From the NCBI GenBank assembly GCA_963813075.1, contig CAWEXU010000030.1:224001-288000 (forward strand): DNA of 64,000 nt, written 5' to 3'. A program made the position numbers and the translations under genes. The stretch is from Methanotrichaceae archaeon (GTDB taxonomy: Archaea > Halobacteriota > Methanosarcinia > Methanotrichales > Methanotrichaceae). This document shows, piece after piece, positions 1 to 64,000 of the stretch (its first letter is position 1; each line of letters begins with the position of its first letter). Below the pieces are notes generated by a model. The model searched no databases and had not been told where the DNA came from. It saw only the letters and a list, made by a program, of their open reading frames with translations.

Positions 1-1156
1 AGAGATCTCCCAGGCCCAGGGTATGCCCCATCTCATGCAATAGTACCGATTCTACGTCGACGTCCTTCTTATTGGTGCGATCCGTGCGCCATTTGTAGTT
101 TGAATTCATGACCAGATCGGACTCAAGAGCGCTGTAGTACCCATCAACCTTTTTCGAGCTGTAGTAGGTTCTGGCATAGGCCAGCACATTGCAATTGGTC
201 TTTAAAGGCTGCCAGTTGATAGTATTTTTCTTGTTGTATCGGTCAGCTGCTACCTTAGAATCTAGTGTGACCAGGTTGCTGTCAGCAAACAGATTCTGGT
301 TTGATGCCCCATCCCAGGTATTCGAGGCCGACTCGATTGCTTTCTTTACTTCCCCGGTTTTCAGACCCTCTTTTGCCAGGACCTTATCATCTTTCAAGAC
401 CCACTTTAGCTGAGGATCTTTTGTATTCCACCGGTAACCCAATAGAGTATAGGCAGAGGATCTTCCTCCAGAGGAGGTTGTCACCGGGCCGGTCAATTCC
501 CTGGATAGATCGCTCTCGGCCCCTTTTTTGGCATTTGAGGCGATCAGGCCAAAGCTTCCCTCTCCATCGTTGGAAAGGCCCTCTACCGACATGGCCACGT
601 CACCGGAGGCTACGAATTGCATGCTCTCGCTGTCAAGCATTTCAACACCCAAGGCCTCCACATTGCCGGACATGGCCGCATGGTCGCCAGCTCCGGCATA
701 TACCCCTGCCGAAAGATCGCCCTGGCCATCGAAACCGCTTGATATAAACATCTTATTCTCCGGAGAATCAGCATAATAGGCTATTGCACCATAGCTGCCG
801 GACATAGCCGTGCCCTGGCTGACATAGGCACCACTATCAGATACACCGGCAGAGGCAGAGGTATGAAACTCTCCCGAGCTCTCCATATCCGAGCCCGCGC
901 TCTTGCCGTTTGCATCGGTTGAAATCGATATGCTATTCTCTCCCGATCCGCTTGCGGTGAGGTCCCTGTTTATACCCCCGTCTCCCATTGTGGCTGACTC
1001 CACGAGGGTGGTGGAAACATCCAAGTCATAGATGGCGGACGATGAGACGGAATCTCCACCCTTCTGGGAGCTAAAACCAACGTTGATGCTGAGGGCAGGA
1101 GCGATTAAGCCATAGAAAAATATAGCTAAAGTTATGGCCGTTAAGTATTTCTTCAT
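1..1156 (-). CDS. Secreted matrixin/M10-like zinc metalloprotease, paralogue 1 (3' end runs off the window; absent from the ORF track)
   Basis: Manual translation from ATG 1156 gives MKKYLTAITLAIFFYGLIAPALSINVGF (signal peptide) with a GGAGG RBS. It reads through to VESVLLHEMGHTLGLGDL at the window edge and is collinear with 1897-3165. Confidence 0.9.
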   Translation of the reverse strand, partial: MKKYLTAITLAIFFYGLIAPALSINVGFSSQKGGDSVSSSAIYDLDVSTTLVESATMGDGGINRDLTASGSGENSISISTDANGKSAGSDMESSGEFHTSASAGVSDSGAYVSQGTAMSGSYGAIAYYADSPENKMFISSGFDGQGDLSAGVYAGAGDHAAMSGNVEALGVEMLDSESMQFVASGDVAMSVEGLSNDGEGSFGLIASNAKKGAESDLSRELTGPVTTSSGGRSSAYTLLGYRWNTKDPQLKWVLKDDKVLAKEGLKTGEVKKAIESASNTWDGASNQNLFADSNLVTLDSKVAADRYNKKNTINWQPLKTNCNVLAYARTYYSSKKVDGYYSALESDLVMNSNYKWRTDRTNKKDVDVESVLLHEMGHTLGLGDL

Positions 1157-1896
1157 CAATTCTATTCCTCCTTTGCAGCAATAACTGATCTCTGGTGCCG
1201 ATACAATTCAGCACTCAATCAGCCAAGGTTCCATTATTATATGAATTGCTAGAACCCACAGAAGGTCATTTTGCCGAGATCTGTAAATAAGCTTTCCGCA
1301 AAGATTAAATACAGATAATGCGGGCAAGTAAATTAAAAAAATTCAGAAGTATTGAAGCCGGCAATAAAAATGTGGGCGAAAAGCCGCAAGTAATGCCTGA
1401 GTGGTTCTTCCAATTCCTGGCGATATCTTTCGCGAGCAGTAAGCTTACATTTTCTGGGCGGCCATTAGATATAATATAATTACAAAAAAATCACTATGCT
1501 GAGCAAACACAATAAAATCAGACTCAAATAAAAAAATGTCTATTTTTAATTAGCTCCAATAGCTTAAAACTGGCCTTCAGAATGATGCATTCACCGGCTA
1601 AAAGAGCCGATGCAAGATCTTATGATATCGAGAATTCATGAAATGAATGGATCCCTGGACCAAAGGGCATCAGCTTTCTCTTATTGCCCTGGATTAACCA
1701 CCAGGGGTATTTATCAGTATTTTTGATTCGGAAGCCACATAATTAAGATATTTCATTAGACACCAATTCTGATTCACAAAATCCTCTCGGGATTGGTTCT
1801 CCCAGTTAGATTATCATCCTTAAAAATATATATTTTCTTATAAAGGCTGATAAAAAAATATTTGTTTTATATTTTGTATTTTCTATTTTGTATATA

Positions 1897-3165
1897 TCAG
1901 CCATATAGCTTCCAGATTCCAGTCTTATCCCCGTTTCCTAAAGCGCGCTTCTCTCGGGTATAGTAGTGCATCACCTGTGCGGTATCATATGTGTACTCTG
2001 CCTTGCCATAAAGATCTCCCAGGCCGAGAGTATGACCCATCTCATGCAACAACACAGACTGGACATCAAGATCCCCCTTATTGATGCTATCCGTTCGCCA
2101 ATTGTAGTTTGAATTTAAGACCAGATCGGACTCAAGGGCGCTGGAGTAACCGTCAACCTTAGCCGAGCTGTAATATGTCCTGGCATAACCCAATACCTTA
2201 CAATTAGTGACTAAAGGCTTCCAGTTGATTGTATTCTTCCGGTTGTACCGGTCAGCAGTCACCAAAGGATCCAGTGTGACCAGGCTGCTGTCAGCAAATA
2301 GATTCTGATTCGATGCCGCATCCCAGGTATTCGAGGCCGACTCGATCGCCTTTTTTACCTCAACCGTATCCAGACCCTCGTTTTTCATAATAGGGTCATT
2401 CTTTAAGACCCACTTTAACTGGGGATCTTTTGTATTCCACCGGTAACCCAATAGAGTATAGGCAGAGGACCTTCCTCCAGTGGAAGTCGTCACCGGACCG
2501 GTCAATTCCCTGGATAGATCGCTATCTATTCCTTTCCTGGCATTTGAGGCCACCAGGCCGAAGCTTCCCTCGCCATTATTGGAAAGGCCCTCCACCGACA
2601 TGGCCACGTCGCCAGAGGCAACGAATTGCATGCTCTCGCTGTCAAGCATTTCAACGCCTAAGGCCTCAACATCACCGGATATCGCCGCATGGTCGCCAGC
2701 TTCAGCAAAGACCCCTGCGGAAAGATCGCCCCGGCCATCGAAACCACTTGATACAAACATCCTATTCTCCGGAGAATCAGCATAATAGGCGATCCCGCCA
2801 TAGCTGCCGGACATAGCCGTTCCCTGGCTGACATAGGCACCACGATCAGATACACCAGCAGAGGCAGAGGTATGAAACTCTCCTGAGCTCTCCAAATCCG
2901 AGCCCGCGCTCTTGCCGTTTGCATTGGTTGAAATCGATATGCTGTTCTCTCCCGATCCGCTTGCAGTGAGGTCCCTGTTTATCCCCCCGTCTCCCAGTGT
3001 GGCTGACTCCACGAGGGTAGTGGACTGGTCCAGGTCATAGCCGGCAGATGATGAAGCAATCTCTCCATTTTTCTCGGAGCTAAAACCCACATTGATGCCG
3101 AAGGCGGGAGTCATTAAGATATAGAAGAATAAAGTCAATGCGATTATAGCAAAACGTTTTCTCAT
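1897..3165 (-). CDS. Secreted matrixin/M10-like zinc metalloprotease, paralogue 2
   Basis: Signal peptide MRKRFAIIALTLFF after a GGAGG RBS (start 3165 preferred over 3237); HEMGHTLGLGD zinc motif; QVMHYY Met-turn. Confidence 0.9.
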   Translation of the reverse strand: MRKRFAIIALTLFFYILMTPAFGINVGFSSEKNGEIASSSAGYDLDQSTTLVESATLGDGGINRDLTASGSGENSISISTNANGKSAGSDLESSGEFHTSASAGVSDRGAYVSQGTAMSGSYGGIAYYADSPENRMFVSSGFDGRGDLSAGVFAEAGDHAAISGDVEALGVEMLDSESMQFVASGDVAMSVEGLSNNGEGSFGLVASNARKGIDSDLSRELTGPVTTSTGGRSSAYTLLGYRWNTKDPQLKWVLKNDPIMKNEGLDTVEVKKAIESASNTWDAASNQNLFADSSLVTLDPLVTADRYNRKNTINWKPLVTNCKVLGYARTYYSSAKVDGYSSALESDLVLNSNYNWRTDSINKGDLDVQSVLLHEMGHTLGLGDLYGKAEYTYDTAQVMHYYTREKRALGNGDKTGIWKLYG

Positions 3166-3653
3166 TTCAATTCTATCCTCCTTTGCAATATAGACCGATC
3201 CTCTATTTGGTGTTGGATCAGTAGAGGTTGTCGTCACACGAAATGAAGAAATCCTCTGACGAATTCGTTAAATGTCGTTATATTTAATCTTTTCGCAGAT
3301 TTAGCTGCAAATGTAAGCCATCAATGGTAGATGAAATTGGAGAAAAATAGATATGCATAGATGTGTACGCCAAATGCCGTACAATGGCCAAACCGCCATC
3401 CTGTCTCCTGAGAAAGCAGCAGGAAATTGCAGGCGGTCGGTTGTAATTGGGCTCTATATTGAGGATAAATCGGTCGGAAAATTATTGAATTAAAAATTAT
3501 GCTTGAAGGCATAGAGCCTCATGCCTGCCGATAAATTCCAAAGCTGCTCCATATTTGATCGACAGGAATGGCCACCCCCCACAGGGCAGCCATGATGTTC
3601 AATCCTGCCCAGCATCTCGACTGCCAAGAGGGCATATGATCACTTACATACGA

Positions 3654-4637
3654 TCATCCATACAGCTTCCAGATCGCACTCTTATCACCATTTCCAAGAG
3701 AGCGCTTCTCGCAGGTATAGTTGTGCATCACCTGCTCATTATCAAACTCATACTCATCAAGGCCGTAAATATCCCCCAGCCCCAGGGTGTGGCCCATCTC
3801 ATGCAGTGCCACTGACTGAACATCTCTATCTTGAGAATTGCCGCTATCCACGCGCCAATCCTTATTAGAATTAAAAACCAGATCGGACTCTATTGCGGTT
3901 CCATATCCATCCACCAGCCGGCTCTTATAGTAATAGGTTCTGGCATATGCGAGCACATTGCAGTTGCTTCGCAAGGATTGCCAATTGATGGTATTCATCT
4001 TATTATAACTATCAGGTGCTACAGTTGGATTCAGAGTAACCAGATCGCTATCAGCAAATAGGTTCTGATTAGATGCATTATCCCAGGTATTCGCAGCCGC
4101 CTCCATTGCATTCTTTATATCTGTGCTGCTCAGACCTTCAGCGTCCATGATCTCATCGTTTTTCAGAACCCATTTGAGCTCGGGGTTCCTGGTATTCCAC
4201 CTGTATCCCAGTAATTTGTAGGCATCTATCCTTCCCCCACCCTCAGTATAATCCGGCCCAGCGAGGAGCGAGCCATTCTCCATCAGCATACCAGTCCCCA
4301 TCAAAAGATCGCCGGAGCTTGAAGCGACCTTTATTCCATCTGCTGTGATGCTGACATCCTGGCCCGCAGAGGTTATTCGGGTATTCACCTGAGGGTTATC
4401 TGTGGCCACAAAAAGCCCATTATGCCGGGCGATGCCTGATCCAACGATACTGGTCTCCGTCACCATGCCATTGGTCTCAGATTCCAGCCTTGTCCCTCTA
4501 TCCAGCTGATAATTTGACGAGGATGTGGCCACATCCCCCCCGCTTTCCGCACTGAAGCTTACACTGATGCTCATTGCAGGTGTCAAAAGACTGCATAAAC
4601 ATATCGCAGATAACAGAGCTGTGAGAAACGGCTTCAT
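3654..4637 (-). CDS. Secreted matrixin/M10-like zinc metalloprotease, paralogue 3 (shorter N-terminal region)
   Basis: Signal peptide; GGAGG RBS; HEMGHTLGLGD and QVMHNY motifs; C-terminus KRSLGNGDKSAIWKLYG matches paralogue 2. Confidence 0.9.
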   Translation of the reverse strand: MKPFLTALLSAICLCSLLTPAMSISVSFSAESGGDVATSSSNYQLDRGTRLESETNGMVTETSIVGSGIARHNGLFVATDNPQVNTRITSAGQDVSITADGIKVASSSGDLLMGTGMLMENGSLLAGPDYTEGGGRIDAYKLLGYRWNTRNPELKWVLKNDEIMDAEGLSSTDIKNAMEAAANTWDNASNQNLFADSDLVTLNPTVAPDSYNKMNTINWQSLRSNCNVLAYARTYYYKSRLVDGYGTAIESDLVFNSNKDWRVDSGNSQDRDVQSVALHEMGHTLGLGDIYGLDEYEFDNEQVMHNYTCEKRSLGNGDKSAIWKLYG

Positions 4638-4821
4638 TTTTGATCCTCCTACTTGAGATACTGATTTAAAATAATTAGTGTTAAAGTTATTTAAATTTTT
4701 TGATCTGTTTGTCTTATGAGCACCGGTTGCATAAATAAATAGTACATACTTGAAATTAAACGATTTAGAATGGACCCGCCACTAATTTAAAAAATTAGCT
4801 TTTCCTGAAGACAGACCATAT

Positions 4822-4944
4822 TTAAGTTTTCCGTACTTTTAGCACGTGACAATTCAGGCGTATTGTTAATCCATAAGACATATAAATGATGGCCATTAGT
4901 AAAGAGGTTAAAGGTAGATCTGACAGGAAAGCATTTGCCTCCAT
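4822..4944 (-). CDS. Candidate 40-aa hydrophobic small protein
   Basis: GGAGG 7 nt upstream of ATG; MEANAFLSDLPLTSLLMAIIYMSYGLTIRLNCHVLKVRKT. Confidence 0.3.
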   Translation of the reverse strand: MEANAFLSDLPLTSLLMAIIYMSYGLTIRLNCHVLKVRKT

Positions 4945-4990
4945 ATAGTTGCCTCCTTATGGATCTATCTTCCCCAATGTGTTTTTTTTA
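4905..4990 (+). ncRNA. Candidate small RNA with two anti-Shine-Dalgarno motifs
   Basis: TATAAA at about 4881; stem AAGGTAGATC (4911-4920)/GATCTATCTT (4962-4971) enclosing TTGCCTCC twice; T8 run at 4982-4989. Confidence 0.4.
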
Positions 4991-5085
4991 TATTTTATAT
5001 GATAAACTACTCCTCGGCCTGGAGACGTGGTTAGAATGGTGTCCACTGAAGCAGGAAGACGGTTAAAAAAGAAGGGATTATTTAA

Positions 5086-5439
5086 TTATGCTTTTTCCAT
5101 GCGGGATTTTAAGACCTCGTTGTATATGGTCTCTTCGAGTTCACTGATGCGACCGAGATTCTGATTCAACCTCTTTAATGCATAAAGCTTCTTCGCAGCC
5201 AATAACGCAAGAGTTATAGATATGAGGAGTATAATAGCCAGCAGTAAGATATATCCATTAATTATATCCAAAGCTCCTTTTTGATGTGAAAAGAGCATGA
5301 AAGCAAATGCATTAACTGAAACACCAAGCAGCGATGAAATAGATATTCCAATAATAAGAATAGAGAGCTGTTTTTTCCTCTGCTCCACGCGCTCCACCAT
5401 ATCATATACCGCATCAATCGAGGCTTTATTTTCCGTCAT
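5086..5439 (-). CDS. Hypothetical two-TM membrane protein
   Basis: Two hydrophobic segments; ATG 5439 with a GGAGTGA RBS inside the end of the upstream wHTH gene. Confidence 0.75.
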   Translation of the reverse strand: MTENKASIDAVYDMVERVEQRKKQLSILIIGISISSLLGVSVNAFAFMLFSHQKGALDIINGYILLLAIILLISITLALLAAKKLYALKRLNQNLGRISELEETIYNEVLKSRMEKA

Positions 5440-5441
5440 TC

Positions 5442-5759
5442 TCACTCCCTTGCCCACTCATTTAATACAAAGAGCTCATCATTGATGGTTTTGAACCATT
5501 CATATCTGGATTTGCCCAAGGGTGTAAGCTCATATACAATCACTTCCCTTGCCCCCCACGCCACTCGCTTCTCCTCTACATATCCGGCGTCTTTAAGCAT
5601 ATTGATATATTTCTCAGCCGAAGTTGTCTTCAGATTGGCGCACTGTATTATATGGGTCTTCAGCGCTCGCCCTTTTGATTGGCTCTTTTCAATGCACTCA
5701 AGAAGTTTTAGAACAATCTTGATTGCAGGCCTGTATTTCGCAACACCCATATAAAACAT
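5442..5759 (-). CDS. Winged helix-turn-helix transcriptional regulator (COG3432/HTH_45-like)
   Basis: KTHIIQCANL...AEKYINMLKDAGYV...YELTPLG pattern. Confidence 0.8.
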   Translation of the reverse strand: MFYMGVAKYRPAIKIVLKLLECIEKSQSKGRALKTHIIQCANLKTTSAEKYINMLKDAGYVEEKRVAWGAREVIVYELTPLGKSRYEWFKTINDELFVLNEWARE

Positions 5760-6423
5760 CCACCTTACAGCACTTAATAGGCTTCCATACCTTTAGTACA
5801 TCACATCTAGATCAAGAGTGTGTCTGCCCAGGTATATCAACCTTTATCGCTCATTATAGACCGAATCCAATCTATTGCTTATAAATCCACCCGAAGCTAG
5901 CATAGGATAAAACCACCCGAAATTGGAGAGGACTATCATCGAAAAACTAACTAAAATATTAACATTCTCATCAGTCCATGCTATCATAATTCATCGTCGT
6001 GATCGGCGATGGGATTTAATGTTGATGCAATTTTTCTCTGATCACAGGATACGCCCTGCATTGCAGGTTCATGCCTGAATGGCACTAATAGTTTATTTTG
6101 ACTAACATCATAATTAGAATCGCGAATACGTATTAATGTATATATGCGAGAAGCATTTCCTAATCCATGAATAGATAAGCCTTTTTGATATTGTTTTCGC
6201 AGAAAAATACCCATCTGCCACGATTGAATCAGGAGATTCACCTCTCCAAAGGCATGCAGGAAAATCGCATATAACGTGCCATGTGAGTTCAATTGGGAAT
6301 CAGACAATGCGATAGATTTATATGTAACTGTGATGCCAAGACAATATTGCTCGTTTAGAGATAAGCCTTCCGGAGAATATATAAATTTCGGGATGCAATA
6401 TAATTAAATAGTGGGGGAAGAGT

Positions 6424-6705
6424 ATGAAAAGAAGCAAAGATGCCATAATATCCCAAATCTTAGATGTCTGCGTTGAGGGCGCGAGCAAGACCAGGATCGT
6501 CTATCAATCGAACCTAAACTTCAGGACTGTGATCCCTTATATTGATTTGCTCACAAAAAATGAGCTGTTGGAGGTCACAACAAACAATAAATCATCGGTC
6601 GTTTTTACCACCACCCCAAAAGGGCTTAAGCTGCTAAAGGATTTCAAGAACATTCAAAGCGTCATTCCTGAAATCTATGACCTCACGGAAAAAGAGAGAG
6701 CTTAG
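6424..6705 (+). CDS. Winged helix-turn-helix transcriptional regulator (COG3432/HTH_45)
   Basis: MKRSK..II..IL..C..GASKTRIVYQSNLNF...Y...L...TTPKG signature. Confidence 0.9.
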   Translation: MKRSKDAIISQILDVCVEGASKTRIVYQSNLNFRTVIPYIDLLTKNELLEVTTNNKSSVVFTTTPKGLKLLKDFKNIQSVIPEIYDLTEKERA

Positions 6706-6889
6706 AAGAAGTTCTGGCCTTGAGTGGCTTTTTTTGCATTCCCCAAAATGATCTGGCCCTCTATGTGAGATAGCCTCCCGTTTTTGTTTTCTTGCAGTAT
6801 ATCAATTTGAATATATTCTATATACCCAATATAGACCTATATAGTCTAATGGGACAAGGAATATATCAGGTGGATTCAATCGCAGATAA

Positions 6890-7360
6890 ATGATTAATGC
6901 AATTGGCTACGGAGACATTCGATATGTTGATAGCCTCACTGGCCTTCTCAAATATTATGAAGCTCTCATGCAGAGGGGCGGCCTGGTGGCGAGAGCCGGT
7001 GAGGTCAGATCGCTAAAGCTCGGCCTGATTTTAGACCTGTTGAAGACGGTGGGGATTCCCGAGGGCCATAAGACGGGCCTGATCTCTGCCGTTCTGAGGG
7101 GCTGGGATATGAATTGCAGAAATAGGAGCATCGGCCAGATGGAAGAGGAGATGCGGGCGATTTTGGTCAGCATCGAGGCTCTTCAGAATGAGCTGGCAAG
7201 GGCCAAAAGCCAGTGGGGGCCCAAGGCCAGGCAGAGGCTGGATACAGCAGTGCTGGTTGCCCTTCCTTTGATGCCGACTGACCTGAAAAGTGAGGAAGTG
7301 AGCAAAATCCAGGACCTCCTCCGCCGGACAATGAACTGCCTTACGGCAAAAATGGATTGA
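6890..7360 (+). CDS. Hypothetical helical protein
   Basis: 156-aa ORF with an upstream AGGTGG element; no motif recognised. Confidence 0.65.
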   Translation: MINAIGYGDIRYVDSLTGLLKYYEALMQRGGLVARAGEVRSLKLGLILDLLKTVGIPEGHKTGLISAVLRGWDMNCRNRSIGQMEEEMRAILVSIEALQNELARAKSQWGPKARQRLDTAVLVALPLMPTDLKSEEVSKIQDLLRRTMNCLTAKMD

Positions 7361-7379
7361 TGATCCCTCTTTTTTCCAT

Positions 7380-8627
7380 CTACCAGCTTATCTTCTTGCG
7401 ATAGTAATTTCGGACCACAATGGCCAGAAGGTTGGTGCTTAATACCAGAGATATCAGCACCAGAGCCGTACCCCAGGCCCGGGCCTCTACATCCCAGGCC
7501 CCCAGGAAGTAGATCAGGTTCAGGAGATGGTAGTTCAAATTATTCACCGGCTGGAATAGATCAGGAACTATCCCGTAGATCATCTGCACCGGAGTGGCGG
7601 TAAAGGTCACCGCCGTCCACATGATGGGCGCCGTCTCGCCTGAGGCCTTGGCCACCCCCATGATCACCCCGGTGAGGATTCCGGGCATGGCAGAGGGCAA
7701 AACCACCTTTCTTATAGTCTGCCACTTCGTCGCCCCCAGGGCCATGCTGCCCTCACGCAGAGAGTTTGGAACGCTCTTCAAAGCCTCCTGGCTGGTCAGA
7801 ATTATGGTGGGGATATTTATCAGGCCCAGGATGATCGAGCCGGAGATCAGAGACACTCCGAATAGTGTCACCAGAAATGCCAGGCCGAATAGGCCATAGA
7901 CCACAGAGGGTACCCCATTCAAGCAGCTTACGGCAATGGTGATCAGCCGGTTGAGCCGGTCGCTCTTGGAGTATTCATGCAGGTAGATGGCCGCTCCAAT
8001 TCCCAGGGGAGAGGAGATGAGCATGGCCCCCAGGACCATCCAGAGAGATCCCAGTATGGCAGTGCTGATTCCCCCCGCCTGCCCCAACCTCCGGTGGGGT
8101 GCGGTCAGAAACTCCCAGTTTATCACCCAGATGCCTTTGTAGATGATGATGAACAGAATTCCGCCCAGGAGGACAATGGACAGCATTGCGGACATCCTTA
8201 TGCCCAGAAATACCAGCGCCTCCCTTCCCCGAGCAGTATAGCCATAGACTAGATTGAGAGCATCCTTGATGCATAGCAGGCTGGCGATCAAGACCATCAG
8301 CGGAAATAAGAAAGAATACTCAAAAGAAGCTCCGACACCAAGCGGCCTTTTGATAATGAAATCCGGACCCAGAGCGCCCGAAAAAGACAGGAAGAAAACC
8401 GCCCCGCAGAAGAGAACATCCAGCATCATAAAAGGCGCAGTTCTCAGAGAAGCGCCCTTAGCGGTCAGATACGATCCCAAAATCGCCAGGGGGCAGAGTA
8501 TCAGGCAGGCTTCCCAGATCGGTTTTAGCCCTTCGAGCTCTGGCTGGAGGACCAGGCAGATTGTCGAAGAGACAAATAGGAATGCCGATATGACAAATGA
8601 TGCCGCTAGCAGAGGTCTGACCTTCAA
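7380..8627 (-). CDS. pstA: Phosphate ABC transporter permease PstA with extra N-terminal TM segments
   Basis: GIGAAIYLHEY, GVPSVVYGLFG, REGSMALGATKWQTI and GETAP motifs; TTG start 8627 after GGAGG. Confidence 0.9.
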   Translation of the reverse strand: MKVRPLLAASFVISAFLFVSSTICLVLQPELEGLKPIWEACLILCPLAILGSYLTAKGASLRTAPFMMLDVLFCGAVFFLSFSGALGPDFIIKRPLGVGASFEYSFLFPLMVLIASLLCIKDALNLVYGYTARGREALVFLGIRMSAMLSIVLLGGILFIIIYKGIWVINWEFLTAPHRRLGQAGGISTAILGSLWMVLGAMLISSPLGIGAAIYLHEYSKSDRLNRLITIAVSCLNGVPSVVYGLFGLAFLVTLFGVSLISGSIILGLINIPTIILTSQEALKSVPNSLREGSMALGATKWQTIRKVVLPSAMPGILTGVIMGVAKASGETAPIMWTAVTFTATPVQMIYGIVPDLFQPVNNLNYHLLNLIYFLGAWDVEARAWGTALVLISLVLSTNLLAIVVRNYYRKKISW

Positions 8628-8628
8628 C

Positions 8629-9537
8629 TCAATATCCTCCGAACTTCTTTCTGATCCGCAACCGGGCATAATCCGCAATCAGGCTTAAGATGGAGACCAC
8701 AAGCAATAGCATGAGCCCCACCGCAAACAGGACGTGATAGTGAGTCGATCCCCTGGCAACCTCTCCCATCTCTCCGGCAATGACGGAGGTGAATGTCGCC
8801 CCCTGGTCGAAGATATCATAGGGGGGAGAGGCGATCCTGGCCACGTTTCCCACCACCAGCAAGACTGCCATGGTCTCGCCGATTATGCTCCCTATATTGA
8901 GGAGGACGGCAGCAGTGATTCCAGATGATGCTGCCGGTATGGTGACATTCCTTATGGTCTGCCACCGGTTCGCTCCCAGGGCTAAGGAGCCTTCTTTGAA
9001 CTCTCCGGGCACCGCCCGCAAAGCATCCTCGCAGATGGTGGTAAGGTAGGGGATGAACATCACCCCCAGGAGTATTGATCCGGCCAGAATTGACCTACCG
9101 GTGAGCATGTCGAAGCTGTCCTGCAGGTAGGTTACCAGGATAATCACCCCTAAAAATCCATAGACAATAGATGGGACCCCTGCCAGAAGCTCTATAGCCG
9201 GCTTGAGGACTGCTTTGCTCCTGGGGCTCGCCAGCTCTGCCAGGTAGATGGCCAGAGGAAATCCGATGGCGATGTTGATGAAAAGGGCCAGAATGGTGAT
9301 GGTGAGGGATGCGGTGATAAGGGGCAAAAAGCCATAGATGTCGCCGGAAGGATGCCATTTCATGCCCGATAAAAGGGAGATAATGCCAAGCTCCCCGAAG
9401 GCGGGAATGCTTTCGTGAATGAGAAAATAGAATATTAAAAGCATCACCAGAATCGATGTGATGGCGGACACAAATAGCAAGGTCTCAACGAAAAGCTCGC
9501 TATACCTGCGGGGCATCATCATTCGTGGCCGGTCCAT
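8629..9537 (-). CDS. pstC: Phosphate ABC transporter permease PstC
   Basis: ELLAGVPSIVYG, EGSLALGANRWQTI and IGETMAV motifs. Confidence 0.92.
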   Translation of the reverse strand: MDRPRMMMPRRYSELFVETLLFVSAITSILVMLLIFYFLIHESIPAFGELGIISLLSGMKWHPSGDIYGFLPLITASLTITILALFINIAIGFPLAIYLAELASPRSKAVLKPAIELLAGVPSIVYGFLGVIILVTYLQDSFDMLTGRSILAGSILLGVMFIPYLTTICEDALRAVPGEFKEGSLALGANRWQTIRNVTIPAASSGITAAVLLNIGSIIGETMAVLLVVGNVARIASPPYDIFDQGATFTSVIAGEMGEVARGSTHYHVLFAVGLMLLLVVSILSLIADYARLRIRKKFGGY

Positions 9538-9635
9538 TGAAGGCCAATTGCACCTGCGGGTTAAAGTCCTTATGCATAGTATCTATATAGATAGCTTACT
9601 CCGCATAAATCATATTGAGATAACTTTTTCAATAA

Positions 9636-10769
9636 TTATTGATCCAGCCGGCTGAGGATCTCCTCCGGCTCATAGCGCACCCGGATGATACGGCTTCGCC
9701 CCCGCTCACCCTGCCCGGTAAAATCGGCATTTATAAGCCGGATCGCATCCAGCTTATTCAGGATCTCATGAAATCGGGTGTATCCCGCGCCCGTCTTCTC
9801 ATGAAAGAGGCGGAACAGCTCCCCTGCGCGCCAGCTCTCCTGGAGGGTGGCCATGCGCAAGACCTCTATCTCATCGGCCTTCAGCGATTTCAGGGCATAA
9901 GTTAGGTGGACTAACCGGGAGCGATCAAGCGAGCTGGCCACGTCCTCAGCGGATATGCTCTTGGAGGCGCGCTTTTCTGCATTAAGGCCCGCCCTCTTAA
10001 GAAGGTCAATCCCCACCCTCAGGTCTCCGGACTTCTCCGTATGGTCGACCACCGTCTCCAGGATATCGTCGGCAATCACCCCCGGATAGAAGCCCATCTG
10101 CACCCTGCGGCTCAGGATGTCCCGGATCTCAGTGCGACTATAGAGGGGAAACACCACCTCCTCCGCCTGGAAGACGGAGACCACCCGGGGGTCGAGAACA
10201 TAGTTCAAAGCCAGCTCGCTCATGATGCCGATCACACCCATCCTGGCGCCGGGACAGGTCTCGTGCGCCCGGAGAAGGGAGTAAAGGACATGGTCGATCT
10301 CCTTTTCAGGAAAGAGGTAGTTTATGTCATCTAAAGCTACAATCAGCACCTTATCCTCATCTGCCGAATGCTGGGCCACCTTCTCGAAGACCCGCTTGAA
10401 AGAGATTCCGCTGGATGGAGGGGCGTGCTCGAAGATCTTCTTGTAAAGCTGGTAGAATACCGCATATCTGGTGGAGTCCATCTGGCAGTTGACATGCACC
10501 GGGACGATGCGGGAGGAATGGGCCTCGATCTCCTCGAAGAGCTTGAAGATGGCAGTGGTCTTTCCCGTTCCCGGCGGTCCCAGACAGAGGGCATTTATCG
10601 GCCTGCCCCCCTGCAAAGCTGGCCGGATGCAGAACTTGAGGCTGTCTAGTTGCTTTTCTCTATGGAGGAACTGGTCGGGCAGGTGATCTAGCTCGAAGAT
10701 GTCCCTGTCCTTGAAGAGAGTCTCCTCCCAGAGGAGCATATCCGGTTTTTTAGTTCTTTCTGGACTCAC
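9636..10769 (-). CDS. cdc6: Orc1/Cdc6 replication initiator
   Basis: Walker A GPPGTGKT; HREKQL; GDLRVGIDLL; C-terminal winged helix with GRSR. Confidence 0.95.
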   Translation of the reverse strand: MSPERTKKPDMLLWEETLFKDRDIFELDHLPDQFLHREKQLDSLKFCIRPALQGGRPINALCLGPPGTGKTTAIFKLFEEIEAHSSRIVPVHVNCQMDSTRYAVFYQLYKKIFEHAPPSSGISFKRVFEKVAQHSADEDKVLIVALDDINYLFPEKEIDHVLYSLLRAHETCPGARMGVIGIMSELALNYVLDPRVVSVFQAEEVVFPLYSRTEIRDILSRRVQMGFYPGVIADDILETVVDHTEKSGDLRVGIDLLKRAGLNAEKRASKSISAEDVASSLDRSRLVHLTYALKSLKADEIEVLRMATLQESWRAGELFRLFHEKTGAGYTRFHEILNKLDAIRLINADFTGQGERGRSRIIRVRYEPEEILSRLDQ

Positions 10770-12670
10770 TGACTCAGTATATTTTGTATTTCCTTCTTCA
10801 ATATGGCGCTCACCAGGGCGCCATCCGCCTTGCCCCTGAGCTCTTTCATCACCAGGCCCATGAGAGGAGCAGCGGCCCTATCCCCTTTGGAGCGCACCAG
10901 ATCGGCCTTATCCGCCACGATGGCCTGGACAATGCTTGCCACACCTGCTTCGTCCACCCCGGCCAGACCGGCGGCAGCAGCCCCTTCCGCCGCGGATGCA
11001 TCCGGTTGTTCCGCCAGGGCGCGAAACAGATCATCCAGCCCCTCCTTGGCGATCCTGCCGGCAGCCACCAGCCCCAGGGCGTCCTTGAAATGCTGCTCAG
11101 AGAGAGCGGATATGTCCACGCCCTCTCGTGCCAGCTCGATTGGAATCGTCTCCAGCGCCCGGACCACAATGGAGGGCGAAAGCTGGATCTGGGATACGAT
11201 CTCCTCGAAGAGCTGATAGTTGGGGGAGGCGGCCATCACCCCGGCCAGCTCAGAGTTCAAGCCATAATCGCGGCCAAAGCGCTCCGACCGGGCTAAGAAG
11301 AGTTCAGGAAGCTCAAGGCCTTCCAGCATCTGCTCGGTGATCGCCACCGAGGGCACATCCGTCTCCGGATACATCCTGGCCGAGCCGGGGAGAGGCCGCA
11401 TATACTCCGAGCAGCCGTTGGGAAGGGCGCGGCGCGTCTCCTCCGGCACCATTTCCAGAGCCTCCCTCGCCCGGACCAGCACCGCATCCATAGCCTTTCT
11501 GGCCCGATCCTCCGGTCCGGTGACCATGATCACGGCATAATTCTCTCCTGCTTGAAGTTGATCTCTCACCAACTGGACCTCAGCAGCGGTCACACCATAG
11601 GCAGGCAACTCATCGCTGTGAAAGATTCCCCCCACCCCCGCCCTCTTGGCCCGATCGGACATCTCTGAGCCCAGCCTCCTGCCCGGCTGGACCTCACTGC
11701 CCACCAATCCGGCAAATCCCGCCAGCCTAGAGGCCAGGACCACTCCGCCGTTCTTGATGGATCTGGCCAGGACCTTGGAATCGGTCTGGGAGAAGAGCGA
11801 AGTAACATCAAATATGGTGTCGTCAACTGCTGCCTTTCGCCTTCTCAGCTCATCTTTGATCCCGAGCAGCCTGAACTGGCGGAGAGCCTCCAATTCCACG
11901 ATCTTGTCCACCAGGTTCAGAGTCTGAACTCCCTTTACCTCCACCCGCGCTCCGCCTTTGATGGAGACGTTCACATCCTGGCGGATGGTGCCCAGGCCCC
12001 TCTTCACCCGGCCGGTGGAGCGCAGAATCATACCCAGGTATGAGGCCACCTCTCTGGCATGGGCAGGAGAGATGATGTCAGGTGCCGTACCGATCTCCAC
12101 TAAGGGAATGCCCAGCCGGTCGAGGGAGTAGACCAGGCTGTCTCCCCGGTCCTCGATGATCCTTGCCGCCTCCTCCTCCAGACAGAGGATGTCTATTCCC
12201 ACCGGCCCCTGGCTAGTCTCTATGCTCCCTTTGGAGCCGATGTAGGCCGTGCGCTGGAACCCGGAGGTGTTCGAGCCGTCTATCACCATCTTCCTCATGG
12301 TGCAGACCTCATCCACGATCAGCATGTTCAAGAGGCGGGCGATGACCAAAGATATCTTCAGAGCCTCGGGGTTTACCTCGGATGGCGGCTCCTCGTCTGC
12401 TTCCACCAGGCAGGTGGTGTCATAGGACATATAATGGAACTTGCGCGCGACCAAGACCTCCTCCAGGGCGGCACGATCTATCTCCCCCAGCTCGCTTCTC
12501 GAGGGGCGGAGATAGCGGAAAAACTCGAAATTGGAATCCTCTACCTCCCGATGAGCGGTGGGGCAGCCGCAGAAGAGCTTGCAAGCGGTATCCAGCTGCT
12601 GGTGAATCTCAATTCCACATATAAGGCCCAATTGGCGGTAGTCTAATCCAGGAGGGGTATCTGTTGCCAT
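10766..12670 (-). CDS. gatE: Glu-tRNA(Gln) amidotransferase subunit E
   Basis: GIEIHQQL, MRKMVIDGSNTSGFQRT, LDRLGIPLVEI and RMYPETD motifs. Confidence 0.97.
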   Translation of the reverse strand: MATDTPPGLDYRQLGLICGIEIHQQLDTACKLFCGCPTAHREVEDSNFEFFRYLRPSRSELGEIDRAALEEVLVARKFHYMSYDTTCLVEADEEPPSEVNPEALKISLVIARLLNMLIVDEVCTMRKMVIDGSNTSGFQRTAYIGSKGSIETSQGPVGIDILCLEEEAARIIEDRGDSLVYSLDRLGIPLVEIGTAPDIISPAHAREVASYLGMILRSTGRVKRGLGTIRQDVNVSIKGGARVEVKGVQTLNLVDKIVELEALRQFRLLGIKDELRRRKAAVDDTIFDVTSLFSQTDSKVLARSIKNGGVVLASRLAGFAGLVGSEVQPGRRLGSEMSDRAKRAGVGGIFHSDELPAYGVTAAEVQLVRDQLQAGENYAVIMVTGPEDRARKAMDAVLVRAREALEMVPEETRRALPNGCSEYMRPLPGSARMYPETDVPSVAITEQMLEGLELPELFLARSERFGRDYGLNSELAGVMAASPNYQLFEEIVSQIQLSPSIVVRALETIPIELAREGVDISALSEQHFKDALGLVAAGRIAKEGLDDLFRALAEQPDASAAEGAAAAGLAGVDEAGVASIVQAIVADKADLVRSKGDRAAAPLMGLVMKELRGKADGALVSAILKKEIQNILSQ

Positions 12671-12673
12671 CGA

Positions 12674-12904
12674 TCACCTTTCAAGAACCGCGGGAGGTTT
12701 AACTCTTTTGACTGCTTCTCTTATGTCCTCCGCTTTGACCGTCTTCCTCTTGGCATGGTTCGCCCAGCCCGCGGCCTCCCGGGCCACTTCCAGGCCATAG
12801 CTCTCCAGAACCTCTGCCAGCGCATCTCTTGCGCCCTCGCTCACTCTCTTAGCCCCCGCCTCGCGGATGAGTCTGCTCACCGGGGCAACAGGAAGTATTG
12901 GCAT
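12674..12904 (-). CDS. Archaeal histone (HMf family)
   Basis: LPVAPV.R...AGA.RVS...HA.RKTVKAEDI histone fold; GAGGTGA RBS. Confidence 0.95.
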   Translation of the reverse strand: MPILPVAPVSRLIREAGAKRVSEGARDALAEVLESYGLEVAREAAGWANHAKRKTVKAEDIREAVKRVKPPAVLER

Positions 12905-13238
12905 ATCTTGTTCACCTCATAAATCCGGATAATGCAGCCAGAAGGGCTTTATTTTGAGCCCAACTGGACTTACAAGCCAGAATATGGCTTTTAGTGAGCT
13001 TTAGTACCATATATATTTTTTGTTTGGTCAATGATCTTCATTTATTTGGAAAAAAATGATAATTTGTCCAATTATTGATTTTTAATGTGAAAACAGCTTA
13101 TTGGATTGCATCTTTATGGATCTTATCGATATAATCCCGTCATTTTGAATATTAAGCCAGAAAAATGGGAAATACCGAAAAAGTGGACGGGAAATGTTAT
13201 TTAGCTTGCCGAAATATCAGGAATAAGAGGAGTGGAAG

Positions 13239-13574
13239 ATGAGCGAGCGTTTATGCAAGGCAATCATTTATGTTGATTTCGAGGATGTATACGGCCCCTG
13301 CGGCTGCGGCATGACCCTGGCCACGTTGCCGGTCCTCCTTCCCCGGGACTGGGTGGTGCTGGAGCGGCCCCCAGAAGCGGAATGCGATGACTTCTGCAAG
13401 GGGCTGGATTACCGCAGGGTCTCGGGAATGAGCTGCAACAACATCTTTGAGCATGAGATGGAGGGAAAGGAGTATATGGCTAACTTCTCCTGCTGCCAGG
13501 AGTGCGCAGAGAAGGCAGTGGCTCGAGGGTATGCAATCTGGTGCAAAAAATCCTATCCCATGGCGCTGCGCTGA
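13239..13574 (+). CDS. Cys-rich hypothetical protein
   Basis: GAGGAG RBS; 10 Cys in 111 aa (CGC, CxxxC, CCxxC). Confidence 0.7.
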   Translation: MSERLCKAIIYVDFEDVYGPCGCGMTLATLPVLLPRDWVVLERPPEAECDDFCKGLDYRRVSGMSCNNIFEHEMEGKEYMANFSCCQECAEKAVARGYAIWCKKSYPMALR

Positions 13575-13643
13575 ACCTTCCATAATCCTTCAGCCACAAC
13601 TCTAATATTTTGCAGCGTCTAAGTCACTGGACGAGGTATCTAA

Positions 13644-13892
13644 TTGGCCTATAAAATTTATTCCACCAAATCCTGCCCCAAATGCGAGCAGCTCAAAGCG
13701 GCCCTGGGAAAAGCAGGCATTGCCTTTGAGAGCATCGATATGAGCACTCCGGAGGCACTCACCGAGCTGCGCATAAATGGCGTGTTCACCCTCTCCGCCC
13801 CGGTCCTCCAGGTGGAGGAGAACTTCTATACCGTCGATGACCTGTTCACGGGCGAAGCTCTCCGCGATCTGGCAGGCATCCTCAGGGGCTAG
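13644..13892 (+). CDS. Glutaredoxin/NrdH-like redoxin
   Basis: CPKC active site; SAPVL cis-Pro loop; GAGGT RBS with TTG start. Confidence 0.85.
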   Translation: MAYKIYSTKSCPKCEQLKAALGKAGIAFESIDMSTPEALTELRINGVFTLSAPVLQVEENFYTVDDLFTGEALRDLAGILRG

Positions 13893-14554
13893 AACTCCCT
13901 CCCCCTCACCCGGGCGATATCGAAGACCGCCGTGCTCGCCACATGCATCACGGCAAATGTGCCTGCCTGAATGGGATCTGTGACCACCATATCCGCCTGG
14001 CCGGGAACTGAGCCCGCCATCTTCAGAGCGATAACCGGTATTCCCTCCTCCTGAAGCCGGGCCACCTCCTGGGTGATCCTCCCTCCCATAAGAGCTCCCG
14101 CCAGAACCAGAATGCTGGCCCTGGGCAGCCGGCTCACAGCGCTGACCGCGTCAGCGATGGCCCCTTCTCCCACCAGGGGGATGGTGTCCACGCTGATCCT
14201 CTCCCCCCGCAGGTTATGCCGGTCGGCCTCATTCACCGCCCCCACCGCCACCTGGGCCACCTGGGCCCCGCCTCCGATTATTATCACACGGGATCCGTAG
14301 ATCTTCTCAAAAGGAGCATGGACTGACACCTCGAATATGGAATCAAATCCCTCCAGCTCCTCGACCATATCGCTAACCTCCTTTTGGAAGCTGTCGATCT
14401 CCATATAAACTGAGGCTTTGCCGCTGTTTATACCCCTTTCCACCACAAACTGCTGGGTGTAGATTATGTTTCCACCCCTCTTGGCCACCACGCCGGCAAT
14501 ATCGCGCAGCATTCCCGGACGGTCCAGACAGATCACATTTATCGCTATGCTCAT
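13889..14554 (-). CDS. ACT-domain protein (DUF5612 type, methanogen-conserved)
   Basis: DRPGML...GGNI ACT domain; GGGAQVAQVA.GA..EADRHNLRGERISVDTIP. Confidence 0.85.
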   Translation of the reverse strand: MSIAINVICLDRPGMLRDIAGVVAKRGGNIIYTQQFVVERGINSGKASVYMEIDSFQKEVSDMVEELEGFDSIFEVSVHAPFEKIYGSRVIIIGGGAQVAQVAVGAVNEADRHNLRGERISVDTIPLVGEGAIADAVSAVSRLPRASILVLAGALMGGRITQEVARLQEEGIPVIALKMAGSVPGQADMVVTDPIQAGTFAVMHVASTAVFDIARVRGREF

Positions 14555-14638
14555 TTCTCGCCTCTGTGCTATTTCGCTCTATTTTCGCCATTTATGCACC
14601 TGGCAAACTTTAATATGACGAGTGCTAACCCCTAATCG

Positions 14639-14947
14639 ATGGAATTTTGTCCCCAATGCAAGAGCATGATGATGCCCAAAGATGGAATGATGGTCTGCCG
14701 CAAGTGCGGCCACAAACTGCCCAAAGCCGCGGGCGAGGGCTTGGTCAGCAAGACAAAGCAGCTCTCTCGCGTGGTGCCGGTATTGGAGCAGGAATCAGCC
14801 GGCCTTCCCACCACCTCCGCCCGCTGTCCGGAGTGCGGTAACAATGTCGCTTACTGGTGGCTGCGCCAGCTGCGCAGTGCCGATGAGAGCGAGGTTCGCT
14901 TTTTCCGCTGCACCAAATGCAACAATACCTGGCGAGAGTATGACTAA
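14639..14947 (+). CDS. tfs: Transcription factor S
   Basis: Two zinc ribbons; QLRSADE catalytic hairpin. Confidence 0.95.
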   Translation: MEFCPQCKSMMMPKDGMMVCRKCGHKLPKAAGEGLVSKTKQLSRVVPVLEQESAGLPTTSARCPECGNNVAYWWLRQLRSADESEVRFFRCTKCNNTWREYD

Positions 14948-14997
14948 GCATCAACTATATTAAATATTAAATTGTCTTTCTCCAGGAGGCTCAAGGA

Positions 14998-15732
14998 ATG
15001 TTCAAGGCAGTAATCAATGCAGAAACTCTGCGCGATGCAATCGACTCAGTCTCTTCTCTCGTGGATGAGGTTAAGTTCTCCATATCGGAAAATGGTCTGG
15101 AGCTGAAGGCAGTAGATCCTGCGAACGTGGCCATGGTATCCCTCAAGATAGGCAGCGATGCCTTCGAGTACTTCAAGGCCGATCAAGGCGAGATCGGCGT
15201 GGACCTGGTTCGCTTAAGCGATGTCTTGAGCATGGCCGATAAGGGTGAGAATGTGCAGCTGGAGCTGGACGAGGAGAGCCACAAGCTGAAGATCGGCGTG
15301 GGTTCCCTTTCCTATACCCTAAGCCTTATCGATCCCACGGCCATAAGGAAGGAACCGCGCATCCCCGATCTGGACCTGCCGGCTCATGTGACATTGGCAG
15401 GCACGGAATTGAGAAGAGCGGTGAAAGCGGCGGAAAAGGTGAGCGACCACGTGATACTGGGCGTCTCTGATGAGGGCTTTTATATGGAGGCCAAGGGGGA
15501 TATCGATTCCCTCAAGCTCAAGATCCCCAGCACTGAGCTCTTAGGCATGAAGCCGGGCGAGGCGAGAAGCCTCTTCTCTCTGGACTATCTGGAAGATATG
15601 TCAAAGTCCATCAGCAAAGCGGGAGAGGTCACCTTAGAGATGGGCATAGACTACCCTTTGCGAGTGAAATTCAAGCTCGGCCAGTCTGTGGATATCAACT
15701 ATCTCCTCGCCCCCCGCATTGAGCAGGAATGA
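14998..15732 (+). CDS. pcn: DNA sliding clamp PCNA
   Basis: AVDPANVAMV, SLFSLDYL and LLAPRIE motifs. Confidence 0.97.
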   Translation: MFKAVINAETLRDAIDSVSSLVDEVKFSISENGLELKAVDPANVAMVSLKIGSDAFEYFKADQGEIGVDLVRLSDVLSMADKGENVQLELDEESHKLKIGVGSLSYTLSLIDPTAIRKEPRIPDLDLPAHVTLAGTELRRAVKAAEKVSDHVILGVSDEGFYMEAKGDIDSLKLKIPSTELLGMKPGEARSLFSLDYLEDMSKSISKAGEVTLEMGIDYPLRVKFKLGQSVDINYLLAPRIEQE

Positions 15733-16751
15733 AGGTATCGGACTATCCTTTTACCCAAGAAGCGGCAGATGCTGTTCGCAGCCGAAATATCTCCCTGGAC
15801 AGCCTTCTGGGCAAGTCCCTGTTCAAGACGGTGCGGTCCAGAGCGGCTGAGCGCCTGCGGGGGGCGATCGGTGACGCTATTCCTGAAGGACGGGCTAATA
15901 GCGATGCAGAACAGCTTTTCGAGCTGCTCAGCTATCCGCTGGCCAGGATCATGGTCTCCTGTCTGAACGATCCCATTCTCATGCGTCGTTATGCCCTGGC
16001 AGAGGCGAAGCTGGCCTTCCGGAGGATGCAGGATGAAAAAGAAGGGCTGACCATCCTGGCGAACGACCTGGGAGTCAATCCCCAGGGCACTGGACCCTGG
16101 AAGATCCATTTTTCCGAGTACATCCGGGCGGCGCACCGCATGCATAGCCCCAAATGGAAGCTCACCAACCGCGATCTTGCCGGGGGTTACCTCACGGTCA
16201 CCGATATCGAGCTGAAGCGGCTGCTGGAGGAGGCGATCCGGGAGAAGGTCCTCAAGGGGCTGCCCGTATCCGTGGACGAGAATATCTGCCAGGGCCTGGA
16301 GGAGTATCTGGCCCCGATCAAGAGAGACCTGGAAGATCTAAAGGCCCGGCAGAAGGTGGATTTGGGTGAGGTCAAAGAAGGGGCCTTCCCCCCATGCATC
16401 CAGAAAATGCTCTCCGAGGTGGCCAGGGGAGTTAACCTGGCCCATAGCGCTCGATTTGCCCTGGTCAGCTTCCTCTTGCAGATCAATATGACCCCGGCGG
16501 AGGTGATCGCCCTCTTTGCCACCAGCCCGGACTTCGACCAGGAGCGCACCCGCTACCAGGTCGAGCATATCGCCGGGGCGACAGGGACCCGCTACAAGCC
16601 GCCTGCCTGTGCCACCATGGCCACCTACGGCAACTGCCCGGGGGAGGACGACCTCTGCCGGAGGGTTCGCCATCCTCTAAGCTACTATGAACGAAGGGCA
16701 GGGATGCTCAAACCGGGACCTATAGCGGCGGCACAGGAAGGGCAGCCATAA
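15729..16751 (+). CDS. priL: DNA primase large subunit
   Basis: YPF N-terminus; FPPC, H.ARF, YQVEHI and PPAC.TM Fe-S domain; follows PCNA. Confidence 0.93.
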   Translation: MKVSDYPFTQEAADAVRSRNISLDSLLGKSLFKTVRSRAAERLRGAIGDAIPEGRANSDAEQLFELLSYPLARIMVSCLNDPILMRRYALAEAKLAFRRMQDEKEGLTILANDLGVNPQGTGPWKIHFSEYIRAAHRMHSPKWKLTNRDLAGGYLTVTDIELKRLLEEAIREKVLKGLPVSVDENICQGLEEYLAPIKRDLEDLKARQKVDLGEVKEGAFPPCIQKMLSEVARGVNLAHSARFALVSFLLQINMTPAEVIALFATSPDFDQERTRYQVEHIAGATGTRYKPPACATMATYGNCPGEDDLCRRVRHPLSYYERRAGMLKPGPIAAAQEGQP

Positions 16752-18489
16752 GCGATCGAACACGGGGGTTTCCCAGCCCCTTTGGCCCTGCCAGAAGCAA
16801 CAGCATATCCTCTGCTATCAGCTCAAATTCCAGGCCGGCCTGGCCTGCAGCCTCTCGTTCCCCAAATCCCAGGTCCGCCCGGCCCGAGGCGACGGTGGCC
16901 GCCACCGCAGAGTGGGTCTTGGCCAGGCGGACGTACCTGGGATTGCTGATTCCCAATTCCATCAGGACCAGCTCGAATGCCTCTTTCATGGCCGAATCCC
17001 TCGGCCAGCCCACTATCCTCTGACCGGCCAGGTCGGCCAGAGCGGATCGGTCCCTGTAGATCAGCCCCAGCTCTCTTTTATAACTCCAGATGGCCTTCGC
17101 GTCGCCCTCGATGCCTTCATCCACTGATCCCGAGACTGCTGCCAGGTCTGCTATGCCATCCTCCAGATAGATCCGTCCCCGGTACGAGCCGGTGTTCAAG
17201 AGCATCAGCCTCCAGGGAAGCTCCTCGGCCAGCTGCTCGAGGAATAGGGTATTCTCTCCCGCCACCACCAGACAGGGAGCCTGGGTGGAAGAGAAGAGCC
17301 GGACCTGGACTGGAGATCCTCCCTCCAGGAACTCCACTCCCGCCGGAATCTCAATCACACCGTCCGCCAGGGCTAATGTGGTGATCGAGCCGCTGCCCTT
17401 GTCCACCGGATAAACCAGCTCCCCGGAAATGCCCACGGCGAGCATCTGCTGCCTTCCTTCTGTGCGCAGCGGCCCAGCCAGCCTTCCTGCCGTTTTGTTC
17501 TCAGAGTGCCCCAGACCCAGGGCAGAGCGTATGAATGGTGCGGCCAGCTCGGCAAATACAGTCAGAGCGCTGGTGGGATAACCGGGCAGACCGAGACAGG
17601 GCTTGCCCCGGATCATCCCGAAGATGGTGGGCTTTCCCGGCTTGAGGTTCACCCCGTGGAATATCAGCTCCCCGATCTCCTCTAAAACCCGATAGATCAT
17701 ATCCCCGGCCCCGGCAGAGGTGCTGCCGCTCACCAGGATCATATCGCACTCATCTGCCATCCTCTCCAGTGTCTGTGCCATCCGTTCTCTCTCGTCAGGG
17801 AGGATGCCATAGCTCCGGGCATGAGCACCACAATCCTGGACCCCTGCCGCTATGGTGTAGCTGTTGATATCATAGATCTGGCCTGCCGAGAGAGCCTGGC
17901 CGGGGGGTATGAGCTCTGCTCCGGTTGAGGCCAGGCCCACCTCCAGGCTCCGCACCCGGACGCACTCTCTGCCCAGAGCGGCCAGAACCCCTATCTCCCG
18001 CGCCCCAATTGGCGTTCCGGGAAAGAGAACTGCTTCACCAAAGGATATGTCGCTTCCCGCGGCCTGAACGTTCTCCCCACTATAGACCGGCCTTCTGATG
18101 AGAACCTGACCGTCCTGGAACTGGGAGTACTCGATCATTACCACGGCATCTGCCCCGTCAGGCATCATGGAGCCGGTGGAGACCTCTGCCGCCTCGCCCG
18201 GTGAGATCTGCAGATCTGGCCTCCTGCCCATGGGCACCGATCCCGCCAGGTGCAGGGAGATCGGCCGGTCCTCTCTGGCCTCGATTGTGTCCAGAGAGAT
18301 GACCGCATAGCCGTCCATAGAGGCGCGACTAAAGCCGGGGACATCCAGGGTGGACACCACCTTCTCCGCCAGGACGCTTCCTAAAGAGGAGCCTAAGGCA
18401 GCAGACCTCTCACCGGGTTTTGGCAGGTGGTCCAAGATGATCGATTTGGCTTCCTGCAATGAAATCAGGCTTCGAAACTCCTTGGGCAT
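16720..18489 (-). CDS. moeA: Molybdopterin molybdotransferase MoeA with C-terminal PBP-like domain
   Basis: RASMDGYAV, SGSTSAG, KPGKPT and GLPGYPTS motifs; THSAVAA...GRADLG PBP motif. Confidence 0.9.
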   Translation of the reverse strand: MPKEFRSLISLQEAKSIILDHLPKPGERSAALGSSLGSVLAEKVVSTLDVPGFSRASMDGYAVISLDTIEAREDRPISLHLAGSVPMGRRPDLQISPGEAAEVSTGSMMPDGADAVVMIEYSQFQDGQVLIRRPVYSGENVQAAGSDISFGEAVLFPGTPIGAREIGVLAALGRECVRVRSLEVGLASTGAELIPPGQALSAGQIYDINSYTIAAGVQDCGAHARSYGILPDERERMAQTLERMADECDMILVSGSTSAGAGDMIYRVLEEIGELIFHGVNLKPGKPTIFGMIRGKPCLGLPGYPTSALTVFAELAAPFIRSALGLGHSENKTAGRLAGPLRTEGRQQMLAVGISGELVYPVDKGSGSITTLALADGVIEIPAGVEFLEGGSPVQVRLFSSTQAPCLVVAGENTLFLEQLAEELPWRLMLLNTGSYRGRIYLEDGIADLAAVSGSVDEGIEGDAKAIWSYKRELGLIYRDRSALADLAGQRIVGWPRDSAMKEAFELVLMELGISNPRYVRLAKTHSAVAATVASGRADLGFGEREAAGQAGLEFELIAEDMLLLLAGPKGLGNPRVRSLMAALPVPPL

Positions 18490-18521
18490 GCTGCCCCGAT
18501 AAGCCCGGAATAGATATAAAA

Positions 18522-19610
18522 TCAGAGCCTTGCCGCTCTCTGGCGCAGCAGGTGGTCTGCCAGGACAATAGCCACCATGGCCTCGGCCACGGGCACCATT
18601 CTGGGAGGTATGGCCGGGTCGTGCCTCCCTTTGATCTCTATCTCTGCATCCAATCCAGTGGCCAGGTCCACAGTATGCTGCTTTTTGGCTATAGACGGGG
18701 TGGGCTTGACTGCGATCCGGCAGAGTATGTCCATACCAGTGGATATGCCGCCCAAAATGCCACCGGCATTGTTGCTCTCAAACCCGACCTTCTCGCCATC
18801 CATACGCAGTGGATCGTTCAATTCGCTTCCCCTCATCCCGGCGCAGCCAAGGCCTGCCCCGATCTCCACCGCCTTTACCGCCCCCAGGCTCATCAGAGCT
18901 TTGGCCAGGTCGGCGTCCAGCTTGTCGAAGACCGGATCCCCCAGGCCCGGAGGCACCCCGCGGGCGATGATCGTCACCATTCCCCCCAGGCTGTCTCCCT
19001 CCTGCCGGACAAGATCCAATTGCTCCATCATCCTCTCTGCCGCCTCCCCGTCCGGGCAGCGAATGGGGTTGGCCTCGGCCGCCGCGCGGAGCCCGGCCAG
19101 ATCACTTGAATCGATATTGGCCCTGACCCCCCCAAGCTCGGAGACATAAGCTATGACCTCCACACCCAAACCCTGCAGCAGCTTTCTGGCCACCGCTCCT
19201 GCGGCCACCCTTCCTGCCGTCTCCCGGGCGGACGACCTGCCTCCGCCCCGATGGTCGCGCCAGCCGTACTTCACCTGATAACAGTAATCGGCATGGCCTG
19301 GCCGGGGCCTATGGCGCAGGAGATCGTAGCTGCTCGAATCTGCATCCCGGTTCCAGATCAGCATGGATATGGGGGTGCCGGTGGTATTTCCCTCGAAAAT
19401 GCCGGACAGTATCTCCACCCGATCCATCTCCGTTCTCTGGGTGGAGGCCCGGCTCTGGCCCGGACGCCTGCGGTCCAGATCCTTTTGAATATCATCTTCC
19501 GTTAGTGCCAGGCCGGCAGGGCAGCCGTCCAGGACCACGCCCACCGCCCGGCCATGGGACTCACCCCAGGTGGTGATGCGAAAGAGGGTTCCAAAGGAGC
19601 TGCCAGACAT
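18522..19610 (-). CDS. aroC: Chorismate synthase
   Basis: [21 protein letters not shown] and GRHDP motifs. Confidence 0.97.
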
Positions 19611-19654
19611 ATTTCATAACCTCGATCAATAACCTCGATATCGTTTTATGCTAT

Positions 19655-20923
19655 TTAAGGGCTGAAGTTCTGCGCTATGCCTTGCTCATCCGCCTTGGTG
19701 CAGGCAGAGAGAATGGGGACGGGCTTTTGGAAGCTATCCAGAAGATGTCCGATGCGCACTGTTGCCTTTTCGATAAATGGCAGGCTTTCAGGCTCTTCGC
19801 AGGCCAGGACCATTGCCCCACACATCTGCCCCCCGGAGGTTATCGGCGCTGTGATCCAGCTTCCTTTTGATCCATCTTTAGCCTGGTGAATTCGGGCCGG
19901 TCCGAGAAGGTCGCAACTGGCCTGGATATCTTTGATGAACTCTATTAAGACCTCAACCGATCCATGCAGGGCTCTGAGCACCAGACCGCTGCTCTCCTGG
20001 AGGAATATTCCTCCGACGTCCGCCCCGCCCGCCCCGGATACAACATGCGCCAGGGAATCTGCCAGCATCTTGTCCATATCCTCCGTGGGGGAAAAACAGA
20101 TCTCTGCAATCCGATCCATTGCGTCCATTTCCCGGTTGGCCTTGAGGATCTTGACCTCCAGCTCCTTTCTTTCCGTTATATCCAGGAGATTTCCCAGCAT
20201 CGCCCTCTGTCCCTCATGCTCTATGGGCACCGTCCGGAACTCAATCCAGCGATATGTTTCATCCCGGCGCAGTATCCTTGATTCATAGACCGGCACGCTG
20301 GACTTCTGATCTCTGTCCAGCCGGCTGACGCATTGCATGTCATCGGGCTTGACCAGCTGCCAGAAGGGCATCCCCAGGAGGCTATCTGCCGAGCAGCCGA
20401 ATATATCTCCCAGCTTCGGATTGACCAGCTTGAAGACCCCCTCCTGGAGGATATAAATGCCGGCCAGGGCATTCTCCACAATATTTCGGTGAATTCTCTC
20501 CGACCTCTCGATGCACTCTCTCATCTGCCTCTCATTTGCCTTGAACCGCGCCTCTTGTATGAGGTTTTCAAATACATAGGGAAGGCTCTTGAAGCTCTCC
20601 AGGCTCTTGACCACATATTTTGTTGCCCGGTTCTCAAAGGCAACCACCGCCATCTCTGTAGTGCCGTGGCCGGAGACCATGACCACAGGGATATCCGGGT
20701 CCAGCCTCCTGATCCTCACTAAAACGTCCAGGCCTCCAATCCCGGGCAGGACCAGGTCCACAGAGATCAGATCGTATCGATCCAGAGATATCATCTCCAG
20801 GCCCTCCTCTCCGGTGGCGGCGAAGTTCAAGAAAAACTCATCATGCCTCCTGAAGCCCATTTTAATCAGCTCGGCATGCTCTGGATCGTCCTCAATGATA
20901 AGAATGCGATAGGGCCCTGACAT
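19655..20923 (-). CDS. Response regulator with REC, PAS and degenerate GAF-like domains
   Basis: IIEDD, ISVD phospho-Asp, SG and K of a receiver domain; PAS ending DITERK. Confidence 0.85.
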   Translation of the reverse strand: MSGPYRILIIEDDPEHAELIKMGFRRHDEFFLNFAATGEEGLEMISLDRYDLISVDLVLPGIGGLDVLVRIRRLDPDIPVVMVSGHGTTEMAVVAFENRATKYVVKSLESFKSLPYVFENLIQEARFKANERQMRECIERSERIHRNIVENALAGIYILQEGVFKLVNPKLGDIFGCSADSLLGMPFWQLVKPDDMQCVSRLDRDQKSSVPVYESRILRRDETYRWIEFRTVPIEHEGQRAMLGNLLDITERKELEVKILKANREMDAMDRIAEICFSPTEDMDKMLADSLAHVVSGAGGADVGGIFLQESSGLVLRALHGSVEVLIEFIKDIQASCDLLGPARIHQAKDGSKGSWITAPITSGGQMCGAMVLACEEPESLPFIEKATVRIGHLLDSFQKPVPILSACTKADEQGIAQNFSP

Positions 20924-21043
20924 TGGAAACCGTCCTTGTCATGAAAATAGATGCTTGATCAGTATATTATATCTTTCTCCTGCAATTGGATGTGCTGATT
21001 TTTGCATTAGGTTTAATAGCCTGCAAAAGCATAATCAGAAGAG

Positions 21044-23182
21044 ATGAAACCAGTTGCCGCCTTCATTCTCATCTCCATTCTCCTGGCCGGCTCAGTCCAG
21101 GCCCGCGTCCTGACCGTCGACCCTGGGGACAATGGCGATGCCAAGACCCTTTCTGCTGCCGTATTATCAGGCCAGCCCCGGAGATACAATTCAAATCCAG
21201 TCCGGCAGATATGGAGGAGCGGTCATCGACCGCAGCCTCAAGATCCATGGTCAGGAGGGCGTCTCCATTGAGGGGCCCCTCATCATCAATGCTCCGGGAT
21301 GCGAGATATACGACCTTAAAATCAATTCGAGCAAACTGGATCCATCCCTGAGCCTCCTTTCGCGAGACTGCCGAGCCGTACGCTGCTCGGTCTCCGGCGC
21401 AAAGGTGGCAGTAAACTCAGAGGGCAGCAACAATACAATTGAGGAGTGCAGCATCAACTCCCCCGGAGGGATAGAGATCTTCGCCCCGGATAACAGGGTC
21501 CTTGGCTGCCGCATCCAGGGCGGTGTTGGGGTGCGAATCAACCAGACCGCTGGCTGTATGGTCGAAAATTGCACCATCAATGCTTTGCAGGCCGTCCTGA
21601 TAGAGGACTCGGACGGAAATAGCGCCTTGAACAACACCATTCTCACCGACGGACTGGGGCTGGTCCTCACCCGGTCGGATGGAAATGTGGCCGCGGGAAA
21701 TAACCTCAGCGGGGCTTTTGTGAGCGGCATGGATGTGTTTGATTCCAGAGCCAATGTTATCTCAGCAAACCGGATAAAAGGGGGCAAGGTGGGAATCAGC
21801 CTGAGGGGGACGGAAGGCTGCAATGTGACACAAAACGAGTGCCATAAAAACGAGAGGGTGGGAATCTACGGCAACGGGGCAGAAAACTCCCTCCTGGCAG
21901 ATAATCGTCTGTCAGAAAACGGCAATGGTATTCTCCTCACAGGCTTGAGCCACAGCATCATTCAGTCCAATCATGCCTCTAATAACACCTACGGCATATC
22001 GTTGCGCGGATCGGCAAACAACCTTTTGCGGGATAACCTCCTGGAAATGAACCGCTACAATCTGCGCATTGACAGCGGAGAGGGCTCGGACTCTCCTATC
22101 CATGACTATTATGTTCAGGACATAGATCGGAGCAATATTGTCGATGGCAGGCCGGTATGCTATCTGGTGGGGGAATCGGGGATAAATGTGCCTGAAGACT
22201 GCGGCTTTTTGGGAGTGGTATCCAGCCGGGGGATATCCGCCCAAAATCTGACCATATCCAACAGCAGCGTGGGCGTGCTGCTGGTGAACTCCTCCGGCTG
22301 CCGCATTCAGAACAGCACCGTCTCCTGGTCTGAGCAGGGAATCCTCCTCCAGGGAAGCGACGACTGCATCATCTCCAGCTGTCTGGTTTTCGACGCCAAT
22401 AGCGGCTACGACAGCCTGGACTCAAGCGGCATTCAGTTTGTGGGCGACGAGGCCAGAAACTGCAGCGATGAAGGCTTCCGGGTAAAGGGCTCCCTCAACA
22501 TGCTCCTTCTCAAATGCAACTCCACGAATTCCAATAGCGGCATATCCCTTCACAGCTCACGGTTATGCAGAGTGCAGGACTGCAGCGCTGTCCTCAATCT
22601 GAAGGATGGACTGCTTTTAAGCCTCTCACATAAGTGCTCTTTAGTGGGCAACCAGGCCGCATCAAATGACAGGGGATTCACCCTTGCCGGCAGCAATGCC
22701 TGCATTTTAGAGGCCAATTTCGCCATCTCGAACCAGAGGGACGGCATCGCACTGGAGCAGCTATCCGATGCCGAGGTGAGTGAACAACACCGCCAGCAAA
22801 AACGGCCAGGGCATATATGTTCAGTCGTCCAAAAAGTCGAGGATCTCCGGGAACACCCTCTGCAACAACAGCCGCTACGGCCTGCGCATGAGCACCAGCA
22901 CCAGCTGCAATATCACCGATAATGAGATCTGCTCCAATCAGATCGCGGGCATCAATCTGGTCGACTGCACGGACAACTTCCTCTATCACAACATAATCAG
23001 AGATAACCTCATCCAGAATGCAGCGGACAACGGCAACAACCACTGGGACGCCGGGGCAAAGGCGGGAGGCAACTACTGGAGCGATCATGCGGTGGCAGGG
23101 CGACCCGGGAAGTGTGCCCCGCCCCATTCCCGGCCGGGGCCAGGATCGTTATCCATTCCAGCATCCCGGAGGCTGGAGCTGA
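21044..23182 (+). CDS. Secreted NosD/parallel beta-helix protein (frameshifted near 21160, 22780 and 23110)
   Basis: Signal peptide; ASPGDTI; repeated N..GI.L; GGNYWSD...DRYP C-terminal motif spread across frames. Confidence 0.85.
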
Positions 23183-23642
23183 TGGATGAACTGGATTTAG
23201 AGCTTCTCCGGGTCGCTCAGGATGGCCTGGAGCTGACCGAGAGGCCGTACCGGGTTTGGGGCGAGGTCCTGGGGATATCGGAAGAGGAGGTCATAGTTCG
23301 CCTCCAGGCCCTGGAGGATGAGGGCATCGTCCGCCGTTTCGCCGCCACCATAGGGCACCGGGCCCTGGGAATCCTGGCCAATGCCCTTATCGCCTGGAGG
23401 GTGCCGCCGGAGAGGGTGGATGAGGCAGGATCGATACTATGCTGCGGCAGAGGAGGTCACTCACTGCTATGAGAGGGCGACGGCTCTGGACTGGCCTTAT
23501 AACATTTACACCATGGTCCACTCTCGCAGCAGAGAGGAATGCCTCCAGATTGCAGACCGGCTCTCTGAGAGCGTCCGGCATAAGCGAATATATCGTCCTT
23601 TTCAGCGAGAAAGAGTACAAGAAGATCAGCGCCAGGATTTGA
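23182..23642 (+). CDS. ahbB: Siroheme decarboxylase subunit, AhbA/AhbB (Lrp/AsnC-like), frameshifted
   Basis: QDGL.L.ERPY, VTHCYER, WPYNIYTMVH and EYKK motifs; ATG overlaps the NosD stop. Confidence 0.85.
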
Positions 23643-23675
23643 TGCCAGATATGATGCAGGAGATGCTGAGTGCTC

Positions 23676-24386
23676 ATGGCAGGACCGGATGACATCCCCT
23701 TAAATAAGCCTCTTCTGCCCCTTTTTCTGGATATGAGCCAGAGAGCTGGTGGTGATCTTCGGCGGGGGGAAGGTGGCGGAGAGGAAGGCGGCCCTCTTTT
23801 CCGATTACGGGCCGGTGCGGGTGGTCAGCCAGAGATTCACCCCCAACCTCCTGGCATCAGAGGATAAGATGGGAGCTGATCAGAGTGCGACCTGACCGAG
23901 CGAATTCAAAAGGTATCTGGAGGGGGCCTTCATCGCCATTCCGGCCACCAGCAACTCCCAGTTAAACCGGTCGATAGAGGAGGAGGCGATCCGGATGGGG
24001 ATTCTGGTCAACCGGGTGGAGGGCAGGGGAGAGGTGGTGGTGCCCTCGATCATCAGAAAGGGCCAGATCGCCATCGCCATATCCACCGAGGTCCCGGGCC
24101 TGACCCGATACCTCCGCTCAGCGGCTGGATGAGGAGCTGACCGAGGACTATCAGGGGATGGCCAGGCTTCTGGGCCGGCTGAGGCCCGAGCTGAAGGAGC
24201 TTATTCCCCGGCAAGAGGATCGCGCCCGCGCGATCAAGTGCATCCTGGAGGACGAGGAGGTGTGGAGGCTCCTCGACACTCTCCTATGAAAAGGCCTATA
24301 TGAGAGCCCGCTCACATGCATGCCAGGATGAGCGAGATAGCCTCGATGCTGGTGACTCACCGCACCGCCTCCATCGACGAGATTGA
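23676..24386 (+). CDS. sirC: Precorrin-2 dehydrogenase/ferrochelatase (SirC/CysG-N), multiply frameshifted; ends approximate
   Basis: LPLFLD, VVIFGGGKVAERK and PSIIRKG.IAIAIST motifs in alternating frames. Confidence 0.8.
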
Positions 24387-25575
24387 GAGAGCCTGGCACG
24401 GTGATGTGGAGACCATCCTCAAGTGGGTGCAGTCTCAGGACAGGGTGGAGGAATGCGCTGTTCTCAAGACCTGCAACCGGGTCGAGATCTATGTGGTGGC
24501 GCCGCGAGGGGAGAAGGTCCTCTTCGACCTGGCCAAGAAAGCGCGCGTCTCATCTCGAATCATCGATTTTCATGATCACGACGAATCCCTTCTCCACCTC
24601 CTCCGCCTGGCCTCGGGCCTGGAGTCCATGATCATCGGCGAGGACCAGATCTTAGGACAGATGAAAGAACTTGACCCAGATGGCGATGAAGGCGGGCACG
24701 ACCGGCTGGATGCTGGAGACCGCCTTTAAGAAGGCCATTCAGGTGGGCAAAAGGGTGCGCAAGGAGACCAGCATCAATGAGCGCTCGGTGTCGGTCGGCT
24801 CGGCGGCTGTGGATCTGGCGGAGGAGATCCTGGGGGAGCTGAAGGGCAAATCGGTGCTGGTGATCGGCGCCGGCGAGACCGGGGAGCTCATATCGCGGGC
24901 ATTGCTCATGCCGGGAGATAGGATCGCTGGCGGTCACCAACCGCACCTTCAGCTCAGCGGACTGTCTGGCGGAGAGCCTGGGAGGAGAGGCGGTGCCATT
25001 CGATGATATGCCCTGCTCGCCTCCATACCGCAGATGTGGTGATCAGCGCCACCTCTGCCCCCCACTACATCCTCCTCAAGGACGATATCGAGACGGCCAT
25101 GGCCGGCAGGAGCAATAAATTGCTGATAATCGATATCGCCAACCCCAGGGATGTGGACCAGGCAGCGGCGGAGGTTCCAGGGGTCGCAGCTGCATAACAT
25201 CGACAGCCTCAAGAACATCAGCCGGGAGAATATGATGCAGAGGATGGCGGAGGCGTCACGGGTGGAGGAGATCATCGCCGAAGAGATGAGGCTTCTTCAG
25301 GCCAAGTACAAGAGAAAGGAGGCGGAAGAGCTGCTGGCCAGGCTTTACTCTCAGGCGGAGCAGATCAAGGACCAGGAGGTCAGAAAGGCCATGAACAAGC
25401 TCTCCGCCAGGCATACTCTGGGCGAGATCGAGCAGCAGGTCTTGTGCGACATGAGCCGCTCCATTGTGAACAAGATTCTGTCCGAGCCGACCAAATCCCT
25501 GAAGAGCGCTGCGGAGAGGGGAGACGTGGAGATACTGAAATCATTGTGCGAGCTGTTCCGGCTGGAGGAGAAGAT

Positions 25576-25579
<4 letters not shown>
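24328..25579 (+). CDS. hemA: Glutamyl-tRNA reductase, frameshifted
   Basis: [30 protein letters not shown] and DIANPRDV motifs. Confidence 0.93.
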
Positions 25580-26533
<954 letters not shown>

Positions 26534-26633
26534 TCCTGCAGATAATCGATACTAATCGCATCTTTGTCCTGATATAACGAATAGGTTTATAGCCTGAAAG
26601 ATTTTTATTTTAAAACAGATCGACACAGAAGAA

Positions 26634-27650
26634 ATGGCAAAAAAATTCGTAATTGTCTCATCCTCAGGAGAGAGGAGAGTGCTGGACGAATTGGTTCCCT
26701 CAGAGGTACTTGATGCAGCCCGCGGCGATATTCAGAGGGCAATCCCAGCCTTGGCTAAAGATCCATGCATGGTTCAGGCTATTGAAAGGGCAATCAAGCG
26801 TGTGCCAACACAACATCGTTTAATTCCAGGGGATAGCAGATGGATGGAAGAGATTGCCGATGAGAGCGTTCATCTGGCTGTTACATCACCACCCTACTGG
26901 ACTTTAAAGGAGTATCCTCGCTGCGATGGTCAATTGGGCCTGGTGGGCGATTATGAGGAGTTTCTGGAGAATCTTGATAAGATCTGGAAGCATGTCCTCA
27001 GAGTCTTGGTCCCCGGTGGCAGACTGGTAGTAGTAGTGGGAGACGTATGTATGCCACGACGTCATTTTGGCAGACATGTGGTCTATCCCCTCCATGCCAG
27101 CATACAGGAGCATTGTCGAAAGATAGGATTTGATAACCTTGCACCTATCATCTGGCATAAGATTGCTAATGCTCAGTTCGAATCCAAGAGATGCACAAAT
27201 TTTCTAGGAAAGCCATATGAGCCCAATGCTATAATAAAAAATGATATAGAATATATATTATTTCAGAGAAAGCCAGGGGGCTACCGACAACCAACTACCT
27301 CCGCTCGACTCATGTCAGTAATTCCAGAAAATTATCATAGGTTATGGTTCCAGCAAATCTGGGAGCTTAATGGAGCCTCTACAAAGCATCATCCAGCACC
27401 ATATCCACTGGCTTTGGCCGAACGACTGATACGTATGTTCTCTTTTGTTGGCGACACAGTCCTTGATCCATTCATGGGAACTGGTACGACAAATCTCGCT
27501 TCTGGCCTTTGGGGACGCAATAGCATAGGATACGAAATCGAACCGACATATTTTGATTTGGCCTGCAATCGGGTCAAAGCTCTCAAGGAGACTCAGCTTA
27601 CCCTTGATTCCATCAGCTCGCTGGAAGTGAAACCATCGTGCCCGGTCTAG
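26634..27650 (+). CDS. Beta-class amino DNA methyltransferase (N4-C/N6-A)
   Basis: TSPPY precedes HPAPYP and DPFMGTGTT. Confidence 0.92.
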   Translation: MAKKFVIVSSSGERRVLDELVPSEVLDAARGDIQRAIPALAKDPCMVQAIERAIKRVPTQHRLIPGDSRWMEEIADESVHLAVTSPPYWTLKEYPRCDGQLGLVGDYEEFLENLDKIWKHVLRVLVPGGRLVVVVGDVCMPRRHFGRHVVYPLHASIQEHCRKIGFDNLAPIIWHKIANAQFESKRCTNFLGKPYEPNAIIKNDIEYILFQRKPGGYRQPTTSARLMSVIPENYHRLWFQQIWELNGASTKHHPAPYPLALAERLIRMFSFVGDTVLDPFMGTGTTNLASGLWGRNSIGYEIEPTYFDLACNRVKALKETQLTLDSISSLEVKPSCPV

Positions 27651-28387
27651 ATCCTTCTATTGATCCGTTTATCTTTTCCGACTCAGTCCGGGCATTTTGG
27701 CAAACCAGAGAACAGCAAGCTGACGCCCAATTACAGCGTGGGCAGTCGGATCAAGGATCGCGCAGCGCAGCAACTGGTGGAAAACAGATGGATGTTTTCT
27801 CCAGAACGATATGTAAGCTCCTTATTGAGACTGGAATTGATGAAAAGGACATATTTCAGAGGATTTCAGTTGAACTGCCCGGTTTTTTCCGGCCCACGAA
27901 AGAGTGGGATATCGTGGTTGTTGTGGATGGCAGTCTAATAGCAGCGATCGAGCTAAAATCGCAGGTAGGGCCTTCTTTTGGCAATAATTTTAACAATCGC
28001 ACAGAGGAAGCATTGGGATCGGCCATGGACATCTGGACCGCCTATCGAGAAGGGGCCTTCCGAACATCGCCTGCCCCCTGGCTGGGTTATCTGCTGCTAA
28101 TAGAGGATTGCCCGAGGTCAAGAAGCCCAGTTGGTGTAAGAGAGCCGCATTTCCCTGTGTTTCCGGAGTTTCTGCAGGCATCTTATGCCAAACGCTACGA
28201 ATTGTTTTGCCGCAAGCTGGTTCGTGAGAGGCAATACAATTCGGCATGTTTTTTAACCGCAGATCGCGCAAGCGCAGATTCAGGGGAGAACTACAAAGAA
28301 CCAGCGGAAGACCTCTCCGCTCGCCAGTTTATCTCTCAGCTTCAAAGCCACGCCCGTGGCATAATTTGCAGAGAAATTTCTGATTAA
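27638..28387 (+). CDS. Type II restriction endonuclease, XhoI/PaeR7I family
   Basis: LPGFFRPTKEWD...IELKSQVGPSFGNNFNNRTEEALG motif; overlaps the MTase end. Confidence 0.88.
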   Translation: MPGLDPSIDPFIFSDSVRAFWQTREQQADAQLQRGQSDQGSRSAATGGKQMDVFSRTICKLLIETGIDEKDIFQRISVELPGFFRPTKEWDIVVVVDGSLIAAIELKSQVGPSFGNNFNNRTEEALGSAMDIWTAYREGAFRTSPAPWLGYLLLIEDCPRSRSPVGVREPHFPVFPEFLQASYAKRYELFCRKLVRERQYNSACFLTADRASADSGENYKEPAEDLSARQFISQLQSHARGIICREISD

Positions 28388-28820
28388 CCAGATTGCTCTC
28401 TTTTCTTTCTCCGGCAGTAGCTCTCATATGCCACCCGGGAGAGCCGGTCTGCCTCTTCGTTCTTCTCTCGCGGCACCCACGTAAAGCTCACCTCCTTTCC
28501 CTCCAGGAGCTTCTTGATCTGGGGCACATACTTTTTGGAGGTGGCAGAGCTTATCCGGTACTCCCCTTTCATCTGCTTGATCACCAGCTCCGAGTCCCCC
28601 GGATCTGGATCTTCTCGTCGATCCCCTCGTCATTCAGCCAGCGGGCTGCGGCTAACAGTCCCTCGTACTCCCCTACGTTATTGGTCATCCCCCGGCCCTC
28701 ACCCACAGCGCCAAAGCCCCTCCAGATCGGCTCCTTGTCGCGGCAGACCAGATAGCCATAAGCCGCCACTCCACCGGGATTTTTGGGATAGCAGAGGCCG
28801 TCGAAGTAAACAGTGATCAT
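28384..28820 (-). CDS. rnhA: Ribonuclease HI, frameshifted near 28600
   Basis: YFDG...NPGG, TNNVGEY, (G)DSELVI.Q and WVPREKNEEADRL motifs. Confidence 0.92.
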
Positions 28821-28975
28821 CTCAGAAATCGAATCGACGGTACTATTATAAAGAATATATGCAAATGTTCCTTAGCTATTAAAGAGATCTTCAGATACGA
28901 TGCATTTATAATCGACTTGTCCAAATCAGGGCAACTGGCATTACCCGTCAACGGCGAAAAGAGGTTCTAAAGATC

Positions 28976-30040
28976 ATGAAGGTAGCGGTTATTGGTGGAG
29001 GCATCGGCGGCGCAGAGCTGATAAGAGTGGCTTCACCCTGCCCCCTGGAGTTCACCCTGATAGAGCCCAAAAAGCAGATCGAGATGCAGGCCCTCTATCC
29101 CGAGTATCTGGGAGGGGTCGCCAGGCTGCAGGACCTGGCCGCTCCCCTGAAACCCTTCTGCGAGCGGGTGGGAGCCCGTCACATCCAGGAGAAGGCCCTC
29201 CGCCTGGAGGGAAACACTGTGGTCTGCGAGAGCTCGGAAGTGGAGTTCGACTATGCAGTCATCGCCACCGGAGCCGCTCAGAACTACTTCGGCATCAAAG
29301 GGGTCGAGAACACCTTTTCCATCAACACTCTGGAGGAGACGAAGAGGGCGCGGCGATTTGTGGAGGACAACTATCCGGAGAGAATCATGATCATGGGCTC
29401 CGGCCTCACCGGGGTGGAGGCGGCATCCATCCTGGCGGAGAGCCTTGACTCCAGCATTTATGTCATCGAGGCGAAAGAGCGTGTCCTGCCCCAGTTCTCA
29501 GCTCAGACCTCCGAGCTGGTGGAGAAGGCCCTGTCCAAGAAAGGGGTGAACATCCTCACCTCCACCCAGGTGGCGGAGGTCAAGAAGGACTGCATAATGT
29601 TCAGCGACAATTCCTGCCTGGACTGCGATATGGCCATCTGGACGGCAGGGGTGAAGCCCTCCGGATTCATCCAGGATCTGGAGCTGCCCAAGAAGAACGG
29701 CTGGCTCTTGGTGGACCCCTACCTAAATGCAAAGGGCAATCTGTTTGCCATGGGCGATTGCGCCTGGGTGGAGATCGATGGCCGGCTGGCCACCAAGACC
29801 GGTCTGGAGGCGGAAAGGCAGGCCAAGTACCTCGCCCGCCACCTCTCCCATTTGATAAAAGGAAGCCCTCTGGATAGATATTCGGTGCGGGCCAGCACCG
29901 ACAGCCAGGTGGCGCTCATATCCCTGGGCTCGGACTGCGCAGTGGGGGTGTTGGGCAAGACCTGCATTGGGGTTCCCACCAGGCTGATCTACTCTCTGAA
30001 AAGCTGGATCGACAAATCCTTTATCAAGAGGTTCAAATAA
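28976..30040 (+). CDS. FAD-dependent oxidoreductase (NDH-2/pyridine nucleotide-disulfide family)
   Basis: GGGIGG, IATGA, GSGLTGVE, WTAGV and FAMGDC motifs. Confidence 0.85.
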   Translation: MKVAVIGGGIGGAELIRVASPCPLEFTLIEPKKQIEMQALYPEYLGGVARLQDLAAPLKPFCERVGARHIQEKALRLEGNTVVCESSEVEFDYAVIATGAAQNYFGIKGVENTFSINTLEETKRARRFVEDNYPERIMIMGSGLTGVEAASILAESLDSSIYVIEAKERVLPQFSAQTSELVEKALSKKGVNILTSTQVAEVKKDCIMFSDNSCLDCDMAIWTAGVKPSGFIQDLELPKKNGWLLVDPYLNAKGNLFAMGDCAWVEIDGRLATKTGLEAERQAKYLARHLSHLIKGSPLDRYSVRASTDSQVALISLGSDCAVGVLGKTCIGVPTRLIYSLKSWIDKSFIKRFK

Positions 30041-30061
30041 TAAAAAAATTATTGCGCCCCA

Positions 30062-31736
30062 CTATCCCAATCTGGCCTTGAGCTTGAAGTCTCCTGAGCC
30101 TCGATAGGAATGGACCATTATGTAATATTCTCCCGGCCCGGTGATGGGAAGGACGAGGCTCTCATCGGGCCTGGATGTGTACCCCCTCCCGTCATAATCC
30201 TTCTTGGTGGGAGCGGCTCCTTTTCTCACATACAGATCATAGTCTGCCCCCTCCGGCCCGTCAAGGTCCATGACCAGCTGGTTTGAGACCACAATCCGGT
30301 AGATCTTCTCCTCTCCATCGCCCTTGAGGCTTCCTGCCACCTCCTGGACAAAGGGCGGCATCTCCTCTATGGCCTGCTCTGCCGGTCCCAGAACTTTTTG
30401 GGCTGCCTTCAGGGCATCAATTATGCCATATCCGAACTCATTGCCATACTGCTCGCTCCTGCTACAGGTCTGGCGGATCAGATCGATGACCTCCGCCGCT
30501 GTGAGGTGAATATTGGCGGATTTGATCAGCGCCGCCAGTCCGGCCACAAAAGGAGTGGCCATGGAGGTCCCGTCTAACGGTTCATAGCGTGATCCGAAAT
30601 AGGTGCTCAAAATGCCCACCCCGGGAGCCATGACCTGCTTGTAGTCTCCGAAATTTGAGAAGTCGGCCCTCTTGCCATTCTTGCTCACCGCCCCAACCGC
30701 GATCAGCTTGCCGTACCTGGAGGGATAGTTGTATACCTGCTCATCATCCAGGTTTGCCCCATCATTTCCCATGGCCGCTGCTATTACGCATCCTTTGGCC
30801 ACGGCATAGTCCAGGGCGGATTTCATGGGCTCCGGCTCAGGCTGGCTCTTATCCACGTATCCGCCCAGGCTGAGGCTGATCACGCTGGCAGCATGGTCTG
30901 CCGCCCAGATTATTCCATCGGCAATGTCGCTGAACACCCCCGAACCAGTCACATAGGACCCTCCCCCCTCAGTGCATCTGAGATTGGCCAGGACCCTTAC
31001 CGGCAGAATCCGGCAGTTCCAGGCCACACCTGCGATCCCCTGGCCGTTATCGGGAATGCCGGCAGCGATTCCTGCACAGTGGGTCCCGTGACCGTTCTCG
31101 TCATCGGGATTGTCATCACGGGTGGTGAAGTCCCCTTCCCAGACACACCCCTCTTCAGGAGGGACATCTGCGACATTGACCATATCAAATCCAGGCAGCA
31201 GCTTATCCTTCAGGTCAGGGTGGGTCTGATCCACACCCGTATCGACAATCGCCACCACCACCTCCGAACTGCCCTTTCGTCAGGTCCCAGGCCTTATCGC
31301 AGTTGATCATCTTCAATCCCCACAGGCCTTTGAAGAAGGTGTCATTGGGATTGGCCATTGTCCGGGCGTAGTAGTCCACCTGGGCATCCTCAACGCTCGG
31401 GTCTTTCTTCAGATCATTCACCATCGCGGTTACATCCGTATCCGGGGCGACGTTGACCAGGAAGGTCCTGGTGAAACCATACTCCTCATGGGTTGGGCCA
31501 GTCTCTGCTGCGGAACCGGTGAATGCCTCCGCTCTTGGCGACGGTGATCTGAGCTTGACGATACTGGTGACACTGTAGTTCTTCAGCACTCGGTCCACTG
31601 ATGGAACCCCAAGCGCCTTTGCAGTGGAGGTTCGTCCCGTGGGAATGGAGGCGGTCATCGTCCTTGCCGCCTGCTCTTTCAGCTTGAGGATCACTCTCCC
31701 CTTAACGATTGTAGGCTTCAATCCTTTTCCGGACAT
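30062..31736 (-). CDS. Subtilisin-like S8 protease with propeptide and C-terminal PPC domain, frameshifted near 31270
   Basis: VAIVDTG, HGTHCAG and GTSMATP triad; DYDLYV...GEYYIMV..Y PPC motif. Confidence 0.92.
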
Positions 31737-31913
31737 TTAGATGCACATCCCATATCATTTGTATATCAAAAAACCATGAGATATTGGATTCTAAAAGCTA
31801 TAAGCCTTTCCCTGTGCCCGCCCGGCGCATTGTGCAGAAATCATCCCGGCAAAAGCATGATCCCGCTACTCTGGATATATTTATAGCAGAGAAATGCTAT
31901 TTGAGGATGGATA

Positions 31914-32294
31914 ATGGTTAAGGGCCGTTTCCTGCTCAACGACGGGCAGCCGTGGACAGTTGGATTGCACGAGATATGCATCAGAGGCGGTAAATTGGGA
32001 GATTACAGGGTATATTACATAACCAGAGGGGCTGTCAGGGGACCTTGTGAGCACAAGCACCGAACGGTCGAGTATGCCTATCATTGCTTGAGACATGATA
32101 TCCAGGCCTGCCAAAGGGAGGGTAAGGTCTCAGATAGGCGGATCTATGCCCAGGAAGATGGAAAGGAGAGGGAGCTGGTGGAGCGAGAGATCTACGAGCT
32201 TGATTACGCCAAGAGGCTGATGCTGGGAAAGACCGTTCTCAAGCAGGAACAAAAGGAGCTGAAACTAAGCCAGGGAACAGATGGCTCCGGATAA
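31914..32294 (+). CDS. Hypothetical protein with a CxHxH...C motif
   Basis: GAGGA RBS; CEHKHRTVEYAYHC. Confidence 0.65.
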   Translation: MVKGRFLLNDGQPWTVGLHEICIRGGKLGDYRVYYITRGAVRGPCEHKHRTVEYAYHCLRHDIQACQREGKVSDRRIYAQEDGKERELVEREIYELDYAKRLMLGKTVLKQEQKELKLSQGTDGSG

Positions 32295-32370
32295 TGCTAA
32301 TTGATCACCGCAACCGGAATAAGATCGCATAGCTTTAAGGGGATTTGCCCATCAGAGGAGGTAGCACCTC

Positions 32371-32568
32371 ATGTATTCAATTATCGAGATAGTGGGAAAG
32401 GATGAAGCAGGCTGGGAATACTCAGTGAAGAACGCCATCGAGGCCGCATCTGAAAGCATCAGGGATATGAGGATCGCTGAGGTAAAGGAACTGGATGTGA
32501 AGATAGAAGACGGAAAGATATCCGCATACCGGACCAGGATAAACCTCTCATTCAAAGACGAGAAATAA
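32371..32568 (+). CDS. Dodecin-family protein
   Basis: Y.IIEIVG....W...V.NAI..AS.....YR....SFK pattern; GGAGG RBS. Confidence 0.85.
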   Translation: MYSIIEIVGKDEAGWEYSVKNAIEAASESIRDMRIAEVKELDVKIEDGKISAYRTRINLSFKDEK

Positions 32569-32579
32569 GGGATTAAGGA

Positions 32580-33044
32580 TCAACCGACTAAAATCCGGCC
32601 GTGCCGATCGATTTTTCCCTCGGATACTCTGGTGGAGCTTATCCGGACCCGATCCTGGGCCAGTTGATACTCTATCTCAGATATCTTGAGGGGCGGCAGG
32701 TTCTTCTTAGCTCGCAGGCGGTTTATCCTCTCCGCCATGGGCAGGGTCTCAGGAGAGACCACAATGTAATTGAAGTTTTCATAGATTGATGGGCCGCATT
32801 GGTCAATTATCTTTGTGATGTGAACATCATCGATCCCAAAGCATCTCTTGACCACCGCTCGCAGATTTTTCTCTCTTATTTCATAGCTGCGTACGGATCT
32901 CGTCCTGCTCGACCGGGCCATCTCGTCTGAGGTTAGGCCTATGACCACCTCTCCGCCCTCGCCCAGCTCAAAAGCACGCCTGAGCAGGGCTATATGCCCG
33001 TCATGAATGGGATCAAAGGTGCCTCCTACCGCGACTCTGGCCAT
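32580..33044 (-). CDS. coaD: Phosphopantetheine adenylyltransferase
   Basis: GGTFD.IHDGH, GLTSD, VVSPET and ISSTR motifs. Confidence 0.92.
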   Translation of the reverse strand: MARVAVGGTFDPIHDGHIALLRRAFELGEGGEVVIGLTSDEMARSSRTRSVRSYEIREKNLRAVVKRCFGIDDVHITKIIDQCGPSIYENFNYIVVSPETLPMAERINRLRAKKNLPPLKISEIEYQLAQDRVRISSTRVSEGKIDRHGRILVG

Positions 33045-33085
33045 ACAGGCCCGCTAACGATCAGTGCCGTATAAGTACTTGACGG

Positions 33086-33517
33086 CTAGATGCGACGGCC
33101 CCGGAAGCGTTCCAGGATCTTATTGACGATACGCCGGGAACTGCATAGCTCACAGGGCTCCTGATCCTCTATTCTCACAATCCTGGGATGCAAGCCCCGT
33201 CGGAAGAGATCATGCTCCAGGCGCAAGGGATCGAAGTGCTGATCGAAACCCAGGGTGATTATGTCCGGCCGGAGCTCTTCAATGGTTCGGAAGATGTCGC
33301 CCACTTCTCCCAGAACCGCTCTGTCCACCGGCTTGAGTGATTCTATCATCCTTTTCCTCTGCTCCTCAGGGAGGATGGGCTTGGCCTTATGGCGTACATT
33401 CACGTCCCTGGCCACTATTACCACCAGCTCATCCCCCAGGGCTCGGGATCGTTCCAGGTAGAGGACATGGCCGGGATGGAGGAGGTCGAAGGTGCCGGTA
33501 GCAACCACCAGTGTCAA
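33086..33517 (-). CDS. ribL: FAD synthase
   Basis: ATGTFDLLHPGH, VARD, LGFDQ and C..CSS motifs; TTG start 33517. Confidence 0.9.
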   Translation of the reverse strand: MTLVVATGTFDLLHPGHVLYLERSRALGDELVVIVARDVNVRHKAKPILPEEQRKRMIESLKPVDRAVLGEVGDIFRTIEELRPDIITLGFDQHFDPLRLEHDLFRRGLHPRIVRIEDQEPCELCSSRRIVNKILERFRGRRI

Positions 33518-33548
33518 GTCCCAGCCCCCTCCGCCCCGAAGAGAGTTC

Positions 33549-33977
33549 TCAATTGAGGTCATCCTCCAGGCCGTACTCAAAGCCGTCATCCTCAAACTCC
33601 ACATCCAGGATGGGGAGGTCACGCCTCTCCCCCGCGGCATTGAAGCAGACCCAGCTCTGCTCGTCGAACGGCGGGCCGACGATGATATGGTAGTCCCCGG
33701 TGCGTGAGAAGAACAGCAAATCAGGCTCGGAGGGGCGGAGAACTCCGGACGGATGGCTGTGAACTGAGCCCGCCACCTGCATATTGGGAAGCATATAGAG
33801 CCTGACCAGAGCGCTCATCCGGGAGCTTTCTGTGCCGGGCAGTATCAAAATCTCGGTGATGATCTGATCGTCCGCCTGGAGGAGTCCGGCGAACTCCGCC
33901 GGGGCTGTGGATCGCGATGCCTCCAGGATGAACTTCAAAGTGTCTCTGGCGATGCCATCTACCCGCTTCTTTCTCAT
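33549..33977 (-). CDS. JAMM/MPN+ domain metalloprotein
   Basis: EFAGLL; GSVHSHPS....S..D. Confidence 0.9.
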   Translation of the reverse strand: MRKKRVDGIARDTLKFILEASRSTAPAEFAGLLQADDQIITEILILPGTESSRMSALVRLYMLPNMQVAGSVHSHPSGVLRPSEPDLLFFSRTGDYHIIVGPPFDEQSWVCFNAAGERRDLPILDVEFEDDGFEYGLEDDLN

Positions 33978-34802
33978 AATCCTACCATTCCCCGCAAATG
34001 TATGCAGTCCCCGGCTAAAACCCGCACCAGCTCGTCATCCCTCCTCAGCAAAAGAGCGCCATCTCCAGCCAGGTCCACGACCTCGCCCACCAGCTCACCA
34101 GAGCGCGCACAGATGCAGACCGTCCTGCCAATAGTTGAGGAGCGACAGCGCCACTCATTATAGATCTTTTCTGAGCCCAGATTCTCATATGCCCTCTCTA
34201 TCTCCAGGAGAGTTCTCTGGATCAGAGCAGTGCGACTGACCCCGGACCCTATCTCGCGGGATAAAGAGGTCGCCATCCATTCGTCGGGAAAGCTGGATGG
34301 ATCGATATTGGCGTTGATGCCCAATCCCACAATGGCATAGTCCAGGGCATAGTCCGGACTATCCCCCACTGCACCAACCTCCATCAATATCCCTCCCACC
34401 TTCCTTTCCCCGATCAGGAGGTCGTTGGGCCATTTGATTCCCGTCTCCAAGATCCAGCAATGTGGATATGGCTCTGCAGGCGGCGACGCAGACGGCCATA
34501 TTGATCTGATAGGCAAGGGCTATGGGGATATCCGGCCGAAGAACAAGGCTCATCCAGATCCCTCCCGGTGGAGAGGACCAGGATCGAGATAGTCTGCCCT
34601 GCCCACGGGTTTGAGTCTCGGCCAGAACGACGGTGCCGTTCTCCCCCTGCTCTGCCAGCGATCTTGCCACCTCATTGGTGGAGCCGACCTCGGCAAATAG
34701 GCGCAGGTCCCTGCCCAGCCATCTGGTATCAAGGCCGGAGAGTATCTGATCCCTATCCAGGAGATCCGGGACTTCGGCCTCAAGATCGAGAGGGGAACTC
34801 AT
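33974..34802 (-). CDS. birA: Biotin-protein ligase, frameshifted near 34445
   Basis: STN, QTRGQGR..RSW.S, IKWPND and KVGGIL motifs. Confidence 0.92.
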
Positions 34803-34862
34803 AGCCCGGACCTCATGATAGGGACCTTTCCGAATGAGGAGCCCACTGGCATGCAGCCACTA

Positions 34863-36347
34863 TCAGCTTTTCTCCTCCAACTTCTGCTGGCTGAGGTAGG
34901 TGCCTACAGCGGCGGCGATGGCTGCCACCTTGCGGTCGTCAGCCCCAAGAGCGGAAGCCAGTGACTGATTCCGATCTTGATCCTCTGCTGCCACTCGCTG
35001 GACGGCATCGGCGATGTTCTCCTCCTTGATAAAGCCGGTATTGAAGTCACCGCTCCTGAAGCGGGCATTTCTGAGCACCGCCTTGTGGAAGATGAGGTTG
35101 GTCTTCACCCCCACGATGATGTACTCGTAAAGGGCCCGCTCCATTCTGGCAATTGCCTCTTTGCGGTCTTTGCCATGGGCGACGAGCTTGGAGATCAAGG
35201 AGTCGTAGTAAGGTGGAATCAGGTAGCCGGAGTAGACACCGCTGTCCACCCTGATCCCCGGACCGCCGGGACTGCGGTATCTTTTGATCCTCCCCGGCGC
35301 AGGGGAGAAGTCGTTTAAGGGGTCCTCGGCATTTATGCGGCACTCAATTGCCCAGCCCCGGATCTGCATGTCACTCTGATCATAGTTCAGGGGGTGGCCG
35401 GCGGCGATGAGGATCTGCTCTTTGGCCAGGTCCACTCCGGTGACCATCTCGGTGATGGGGTGCTCAACCTGCAGGCGGGTGTTCATCTCCAGGAAGTAGA
35501 AATCTCCCCGGGAGTACATGAACTCCACTGTCCCCGCACTGGCATATCCGATGGCTTTGGCTGCTTTGACGGCGACTGAGCCCATCCTCTCGCGCAGCTC
35601 ATCGCTCATTACCGGTGAGGGTGACTCCTCAATGAGCTTTTGATGGCGGCGCTGAATGGAGCACTCCCGGTCTGACACATATATCGTCTTTCCCAATTCA
35701 TCCGCCAGGATCTGGAACTCGATATGCCTGGGCTCGGTTAGGTACTTCTCTATGTATATGGTATCATCGCCAAAGGCATTGCGGGCCACGGACTGAGATG
35801 AGGTCAGGGCAGGCAGCATCTCCTCCCGGCTGCTCACGATCTTCATGCCGATTCCGCCACCTCCTGCCGCCGGCTTGAGGATGATCGGATAGCCGATATT
35901 ATCCGCCAGGTCCATCGCCTCTTCTGGATCGTTGATGCCCTCTTCTATCCCCGGGACGATTGGAACCCCTGCCTCCTTCATGGTCTGACGGGCAGTGATC
36001 TTCGAGCCCATGGCGTCGATGGCAGAAGATGGTGGTCCGATGAACACGATGCCGTTTTCCACACAGGCGGAGGCAAAGGCGGTATTCTCGGATAAAAAGC
36101 CATATCCAGGATGGATAGCCTCGGCGCCGGTCTCCAGGGCGGCCTTGATTATGTTGTCTATCTTCAAGTAGCTCTGGCTGGATGGAGATGGCCCTATATA
36201 GACCGCTTCATCTGCATACTTGGCGAAGAGGGCATTTTTGTCCGCTTCGGAGTAGACGGCCACGCTCGGAATGCCCAGCTCCCGGCAGGCTCGCATAACC
36301 CGGATGGCGATCTCTCCCCGGTTGGCTATGAGGATCTTATTGAACAT
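34863..36347 (-). CDS. pycA: Biotin carboxylase/pyruvate carboxylase subunit A
   Basis: MFNKILIANRGEIA, GGGGIG, CSIQRRHQK and EMNTRLQVEH motifs; start 36347. Confidence 0.92.
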   Translation of the reverse strand: MFNKILIANRGEIAIRVMRACRELGIPSVAVYSEADKNALFAKYADEAVYIGPSPSSQSYLKIDNIIKAALETGAEAIHPGYGFLSENTAFASACVENGIVFIGPPSSAIDAMGSKITARQTMKEAGVPIVPGIEEGINDPEEAMDLADNIGYPIILKPAAGGGGIGMKIVSSREEMLPALTSSQSVARNAFGDDTIYIEKYLTEPRHIEFQILADELGKTIYVSDRECSIQRRHQKLIEESPSPVMSDELRERMGSVAVKAAKAIGYASAGTVEFMYSRGDFYFLEMNTRLQVEHPITEMVTGVDLAKEQILIAAGHPLNYDQSDMQIRGWAIECRINAEDPLNDFSPAPGRIKRYRSPGGPGIRVDSGVYSGYLIPPYYDSLISKLVAHGKDRKEAIARMERALYEYIIVGVKTNLIFHKAVLRNARFRSGDFNTGFIKEENIADAVQRVAAEDQDRNQSLASALGADDRKVAAIAAAVGTYLSQQKLEEKS

Positions 36348-36476
36348 TCGCAAATGAAAGGCTCTGCCAGGGTAAAACCTTTTTGGAGGGATTGCGGCCT
36401 GGCCGAAAATTCTCAATATCTCAAAGGGTCCGATCATCTGGCAAAAGCTAAAAACCTTTGAGACTAACACCAGATC

Positions 36477-36905
36477 ATGAAGCCCAGGGAGCTATCCGAA
36501 GAGGAATGCACAGCGCTTATCTCCTCGGCCAGATACGGCAGGCTAGGACTGTCCAGGGATAACCAGCCTTATGTGGTTCCAATGTCATATGTATACCACG
36601 AGGGCAAGATCTACCTTCACTCCCGTGGAATGGGGAAAAAGGTCGAATTTGCCAGGGAAAATCCTCGCGTCTGCTTTCAGGTGGACGCCCTGGAGAAGGG
36701 AAGATGGTCGAGCGTCAATGCCTTCGGCAGGGCAGAGCTATCGGATGATATAGAAGCCAAGCAGAGGATGTTTGATGTTTTCACAAAAAAAGGTCTGGGC
36801 GGCCACGGAGGCAAGAGCTTTCAGCGCCAGGACCTGGAGAGGATGGAACTGACCGTATGGGAGATCGCCATCGATGAGCTGACGGGAAGAGAGGGCGTCT
36901 GGTAG
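36477..36905 (+). CDS. Pyridoxamine 5'-phosphate oxidase-like (NimA family) flavin-binding protein
   Basis: GRLG.....PYVVPM.Y...IY.HS...GKK......NPRVCF. Confidence 0.85.
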   Translation: MKPRELSEEECTALISSARYGRLGLSRDNQPYVVPMSYVYHEGKIYLHSRGMGKKVEFARENPRVCFQVDALEKGRWSSVNAFGRAELSDDIEAKQRMFDVFTKKGLGGHGGKSFQRQDLERMELTVWEIAIDELTGREGVW

Positions 36906-38420
36906 ATGCCTGCACCTTTGAAGTGGACTGAGAAATATCGGCCTGTTACCCTCAAGCAGGTTCTGGGCAATGGCAAGGCAATAGATGATCTGCGGGAGTG
37001 GGCCCTATCCTGGGAGAAAGGAGAGCCCATTACCGGCGCCGCCATTCTCTACGGCCCGGCGGGAACAGGAAAGACCTCGGCCGCTCTGGCCCTGGCACAT
37101 GATTTCGACTGGGACTACATCGAGATGAATGCCTCGGACGCCCGCACTGCAGGGATGATAGAGAAAGTCGCCGTTCCCGCATCGCGAAGTCAGACCTTCT
37201 CGGGCAAGCCGAGGCTGGTGATTCTGGATGAGGCGGACAACCTCCATGGCACTGCTGACCGGGGTGGTGCAGCGGCCATGCTCCGCCTGGTCAGAGAGAC
37301 TCGCCAGCCGGTGATACTGATTGCCAATGAGTACTATGAGATCGACAAACCTCTCCGAGATGCTATCAAGGGAATTCAGTTCCGGTCGGTGCGCTCCACC
37401 ACCATCGCCCAGGCCTTAAGGGAGATCTGCCGGGCGGAGGGCATAGACTGCGATCCCAATCTATTGATATCCATCGCCGAGAGAGCGGGAGGAGACCTGC
37501 GCTCCGGGATCAACGACCTGCAGGCTGCTGCCGAAGGCCAGGAAAAGCTCGGAGAAGAGGATCTGGTCACCGCCCAAAGGGATGTCAAATCATCCATCTT
37601 CCGGGTCCTGGAGGTGATCTATAAAGGCAGCAATGCCAAGGAGGCCCTGGAGGCGTCTTATAATCTGGACGAGAGCCCGGAGGACCTGATCAACTGGGTG
37701 GATGAGAACCTTCCCCTGGCGTACCTCGGCCAGGGTCTCCTCCAGGGGTATGAGACTCTCGCTCGAAGCGACATATTTCTCGGTCGGGTGCGCAGGAGGC
37801 AGAACTACGGACTGTGGCGTTATGCCAGCTTTCTCATGACCGGCGGAGTGCAGGCGGCCAGGAGTGAGCGCAGGCATGGTTATGTGGCCTTCCGCCCCCC
37901 CAGCCTCTGGCGGAGAATGGGCCAGACCCGCAAAGCCAGGGCGGTAAGGGACTCTGCCGCGAGAAAGATTGGCCGGCACTGCCATGTATCTATGGCCTTC
38001 GCCCGCTCGGAGTTGATGGACTTTGTGGGGATGCTGCTCAAGGACAAGAAGAAAGCTCCCGGACTGGCCGCCCAGCTGGATCTGACTGCAGAGGAGATCG
38101 CTCTCCTCCTCGGAAGCTCTCAAAGCACCAAGAAGGTGCAGAACATCTTCGAGGAGGCGATGAGAATTCGAAGCCGAGAAGAGATCGAGGAGATAGAGCT
38201 GGCATGGCGGAAGAGCAGCCAGCCCTCCCTCACCCAGATGTCAGGAGGCCTCACCCAGACGCTCTCAGTGAAGGATGATGAGCCTCGCTCTTCTGTGCCG
38301 GCAAGGCAGGGCGACCGGATTTCTGTCGATTCCTCTTCCAGCCTGGATCCGAGGCCTCCGGGGCAGGCGTCCAAGGACGGAAGAAAGGGTAAAAAGCAGA
38401 AGTCCTTGTTCGACTTCTGA
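36906..38420 (+). CDS. rfcL: Replication factor C large subunit
   Basis: WTEKYRP, GPAGTGKT, EMNASD, DEAD and GDLRS motifs; C-terminal PIP box QKSLFDF. Confidence 0.96.
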   Translation: MPAPLKWTEKYRPVTLKQVLGNGKAIDDLREWALSWEKGEPITGAAILYGPAGTGKTSAALALAHDFDWDYIEMNASDARTAGMIEKVAVPASRSQTFSGKPRLVILDEADNLHGTADRGGAAAMLRLVRETRQPVILIANEYYEIDKPLRDAIKGIQFRSVRSTTIAQALREICRAEGIDCDPNLLISIAERAGGDLRSGINDLQAAAEGQEKLGEEDLVTAQRDVKSSIFRVLEVIYKGSNAKEALEASYNLDESPEDLINWVDENLPLAYLGQGLLQGYETLARSDIFLGRVRRRQNYGLWRYASFLMTGGVQAARSERRHGYVAFRPPSLWRRMGQTRKARAVRDSAARKIGRHCHVSMAFARSELMDFVGMLLKDKKKAPGLAAQLDLTAEEIALLLGSSQSTKKVQNIFEEAMRIRSREEIEEIELAWRKSSQPSLTQMSGGLTQTLSVKDDEPRSSVPARQGDRISVDSSSSLDPRPPGQASKDGRKGKKQKSLFDF

Positions 38421-38498
38421 TCTAACTAGAATAGTAGAGAAAATAAACTGCAGCCGGCGCTGCAAACCAGAGCGCCAGAGCTGCGAGGGGTGTTAATT

Positions 38499-39227
38499 AT
38501 GGCAGTACATAGCAGCAAATTCCCCAGAATGAAATCCGGCATACCTGGGTTTGATGAAATGGTAGGCGGCGGCTTTCATCAGGGAACGGTAAATACCATA
38601 ACCGGTTCCTCAGGCACCGGCAAGACCGTCTTCGCCAGCCAGTTCATTCACTACGGCATCGGACAGGGAGAGAAGGGAATGATCATCACTCCCTCTGAAA
38701 GCGCAGAATACATGAGACGGGAGATGATGTCCTCCTTTGGCTGGGACTTTGGCGCACTGGAAAAAGAGGGGAAGCTGAGCCTCATCGACGTTACTGATCC
38801 GGTACTCAGGCTGCAGAAGAGCATAGATGTCGATCCGGTGGATTTTCTCATCAACTTCAGAAAGCTTGTGGAGAGAAAGCTGGAAGAGGAAAAGCCCAAA
38901 AGGCTCTTCATAGACGACCTGACCGCATTTTTCATGGCGGTAGAAGCGCCCTTCAAGGTCCGTTCACTGACTGACGACCTCTTTGGCACCATCCGGTCCA
39001 GCAATGTGACCAGCGTGGTCACCATAGGCACCGCTTTTGGCACCAATCAGTTTTTGGAGTACGGGGCGGACTCCGCCACCATGCTCAACCGGGAGAGAAT
39101 AGGCAATACCCTCATCAGATCGATCTACGTAATGAAGATGAGAGGCTCTAAGATCGCCAATAGCATCAGGGTGCTCGACATTTCAGATGATGGGCTCTCC
39201 GTGTCAACGCTCTCACCTTATCCATGA
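38499..39227 (+). CDS. Single-domain KaiC/RAD55-like ATPase
   Basis: SGIPGFDEM.GGG; GSSGTGKT; R.I.V.KMRGS. Confidence 0.9.
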   Translation: MAVHSSKFPRMKSGIPGFDEMVGGGFHQGTVNTITGSSGTGKTVFASQFIHYGIGQGEKGMIITPSESAEYMRREMMSSFGWDFGALEKEGKLSLIDVTDPVLRLQKSIDVDPVDFLINFRKLVERKLEEEKPKRLFIDDLTAFFMAVEAPFKVRSLTDDLFGTIRSSNVTSVVTIGTAFGTNQFLEYGADSATMLNRERIGNTLIRSIYVMKMRGSKIANSIRVLDISDDGLSVSTLSPYP

Positions 39228-39234
39228 GGAAATA

Positions 39235-41044
39235 ATGATAGAAAGATGGATCATCCTGGCCGCTGAGGAAGCGGGCCCTGTCTCCAATAAGATGGGAGGC
39301 ATATGGAATGTGGTGGACGCCGAGGCTACGACTCTCGCCCGGCTGGTGGCCAAAGGGGAAATAGATAGCGAGTTTCGTATCCTGGTGGCCGGCCCCAACT
39401 ATCCCACTGCCGGATCGGACTGGAACACCGGCCGGAACCGGGTGACGGACATATCTTCATTCAACCGGCTGGAGATGGGTGAAGAGCTGGGCACAAGCCT
39501 GGCGGAACTGAACTCCCAGGGCATTGAGAGCGTCACCGGCCAGCGGGTCGAGGATGGCGTTCCCATAGGCTATGTGCTGTTCAATACCAATTACTATCAG
39601 TCCAGATTGGTGCGCTGGAAGAATCAGGAGATGACGCTGAACAATGCGGTCAAAACCGAGGCCTTCGACCTGTTGGGACTGGACTCCATGAGGTTTGAAA
39701 AAGAGCACTATGGCTGGGAGTACAACCACTATCTTAACCTCTCCTATGCGGTCTCGGAGCTGGTGCGCAACCTCGCCCAGTCCCATGATGATGGGCACAA
39801 ACAAGTATGTCGATAGGGCGGTGGCGGATTTCGCCCGCTCGGTTATGCCCAAGGTCAGGGTCTCATTGCACTGCCATGAGTTTGGGGTGTTCTATGCTGC
39901 TGCCAGGCTGGAGAAGCTGGGCATTCCAGTGAGAACTCTGTGCACCCTCCATGCCACCGTCCCCGGCCGGACGGCGGGCTACAGGTCTCTGGAGAAGATC
40001 AGGAAGAACGACTCAAAGATGGAGCCCGGAACCCCTCTGGGCTTTGCCGCCCTGGAGGCGCTGGCGCGCTACGCTGATGGGGTCACATTCGTGGGCGACT
40101 CGACGATGAAAGAGGCCATGCTCTTTCACCGCATGAAAGGGGTGGTCATCCGCAATGGAATCGATGTTCGGGGCGATAGGATCGACTGGGACAAAAAGGA
40201 ACGCTGCCGGGCCCGGATTCAGGATTTCATCATCGAGAACCTCTACCAGAATTGCGAGGGCAGCTGCCCGGGAAAAGAGAACATCATTCCCGTCTTCTCC
40301 ATTTCCAGGATAGAGATAGAGAACAAAGGCTATCCTCAGCTCCTCGATGCCCTGGTGCTTCAGGATCATCTCCTCCGGCACAGAATGATGGGACAGAGAC
40401 ATGCTGATCAGACAAAAGTGGTCTGCTTTCTCATCGCCTCTCACGGCCCCAAACCCAGGGATAAGCTTCCCGAGGGTTTTCCCATCAACCTGCCCATAGA
40501 GGTCCTGGTGGGCGATGAGATCCGCCTGGAGAACATGATAAGTGAGCGACGGCTGAGCAAGGATGAGCTGATCTCAGGCAAACGGTCGGTGGCGGCGGTT
40601 CTATATCCCCAGTGGCTGGGACCGAATGACGGCGGCCTGGGGATGAGAACGGATGAGGTCATGGCAGGCTGCGTCGCTGGCATCTTCCCCTCCCAGTACG
40701 AGCCCTTCCTTCTCACCGCACTGGAAGCGGGAAGGGAGGGGACACCCAGCATCGTCAGCCGGAGCGCAGGATACAGCGATGCTCTGAAAAAGGTTGAGCA
40801 CCGGGTGCCAGGACTGGGTGGGGTGGTGGTGGTGGACAACATCGAGCTGCAGCTCCAGGAGACGGTTATGGACTACGCCCTGACTCTTGATTACTTCGCC
40901 CGGACCTATCTGGAGGACGAAGTGAAATACCGCCTCTTGTGCGAGGAGTCGTTCTCCCTGGCCAGGCAGTTCAGCTGGGACCAGCCGGTAATGGAATATT
41001 ATAAAAATCTGACAGTCTGGTATCCGATCCAGGCAATTGATTAA
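39235..41044 (+). CDS. GT3-like (eukaryote/Bacteroidota-type) glycogen synthase, frameshifted near 39790
   Basis: E...VSNKMGGI..V, HCHE, TLHAT..GR, R.E.ENKG and GIFPSQYEPF...LE motifs. Confidence 0.8.
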
Positions 41045-41090
41045 AGCCGATGTGAATTGAATCAGAACCATCTTCAGGAGTGGCAACAAA

Positions 41091-42338
41091 TTGAAGTCAA
41101 TGCGAATCGCTTATTTCAGCACTGAATATCCCCCCCTGGTCTATGGAGGGCTGGGGGTGTATGCAGATAACATCTCCCGCTCATTAGCTTCCCTGGGCCA
41201 TAAGGTCACCGTCTTCTCCTGGGGGACGGAAAGGATTCCCAGGCACCAGGTGCTGGACGGGGTGGAGGTCTTCCGGGAGACGCCCCTTCCCATGAAGGAC
41301 GGAATGGAGATCTTCCTCTCCGAGCTGACCCTTGGCTGGGGGGAGGGACTGGAGTTTTTGCTGAACCTTTTCAGCTACAACCAGCTCGCTCTGGACGACC
41401 TCATGAAAGAGGAGCCCTTTGATCTGCTTATTAGCCACGACTGGCTGGCCCTTCCTGGGGGCATGGCCGCCAGGAGATCTGGCATTCCTCTGATCTATCA
41501 TGTCCACGGCCTGGAGACCGGGAGATCCCAAAGCCCCAATCCTCAGCTGATGGCTTTAGAACGGAAGGGCGCGGATGTTGCTGACCTGGTTATAACCGTA
41601 TCCGAGGCCATGAAAAGGGAGCTTGCCGGTCAGGGGGTCCCAGAAGATAAGATCCGGGTCTGCTATCATGGAGTGGACTCGAAGTTCTTCGATCCCCAAA
41701 AGGTAGATGAAAAATCCCTGGCAGCCAAAAGAAAGAGCTATGGCTTTGAGAAGGATGATATCATAATTCTCTTCGTTGGCCGGCTGGAGCCGGTCAAAGG
41801 GGTCAGAGAGCTAATTGCTGCCCTGCCTCGTGTCCGGGCAGAGCACAGAAATGTGAAGCTACTGATGCTTGGCGTCGGCAGCCTGGAGGGCTGGGCGGAA
41901 AATGAGGCCACTCGGCAGGGCAATATAACCCTTGTCACCGATTTCGTCGATGCCGAGGAGAAGAGGCTCCACTATGCTCTTGCCGATCTGTGCGTATTTC
42001 CCAGCCTCTATGAGCCCTTCGGCATAGTGGCTTTGGAGGCGGCGGCCATGGGCAAAGCAGCGGTGGTGGGGGCGGCAGGCACCAGCGGCCTGGCGGAGAT
42101 CGTTGTGAATCCGGGCGAAAGAGAGCCTACCGGAGTCCATGTCAATGCCCGCGATCCAGCCGATCTGGCCTGGGGGATAAACCTCGCCCTGGAGGACATA
42201 GAGCGCCTCGGTTTATGGGGAAAGAACGCCCGAAAGAGGGCCTGCATTTCCTTCAGCTGGGAGAAGGCGGCAAAGAGCACCCTGGCCATCTATGAAGAGG
42301 CAAAAGAGCTGTCAAAAGCAAGATCCGGAGAGATATAG
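41091..42338 (+). CDS. GT4 glycosyltransferase
   Basis: EYPP.VYGGLG, HDWL, GRLEPVKG and PSLYEPFGIVALEA motifs. Confidence 0.9.
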   Translation: MKSMRIAYFSTEYPPLVYGGLGVYADNISRSLASLGHKVTVFSWGTERIPRHQVLDGVEVFRETPLPMKDGMEIFLSELTLGWGEGLEFLLNLFSYNQLALDDLMKEEPFDLLISHDWLALPGGMAARRSGIPLIYHVHGLETGRSQSPNPQLMALERKGADVADLVITVSEAMKRELAGQGVPEDKIRVCYHGVDSKFFDPQKVDEKSLAAKRKSYGFEKDDIIILFVGRLEPVKGVRELIAALPRVRAEHRNVKLLMLGVGSLEGWAENEATRQGNITLVTDFVDAEEKRLHYALADLCVFPSLYEPFGIVALEAAAMGKAAVVGAAGTSGLAEIVVNPGEREPTGVHVNARDPADLAWGINLALEDIERLGLWGKNARKRACISFSWEKAAKSTLAIYEEAKELSKARSGEI

Positions 42339-42340
42339 GC

Positions 42341-43327
42341 ATGCCCGAGATAAGACGGCACTATTTTCTGGAAGAGTACTGCATCGTCGCCGCCGAGCGC
42401 AACAAAAGGCCGTCGGATTTCCTGGTGGCCAAAGCGGTCCCAGGAGACGAGAAGGACTGCCCCTTCTGCCCCGGCCACGAGGAGCGAACTCCGCCGACCA
42501 TCGCCGCCTATACTGACGACGGTATCCTGATCCAGGATAAGGCAGAGATTGGTGCCCTGGCAGATCAGGGTCTTTCTCAATGCCTATCCCACCATGGTCC
42601 CCCAGCCCGAGCCACCGGCAGCCGAATGGATATCCCTGCCCGGCCAGGGCTATCACGAGGTGATTGTGGATTCGAGAGAGCACCACCAGAATCCGAATGA
42701 TTTCGGCAGAAGGCATCTGGAAGCGCTCATCGGGGTCTACACCGATCGCTACCGATACTATCGCGATCATGAGGATGTGAAATATGTCACCATCTTCAAA
42801 AACTGGGGTAAGGAGTCGGGGGCCTCATTGTCTCACAGCCATTCTCAGCTCATCACCCTTCCATTTCTCCCCCCGCATATGAAAAGGGAGGAAGAGGCCA
42901 TATCCAGGTCTTCCTTCTGTCCTTACTGCAATATAGTGGACCGGGAGAGGGCATCATGCCGCCTCATCGACGAGAACGATCACTGGATACTATTTGCACC
43001 CTTCTATTCTCTGATGCCCTATGAGACCTGGATTCTTCCCAAGAGGCATGTGGCAAACCTGGCAGAGATGAGAGATGAGGAGCAAAAGAGTCTGGCCAGC
43101 ATGCTGGCGGAACTTCTGCGGATACTCGATTCCACCCTGGACGATCCGCCCTTACAATCTGATGTTCTTCCAGCTTCCAAAAGAGTATCACTTCAACATC
43201 AGGATCCAGCCCATAGTCTCCAGGATCGCGGGCTTTGAGAGGAGCTCCGGCATATTATGTGAATCCCGTTCCCCCGGAGACGGCAGCAGCAGAATTGAGA
43301 AATTTTTGCACCTCGCCGAAAGGTTAA
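42341..43327 (+). CDS. galT: GalT-family nucleotidyltransferase, frameshifted near 42550, 43150 and 43255
   Basis: ER.KRP, CPFCPGHE, HEVIV, FKN.G..SGASLSHSHSQ, CPYC and NPVPPE motifs. Confidence 0.88.
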
Positions 43328-43494
43328 TCAATTATCGGACCAGAAGAGCTTTAAACCTATTATTTCGCCTGAATACTTTTGGGAAATCAGGCAAAAGAAA
43401 GGTACAGCACCAAAAAAATGATCATACTGATAATAATCTAAGGGCAGACGCCTGGCATTATGCTCCGGATGCCTTAGGGATGAATGGTGAATAA

Positions 43495-44658
43495 ATGCGA
43501 ATTGGAATGCTCTCCTGGGAGAGCTTATACTCAATAAAAGTAGGTGGCGTTGCCCCCCATGTCTCAGAGCTATCGGAGGCTCTGGCCAGAAGGGGTCATG
43601 AGGTTCATGTTTTTACCCGCAGAGGTGACTTTGAGTCTTATGACAAGATAAACGGGGTGCACTACCAGCGGGCAGATGTCGATGAACATGGGGATATCCT
43701 CGACCAGATGAACCGGATGTGCGATGCGCTTTACCATCGTTTCGGGGCAGTGCAGCAGCTCTTCGGCAACTTCGATGTGGTGCACGGCCATGACTGGCAT
43801 CCTGTCCTCGCCCTGACACGGATAAAGAACGACTATCATCTGCCCTTCATCCTGACCATGCACAGCACTGAATGGGGGAGGAACGGGAATCACTTTGGAT
43901 ACGGCATATCGGAAGAGATTTCCCATCGAGAGTGGCTGGGCTGCTATGAAGCGGCGAAGGTGATTGTGACCACCAAAAGGATGCAGGACGAGCTGATGCA
44001 GATATACAGCCTGCCTATAGAGAAGCTCCCCATCATTCCGAACGGCATAATAGTGGGAAAGATGAGAAGGGGAGTGGATGCCGGCCGGATCAAGGAGAAG
44101 TACGGCATTCATCCCCTGGCACCGGTGGTGCTATTCTGCGGCAGGATGAGCATCCAGAAGGGTCCGGACCTCCTGGTGCAGGCTATCCCTGAGGTGTTGA
44201 GAAATAGGCCTGATGTCTGCTTCCTCTTCATCGGCGAGGGGGGCATGAGAGCGGAATGCGAGCAAAAGGCTCGCGATCTGGGCGTCGCCGGTTCCTGTCG
44301 GTTCCTGGGATACACCTCCAGCGCGGATAAGCAGATGCTGATCAATGCCTGCGATATGATGTGCGTTCCCTCTCGCAATGAGCCCTTTGGAGTGGTGGTC
44401 CTGGAGGCATGGGATGCCTGCAAGCCGGTGGTGGCCACAGATGCGGTGAGCATCGTCAACAACTTTCAGGATGGTCTTCTGGCTTATGTCCAGCCCGAGT
44501 CCATTGCCTGGTGCATAAACCGGATGATCAGCAATCCGAAGGAGATGAAACACCTGGCGCGGGCGGGCTGGGCCAGGATCGATAGCGAGTTTTCCTGGGA
44601 TCACATCGCTGAGAGTACAGAAGAGGTCTACGAGCAGGCAATTGAGCAAAGCCATTGA
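43495..44658 (+). CDS. GT4 glycosyltransferase (archaeal glycogen synthase-like)
   Basis: SWES..SIKVGGVA, HGHDWH, HSTEWGR and PSRNEPFGVVVLEA motifs. Confidence 0.9.
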   Translation: MRIGMLSWESLYSIKVGGVAPHVSELSEALARRGHEVHVFTRRGDFESYDKINGVHYQRADVDEHGDILDQMNRMCDALYHRFGAVQQLFGNFDVVHGHDWHPVLALTRIKNDYHLPFILTMHSTEWGRNGNHFGYGISEEISHREWLGCYEAAKVIVTTKRMQDELMQIYSLPIEKLPIIPNGIIVGKMRRGVDAGRIKEKYGIHPLAPVVLFCGRMSIQKGPDLLVQAIPEVLRNRPDVCFLFIGEGGMRAECEQKARDLGVAGSCRFLGYTSSADKQMLINACDMMCVPSRNEPFGVVVLEAWDACKPVVATDAVSIVNNFQDGLLAYVQPESIAWCINRMISNPKEMKHLARAGWARIDSEFSWDHIAESTEEVYEQAIEQSH

Positions 44659-44779
44659 GCAGAGCCGTCAAGGAGCCTGGTTTGCCCCCACCACCTCTTT
44701 GTGGAAAACTTTTTACCAGCTCCTCACCCCCTCTCTAGACCGAAAGGTTCATGAAGGGCGAGGGCAAGGGGCTCTTAGC

Positions 44780-44853
44780 GCCTCGATAGCTTAGCCCGGT
44801 ATAGCGCGTCCTTGGTAAGGACGAGGTCGCGGGTTCGAATCCCGTCCGAGGCT
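44780..44853 (+). tRNA. tRNA-Thr(GGT)
   Basis: Cloverleaf with anticodon arm CGTCC-TTGGTAA-GGACG and T arm GCGGG-TTCGAAT-CCCGT; no encoded CCA; T-rich tail. Confidence 0.95.
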
Positions 44854-44865
44854 TAATTTCTTTTT

Positions 44866-45000
44866 TCATCTATTCCAGGGATCGGAGGAGACGTCATCAT
44901 CTGTCTTCTCCTCCTGGTGGATTCGGCGGTTAAGAAATCTCCGGGCAAGCAAAGTGAAGGCCATCAGGCCGATGACCAACTTTAGGAGGCCTTTTATCAT
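44866..45000 (-). CDS. 44-aa single-TM small protein (below the ORF-track cutoff)
   Basis: AGGTGA RBS 7 nt before ATG; MIKGLLKLVIGLMAFTLLARRFLNRRIHQEEKTDDDVSSDPWNR. Confidence 0.6.
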   Translation of the reverse strand: MIKGLLKLVIGLMAFTLLARRFLNRRIHQEEKTDDDVSSDPWNR

Positions 45001-45132
45001 GATTATATCACCTGATAATAGTATTGGCCCTTGAAACTATAAAAATGCCTGGGTCTATATCCTATGCAAAAATATCCTCACCCAAAACTATTTCTCATCG
45101 CCGGGCATATTCCGGCCTCAGGTGGCATCATC

Positions 45133-45549
45133 ATGAAGATAGGAGCTATTCAGTTCTTGACGCTGTTATGTTTTATGGCCGTCTTGATGAATTGCAGCAC
45201 TGGAACATCGTTCGCGACGTCGGGCTTTGATATGAAGGGCACTATCACCCACGTCCTATCGCCAGCGAGCATTGTTGTGGGGAACGTCACTGTAAATCTG
45301 GATGGAATTAATTCCTCCGGGCTTTCGAGTTCTGCATACTTCCGTTTTATGGAGGACCTTAAGAGTTACTACATCGGAAAGGACGTTCTGGTGAAAGGAA
45401 ATTACGCATACTTTGATCTGCATGGATCATATAATTCAGAGAGCATAAACGAGATGATCCAAAGACAGATATCCGACCTGGAGGCGGCGGAAAGATACAG
45501 GATGCCTTATAACTACAGTCTTATCTCCACTCTTTACCGGAATAACTGA
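45133..45549 (+). CDS. Secreted protein, possibly a degenerate SNase/thermonuclease fold
   Basis: AGGTGG RBS before MKIGAIQFL (signal peptide); GTITHVLSPASI...VNLDGIN. Confidence 0.6.
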   Translation: MKIGAIQFLTLLCFMAVLMNCSTGTSFATSGFDMKGTITHVLSPASIVVGNVTVNLDGINSSGLSSSAYFRFMEDLKSYYIGKDVLVKGNYAYFDLHGSYNSESINEMIQRQISDLEAAERYRMPYNYSLISTLYRNN

Positions 45550-45674
45550 TTAGGCAGTTAATGATCGGGCTCAAGGCCAGAGGAAATCCACCCTTCTAGG
45601 GATAGCGAATGCTGGCTGAAGGACGGTCAGGAAAAAAGTATAAAGAGGGGCTATAGCCCACCGGAGAGCCTGCT

Positions 45675-46455
45675 CTAAGAGGAGAAATCCATTACATTCT
45701 CCGGGGCATCTACTTTCAAGTCCGCCGTTTCCGGGGCAGCCATTTCATTCAAATTCTGCTGATAGAAAATATTGGAGGGGTCGAGCTCGGCCGCCCTTTT
45801 GAAGCTATCGAGTGCCTCCACATTTCTATTCAGCTTCCTTAAGACCAGCCCCATATCGTTCCATGCCTCTGCATTCCCGGAGTCAAGCTCAATTGCCTTT
45901 TCCAGAGAGGCTCTGGATTCATTGTAGCTCTCGGTCAGCATGAGAACATGACCCAGGCGGTACCAGGCCCGACCCAGGTCCTCATCCAGATCAGTCGCCC
46001 TGCTATAGGCCTCAAGGGACTGGTTATATCTTCCGATTTTCTCGAGGATCATTCCCTTATTGTACCAGGTGTTGGCATTCAATGAGTCGATCTGCAGGGC
46101 GGTTTCCAGGGAAGCCAGTGCATCTTCATCCTGGTTTTTCGCTCCGGATAGGATGAGAGCGCGATCATTATAGGCCTGTGCATTGGAAGGGTCCAGGGCG
46201 ATGACCATATCAAAGCTTTCCAAGCGCCTCCTCGTATCTCTGCATCTTTATGAGGAGGTTGGCCCTGAAGTTCCAGCCCCAGGTGTCGCTCTGATTGATA
46301 TTCAGATATTGATCGATATCATCCAGGGCAAGGGAGTACGAGCCGTTGGAGTAATCGCTTTTCGTCTGGGCGATCCAGTATTCAGCATCCTGGCTCATGG
46401 CAACCGGGATGGCCAGCATCAGAATGGCAAGGAGAAGTGGAGCTATGGGCTTCAT
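45675..46455 (-). CDS. Secreted TPR protein, frameshifted near 46225
   Basis: Signal peptide; W.NKG..L...GRY...L..Y..A repeats. Confidence 0.85.
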
Positions 46456-46769
46456 GCTTCCAAATGTATTCGAATAAGTGGATATAGCTTGCGGTCGACA
46501 ATGCGATCTATATCATGTACCGGATTCTCGAGTGAGGCATGAGGCCTTGTCATGGGATTGTATGGAATTGTTTTGCATTGTCAAGATAAATCCACAGGCA
46601 TTTGGCTGCTCCACTCCAGAGCTTCGTCGCCGCTTACCAGCCATCAAAGCCCAGACCTCTGGCCACTGGCGAAGGCATCTTTGCCTCAGATTTCGCGACC
46701 GATTTTTTGAAGAGCAAGCCCTTTGCGGTTCCAGGCATGTGAATCTTGAGGATTTATCTCGATGGCGTG

Positions 46770-47520
46770 ATTGAACGCTGCAATCGCTTCATCATACCTG
46801 CCCATTCTGGTAGAGTGCTGTGCCCTTATTGACCCAGGCACAGAAAAATTTTGGATCAATTAACCAGGGCCTTATCATAGACTTTCAATGCATCAGCATG
46901 CCTTTCGAGGAGGAACAAATCCATTCCTTCACTATTCCATTCATTCCGGGCAAGTTTAAGGCTCTCATCTGCCTCTGTCGATGGCGACCAAGCATCCTGA
47001 GGGCCAGGCCTTTGCCGTGCAATACATCAGCATCTTCGGTTTGACTCTCGATCGCCTGATCATAAGCGTAAATGGCTTCATCGTATCTTCCCGGCATGCA
47101 AAGAGCGACAGGCCTTTTTGATGCCAGGCATCGTTTATGCCATTCGCTAGTCTCTGTGAATTTTTTGAAGTCCATCATGGCTTTATAGCATATCTGGGTA
47201 GCTTTTTATAAGCCACTGCGGCTTTATCGTTTATCTGGGTGTCTTTTCATAAGCCATAGTGGCTTTATCGTAAGCTGCAATGGCTTCATAATATTCATTT
47301 TTGGCATGCAGAGCCATTCCTTTGAGATACCAGGCATCGAGCAATTTGCGGATCAAAGCTTAGGCCCTATCAGCTGCTGCCATAGCTTGCATATTCAGCG
47401 CTTTGAGCCCGATGTCTTTATCATCCAGAGACCGGTTGATGCGGGTTTAGCTTGATAGCCCTATCGAAAGCTGTGATGAGATTCGTCCAATGCGGGATTC
47501 TGAATAAGCACTTATTCCAT
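46770..47520 (-). pseudogene. Degraded TPR gene remnant (ends approximate)
   Basis: Fragments DAWYLKGMAL, GRYDEAIYAYDQAI and AWVNKGTALY in shifting frames with stops. Confidence 0.7.
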
Positions 47521-48022
47521 TGATTGTGCCATTTCGTTTATACTCCTCTAATTCCGTGAATCTTTATCTATTTATAAAATATAAATAAAAATAAAATAAC
47601 ATCGATAAGAATCAGAAATCCTACGGATCAGAGAATTAATATATCTCCAGAGGTTATCGGAATTAATAAAGCGCTGCAAAGGATCAGGAATAACAGAATA
47701 AGCACTAATTCAACGACAGCTCGTTTCTGCACGTCAATGGCGCAATCAATATGATTGCATGTCTGGCAGAGCTCGGGTTCTTTTTTCCATTTCAGCCCAC
47801 AGTCGGTAACATATCTACAGGTCCAGAATCCCCGCCACCTACAGCACGATAAGTCCTGTATATCCTGGTCTTCCCGTCTGCCGAATAAAGCTTGACTACC
47901 ATAGCCGCTCCTGTTTATAAGAGTCCAAAGATCCTAATATATTTAATGCATTGGGAGATCAATGAGCGACAAGCGACACAGACTCTGGCCGAAAAAGTCT
48001 AAATATAAAATTGAAGGCCGGC

Positions 48023-48820
48023 TCAGAGGGTGACCTTCTCCGCCTCATCCGGGGTGTAGCCCTCGTGGACGACCTTGCACAGCCTTCTCACCAGGAGGAC
48101 AGGGTCCTCTGCCTGGAAGACATTGCGGCCGAAGGCCACTCCTGCTCCGCCCACCTGCACCGCATCGTAGACCATCTGCAACAGGTCCCTTTCGGTGTCC
48201 ATCCTCGGTCCGCCGGCGATGACCACAGGCACGCTGCAGCCTCTTACCACCTCCTGGAAGGTGTCGGGCGAGCCGGTGTAGTTCGTCTTGACTATATCCG
48301 CCCCCAGCTCCGAGCCTATCCGGGCAGCGAGCTTCACATGCTGCACATCATGCTCGGACTTCACCTTCGGCCCGCGAGGATACATCATGGCGATCAGAGG
48401 TATGCCCCATCGATCGCAGCTTCGTGCCACCTTCCCCAGGTCGTGCAGCATCTCCGCCTCATCCTCGGCGCCGACATTGACGTGGATGCTCACGGCATCC
48501 GCACCCACTCTGATGGCGTCCTCGACCTCCGTCACCAATACCTTGTGATTTGGGTCCGGGCCCAGAGAGCTTGATGCTGAGAGGTGGATGATCAATCCCA
48601 CATCCCTTCCATATCCCCGGTGGCCGTGCAAAGGCAGTCCCATATGTCCCAGGACGGCGTTAGCCCCGCCTTCTGCCACCTTGTCCACCGTAGCCGGCAT
48701 ATCTATCAATCCGGCTATTGGTCCCACGGAGATTCCGTGGTCCATGGGAATGATGACTGTCCTATGCGTCTTGCGATCCAGGATGCGCTCCAGCCGGATC
48801 GCCTTTCCGATCTTGCTCAT
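48023..48820 (-). CDS. aroA': 2-amino-3,7-dideoxy-D-threo-hept-6-ulosonate synthase (DhnA class I aldolase family)
   Basis: [25 protein letters not shown] and GRNVFQ motifs. Confidence 0.85.
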
Positions 48821-48991
48821 GTGTTGAGGGACGTTTATTCTGAAATTAAAGATGATGGTCGGGACAGCAGACGGGATTCGAAATTATATAATCTGTGCGC
48901 CTAAAATAGGCAGAATTCGGGCTGGCGGAAGGGGATTATCAGAGTGCTTATGCTTATATATCTTTAGCTGTTCCAATAAATGGGGATTAAT

Positions 48992-49688
48992 ATGAAGTGG
49001 TCGGTTATCTTACTCAGTATTATGATCTGGGCCGCGCTCTTTTCCGCAGCGCAGGCAGAGACATACACCCTGACGGTCGAGGGCGAGGGGACACAGACCG
49101 TTCCTGCTGATATCGTCACCATCTCCGTCTCGGTGGCGAGCAGCGATGAAAATATGACCGTCGCCCAATCCGAGGTCGAAGAGAGAGATGGACCGGGTGA
49201 TAGTTGCCCTGAAGAAGGCAGGGATCAAGGATGAGGAAATCGTTCCCGGTCAGGGAAGCGGCATATCCAGCTTCCAGTCATCAAGCAAAGTCTGCAAGAC
49301 GGTGAATAACACCACTGTATGCGAGAATACCACCCAGAGCGCATCCACTCTGCAAAGGTCTGCCCTCATCCGCCTGCAGGCCAAGGACGAGTCCAGGATA
49401 AATAAGGCGCTGGATGCTGCCCGGTCTGAGGGGGCCAACGCTATTGTGATGGGATACAGCCTGAAGGACTCAAGCGCTGCCCTGACCGAGGCCCAAAAGA
49501 AAGCTCTGGCCAATGCCAGGGATAACGCAGAGGCATTGGCAGCAGAGGCGGGAGGAAGCCTGGGAAAGGCGCTGGACATCTTCACCTATCCCAATCTGGG
49601 CATAGATTATTCCTTTGCCGATTCTGGCGATGGCAGGATGATAGATATAAGCTCCCGGGTGATAGTAACCTATGAGTTTATTGTGTAA
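48992..49688 (+). CDS. SIMPL/DUF541 secreted protein 1, frameshifted near 49185
   Basis: Signal peptide; VEGEG...VPAD; A..NAR..AE.LA...G..LG. Confidence 0.8.
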
Positions 49689-49757
49689 GCATCGATCACA
49701 TTGCATCTAGGAAATCTATAAGAGACTTCAATGCTATCAGATAAGTGGGGTTAGTAT

Positions 49758-50460
49758 ATGAAAAAGATAGGTATTGTTTTAATGGGGATGCTGCTGATAT
49801 CATTGGCCATACCTCCTGTGGCGGCTGATGACGAGAGCAATATCTCCAAGCTGAGAGTAGATGGCGAGGGCAAGGTTACCGCCGCTCCGGATATGGCCAC
49901 GATCGTTCTGGGCGTGGAGAGCAGGAGCACAAAGGCTGCAGAAGCTGTGGAAGAGAATGCAAGACTGATGAACCAGACCATCAATGCTCTGCTGGAAGCG
50001 GGCATAATTGAGAGCCAGATGCAGACCAGCAGGTTCAGTCTGACCACCATGCCCCAGGATGAGCCCCTGACCGCTAAAGCCGAGCAGGAGCCACCGGTCT
50101 TCCTGGCCACCAACCAGGTCACAGTGAAGCTGGACGACACCGAGGGCGTGGGCCGGGTATTGGATGCCGCAGTGGGAGCGGGGTCAAACAGCATCCAGGA
50201 GGTCAGGTTCGACCTCAAGGATCCAACACCTCAGAACGATGAGGCCATGACTATTAGCCATCAAGGATGCCCAGAGGAAGGCTCAGGTTGCCGCCAGTGC
50301 TGCTGGACTGGAGCTGGGCAGGATCCTGGAGATGACTGTCGGCTACGGATATGTAGTGGAGGCATCAAGGAGCTATTCGTATGCAATGGCCGCCACCCCC
50401 ATCCAGCCAGGAGAGATGGAAGTGACTGCCAGCGTGAATCTGGTCTACGAGATCTCTTGA
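49758..50460 (+). CDS. SIMPL/DUF541 secreted protein 2, frameshifted near 50255
   Basis: V.GEG.V.AAPD.A; LDAAV.AG.N; PIQPGEMEVTASV in the shifted frame. Confidence 0.85.
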
Positions 50461-50537
50461 GATTGTAAACCTCAGGAGGCCTCATGCCTCTACTTTTTAT
50501 CTAGATTTTTTTATTTTATATCCTGTCGTTCACTAAA

Positions 50538-51047
50538 TCAGATATACATCGGCTCAGGCGGCTTTGAGGTCTTTGCTGGCGAGCCCTCGCCAAACATCTC
50601 CTGGAACTTCCAGACCACATAAAGCTCGCACTTCAAGTTCTCTCTTATCGCCTCCATAAGCCGGTCCTTGGTCAGGCCGTCGTAGTAGATCTCGCGGGTG
50701 AAACGAATGCTCCGCATATCCGCTCCCGCCGGCTCTATCTCGAAGCTGGACTGGCGGAACAGCAGGTCATAGCGCATCTGCCACATGAGCCTCTCCTTTT
50801 GCTGGGGCGGGAGGGCCTGGATGGCCTTTTGGTGAACCTCGGCCAGCATTATCCGGCTGAAGAGCACAATCATATCCTCGCGGCCCTGGGGCTGAATGAT
50901 GCTCAGGTGTCTGCCGGACCGGGCGGGGTATTCGGCTGCGATCTGAAAATAAAGGCCCTCGCCTTCCAGCTCCTCTTTGAATAGATTTTCCTGCACGAGC
51001 CAGGTCTTGATTTTATCTCGAACATCGGCTGCATTTGGGGTGATCAT
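50538..51047 (-). CDS. DUF2299-like conserved archaeal protein
   Basis: IKTWLVQE...IYYDGLTKD.LM pattern. Confidence 0.7.
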   Translation of the reverse strand: MITPNAADVRDKIKTWLVQENLFKEELEGEGLYFQIAAEYPARSGRHLSIIQPQGREDMIVLFSRIMLAEVHQKAIQALPPQQKERLMWQMRYDLLFRQSSFEIEPAGADMRSIRFTREIYYDGLTKDRLMEAIRENLKCELYVVWKFQEMFGEGSPAKTSKPPEPMYI

Positions 51048-51094
51048 TGCCAGCTCTCAACTCCTAAGAAAAAAAAGATAAAAATGCCGTCCAA

Positions 51095-51985
51095 TTACTC
51101 CAGCACACGATGCAGCTGGAAATGATGGATTCCCAGCTTCCCATCATAGTTGGCGGCAGTTATCTTCAGAATGCCGGGCACTTGACAGGCGGCATGAATT
51201 CCCGCCCGCATGGCATTCTCTATGGCCTCCCGGTCAACGCCATTGATCACTATCTCAAAGACGCAGGAGACATCCTCAGCCAGAGTGCAGACGCCGTCCT
51301 CCCGGAGAGAGGTGCAGAAGGCGGAGTTGGTAGAGGCCTTCAGGAACTTGTATTTTGAGCCCACCTTCGATCCGCTGGAGACAACTCCTCCCGGGAAGGG
51401 GGTGATAGCGCCTTCGACCTTGCGAATGGAGTCTATCGCCGCCTCGGCTGCCGTCAGGCCGGACATCTGGTTCTGGCCCATGATCAGGAAGTTGCCCCCG
51501 GCAATTCCTTCCTTCGCTCCAAAGCTGTTCTCGATGGCAAAGTCCCCGGACATGAGAGGTATCTTCCAGATATTCCGGCCAAACATCTCCTCTGCCTTCT
51601 GGTAGCCATCGCCAAAGAAGCTCAATTTTTTGCCGGTATCAAACTGCGTTTCTGCATCATGCATACCGCTGTAAGCCGCGGCTGTGGGAGCGGTGAGCAC
51701 GCACTGGCCCAGCCTCATGAGCAAGGAATTCTCCAGGTTTTTGTAGCCCATATTGCATATCAGAATGTTCACTCCCGGCCGGCCGTCAACGGTCTCTCTC
51801 CCGTCCACAAAGCACTCTATCCCCGCCTCAGCAGGGCATCCAATCACCGAGGTTCCAAACCCCGTGGCTTCCCTCGCCGCTTCGGTAGCCCATCTCTCAG
51901 TCACGGCGGTGATTTGCACCCTTGCCATCTTAATGGGAAAAGCCTCAGCAAAGGTATCATCTATTTGCACACCATTGATCTCCAT
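51095..51985 (-). CDS. ftr: Formylmethanofuran-H4MPT formyltransferase
   Basis: MEINGV.IDDTFAEAF, GQCVLTAPT, FFGDG and PFPGG.V.SGSK motifs. Confidence 0.97.
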   Translation of the reverse strand: MEINGVQIDDTFAEAFPIKMARVQITAVTERWATEAAREATGFGTSVIGCPAEAGIECFVDGRETVDGRPGVNILICNMGYKNLENSLLMRLGQCVLTAPTAAAYSGMHDAETQFDTGKKLSFFGDGYQKAEEMFGRNIWKIPLMSGDFAIENSFGAKEGIAGGNFLIMGQNQMSGLTAAEAAIDSIRKVEGAITPFPGGVVSSGSKVGSKYKFLKASTNSAFCTSLREDGVCTLAEDVSCVFEIVINGVDREAIENAMRAGIHAACQVPGILKITAANYDGKLGIHHFQLHRVLE

Positions 51986-52008
51986 AAGTCACACCTCAAA
52001 ACAAAAAT

Positions 52009-52617
52009 TCAAGGATTATATGCCGCGAGAATAAATCCCCCATTACCCGAAGCTGATTTAGCCACGGCAGCAGCTGCGCAGACCGGCCTCTCAAAGGAGA
52101 GATCATAGGCTTTGCGAGCGATATCGGCGGCATCTTCGCCCGAGATCGAGAGCGCCTCGAAATCGGTCTTCTCATATGTCGCCACCATTAGGGCTCTATC
52201 CTCATCCAACTGGAACTGCTTCACCCGGAGCTCGTCCTTGCTGGCGATCCCCAGCCAGGCCCGGTTCCCGCGCACAGCTCCGGCGATGCGGGGGGTGTCC
52301 AGCTCATCTCTCTCGTGGCCGAAAGCGAGAAGGCTCAGGGCCATGGCATCCCCCGGACTCTGCCCGTCCTCGATCCTCTCGGTGATCATATCGGTGTGGG
52401 TGCCATTGGAGACCACTGCCACGTCATCCATCACTCGTATGCAGTTATAGGAGATGTAAGGATTCCGTGCCAGGTCCGCAGGATCTAAAGGCAATACTGA
52501 TATCGATTTCTCATGGACCTCTGCCCTCCGGTTGGGAAAAGAGCGGGAGGAGACTCTGTAAGCCACAAAGCTCCTTCCCCGGGCACGGCCCGCGACCACG
52601 ATCCGGCCTACGTACAT
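52009..52617 (-). CDS. purO: Archaeal IMP cyclohydrolase
   Basis: MYVGR, YRVSSRSFPNR, NG.HTD and DTPRIAG motifs. Confidence 0.95.
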   Translation of the reverse strand: MYVGRIVVAGRARGRSFVAYRVSSRSFPNRRAEVHEKSISVLPLDPADLARNPYISYNCIRVMDDVAVVSNGTHTDMITERIEDGQSPGDAMALSLLAFGHERDELDTPRIAGAVRGNRAWLGIASKDELRVKQFQLDEDRALMVATYEKTDFEALSISGEDAADIARKAYDLSFERPVCAAAAVAKSASGNGGFILAAYNP

Positions 52618-52619
52618 GT

Positions 52620-53495
52620 TCAGTCAACCAGATTGTACCTGGCGATGTTTTTGTCTGCCAGAGCCTTGATGTATTTCAGCATATCTGCGCCACCCGGCTT
52701 CTTGAACAGGTGCTTGTAGCGGCCCTGCTGACTGAGATACTCCTCGACCGGCTTGGGCCGGCGGATCTTCTTCACTCCCACCAGCTCTCCATTGACATAC
52801 TCGGTGAGGGGCCACAGGCCTGTTTCCACGGCCAGACGAGCAAGCTCGATCATGGTTCCGGCATCGAATGTCCAGCCGGTGATGCAGGGAGCATTGACCT
52901 GAATATATGATGGTCCATTGACCTTCAGGGCCTCCTTGACCTTCCTTCTCAGGTCCACCGGATAGGCCACGGAGGCGGTAGCCACATAGGGCACACCATG
53001 AGCCAGGGCGATGCCCGGCATATCCTTCTTGGGCCGGGGATTGCCCATCGATTCCGATCCAGAGGGAGTGGTGGTGGTGTGCACGCAGAAGGGGGTAGAG
53101 CCGCTGCGCTGCACTCCGGTGTTCATGTAGGCCTCGTTGTCATAACAGACATAAAGCACCTTATGGCCGCGCTCGAACATGCCGGAGTTTGAGCCCATGC
53201 CGATATCGAATGTGCTCCCGTCTCCTCCAATCACCACAACATTGGTATCCTGACCCCGTCGCTTGAGCATGACCTCCACTCCGGAGGCTACAGCTGCGGC
53301 ATTCTCAAACAGGGAGTGAACCCAGGGAACGCACCATGCGCTCTCCGGGAAGGGGGTGGTGACAACCTCCAGGCAGCCGGTGGGCGAGACCACTATGGTG
53401 TTCGGCCCAGCAGCATCTAAGACCAGCCTGATGGTGGTGGGCATGGCGCACCCTGCACAGGCCCTGTGGCCCGGTGCCAGCAAAGATCTTTCCAT
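52620..53495 (-). CDS. porB: Pyruvate:ferredoxin oxidoreductase beta subunit
   Basis: GHRACAGC, GGDG and DNEAYMNTG.QRS motifs. Confidence 0.93.
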   Translation of the reverse strand: MERSLLAPGHRACAGCAMPTTIRLVLDAAGPNTIVVSPTGCLEVVTTPFPESAWCVPWVHSLFENAAAVASGVEVMLKRRGQDTNVVVIGGDGSTFDIGMGSNSGMFERGHKVLYVCYDNEAYMNTGVQRSGSTPFCVHTTTTPSGSESMGNPRPKKDMPGIALAHGVPYVATASVAYPVDLRRKVKEALKVNGPSYIQVNAPCITGWTFDAGTMIELARLAVETGLWPLTEYVNGELVGVKKIRRPKPVEEYLSQQGRYKHLFKKPGGADMLKYIKALADKNIARYNLVD

Positions 53496-53508
53496 TTTTC
53501 CTAGCCTC

Positions 53509-54726
53509 CTAAAGAATCTCCTTTCTCAGATCCAGGAACTCGAACTCGCACTCGATTCCTTTCTCTGCTGCAAGGGCCTTTTCTGCAATCTTCTTTATGT
53601 CCTTGATCGTTATATCGCGGCCACCCAGACCGGCGGCAAAGCCGATAATAGGCGTCCTGATGTTGGTGTTGTAGAACGCTGCTTTGAGATCCGTCAGCAG
53701 ACCGGCCTCGTTTCCTATGGAGACGTCCTTCTCCACCACTGCTATCACCTTGGCACCAGAAAGGGCCTTGCGCAGAGCTGCAACCGGGAAAGGCCGGTAG
53801 CATCTGACCTTGATCAGGCCCACTTTGACCCCATCTGCCCTCAATTCATCGATGGCATCCTTGATGGTGCCGATGACTGAGCCCATGGTGACTAAAACCA
53901 CATCCGCATCCTCGGCGTAATAGCTGTCGATTAGCCCACCGTAATACCGGCCAAAGGACTTCTCGAAATCCCTGGCCACCTGATCTATCTTCTCCAACGC
54001 CTTTTGATGGGCCGCGAACTGCTGATAGCGGAACTCTGTATAAGTGGTGGGATCGGCAAAGGCTCCAAAGGTCACGGGATTGTTAGGATCCAGGATGCTT
54101 GCCGGCTTGAAATCGGGCAGAAATTCCCGTGCCTTCTCTTTGTCCAGGAGCTCCACCGGCTCGTAGACGTGGGTTAAGATGAACCCGTCCATGCAGACCA
54201 TGATTGGAGTTCTGATCTCCGGGTCTTCAGCGATCTTATAGGCCTGCAGGGTGGCGTCGACTGCTTCCTGCACATTCTCCACGTAGATCTGCAGCCATCC
54301 CACATCCCTTGCCCCCACGGAGTCCTGCTGGTCGTTCCAGATGTTCAGGGGAGCGCCCAGGGCGCGGTTGGCCACGGTCATGACAATGGGGAGCCTCATA
54401 CCGGATACGTTGTAGAGGACCTCGTACATCAGGGCCAGGCCCTGGCTGGTGGTAGAGGAATAGCCTCTTCCGCCGCAGGCGGTGGAGCCAACCAGAACGG
54501 AGAGCGCCGAGAACTCGGAGTCAACCGTCAAAAACTCGCTGTCCAGTTCGCCATCTGCCACCAGCTGGGAGAGATTCTCCACAATGTGGGTCTGAGGGGT
54601 TATGGGATAGGCGGAGATCACATCCGGCCGGCAGCACATAACCGCATGGGCAACGGCATAAGAGCCCTCGACCACTTTCATATTGGCAGTATTCTGGGGC
54701 ATACTGCTATCGCTTCCTTTGCTCAT
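53509..54726 (-). CDS. porA: Pyruvate:ferredoxin oxidoreductase alpha subunit
   Basis: YPITPQT, TSSQGL, ANRA and RPFP motifs; start 54726. Confidence 0.93.
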   Translation of the reverse strand: MSKGSDSSMPQNTANMKVVEGSYAVAHAVMCCRPDVISAYPITPQTHIVENLSQLVADGELDSEFLTVDSEFSALSVLVGSTACGGRGYSSTTSQGLALMYEVLYNVSGMRLPIVMTVANRALGAPLNIWNDQQDSVGARDVGWLQIYVENVQEAVDATLQAYKIAEDPEIRTPIMVCMDGFILTHVYEPVELLDKEKAREFLPDFKPASILDPNNPVTFGAFADPTTYTEFRYQQFAAHQKALEKIDQVARDFEKSFGRYYGGLIDSYYAEDADVVLVTMGSVIGTIKDAIDELRADGVKVGLIKVRCYRPFPVAALRKALSGAKVIAVVEKDVSIGNEAGLLTDLKAAFYNTNIRTPIIGFAAGLGGRDITIKDIKKIAEKALAAEKGIECEFEFLDLRKEIL

Positions 54727-54986
54727 CACTTCTCCTCCAAGACCATGGTAATCGCCATGCGTGGACATTCATTGGAGCACACGCTACAGCCTTTGCAGTA
54801 ATCCAGGTCGGGGACAAACTGCCCATCCACCTGGTGGATGCAGCCCTCCGGGCAGTAGATCGCACAGAGGCTGCATTTTATACATGCCTTATGATCGACA
54901 ACGGGCACAAAAGTCCGCCAGGCACCGGTCTTGGTGATGCGGGTGCTACACGGATCTACCAGTTTTCCAGCCTTCACTTCCATCAA
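54726..54986 (-). CDS. porD: Pyruvate:ferredoxin oxidoreductase delta subunit
   Basis: KTG.WR; two CxxCxxCxxxCP motifs. Confidence 0.93.
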
Positions 54987-55519
54987 GAGACCCTCTCATA
55001 GGCTGTTTTAATGGCCTGCAGGTTCTTTTTCCCTAACTCTCCTCGAAAACGCTCGGATATGGCCTTGTTCAGGCTCTCCAGCCCTATCTCTTTGCTGGCA
55101 CCGCAGAATGCGCCGAGCATTGTGGTGTTCACAATAGGCCTTCCTAAGACCTCCATGGCGATCTTGGTGGCATCAATGGTGATCACTTCAGCCTTCGTAT
55201 TAAGCTTGAGCTGCTCACGTGGACGGTCGGTGTTGATAATTATCTTGCCGTCTGCTTTCAATCCGCCGGCCACATCGACCACGTCCAGAAGGGTCACGTC
55301 CTGGACAATGACATAATCTGGCTCATAGATCTGGCTTCTAACTCTGATCGGCGCATCGGCTATTCTGGCAAAGGCCATAACCGGCGCGCCCCTCCGTTCT
55401 ACTCCAAAAGCCGGAAAAGCCTGAGAGAACCTTTTGTCCTCAAAGGCGGCAACGGCTATTATCTCGGCCGCCGTGACCGATCCCTGACCTCCGCGGCCGT
55501 GTAAGCGTATCTCTTTCAA
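54983..55519 (-). CDS. porG: Pyruvate:ferredoxin oxidoreductase gamma subunit
   Basis: HGRGGQG and FG.ERRGAP motifs. Confidence 0.93.
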
Positions 55520-55752
55520 GGGCTGACCTCCTATATCTTGCGCGCTGATCTCCTCAACTGCTGCGAAAAAGGTACGAGCAAATATATCTCTTTCGGAGCC
55601 AGGGCAGTGGAGGGAAATTAATCTGCCATGAATCGATCCGGGAAGGGAATGAGAAAAGAAGGAGGATAAGAAGGTCCTTAAGATGGCAGCAGCTCTCGCT
55701 TGAGAGGTATGCCTAAAGAGGCAATAAAATCAGGAGCTTGGGCTGGGGAGGT

Positions 55753-56091
55753 CTAAACCGCCTCGCAGCCCCGCTCCTTTGTCCTGACCCGCACCACGTC
55801 CTCCACCGGATAGATGAAGATCTTGCCGTCACCGGCCTCGCCCGTCTGGGCCACTTCGCATATAATATCGACGACGCCATCAGCATCCTTATCCTCTACC
55901 ACCATCTCCAGCTTGATCTTCTGCAGAAATTCTACCTTGTAGTCTCCTGCCCGCCACTGCAACCTGACCCCTTTCTGCTTTCCCCGGCCTTTGACCTCGG
56001 TCACCGTCATTCCCGAAAAGCCCTTCTGGTCCAGCTTATCGCGCAGCAGGTAGAGCTTCTCAGGACGGACTATGGCTTCAATTTTCTTCAT
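55753..56091 (-). CDS. glnK: P-II nitrogen regulator
   Basis: MKKIEAIVRP, G.G.QKG, TG..GDGKIF and R.RT.E.G motifs; adjacent to amtB. Confidence 0.95.
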   Translation of the reverse strand: MKKIEAIVRPEKLYLLRDKLDQKGFSGMTVTEVKGRGKQKGVRLQWRAGDYKVEFLQKIKLEMVVEDKDADGVVDIICEVAQTGEAGDGKIFIYPVEDVVRVRTKERGCEAV

Positions 56092-56126
56092 TATGACTCC
56101 CTCAATTGAAATCCTCAGCTGAATCC

Positions 56127-57389
56127 TCACATATAGGCTCCTTCACCATGCTGGCTGAGGTCCAGGCCCACAGATTCTTCCTCGTCCCTGACCCGCAGAC
56201 CCATAAGAGCATCAATTATCCTGGCCAGGGCGACGGTGACCAGGAAGGAGTAGAGCCAGACTGCTCCAATGGCCGCGATCTGCACCATCAGCTGATGGGA
56301 GTTGCCCGCCAACAGGCCAGTGGCGCCGATGCTGGCAAAGATGCCGGTGGCCAGGACTCCCCAGGTGCTGCCGATGCCGTGGCAGGCGAGGACGTCCAGT
56401 GAGTCGTCGACCTTCCTGCTGCCCCGAATCAGTATTATGGCGTAGTAGCCGGCGATGGCGGCCACCACACCTATCGGCACCGCCGCCAGGGGGGTCACGA
56501 ATCCCGCTGCCGGGGTGATGGCCGCGAGACCTGCCACCGCACCGGTCACGATTCCCAGGGCAGATGGAGCTCTATCCCGCCAGGAGAGGAGCATCCAGGT
56601 GGTTGCCGCTGCTGCGGCTGAGGTATTGGTGGCGACGAAGGCATTGGCGGCTATGCCGTTTGCCGCCAGAGCGGAGCCGGCGTTGAAGCCAAACCAGCCA
56701 AACCAGAGGAGAGCAGCGCCCATAACCGTGGTAGGGATATTATGTGGCTCCATGGGGTCGGTGCCAAATCCCTTGCGTGCTCCGATGACCAGGGCAATGG
56801 CCAGGGCAGATACGCCGGCAGTGATATGGACCACGATCCCCCCGGCAAAGTCCAGTGCGCCCATCTGGGCCAGCCAGCCCCCTCCCCAGACCCAGTGGGC
56901 GACGGGATCGTAGACCAATGTGGCCCAGGCTAAGGAGAAGACCAGAAATGAGCTGAACTTGATCCGCTCCACATAGCTGCCGGTGATCAGGGATACAGTG
57001 ATGATGGCGAACATGGCCTGGAAGATCATAAAGGTGAGCGAGGGGATGGTCAGACCCTCCTTCAGGCCCATGCCCACACCATTCAAGCCCAGGAAATCCA
57101 GGCCGCCTATGAGGCCAGAGACGTCCGTCCCGAAGGCCAGGGTATAGCCGTATAAGATCCACTGCAGGCTTATGATGCTCATGACGGCAAAGCTGAATAT
57201 GATCGTGGAGATGGCATTCTTCTTGCGGACCATCCCTCCATAGAATAGCCCAACCCCAGGGATCATGAGCAGGACTAAAGCAGCGCTGATCAGGACCCAG
57301 GCGTTATCCGCAGCATTAATCGTTCCCTCATCCGCGGCTGCCATGCCCATCAGCAGAGACAGCGAAAGCAATAACCAGAAGGTGCGCAT
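56127..57389 (-). CDS. amtB: Ammonium transporter
   Basis: [17 protein letters not shown] and DD.LD....HG twin-His motifs; start 57389. Confidence 0.96.
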
Positions 57390-57530
57390 TGTAACCACCA
57401 GATAGTCAAGGACAGTGGTTATTTTATAAGCATATTTGGGAAAATTTATGCGAAATTCACAATGAATAAGGGATTCTCTTAAAAGCCGATGCAATATATA
57501 GAGATACGTTTATGCTCTGCTCTCCAGGAG

Positions 57531-58109
57531 TCAGTTTTGCTCTCTTGATCGTCTTTCTGAGGATACCGCGCCGGGATGAAGACCAGCCGCCGCAGTACTA
57601 TTCAGGCTTTCTATCTTTCCCTTCAGAGCAAAAAGCTCCTCATAGATCTCCTCCAGTGCTTTATTCTGGGCGGCAAAATTGTCCAGGACTGCTTTATGCT
57701 CTTCCTCTGACAGAAGGTTCATAAGATAATCGTTATGAGCCTTGAGCCGGTCCTGGCGGTTCTGGCTCATCAGGATTAAAGATGCGGTGTAGGCAGACTG
57801 CAATGAGAAGATCAGATTCATGAATATAAATGGATAAGGGTCCCAGGCCTGGATGTAGGCGGTGACATTGAGGAGCACCCAGGCAGCCACCAGAATCGAC
57901 TGGGCCAGTAAAAATTTCCAGGAGCCTAAATTCTTGTACACCCAATCGGCAAGACCTTCTCCCCGACCGGACGGACCGGGATCAATATCCTTCAGCTCGC
58001 GGATAGGGGGATGATTGTGCAAATACGGATCCGGAAATGCCAACTTCCTCAAATTGAGAGCCTCCAAAGAGTCCATATACCAGTAAACAGCATTATAGGC
58101 ATCGATCAT
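57531..58109 (-). CDS. DUF1003 membrane protein (start uncertain, 58109 or 58076)
   Basis: GSW.F, WDPYPFI.MNL and ILMSQNRQ motifs. Confidence 0.85.
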   Translation of the reverse strand: MIDAYNAVYWYMDSLEALNLRKLAFPDPYLHNHPPIRELKDIDPGPSGRGEGLADWVYKNLGSWKFLLAQSILVAAWVLLNVTAYIQAWDPYPFIFMNLIFSLQSAYTASLILMSQNRQDRLKAHNDYLMNLLSEEEHKAVLDNFAAQNKALEEIYEELFALKGKIESLNSTAAAGLHPGAVSSERRSREQN

Positions 58110-58131
58110 GAAGACTCCATGGGCCTTTAAA

Positions 58132-58761
58132 ATGAGAAGTTCGGGTGGGCACTTATTCGGATTGGCAATTCTATCTTTCCTTTTTATCCTCTCGCAGGGA
58201 GGGGTGACTGGTGCAGTTGCTCCTGCTAGCGTTGGGACGGATATCGCCAGGATCATAAGCGTAAACTATCTGGGTGCGGATCAGTGGGTTGAGATAGCCA
58301 ACCAGGGGACCGGTTTGATAGATCTTTCCGGCTGGTCGCTGGTAAACCGGGAAGATGAAAGCTACACGTTTCCGGCAAACTTCACCCTGAAGGCCGGCTC
58401 GACAGCAATGGTTCACTCCGGATTTGGCAGCAATACATCCTCGGATCTGTACAACAGCTCTCTTTTGTGGAGCGAAATAGCGGATACTGCCACCTTAAAG
58501 GATGCCGCTGGAAGGATCATTTCAGAGTACAATTATCCGGTACAGGTTTCAGCACCGGGGAGCGCGGCCCCGGCCAGGCCCTTCTCCCTTCCAAATGCAT
58601 TCGCCAACGGCGGGATGAATCCGCCCTTTCTGCCGGACTATAGACCACCTGCCGGCAAAGAGATGAGCAGCCTGAGTTCCACGCCGGTGAACCTGACCGG
58701 CCATCCCTTCATCTGCCACGGAGGTCCGCTCAACTGGGCGTGGACCAGCGGACTGGGTTAG
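58132..58761 (+). CDS. Secreted lamin-tail-domain protein
   Basis: Signal peptide; WVEIANQG...IDLSGW.L, YTFP..F.L.AG and DTATLKD motifs; Pro-rich tail. Confidence 0.85.
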   Translation: MRSSGGHLFGLAILSFLFILSQGGVTGAVAPASVGTDIARIISVNYLGADQWVEIANQGTGLIDLSGWSLVNREDESYTFPANFTLKAGSTAMVHSGFGSNTSSDLYNSSLLWSEIADTATLKDAAGRIISEYNYPVQVSAPGSAAPARPFSLPNAFANGGMNPPFLPDYRPPAGKEMSSLSSTPVNLTGHPFICHGGPLNWAWTSGLG

Positions 58762-58819
58762 AGATAGCATATGAAATAGCGTTCGTTGTGACTCGAACGT
58801 CAGATGCAATCATATATTA

Positions 58820-59551
58820 CTACCAGACAAGCGGCAGCAGGCGGTATCGTCTCTTTTGGCAGTATTCCAGGTAGCCGGGCAGGTCACGCAATAGCATCCG
58901 CTCCTCGGCGATAATTCTCCAAACGATGATCGGAATATTCAGGGCGAAGATGGGGGCCGCCCACCAGGAGCCCAGGGCTATCGGCGTTGCCAGATACATG
59001 GCCAGCACCCCCAGGTACATGGGATGGCGGACAACTGCATAGGGGCCGGTGCTGATTACCTTCTGCCTCTCGGCCACCTGGATGGTGCGAGCGGCATAGC
59101 TGTTCTCCTTGAACACCCATAAAACCAGCATGAAGCCAAAAAATACAACCGCATCCGCAATGAGGGTCCAGTGGATGGGAACGGCATCCAATCCATGAAG
59201 CCGCAGGTCGACGGCCACGGCCACAAATCCCGCCATGACGACCAGAGCGCCGGCGCTCACAATCGCACGCTGCTCCTTTTCTTCCTCCCGGTAGATCATC
59301 CTCCTCTCCAACAGCTCTGGATCACGCTTCAGGAGATGGCGCACGGCAACAAGCATCGGCAGGACCAGGACTGTCCAGTAAAGCCACCCCTGCCAGTAAC
59401 GAAGGGTGCCGGCCAGGAGATAGAGGATGAGGGGAATGACAATGGCAGCCAGACCAAACCTCATCATCGCCTGTCTTTTCAGCCTCTCGTATCTCTGCCC
59501 GTCGAATTCAGTCACCTCCTGGACTGTGCCCAGCTCCGCCCAATGCCGCAT
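58820..59551 (-). CDS. Isoprenylcysteine carboxyl methyltransferase/PEMT family membrane protein
   Basis: QKVISTGPY.VVRHPMY; RI..EE..L...LPGY. Confidence 0.88.
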   Translation of the reverse strand: MRHWAELGTVQEVTEFDGQRYERLKRQAMMRFGLAAIVIPLILYLLAGTLRYWQGWLYWTVLVLPMLVAVRHLLKRDPELLERRMIYREEEKEQRAIVSAGALVVMAGFVAVAVDLRLHGLDAVPIHWTLIADAVVFFGFMLVLWVFKENSYAARTIQVAERQKVISTGPYAVVRHPMYLGVLAMYLATPIALGSWWAAPIFALNIPIIVWRIIAEERMLLRDLPGYLEYCQKRRYRLLPLVW

Positions 59552-59576
59552 ATCTATGGAAATTGGATCTTGCTAG

Positions 59577-60482
59577 TCAGCCTTGCTCATCCAGGACTTT
59601 GCCGATTGCCTCTGCCGCTCTCTGGCCCTGGTCGTCCAGGGCAATGAGATCGATCTTCCTCGCCTGGTCCACCCCGATCCCCAGGCTCGCCGCCCGGGCG
59701 ATCTGCTCCTGCTCGAAGATCCGGCCTCTCATCACCTCAGGAGTTGTGCCATAGAGCCGCAGCAATGCCACTCCCACCGCATCAATGGCCACTCGATCCC
59801 TGGACGCCAGGAGTAGCCCTGGTTTGATCGATGTGCCCTGGTCCGGGCCACCGCGGGAGAATCCCTCTGCCGCATCCATCAGGATCAGGTCGGTGGGGTA
59901 GAAGTGGTTGATCTCTGCGATCATGAGCCTCTGGTAGGGGGAGGAATGCAATTCACGCATATAGTCATAGGTGGTGCCTTTTATCCGGGAGGCTATCATC
60001 CCCACTGAATTCTTCAGGGACATAGTGAAGTGTCCGCCGAACCTGTGGGTCTTCAGGCAACAGGTTTGAACCACCCGGTCCGCCTCGGTGAAGGTCCGGG
60101 CTATCTTGAAGCCCTGCCGCCAGTGCAGGTCCTCTGCCTGGATATCCTGCCAGTCTTCTGGGCGGGCAAAGTCCAGGTTCAAAAGCTTGAAGCCCAGTTT
60201 TCTGGAGAGATCCAGAACCCCGCGATTCTCAAGGACGGCAGTGGTGTTGCCCATGCCGCTCCGCTCGGCCATGACAAGGGTGCGAGCGCTCTTTATCAGG
60301 TGCTGGGCAATAGAATTCAGGGTCATGGGGTGAGTTGTTGCCGGGAATGGATCGTCGCTATTGTAGTTGGCCTTCAAGGCCACAGTGCCATCTGTGTGCA
60401 ACTCAAACTCAGCCAGGAGCTTCTTGACTCCTGCAATTCTATCTGATGCATCTGCCAGGAAGACATGAGAATGATCGTTCAT
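59577..60482 (-). CDS. DUF362 protein
   Basis: LK.N; TTHP; LKTH.F...TMSLKN; D.VAIDAV. Confidence 0.85.
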   Translation of the reverse strand: MNDHSHVFLADASDRIAGVKKLLAEFELHTDGTVALKANYNSDDPFPATTHPMTLNSIAQHLIKSARTLVMAERSGMGNTTAVLENRGVLDLSRKLGFKLLNLDFARPEDWQDIQAEDLHWRQGFKIARTFTEADRVVQTCCLKTHRFGGHFTMSLKNSVGMIASRIKGTTYDYMRELHSSPYQRLMIAEINHFYPTDLILMDAAEGFSRGGPDQGTSIKPGLLLASRDRVAIDAVGVALLRLYGTTPEVMRGRIFEQEQIARAASLGIGVDQARKIDLIALDDQGQRAAEAIGKVLDEQG

Positions 60483-61732
60483 CTTCGTCGCATCGCAGAG
60501 ACCCCATCCTTTAGGGTGGGGAGGAGCGCGTGCTTGTCACCTCTCAATTTTTGAACCCAAAATATATACATTCTAACCACTTCCATATATAATGTGCTTA
60601 GGACGATAACATTCAAGCTTGAGGTGACTAACCAAGATCGCAAGGCTCTTCTCGATACGATGAGAGCTTACTGCGACGCATTCTCTATCTCTGCTAAATG
60701 GGGATATGAGAACCTGTCTTGGAACAGGGTAGATAATCACAATGCAACCTACAAGCTTGCTCGCCAAAGCGTTCCCAATCTCCCTTCTTCTCTGGTGCAA
60801 GGTGCCAGAGATTGTGCTTGTGAAGCACTCAAGGCAGTCAAATGCAAAACGCTTCCACAACGGAAATCGTTCTCGGCAATGAGATACAATCAGAGAGTAA
60901 TTACAGTCAACATTGTGCATGGCATAGCTACAATTGCCAGTACCAACGGAAGAATCAAGGCAACTTTCTATACACCATCGCATTATAGGGAATATCTCAG
61001 CTGGATTATCAAGTCCTCTACGATTTCTTATGACCGGAGACGCAAAGTGTTCTATCTGCACATATCCCTGGAGCACAGCGATCCTGCAAAGGTTGCCAAT
61101 CTCGAAGTTCTTGGAATAGATCGTGGGATAGTGAATATTGCAGTCTGCTCGGATAACAGGTTTTTCAACTCTAAGAAGATCAAAAACAGGCGCGCTCGTT
61201 ATGCTTATCTTTGCAAAGAGTTGCAGTCCAAAGGCACCCAATCGGCCAGGCAAAAGCTGAAGCTTTTGTCTGGTAGGGAAAGACGGTTTGTGACTGATGT
61301 CAACCACTGCATATCCAAGCAAATTGTGAACTCGGAATATACTGTATTTGCTTTTGAGGATTTGAGCAAGATCCGAGTTCAGAAGCGAAGGGGCAAAGAG
61401 TTCAACCGCAAGCTCAATAACTGGTCTTTCTACCAACTTGAGCAGTTTGTCGGTTATAAGGCGGAAGCTCTTGGAAAGCACGTTCTGCTTGTGGATGCAA
61501 GATACACTTCTCAGAAGTGCTCTAATTGCGGGCATACTTATAAAGGGAACCGCGAAGGTTCCGCTTTCCGTTGTCGTAAATGTGGCTTTGAACTTCATGC
61601 CGACCTCAACGCTTCTCGAAATATAGCTCAGGCAGGTATATCTTGCCTGAGTAGGCTGCATAGTCAACCAGCCAAATGTGACACAACATTATCGTAGTCA
61701 CAAGCCGCGTCCTTTAGGGCGCTGTAGTTGAC
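60483..61732 (+). mobile_element. IS200/IS605-family element, TnpB-only (IS1341-like, non-autonomous)
   Basis: Subterminal hairpins CCCCATCC-TTTA-GGGTGGGG (60502-60521) and GCGTCC-TTTA-GGGCGC (61707-61722). Ends inferred from guide/cleavage pairing (GAGA predicts TCAT; CAAG predicts TGAC). No tnpA. Confidence 0.88.
60594..61697 (+). CDS. tnpB: RNA-guided endonuclease TnpB
   Basis: RuvC motifs LGIDRG, FEDL and ADLNASRNI intact; CSNCG/CRKCG zinc finger; TSQKC. Confidence 0.96.
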   Translation: MLRTITFKLEVTNQDRKALLDTMRAYCDAFSISAKWGYENLSWNRVDNHNATYKLARQSVPNLPSSLVQGARDCACEALKAVKCKTLPQRKSFSAMRYNQRVITVNIVHGIATIASTNGRIKATFYTPSHYREYLSWIIKSSTISYDRRRKVFYLHISLEHSDPAKVANLEVLGIDRGIVNIAVCSDNRFFNSKKIKNRRARYAYLCKELQSKGTQSARQKLKLLSGRERRFVTDVNHCISKQIVNSEYTVFAFEDLSKIRVQKRRGKEFNRKLNNWSFYQLEQFVGYKAEALGKHVLLVDARYTSQKCSNCGHTYKGNREGSAFRCRKCGFELHADLNASRNIAQAGISCLSRLHSQPAKCDTTLS

Positions 61733-61752
61733 AGTATATCATTATATATTGA
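61600..61752 (+). ncRNA. Predicted TnpB omegaRNA/reRNA scaffold plus guide (5' end approximate)
   Basis: Overlaps the tnpB 3' end and right end; GTCAAC (61663-61668) complements terminal GTTGAC (pseudoknot); guide would start at 61733. Confidence 0.65.
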
Positions 61753-61781
61753 TTGAAGCTCATTATATATTGATTGAAGCT
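61740..61781. repeat. Perfect 21-bp tandem duplication CATTATATATTGATTGAAGCT
   Basis: 61740-61760 is identical to 61761-61781. Confidence 0.95.
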
Positions 61782-61873
61782 GCCCGCTTAAATATGCAGC
61801 ACTATATCCAACTCTTGACCCGAGTCTCTGCTGGAATCCATAGGCAGCATCTTGCCGCATTTTGTAGTTGATA

Positions 61874-62032
61874 TCAATTGTATGGCTTAGACTTACTGGA
61901 CTGGCATGAAGGACATACTCTGATCACGCCGAATGCTTTGAAGATATGCCCGCAATCTGAGCACTTGTAGTCTCTGGCAAACATCCCCTCTGCCTCTCCG
62001 GCGTCTATTCCGCACCCGCAAATTGCGCACAT
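61874..62032 (-). CDS. 52-aa CxxCGC plus zinc-ribbon protein (below the ORF-track cutoff)
   Basis: MCAICGCGIDAGEAEGMFARDYKCSDCGHIFKAFGVIRVCPSCQSSKSKPYN; GAAGTGA RBS-like site; 32 nt after the azlD stop. Confidence 0.8.
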   Translation of the reverse strand: MCAICGCGIDAGEAEGMFARDYKCSDCGHIFKAFGVIRVCPSCQSSKSKPYN

Positions 62033-62064
62033 AATTAATCACTTCATTATGGCTCTTTTTCGCC

Positions 62065-62388
62065 TTAAAGATTTGCCAGCCAGAAGAGGGCCATTCCCAC
62101 GATGACAGTCCCCCCTAAGGATCTGGTCTTGAGGGCAAAGAGGAAGGTAGGGACGGCCACAATCGACTTGGGCTGGAGGATCTCCAGCTGGCGGGGGCTG
62201 CCGCTCACAAATAGGTCTGAGAAGACCAGGGCGCTCAAGATAGCCACCGGTATCAGATCCAGCCACTCGATGAACCATTCCGGCAGCTTCCGCTGGGTGA
62301 AGAGGAACAACGGAAACCAGCGGGGAATATAGGTTACCAGACCCATCCCCAATATCAAGAGGAGATACTGGTATTCAGCCTCAAGCAT
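62065..62388 (-). CDS. azlD: AzlD-family exporter small subunit
   Basis: GM.LVTY.PR..P; WL..IP.AIL.AL; overlaps azlC. Confidence 0.88.
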   Translation of the reverse strand: MLEAEYQYLLLILGMGLVTYIPRWFPLFLFTQRKLPEWFIEWLDLIPVAILSALVFSDLFVSGSPRQLEILQPKSIVAVPTFLFALKTRSLGGTVIVGMALFWLANL

Positions 62389-63082
62389 TCTGACCTCGCC
62401 TGCGTTTATCGTACCTTTTCAGAGCGAATCCAGCGCTCGCGCCCAATAGCGATGCGCTGATGACGAATAAGTCTCCAGGGAAAAGGACGGATAGGGCTAT
62501 GGCCAGGCAGCCGGTGATCAGAGCGGTTAATGCGTATATACGTCCCCGGAGCTGAAATACGATCAAGCAGAGGAACATGGCGCTCAGGGCGTAATCGATT
62601 CCAAAGCTCCCTCTGGCTATGAACTGCCCGAAGTACCCACCCAGGATAGTGCTGGTGATCCAGGCCAGATTGGCGGCGTGGTTGACTGTCAGCGCCTGGT
62701 ATGGATGCCAGTTGCCCTCCTTGAACCTGGCTATATTGACGGCAAAGCTCTCGTCGGTAACCCCATAAGCATATAGGGACAAAAACCTCCCGCTCAATCC
62801 CTGCAAATAGACGGCCAGAGCGGAGCTCATCAGGATGTGTCTGAGATTGACGGTAAATGCTGCCAGGACGATGGACAGAGGAGATGCTCCCCCGCCGAGC
62901 ATTGCCACGGCGATGAACTGCGAGCTTCCGGCAAACACCACCACCGACATGATGGCGATATCAAGGACGCTCAAACCACCCTTTTGAGCCAGGACCCCAA
63001 AGGCAAGCCCCAGAGGGATGTAACCGATGCATATGGGCCATGCCGCCTTTAAGCCACCCTTGATCAATGCCCTGAACGACAC
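62381..63082 (-). CDS. azlC: AzlC-family branched-chain amino acid exporter
   Basis: GYIPLG.AFG, FAGSSQF, VNLRH, TDESFA and GIDYAL motifs. Confidence 0.92.
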   Translation of the reverse strand: MSFRALIKGGLKAAWPICIGYIPLGLAFGVLAQKGGLSVLDIAIMSVVVFAGSSQFIAVAMLGGGASPLSIVLAAFTVNLRHILMSSALAVYLQGLSGRFLSLYAYGVTDESFAVNIARFKEGNWHPYQALTVNHAANLAWITSTILGGYFGQFIARGSFGIDYALSAMFLCLIVFQLRGRIYALTALITGCLAIALSVLFPGDLFVISASLLGASAGFALKRYDKRRRGQNA

Positions 63083-63195
63083 ATCTTATGCTCCCGGGCT
63101 TTCATACCGTTCATGTCTTCGTTAATAGAATTAAAAGGCGCCCCCCCACAAGTATGGGGGGGACAAGGGCTTCAATATTTATCTCACCTCATTTT

Positions 63196-64000
63196 TTATA
63201 CCTCACAATTCACAGCGATAAAGACCTCTTGCTTCAGGTCCAATCGTTTGGGCAAGATGAAAGGCACACCCTCTTTTACGACAAAACGTGTGTCTTTTCG
63301 GGGGACGCAATTGCCGGCCCAGGCTTTAATTTTGAGAGCATCGTAGTCAGGATCGAGGTCAAGATTAACTTGGATGCTACTGTCCGTCAGAGTGATGAAT
63401 GCATCTCCCACATCGGTACCCTTGCGGGTATCGCAGCGAATTGCGCCTGTCCAAATATCTCCTGAGAAATCATAAGCCTCACCAGGGGCCATGATTCCAT
63501 GAGGGATATCCAGGTACCAGCCCCAGCCTCCTTCTGGCCCGGGGAAGCACACGGCATTGCCGCCTGGCAACATCCAGGCAGTCTTGCGCTCTTTGCATTC
63601 CACCTCAGTCCAGTAGCCTTCACCGTTGCAGAGGCAATCATTAGCGTCGGTGCAGTTGACAGTGTAAGTGCTGCCCGCTTTTCTAGTTATAACCGGTATA
63701 TTAGAGCATACATTGGTTAGGTCTACGTGCTCCAGGATCTGGTCGTCTGTTGGCACTTTACCTTTGCAGACCGAGAACTGTTCAGTCTCGATGATGCACA
63801 CAGGGTACTCGGACCAGGAACCGGAACCGGTGCAGAGGCAACCGTTCGCATCGGTGCAGGCGACAGTGTAAGTGTTTCCCGCTTTTCTAGTTATAACCGG
63901 TGTATCTGCGCATACATTAGGAAGGTCTACGTGCTCCAGGATCTGGACGTCTGTTGGCACCACACCTTTGCAGACAGAGAACGGCTCGGTTTCGATGATG
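63196..64000 (-). CDS. C-terminal part of a Cys-rich tandem-repeat (probably surface) protein; 5' end outside the window
   Basis: Frame open to the window edge; 68-aa repeats. Confidence 0.8.
   Translation of the reverse strand, partial: IIETEPFSVCKGVVPTDVQILEHVDLPNVCADTPVITRKAGNTYTVACTDANGCLCTGSGSWSEYPVCIIETEQFSVCKGKVPTDDQILEHVDLTNVCSNIPVITRKAGSTYTVNCTDANDCLCNGEGYWTEVECKERKTAWMLPGGNAVCFPGPEGGWGWYLDIPHGIMAPGEAYDFSGDIWTGAIRCDTRKGTDVGDAFITLTDSSIQVNLDLDPDYDALKIKAWAGNCVPRKDTRFVVKEGVPFILPKRLDLKQEVFIAVNCEV
63600..64000. repeat. 204-bp intragenic tandem repeat (about two units visible)
   Basis: TCCAGGATCTGG at 63731 and 63935; TCGATGATG at 63788 and 63992. Confidence 0.9.

Follow-up and report, generated by a model that had tools for sequence, protein, structure and literature searches.

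A TnpB transposon on the start codon of a methanogen DUF362 gene, and an antisense reading frame that may carry translation across it

What becomes of a gene when a transposon lands, facing the other way, on its start codon? The question is raised by a locus in a 64,000-nucleotide stretch of DNA from a Methanotrichaceae archaeon (the window). A tnpB-only element of the IS200/IS605 family, 1250 bp long and without tnpA, occupies positions 60483..61732 of the plus strand, as delimited by homology and by an empty allele. Its target and predicted TAM, TTCAT (60478..60482, plus strand), lies outside the element and on the minus strand reads as the ATG of a DUF362 gene plus a TGA (60481-60479). This gene (59577..60482, minus strand; 301 aa, PF04015) begins with ATGAA, which is the target on the other strand; because TTCAT mirrors ATG-AA, a share of the insertions end up in reverse orientation, with a gene on one side and its upstream signals on the other. 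The earlier note had placed the insertion exactly at this ATG and had held the ORF to be left intact. Its coordinates all hold, TTCAT being the reverse complement of the ATGAA that opens the ORF, and the ortholog in L022 (80% identity) begins at the same Met as the 301-aa product. Has the gene been given a new promoter, has it simply been weakened, or is it still reached by transcription and translation from beyond the element?

The ends of the element are well defined. The similarity to copies in further genomes of this genus sets in at TTCAT and stops with TGAC at 61732. The left flank is TTCAT in 47 of 51 distinct cases, the others being two TTCAA, one GTTAT and one false pattern match, and the patterns used in these scans did not contain the target. 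Other copies thus place the left end 3′ of TTCAT, as the earlier note expected, and its expected empty junction was also found: run X1, one of four runs examined, contains an empty allele reading 60482-AGTATA-61760, with no target duplication. The same allele places the 20 nt at 61733..61752 (plus strand) just before the DUF362 ATG, so that the predicted guide is the native DUF362 leader, again as foreseen. A 21-nt tandem duplication of the host leader, evident from the sequence (61739..61780, plus strand; 61739-61759 and 61760-61780), is missing from the X1 empty allele and present in an X1 contig that crosses the right junction. The description of the element itself as intact is true of the tnpB ORF and less sure for the ends, where, in the window copy, the right hairpin shows a private mismatch (61723) and the left end three private changes.

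Full copies measure 1234-1251 bp (n = 13). The element has subterminal hairpins and no terminal inverted repeats; in a comparison with shuffled sequences the left hairpin gives a z of -2.4 and the right hairpin alone a z of -0.8, yet the latter shows two-sided changes. No match to TnpA was found in any family locus. The host genome holds seven matches to PF01797, one of which (C4:312559-312912) is flanked by the same hairpin as the left end of the window copy, and the element is presumably non-autonomous and mobilised by a tnpA elsewhere. By the tested features, apart from a guide rule that partly fails, it is an IS1341-group member of the IS200/IS605 family, most likely one of a clade whose hosts are Methanosarcinia-like methanogens and whose insertions lie 3′ of TTCAT.

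The guide rule is the pairing between guide tetramers and cleavage sites known from IS608, by which the earlier note had read this copy. On the left, the tetramer GAGA (60498-60501) precedes a hairpin (60502-60521, plus strand) that lies 19 nt after TCAT; on the right, CAAG (61701-61704), a hairpin (61705-61724) and the cleavage motif TGAC follow one another within 61701..61732 (plus strand). The rule works for this copy, for 35 of the 47 TTCAT copies and for both TTCAA copies (GAGT), and breaks down in the other 12 TTCAT copies, whose CAGA, CAGC, AAGA or CGGC would predict another target.

The tnpB gene (60594..61697, plus strand) encodes 367 aa and scores 184 bits against NF040570 (cut-off 100); the RuvC residues D176, E255 and D337 and both zinc-finger Cys pairs are intact. 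Its best relatives among solved structures, 8j1j, 7wju and 8dzj, which we take to be Cas12f-like, match in the C-terminal half only (E ~1e-24). A Cas12f (type V-F) identity was rejected on the score of 137 bits against NF049972, far below the cut-off of 450; the gene is located between IS ends. Overlapping the 3′ end of tnpB, a predicted omegaRNA scaffold (61626..61732, plus strand) has four helices, with two-sided change at 11 of 33 pairs among 15 sequences, and GTCAAC (61663-61668) is complementary to the terminal GTTGAC. The right end is predicted to fold with the covariation expected of an omegaRNA. A scan of 60300-62100 against Rfam returned three weak matches, all below the gathering score and none of them an intron. 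TTCAT is the predicted TAM of this TnpB because in characterised IS200/IS605 elements, as far as the available text of 10.1101/2023.03.14.532601 covers them, the TAM equals the left-flank motif. Off-target self-cleavage was considered and dropped, with a single weak site; genome G000 has no second site that joins TTCAT to at least seven matching seed bases.

Insertion at start codons turned out to be common. A count of this kind, proposed in the earlier note, finds start codons at 8 to 14 of 45 sites, while among all TTCAT sites of the host the share is 4.8%. Judged by hand, the 45 other sites of the close family comprise eight firm start-codon landings (a Pfam domain or homolog from residue 1, or a stop directly upstream), six probable ones and six landings in genes, a tally that leaves out the window copy, L053 (5-nt flank), L059 (GTTAT), L099 (false match) and L121 and L123 (TTCAA). 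Of the 7806 TTCAT sites in the host, 371 (4.8%) coincide with starts, 66% are intragenic and 29% intergenic. Measured against all of these, the excess of start landings is clear (p 1e-3 to 1e-8). Measured against a non-coding null of 14%, it gives p 0.17 for 8/39 and 7e-4 for 14/40; and since the host gene calls (a simple in-house caller, 2761 genes, 76% coding) probably over-count intergenic sites, a second null was estimated at 22%, against which p runs from 0.65 (firm) to 0.04 (firm plus probable). Relative to non-coding sites the excess is modest and varies with the null chosen. Twenty further relatives add seven start-codon landings with a Pfam match and two more probable ones. Among the genes behind such landings are several of housekeeping type, namely Trm1, a MiaB-like enzyme, Mrp, a peptidase M24 (a probable methionine aminopeptidase), PyrI and FeoB; DUF362, whose close orthologs turned up in 5 of 58 further genomes from the genus, may be dispensable.

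The motif and the purging of insertions inside genes account for much of this landing pattern. Even so, landings at start codons are no less well tolerated than those between genes, also where the gene is of housekeeping type, such as Trm1 or PyrI. It could be argued that the element is then quite ordinary: its start landings would follow from motif and purging, DUF362 might just be weakened, and the open antisense frame described below would have some other cause, such as an antisense protein or a relic. The 6 in-gene landings of 45, against 66% of host sites, do indicate strong purging, and the firm starts do not exceed the 14% null.

With regard to transcription, the earlier note had proposed that the insertion displaces the DUF362 promoter and that a TATA-like sequence in the left end could drive the gene instead, and neither proposal was supported. 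Promoters were scored with a BRE-TATA matrix trained on 941 host upstream regions, whose scores are highest 38 nt ahead of the start codon. For the native DUF362 leader the score is 1.4, against a host median of 5.8 and a value of 5.8 for the region before the 52-aa gene upstream, and an allele without about 110 nt of this leader occurs in three of the four runs examined; therefore DUF362 is probably transcribed from upstream same-strand genes, with no promoter displaced. The next same-strand gene upstream, after azlC-azlD, is a Cys-rich small ORF of 52 aa (61874..62032, minus strand), syntenic in L022, which is the likely source of read-through transcription. Six RNA runs contain 0.11-0.16 of the words in contigs, a form of data that shows neither strand nor starts. 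As for the left end, its BRE-TATA-like box (60556..60571, plus strand, by matrix score) faces tnpB and lies 38 nt before the GTG of that gene. The tnpB-ward score is higher than the outward one in 22 of 24 copies (means 9.7 and 3.4), and the box stands at -38 from the GTG in most copies, which is the modal position in the host; it is therefore probably tnpB's own promoter, of the leaderless type. Judged by matrix score rather than by a TSS map, there is no conserved outward-facing promoter at the end of the element. The window copy is an outlier with a near-symmetric box (7.3 tnpB-ward, 6.5 outward), and might have weak outward promoter activity.

A promoter swap in the full sense, in which the outward left-end TATA replaces a displaced host promoter and either the ATG at 60571 or a looped-out SD (candidate GAGGTGA, 60543-60537, minus strand) supplies ribosomes, is in our judgement unlikely. 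It can appeal to the minus-strand motif of the window copy, which at 6.5 exceeds the host median, to the AGGTG that 23 of 27 left ends carry on their minus strand, 5′ to a stable hairpin, and to the persistence of start-codon landings. However, the box faces tnpB in all but two of the 24 copies, the mean outward score falls under the median of 4.5 obtained for host upstream regions in reverse, start-codon copies score no higher outward than the others (about 3.2 and 3.7, hand-averaged), the native leader has little promoter to displace by its own score, and the 340-codon open frame upstream of the box is left unexplained. Two further leads were rejected: bacterial sigma-70 promoters, with 3 sites against 2.8 by chance and of the wrong type for the host, and a divergent tnpA remnant as the origin of outward signals, TnpA being absent from every family locus. 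What the element restores seems to be translation, not transcription.

On its minus strand the element carries an antisense ORF of 341 codons (60573..61598) in the frame that mirrors tnpB, and this frame is open across the clade. Mirror-frame stops arise solely from in-frame TTA, CTA and TCA codons of tnpB. A set of 33 non-redundant relatives (aa identity 53-100%, GC 36-50%), 11,724 codons in all, contains 33 such stops, where about 355 would be expected from each relative's own third-position A use; 23 of the 33 have none and 27 have at most one. By comparison, four outgroup TnpBs contain 37 stops against 35 expected, eight outgroup sequences (from families partly shared with those four) contain 2-13 each, the TTTAT- and TTCAA-flanked families of the same genome contain 8-11 each, and of 467 host genes of comparable length only 11 are free of them. 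The avoidance is specific to the frame, because the other two antisense frames carry 15-28 stops. Exceptions occur: in L095, which precedes a MiaB-like gene, the antisense frame is stopped at tnpB codon 34, and L137, L142, L143 and L152 have 3-11 each. Antisense U-runs are depleted too (the clade has 42 sense A5+ runs where 77 are expected, the outgroup 20 where 26 are expected), as are T runs, and the U-run depletion is not clade-specific.

Could the open frame be a relic, or encode a protein? Four-fold sites are 28-43% identical to distant members, which is near saturation and argues that the frame has been kept open by selection, since a relic would not survive synonymous change of this extent. 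Between distant members the antisense product shares 27-34% identity, which is lower than for TnpB itself. Membership of a known protein family was rejected: Pfam gives no match, and there is no usable Atlas match and a low recognition score, which speak neither for novelty nor for a real protein. Because the frame is kept near saturation while its product diverges without a family match, the sequences point to selection for openness of the frame and not for the protein.

The frame also has a conserved start. An SD-like GAGGT with an ATG (61596..61608, minus strand) is formed by the HADLN codons of tnpB. His335 is CAT in 30 of 31 relatives (other His 62%, p 6e-6) and Asp337 is GAC in 24 of 31 (other Asp 27%, p 7e-9), p values that ignore kinship and are overstated, the relatives not being independent. 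The Ala and Asn codons beside these two vary, and the SD-like motif is present in 22 of 31. A common mirror-frame stop at tnpB codon 366 lies upstream of this hidden start and is tolerated.

At the other end, the ATG of a 30-codon relay ORF (60479..60571, minus strand) lies 1 nt past the stop of the 341-codon ORF, and the relay ends on the TGA that overlaps the DUF362 ATG, the overlap being 4 nt. We defined a link to the target TGA with one restart allowed and with stop-start gaps of 0, +1 or -4 nt. Shuffled left ends are linked in 8.7% of cases, distinct close left ends in 19 of 24 and other relatives in 9 of 20 (7 of them unbroken). For these 20 the left boundary was selected visually from TCAT candidates, a choice that may bias towards linkage. 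The 20 exclude L142, L144 and L146, which had already been counted, and L152, which has no TTCAT boundary, meets a contig end and has 8 antisense stops. The link is broken in 5 of the 24 and in 11 of the 20, including the start-codon landings L150 and L153. Among close copies, all 11 start-codon copies (the window copy aside) are linked, versus 8 of the 13 remaining copies (p 0.03). Left ends come in lengths of 98 nt and 110 nt, a difference divisible by three.

It is these features that make an ordinary element improbable in our view. Breaks in a minority of close copies and in about half of the distant ones speak for it; a stop on the target TGA is nevertheless far commoner than in shuffles, and neither a relic nor an antisense protein accounts well for the divergent product and the near-saturated synonymous sites.

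We propose instead, with a probability of about 0.68, that the antisense frame is a translational-coupling bridge which would make start-codon insertions mild. Host transcription would enter through the right end, the host promoter being kept rather than swapped. About 135 nt in, the SD-like motif and ATG within the HADLN codons would start a filler ORF antisense to tnpB, which would run, either without a break or by way of a single stop and restart, to the TGA within the target ATGA. Termination-reinitiation would there pass ribosomes on to the host gene, and the RNA crossing the element would stay covered by ribosomes, which may guard it from aCPSF1/FttA termination. We infer, from sequence evidence, that the frame is translated and that coupling rescues the gene. 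In the available text of PMC6728339, coupling at overlaps and across 1 nt is demonstrated in Haloferax; the exact phasing of stops here fits such coupling, because coupling needs very short gaps and fails beyond about 20 nt (PMC10666635, available part). The read-through RNA would be antisense to tnpB and to the omegaRNA. TnpB for its part would cut TTCAT-flanked empty alleles at TTCAT plus guide, as ISGst elements do. A wider view, to which we give somewhat better than even odds, is that the clade has turned a motif mirroring start codons into a niche, by means of a hidden ribosome-binding site and start, a filler frame, a borrowed ATGA stop and a TnpB guarding the site.

The reading that antisense translation serves solely to protect read-through RNA from aCPSF1/FttA, with the ATGA hand-over secondary, is compatible with the bridge and partly included in it, and draws on the RNA-binding, factor-dependent termination of archaea (PMC8116511, in the text available) and on the open tnpB frame being kept more widely (27/33, at most one stop) than the left-end link (28/44), but it is the least probable of all, as seven distant relatives run unbroken to the exact target TGA and the two lengths of left end keep the same phase.

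If the bridge is real, it would be a third route, beside RNA splicing (IStrons) and protein splicing (inteins), to low-cost residence in essential places, a way without splicing for a transposon to become nearly invisible to its host. It would explain the pile-up of TTCAT-targeting elements at housekeeping start codons, and would be a rare instance in nature of a long antisense frame maintained for its openness alone. In practice, recoding such tnpB genes, or dismissing their antisense ORFs as spurious, would then lose information. As a tool, a 367-aa TnpB with a predicted TTCAT TAM would be an ordinary addition.

IS elements with outward-facing promoters activate neighbouring genes. The present element resembles them in that expression of the neighbour would also depend on signals at the IS ends, and differs in that its conserved box faces inward. 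Our literature searches turned up no paper that describes TnpB elements as targeting start codons or as keeping an antisense frame open, although supplements or TAM screens may list the clade or its TAM; the available text of PMC10691335 mentions neither antisense nor start codon. Haloarchaeal IS1341 elements produce sotRNAs, structured sense RNAs at the 3′ end of tnpB and the right end, where the present element likewise has its structured RNA; these are sense RNAs, and the part of PMC4615843 available describes no antisense frame. Geobacillus ISGst2 (a TnpB element, TTTAT) and ISGst5 (an IscB element, TTCAT) share with the present element, according to the available text of 10.1101/2023.03.14.532601, the subterminal hairpins, the guide pairing, insertion at a fixed motif without target duplication, the scarless empty site, a right-end omegaRNA and a TAM that equals the left-flank motif. 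TTCAT was thus already known as an IscB TAM, whereas the nuclease here is a methanogen TnpB, and for the ISGst elements that text mentions neither start-codon landing nor an antisense frame. Coupling at ATGA or TGATG is known for native gene pairs (PMC6728339 and PMC10666635, both as far as available), while here the upstream partner would be the filler frame of a transposon. The IStrons are likewise IS605-type elements with built-in means to spare the host gene. They are, in the available text of PMC4227781, a group I intron fused to IS605 or IS607, whereas the present element has no intron and a left end of 111 nt; and where IStrons rescue the gene by splicing, the rescue proposed here is translation across the element.

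Sequencing runs X1, X2 and X9, whose contigs cover the locus, contain a natural allele in which window position 60482 is joined to 61870, so that neither the element nor ~110 nt of the DUF362 leader is present and the break falls directly after the target TTCAT. In the window sequence, CATAG is present at both ends of the stretch that this allele lacks. The allele could have arisen as a microhomology deletion removing the predicted TnpB target, that is, as an escape allele, or could reflect plain strain variation. The DUF362 ortholog of another genome is itself broken into two frames around residue 249 (L030 region, G030:C44:18467-19370).

A perfect 21-nt tandem duplication (61739-61780) starts 7 nt beyond the right end of the element, and the homology at its junction is only 1 nt. 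The empty allele of X1 has a single copy of the 21-nt unit together with three indel differences from the window; because of these indels, the duplication may either have come with the insertion or be a repair scar. Further along, an ORF at 63196-64000, which continues past the window edge, contains Cys-rich tandem repeats of ~55 aa each, and its product is probably a surface protein.

Inside the left end, a perfect 7-nt SD-like motif (60543-60537, - strand) is located 54 nt upstream of the DUF362 ATG. A stable hairpin lies 3′ of this motif, and this left-end hairpin could be looped out. AGGTG is conserved in 23 of 27 left ends.

Elsewhere in the same genome (G000), an orphan right end of the element, 111 nt long and 98% identical, is found at C19:2628-2738, fused to what we take, by its look, to be an IS3-type transposase fragment. 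The IS200-like, tnpA-only locus L130 (C4:312442-313091) bears the hairpin of the element's left end at both of its ends, and is a candidate source of transposase for the element in trans. Derivatives with this left end, internally deleted or end-fused, occur at L061, a 400-bp element with both ends present, and at L056, L073, L096, L113 and L125. At L084, L095, L160 and L163, insertion has split operon stop/start overlaps; at the first two, a short tail is added to the upstream gene, with its stop located in the right hairpin.

A sister family, found at G000:C13:111764, C31:61855 and C4:56549 and at L017, L019, L121 and L123, has a left end resembling that of the element, the guide GAGT and the target TTCAA. 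Its tnpB shares 29-35% identity with that of the element, and the reverse-strand frame that mirrors tnpB, stop-poor in the element's clade, is not open in it. This family is a natural control.
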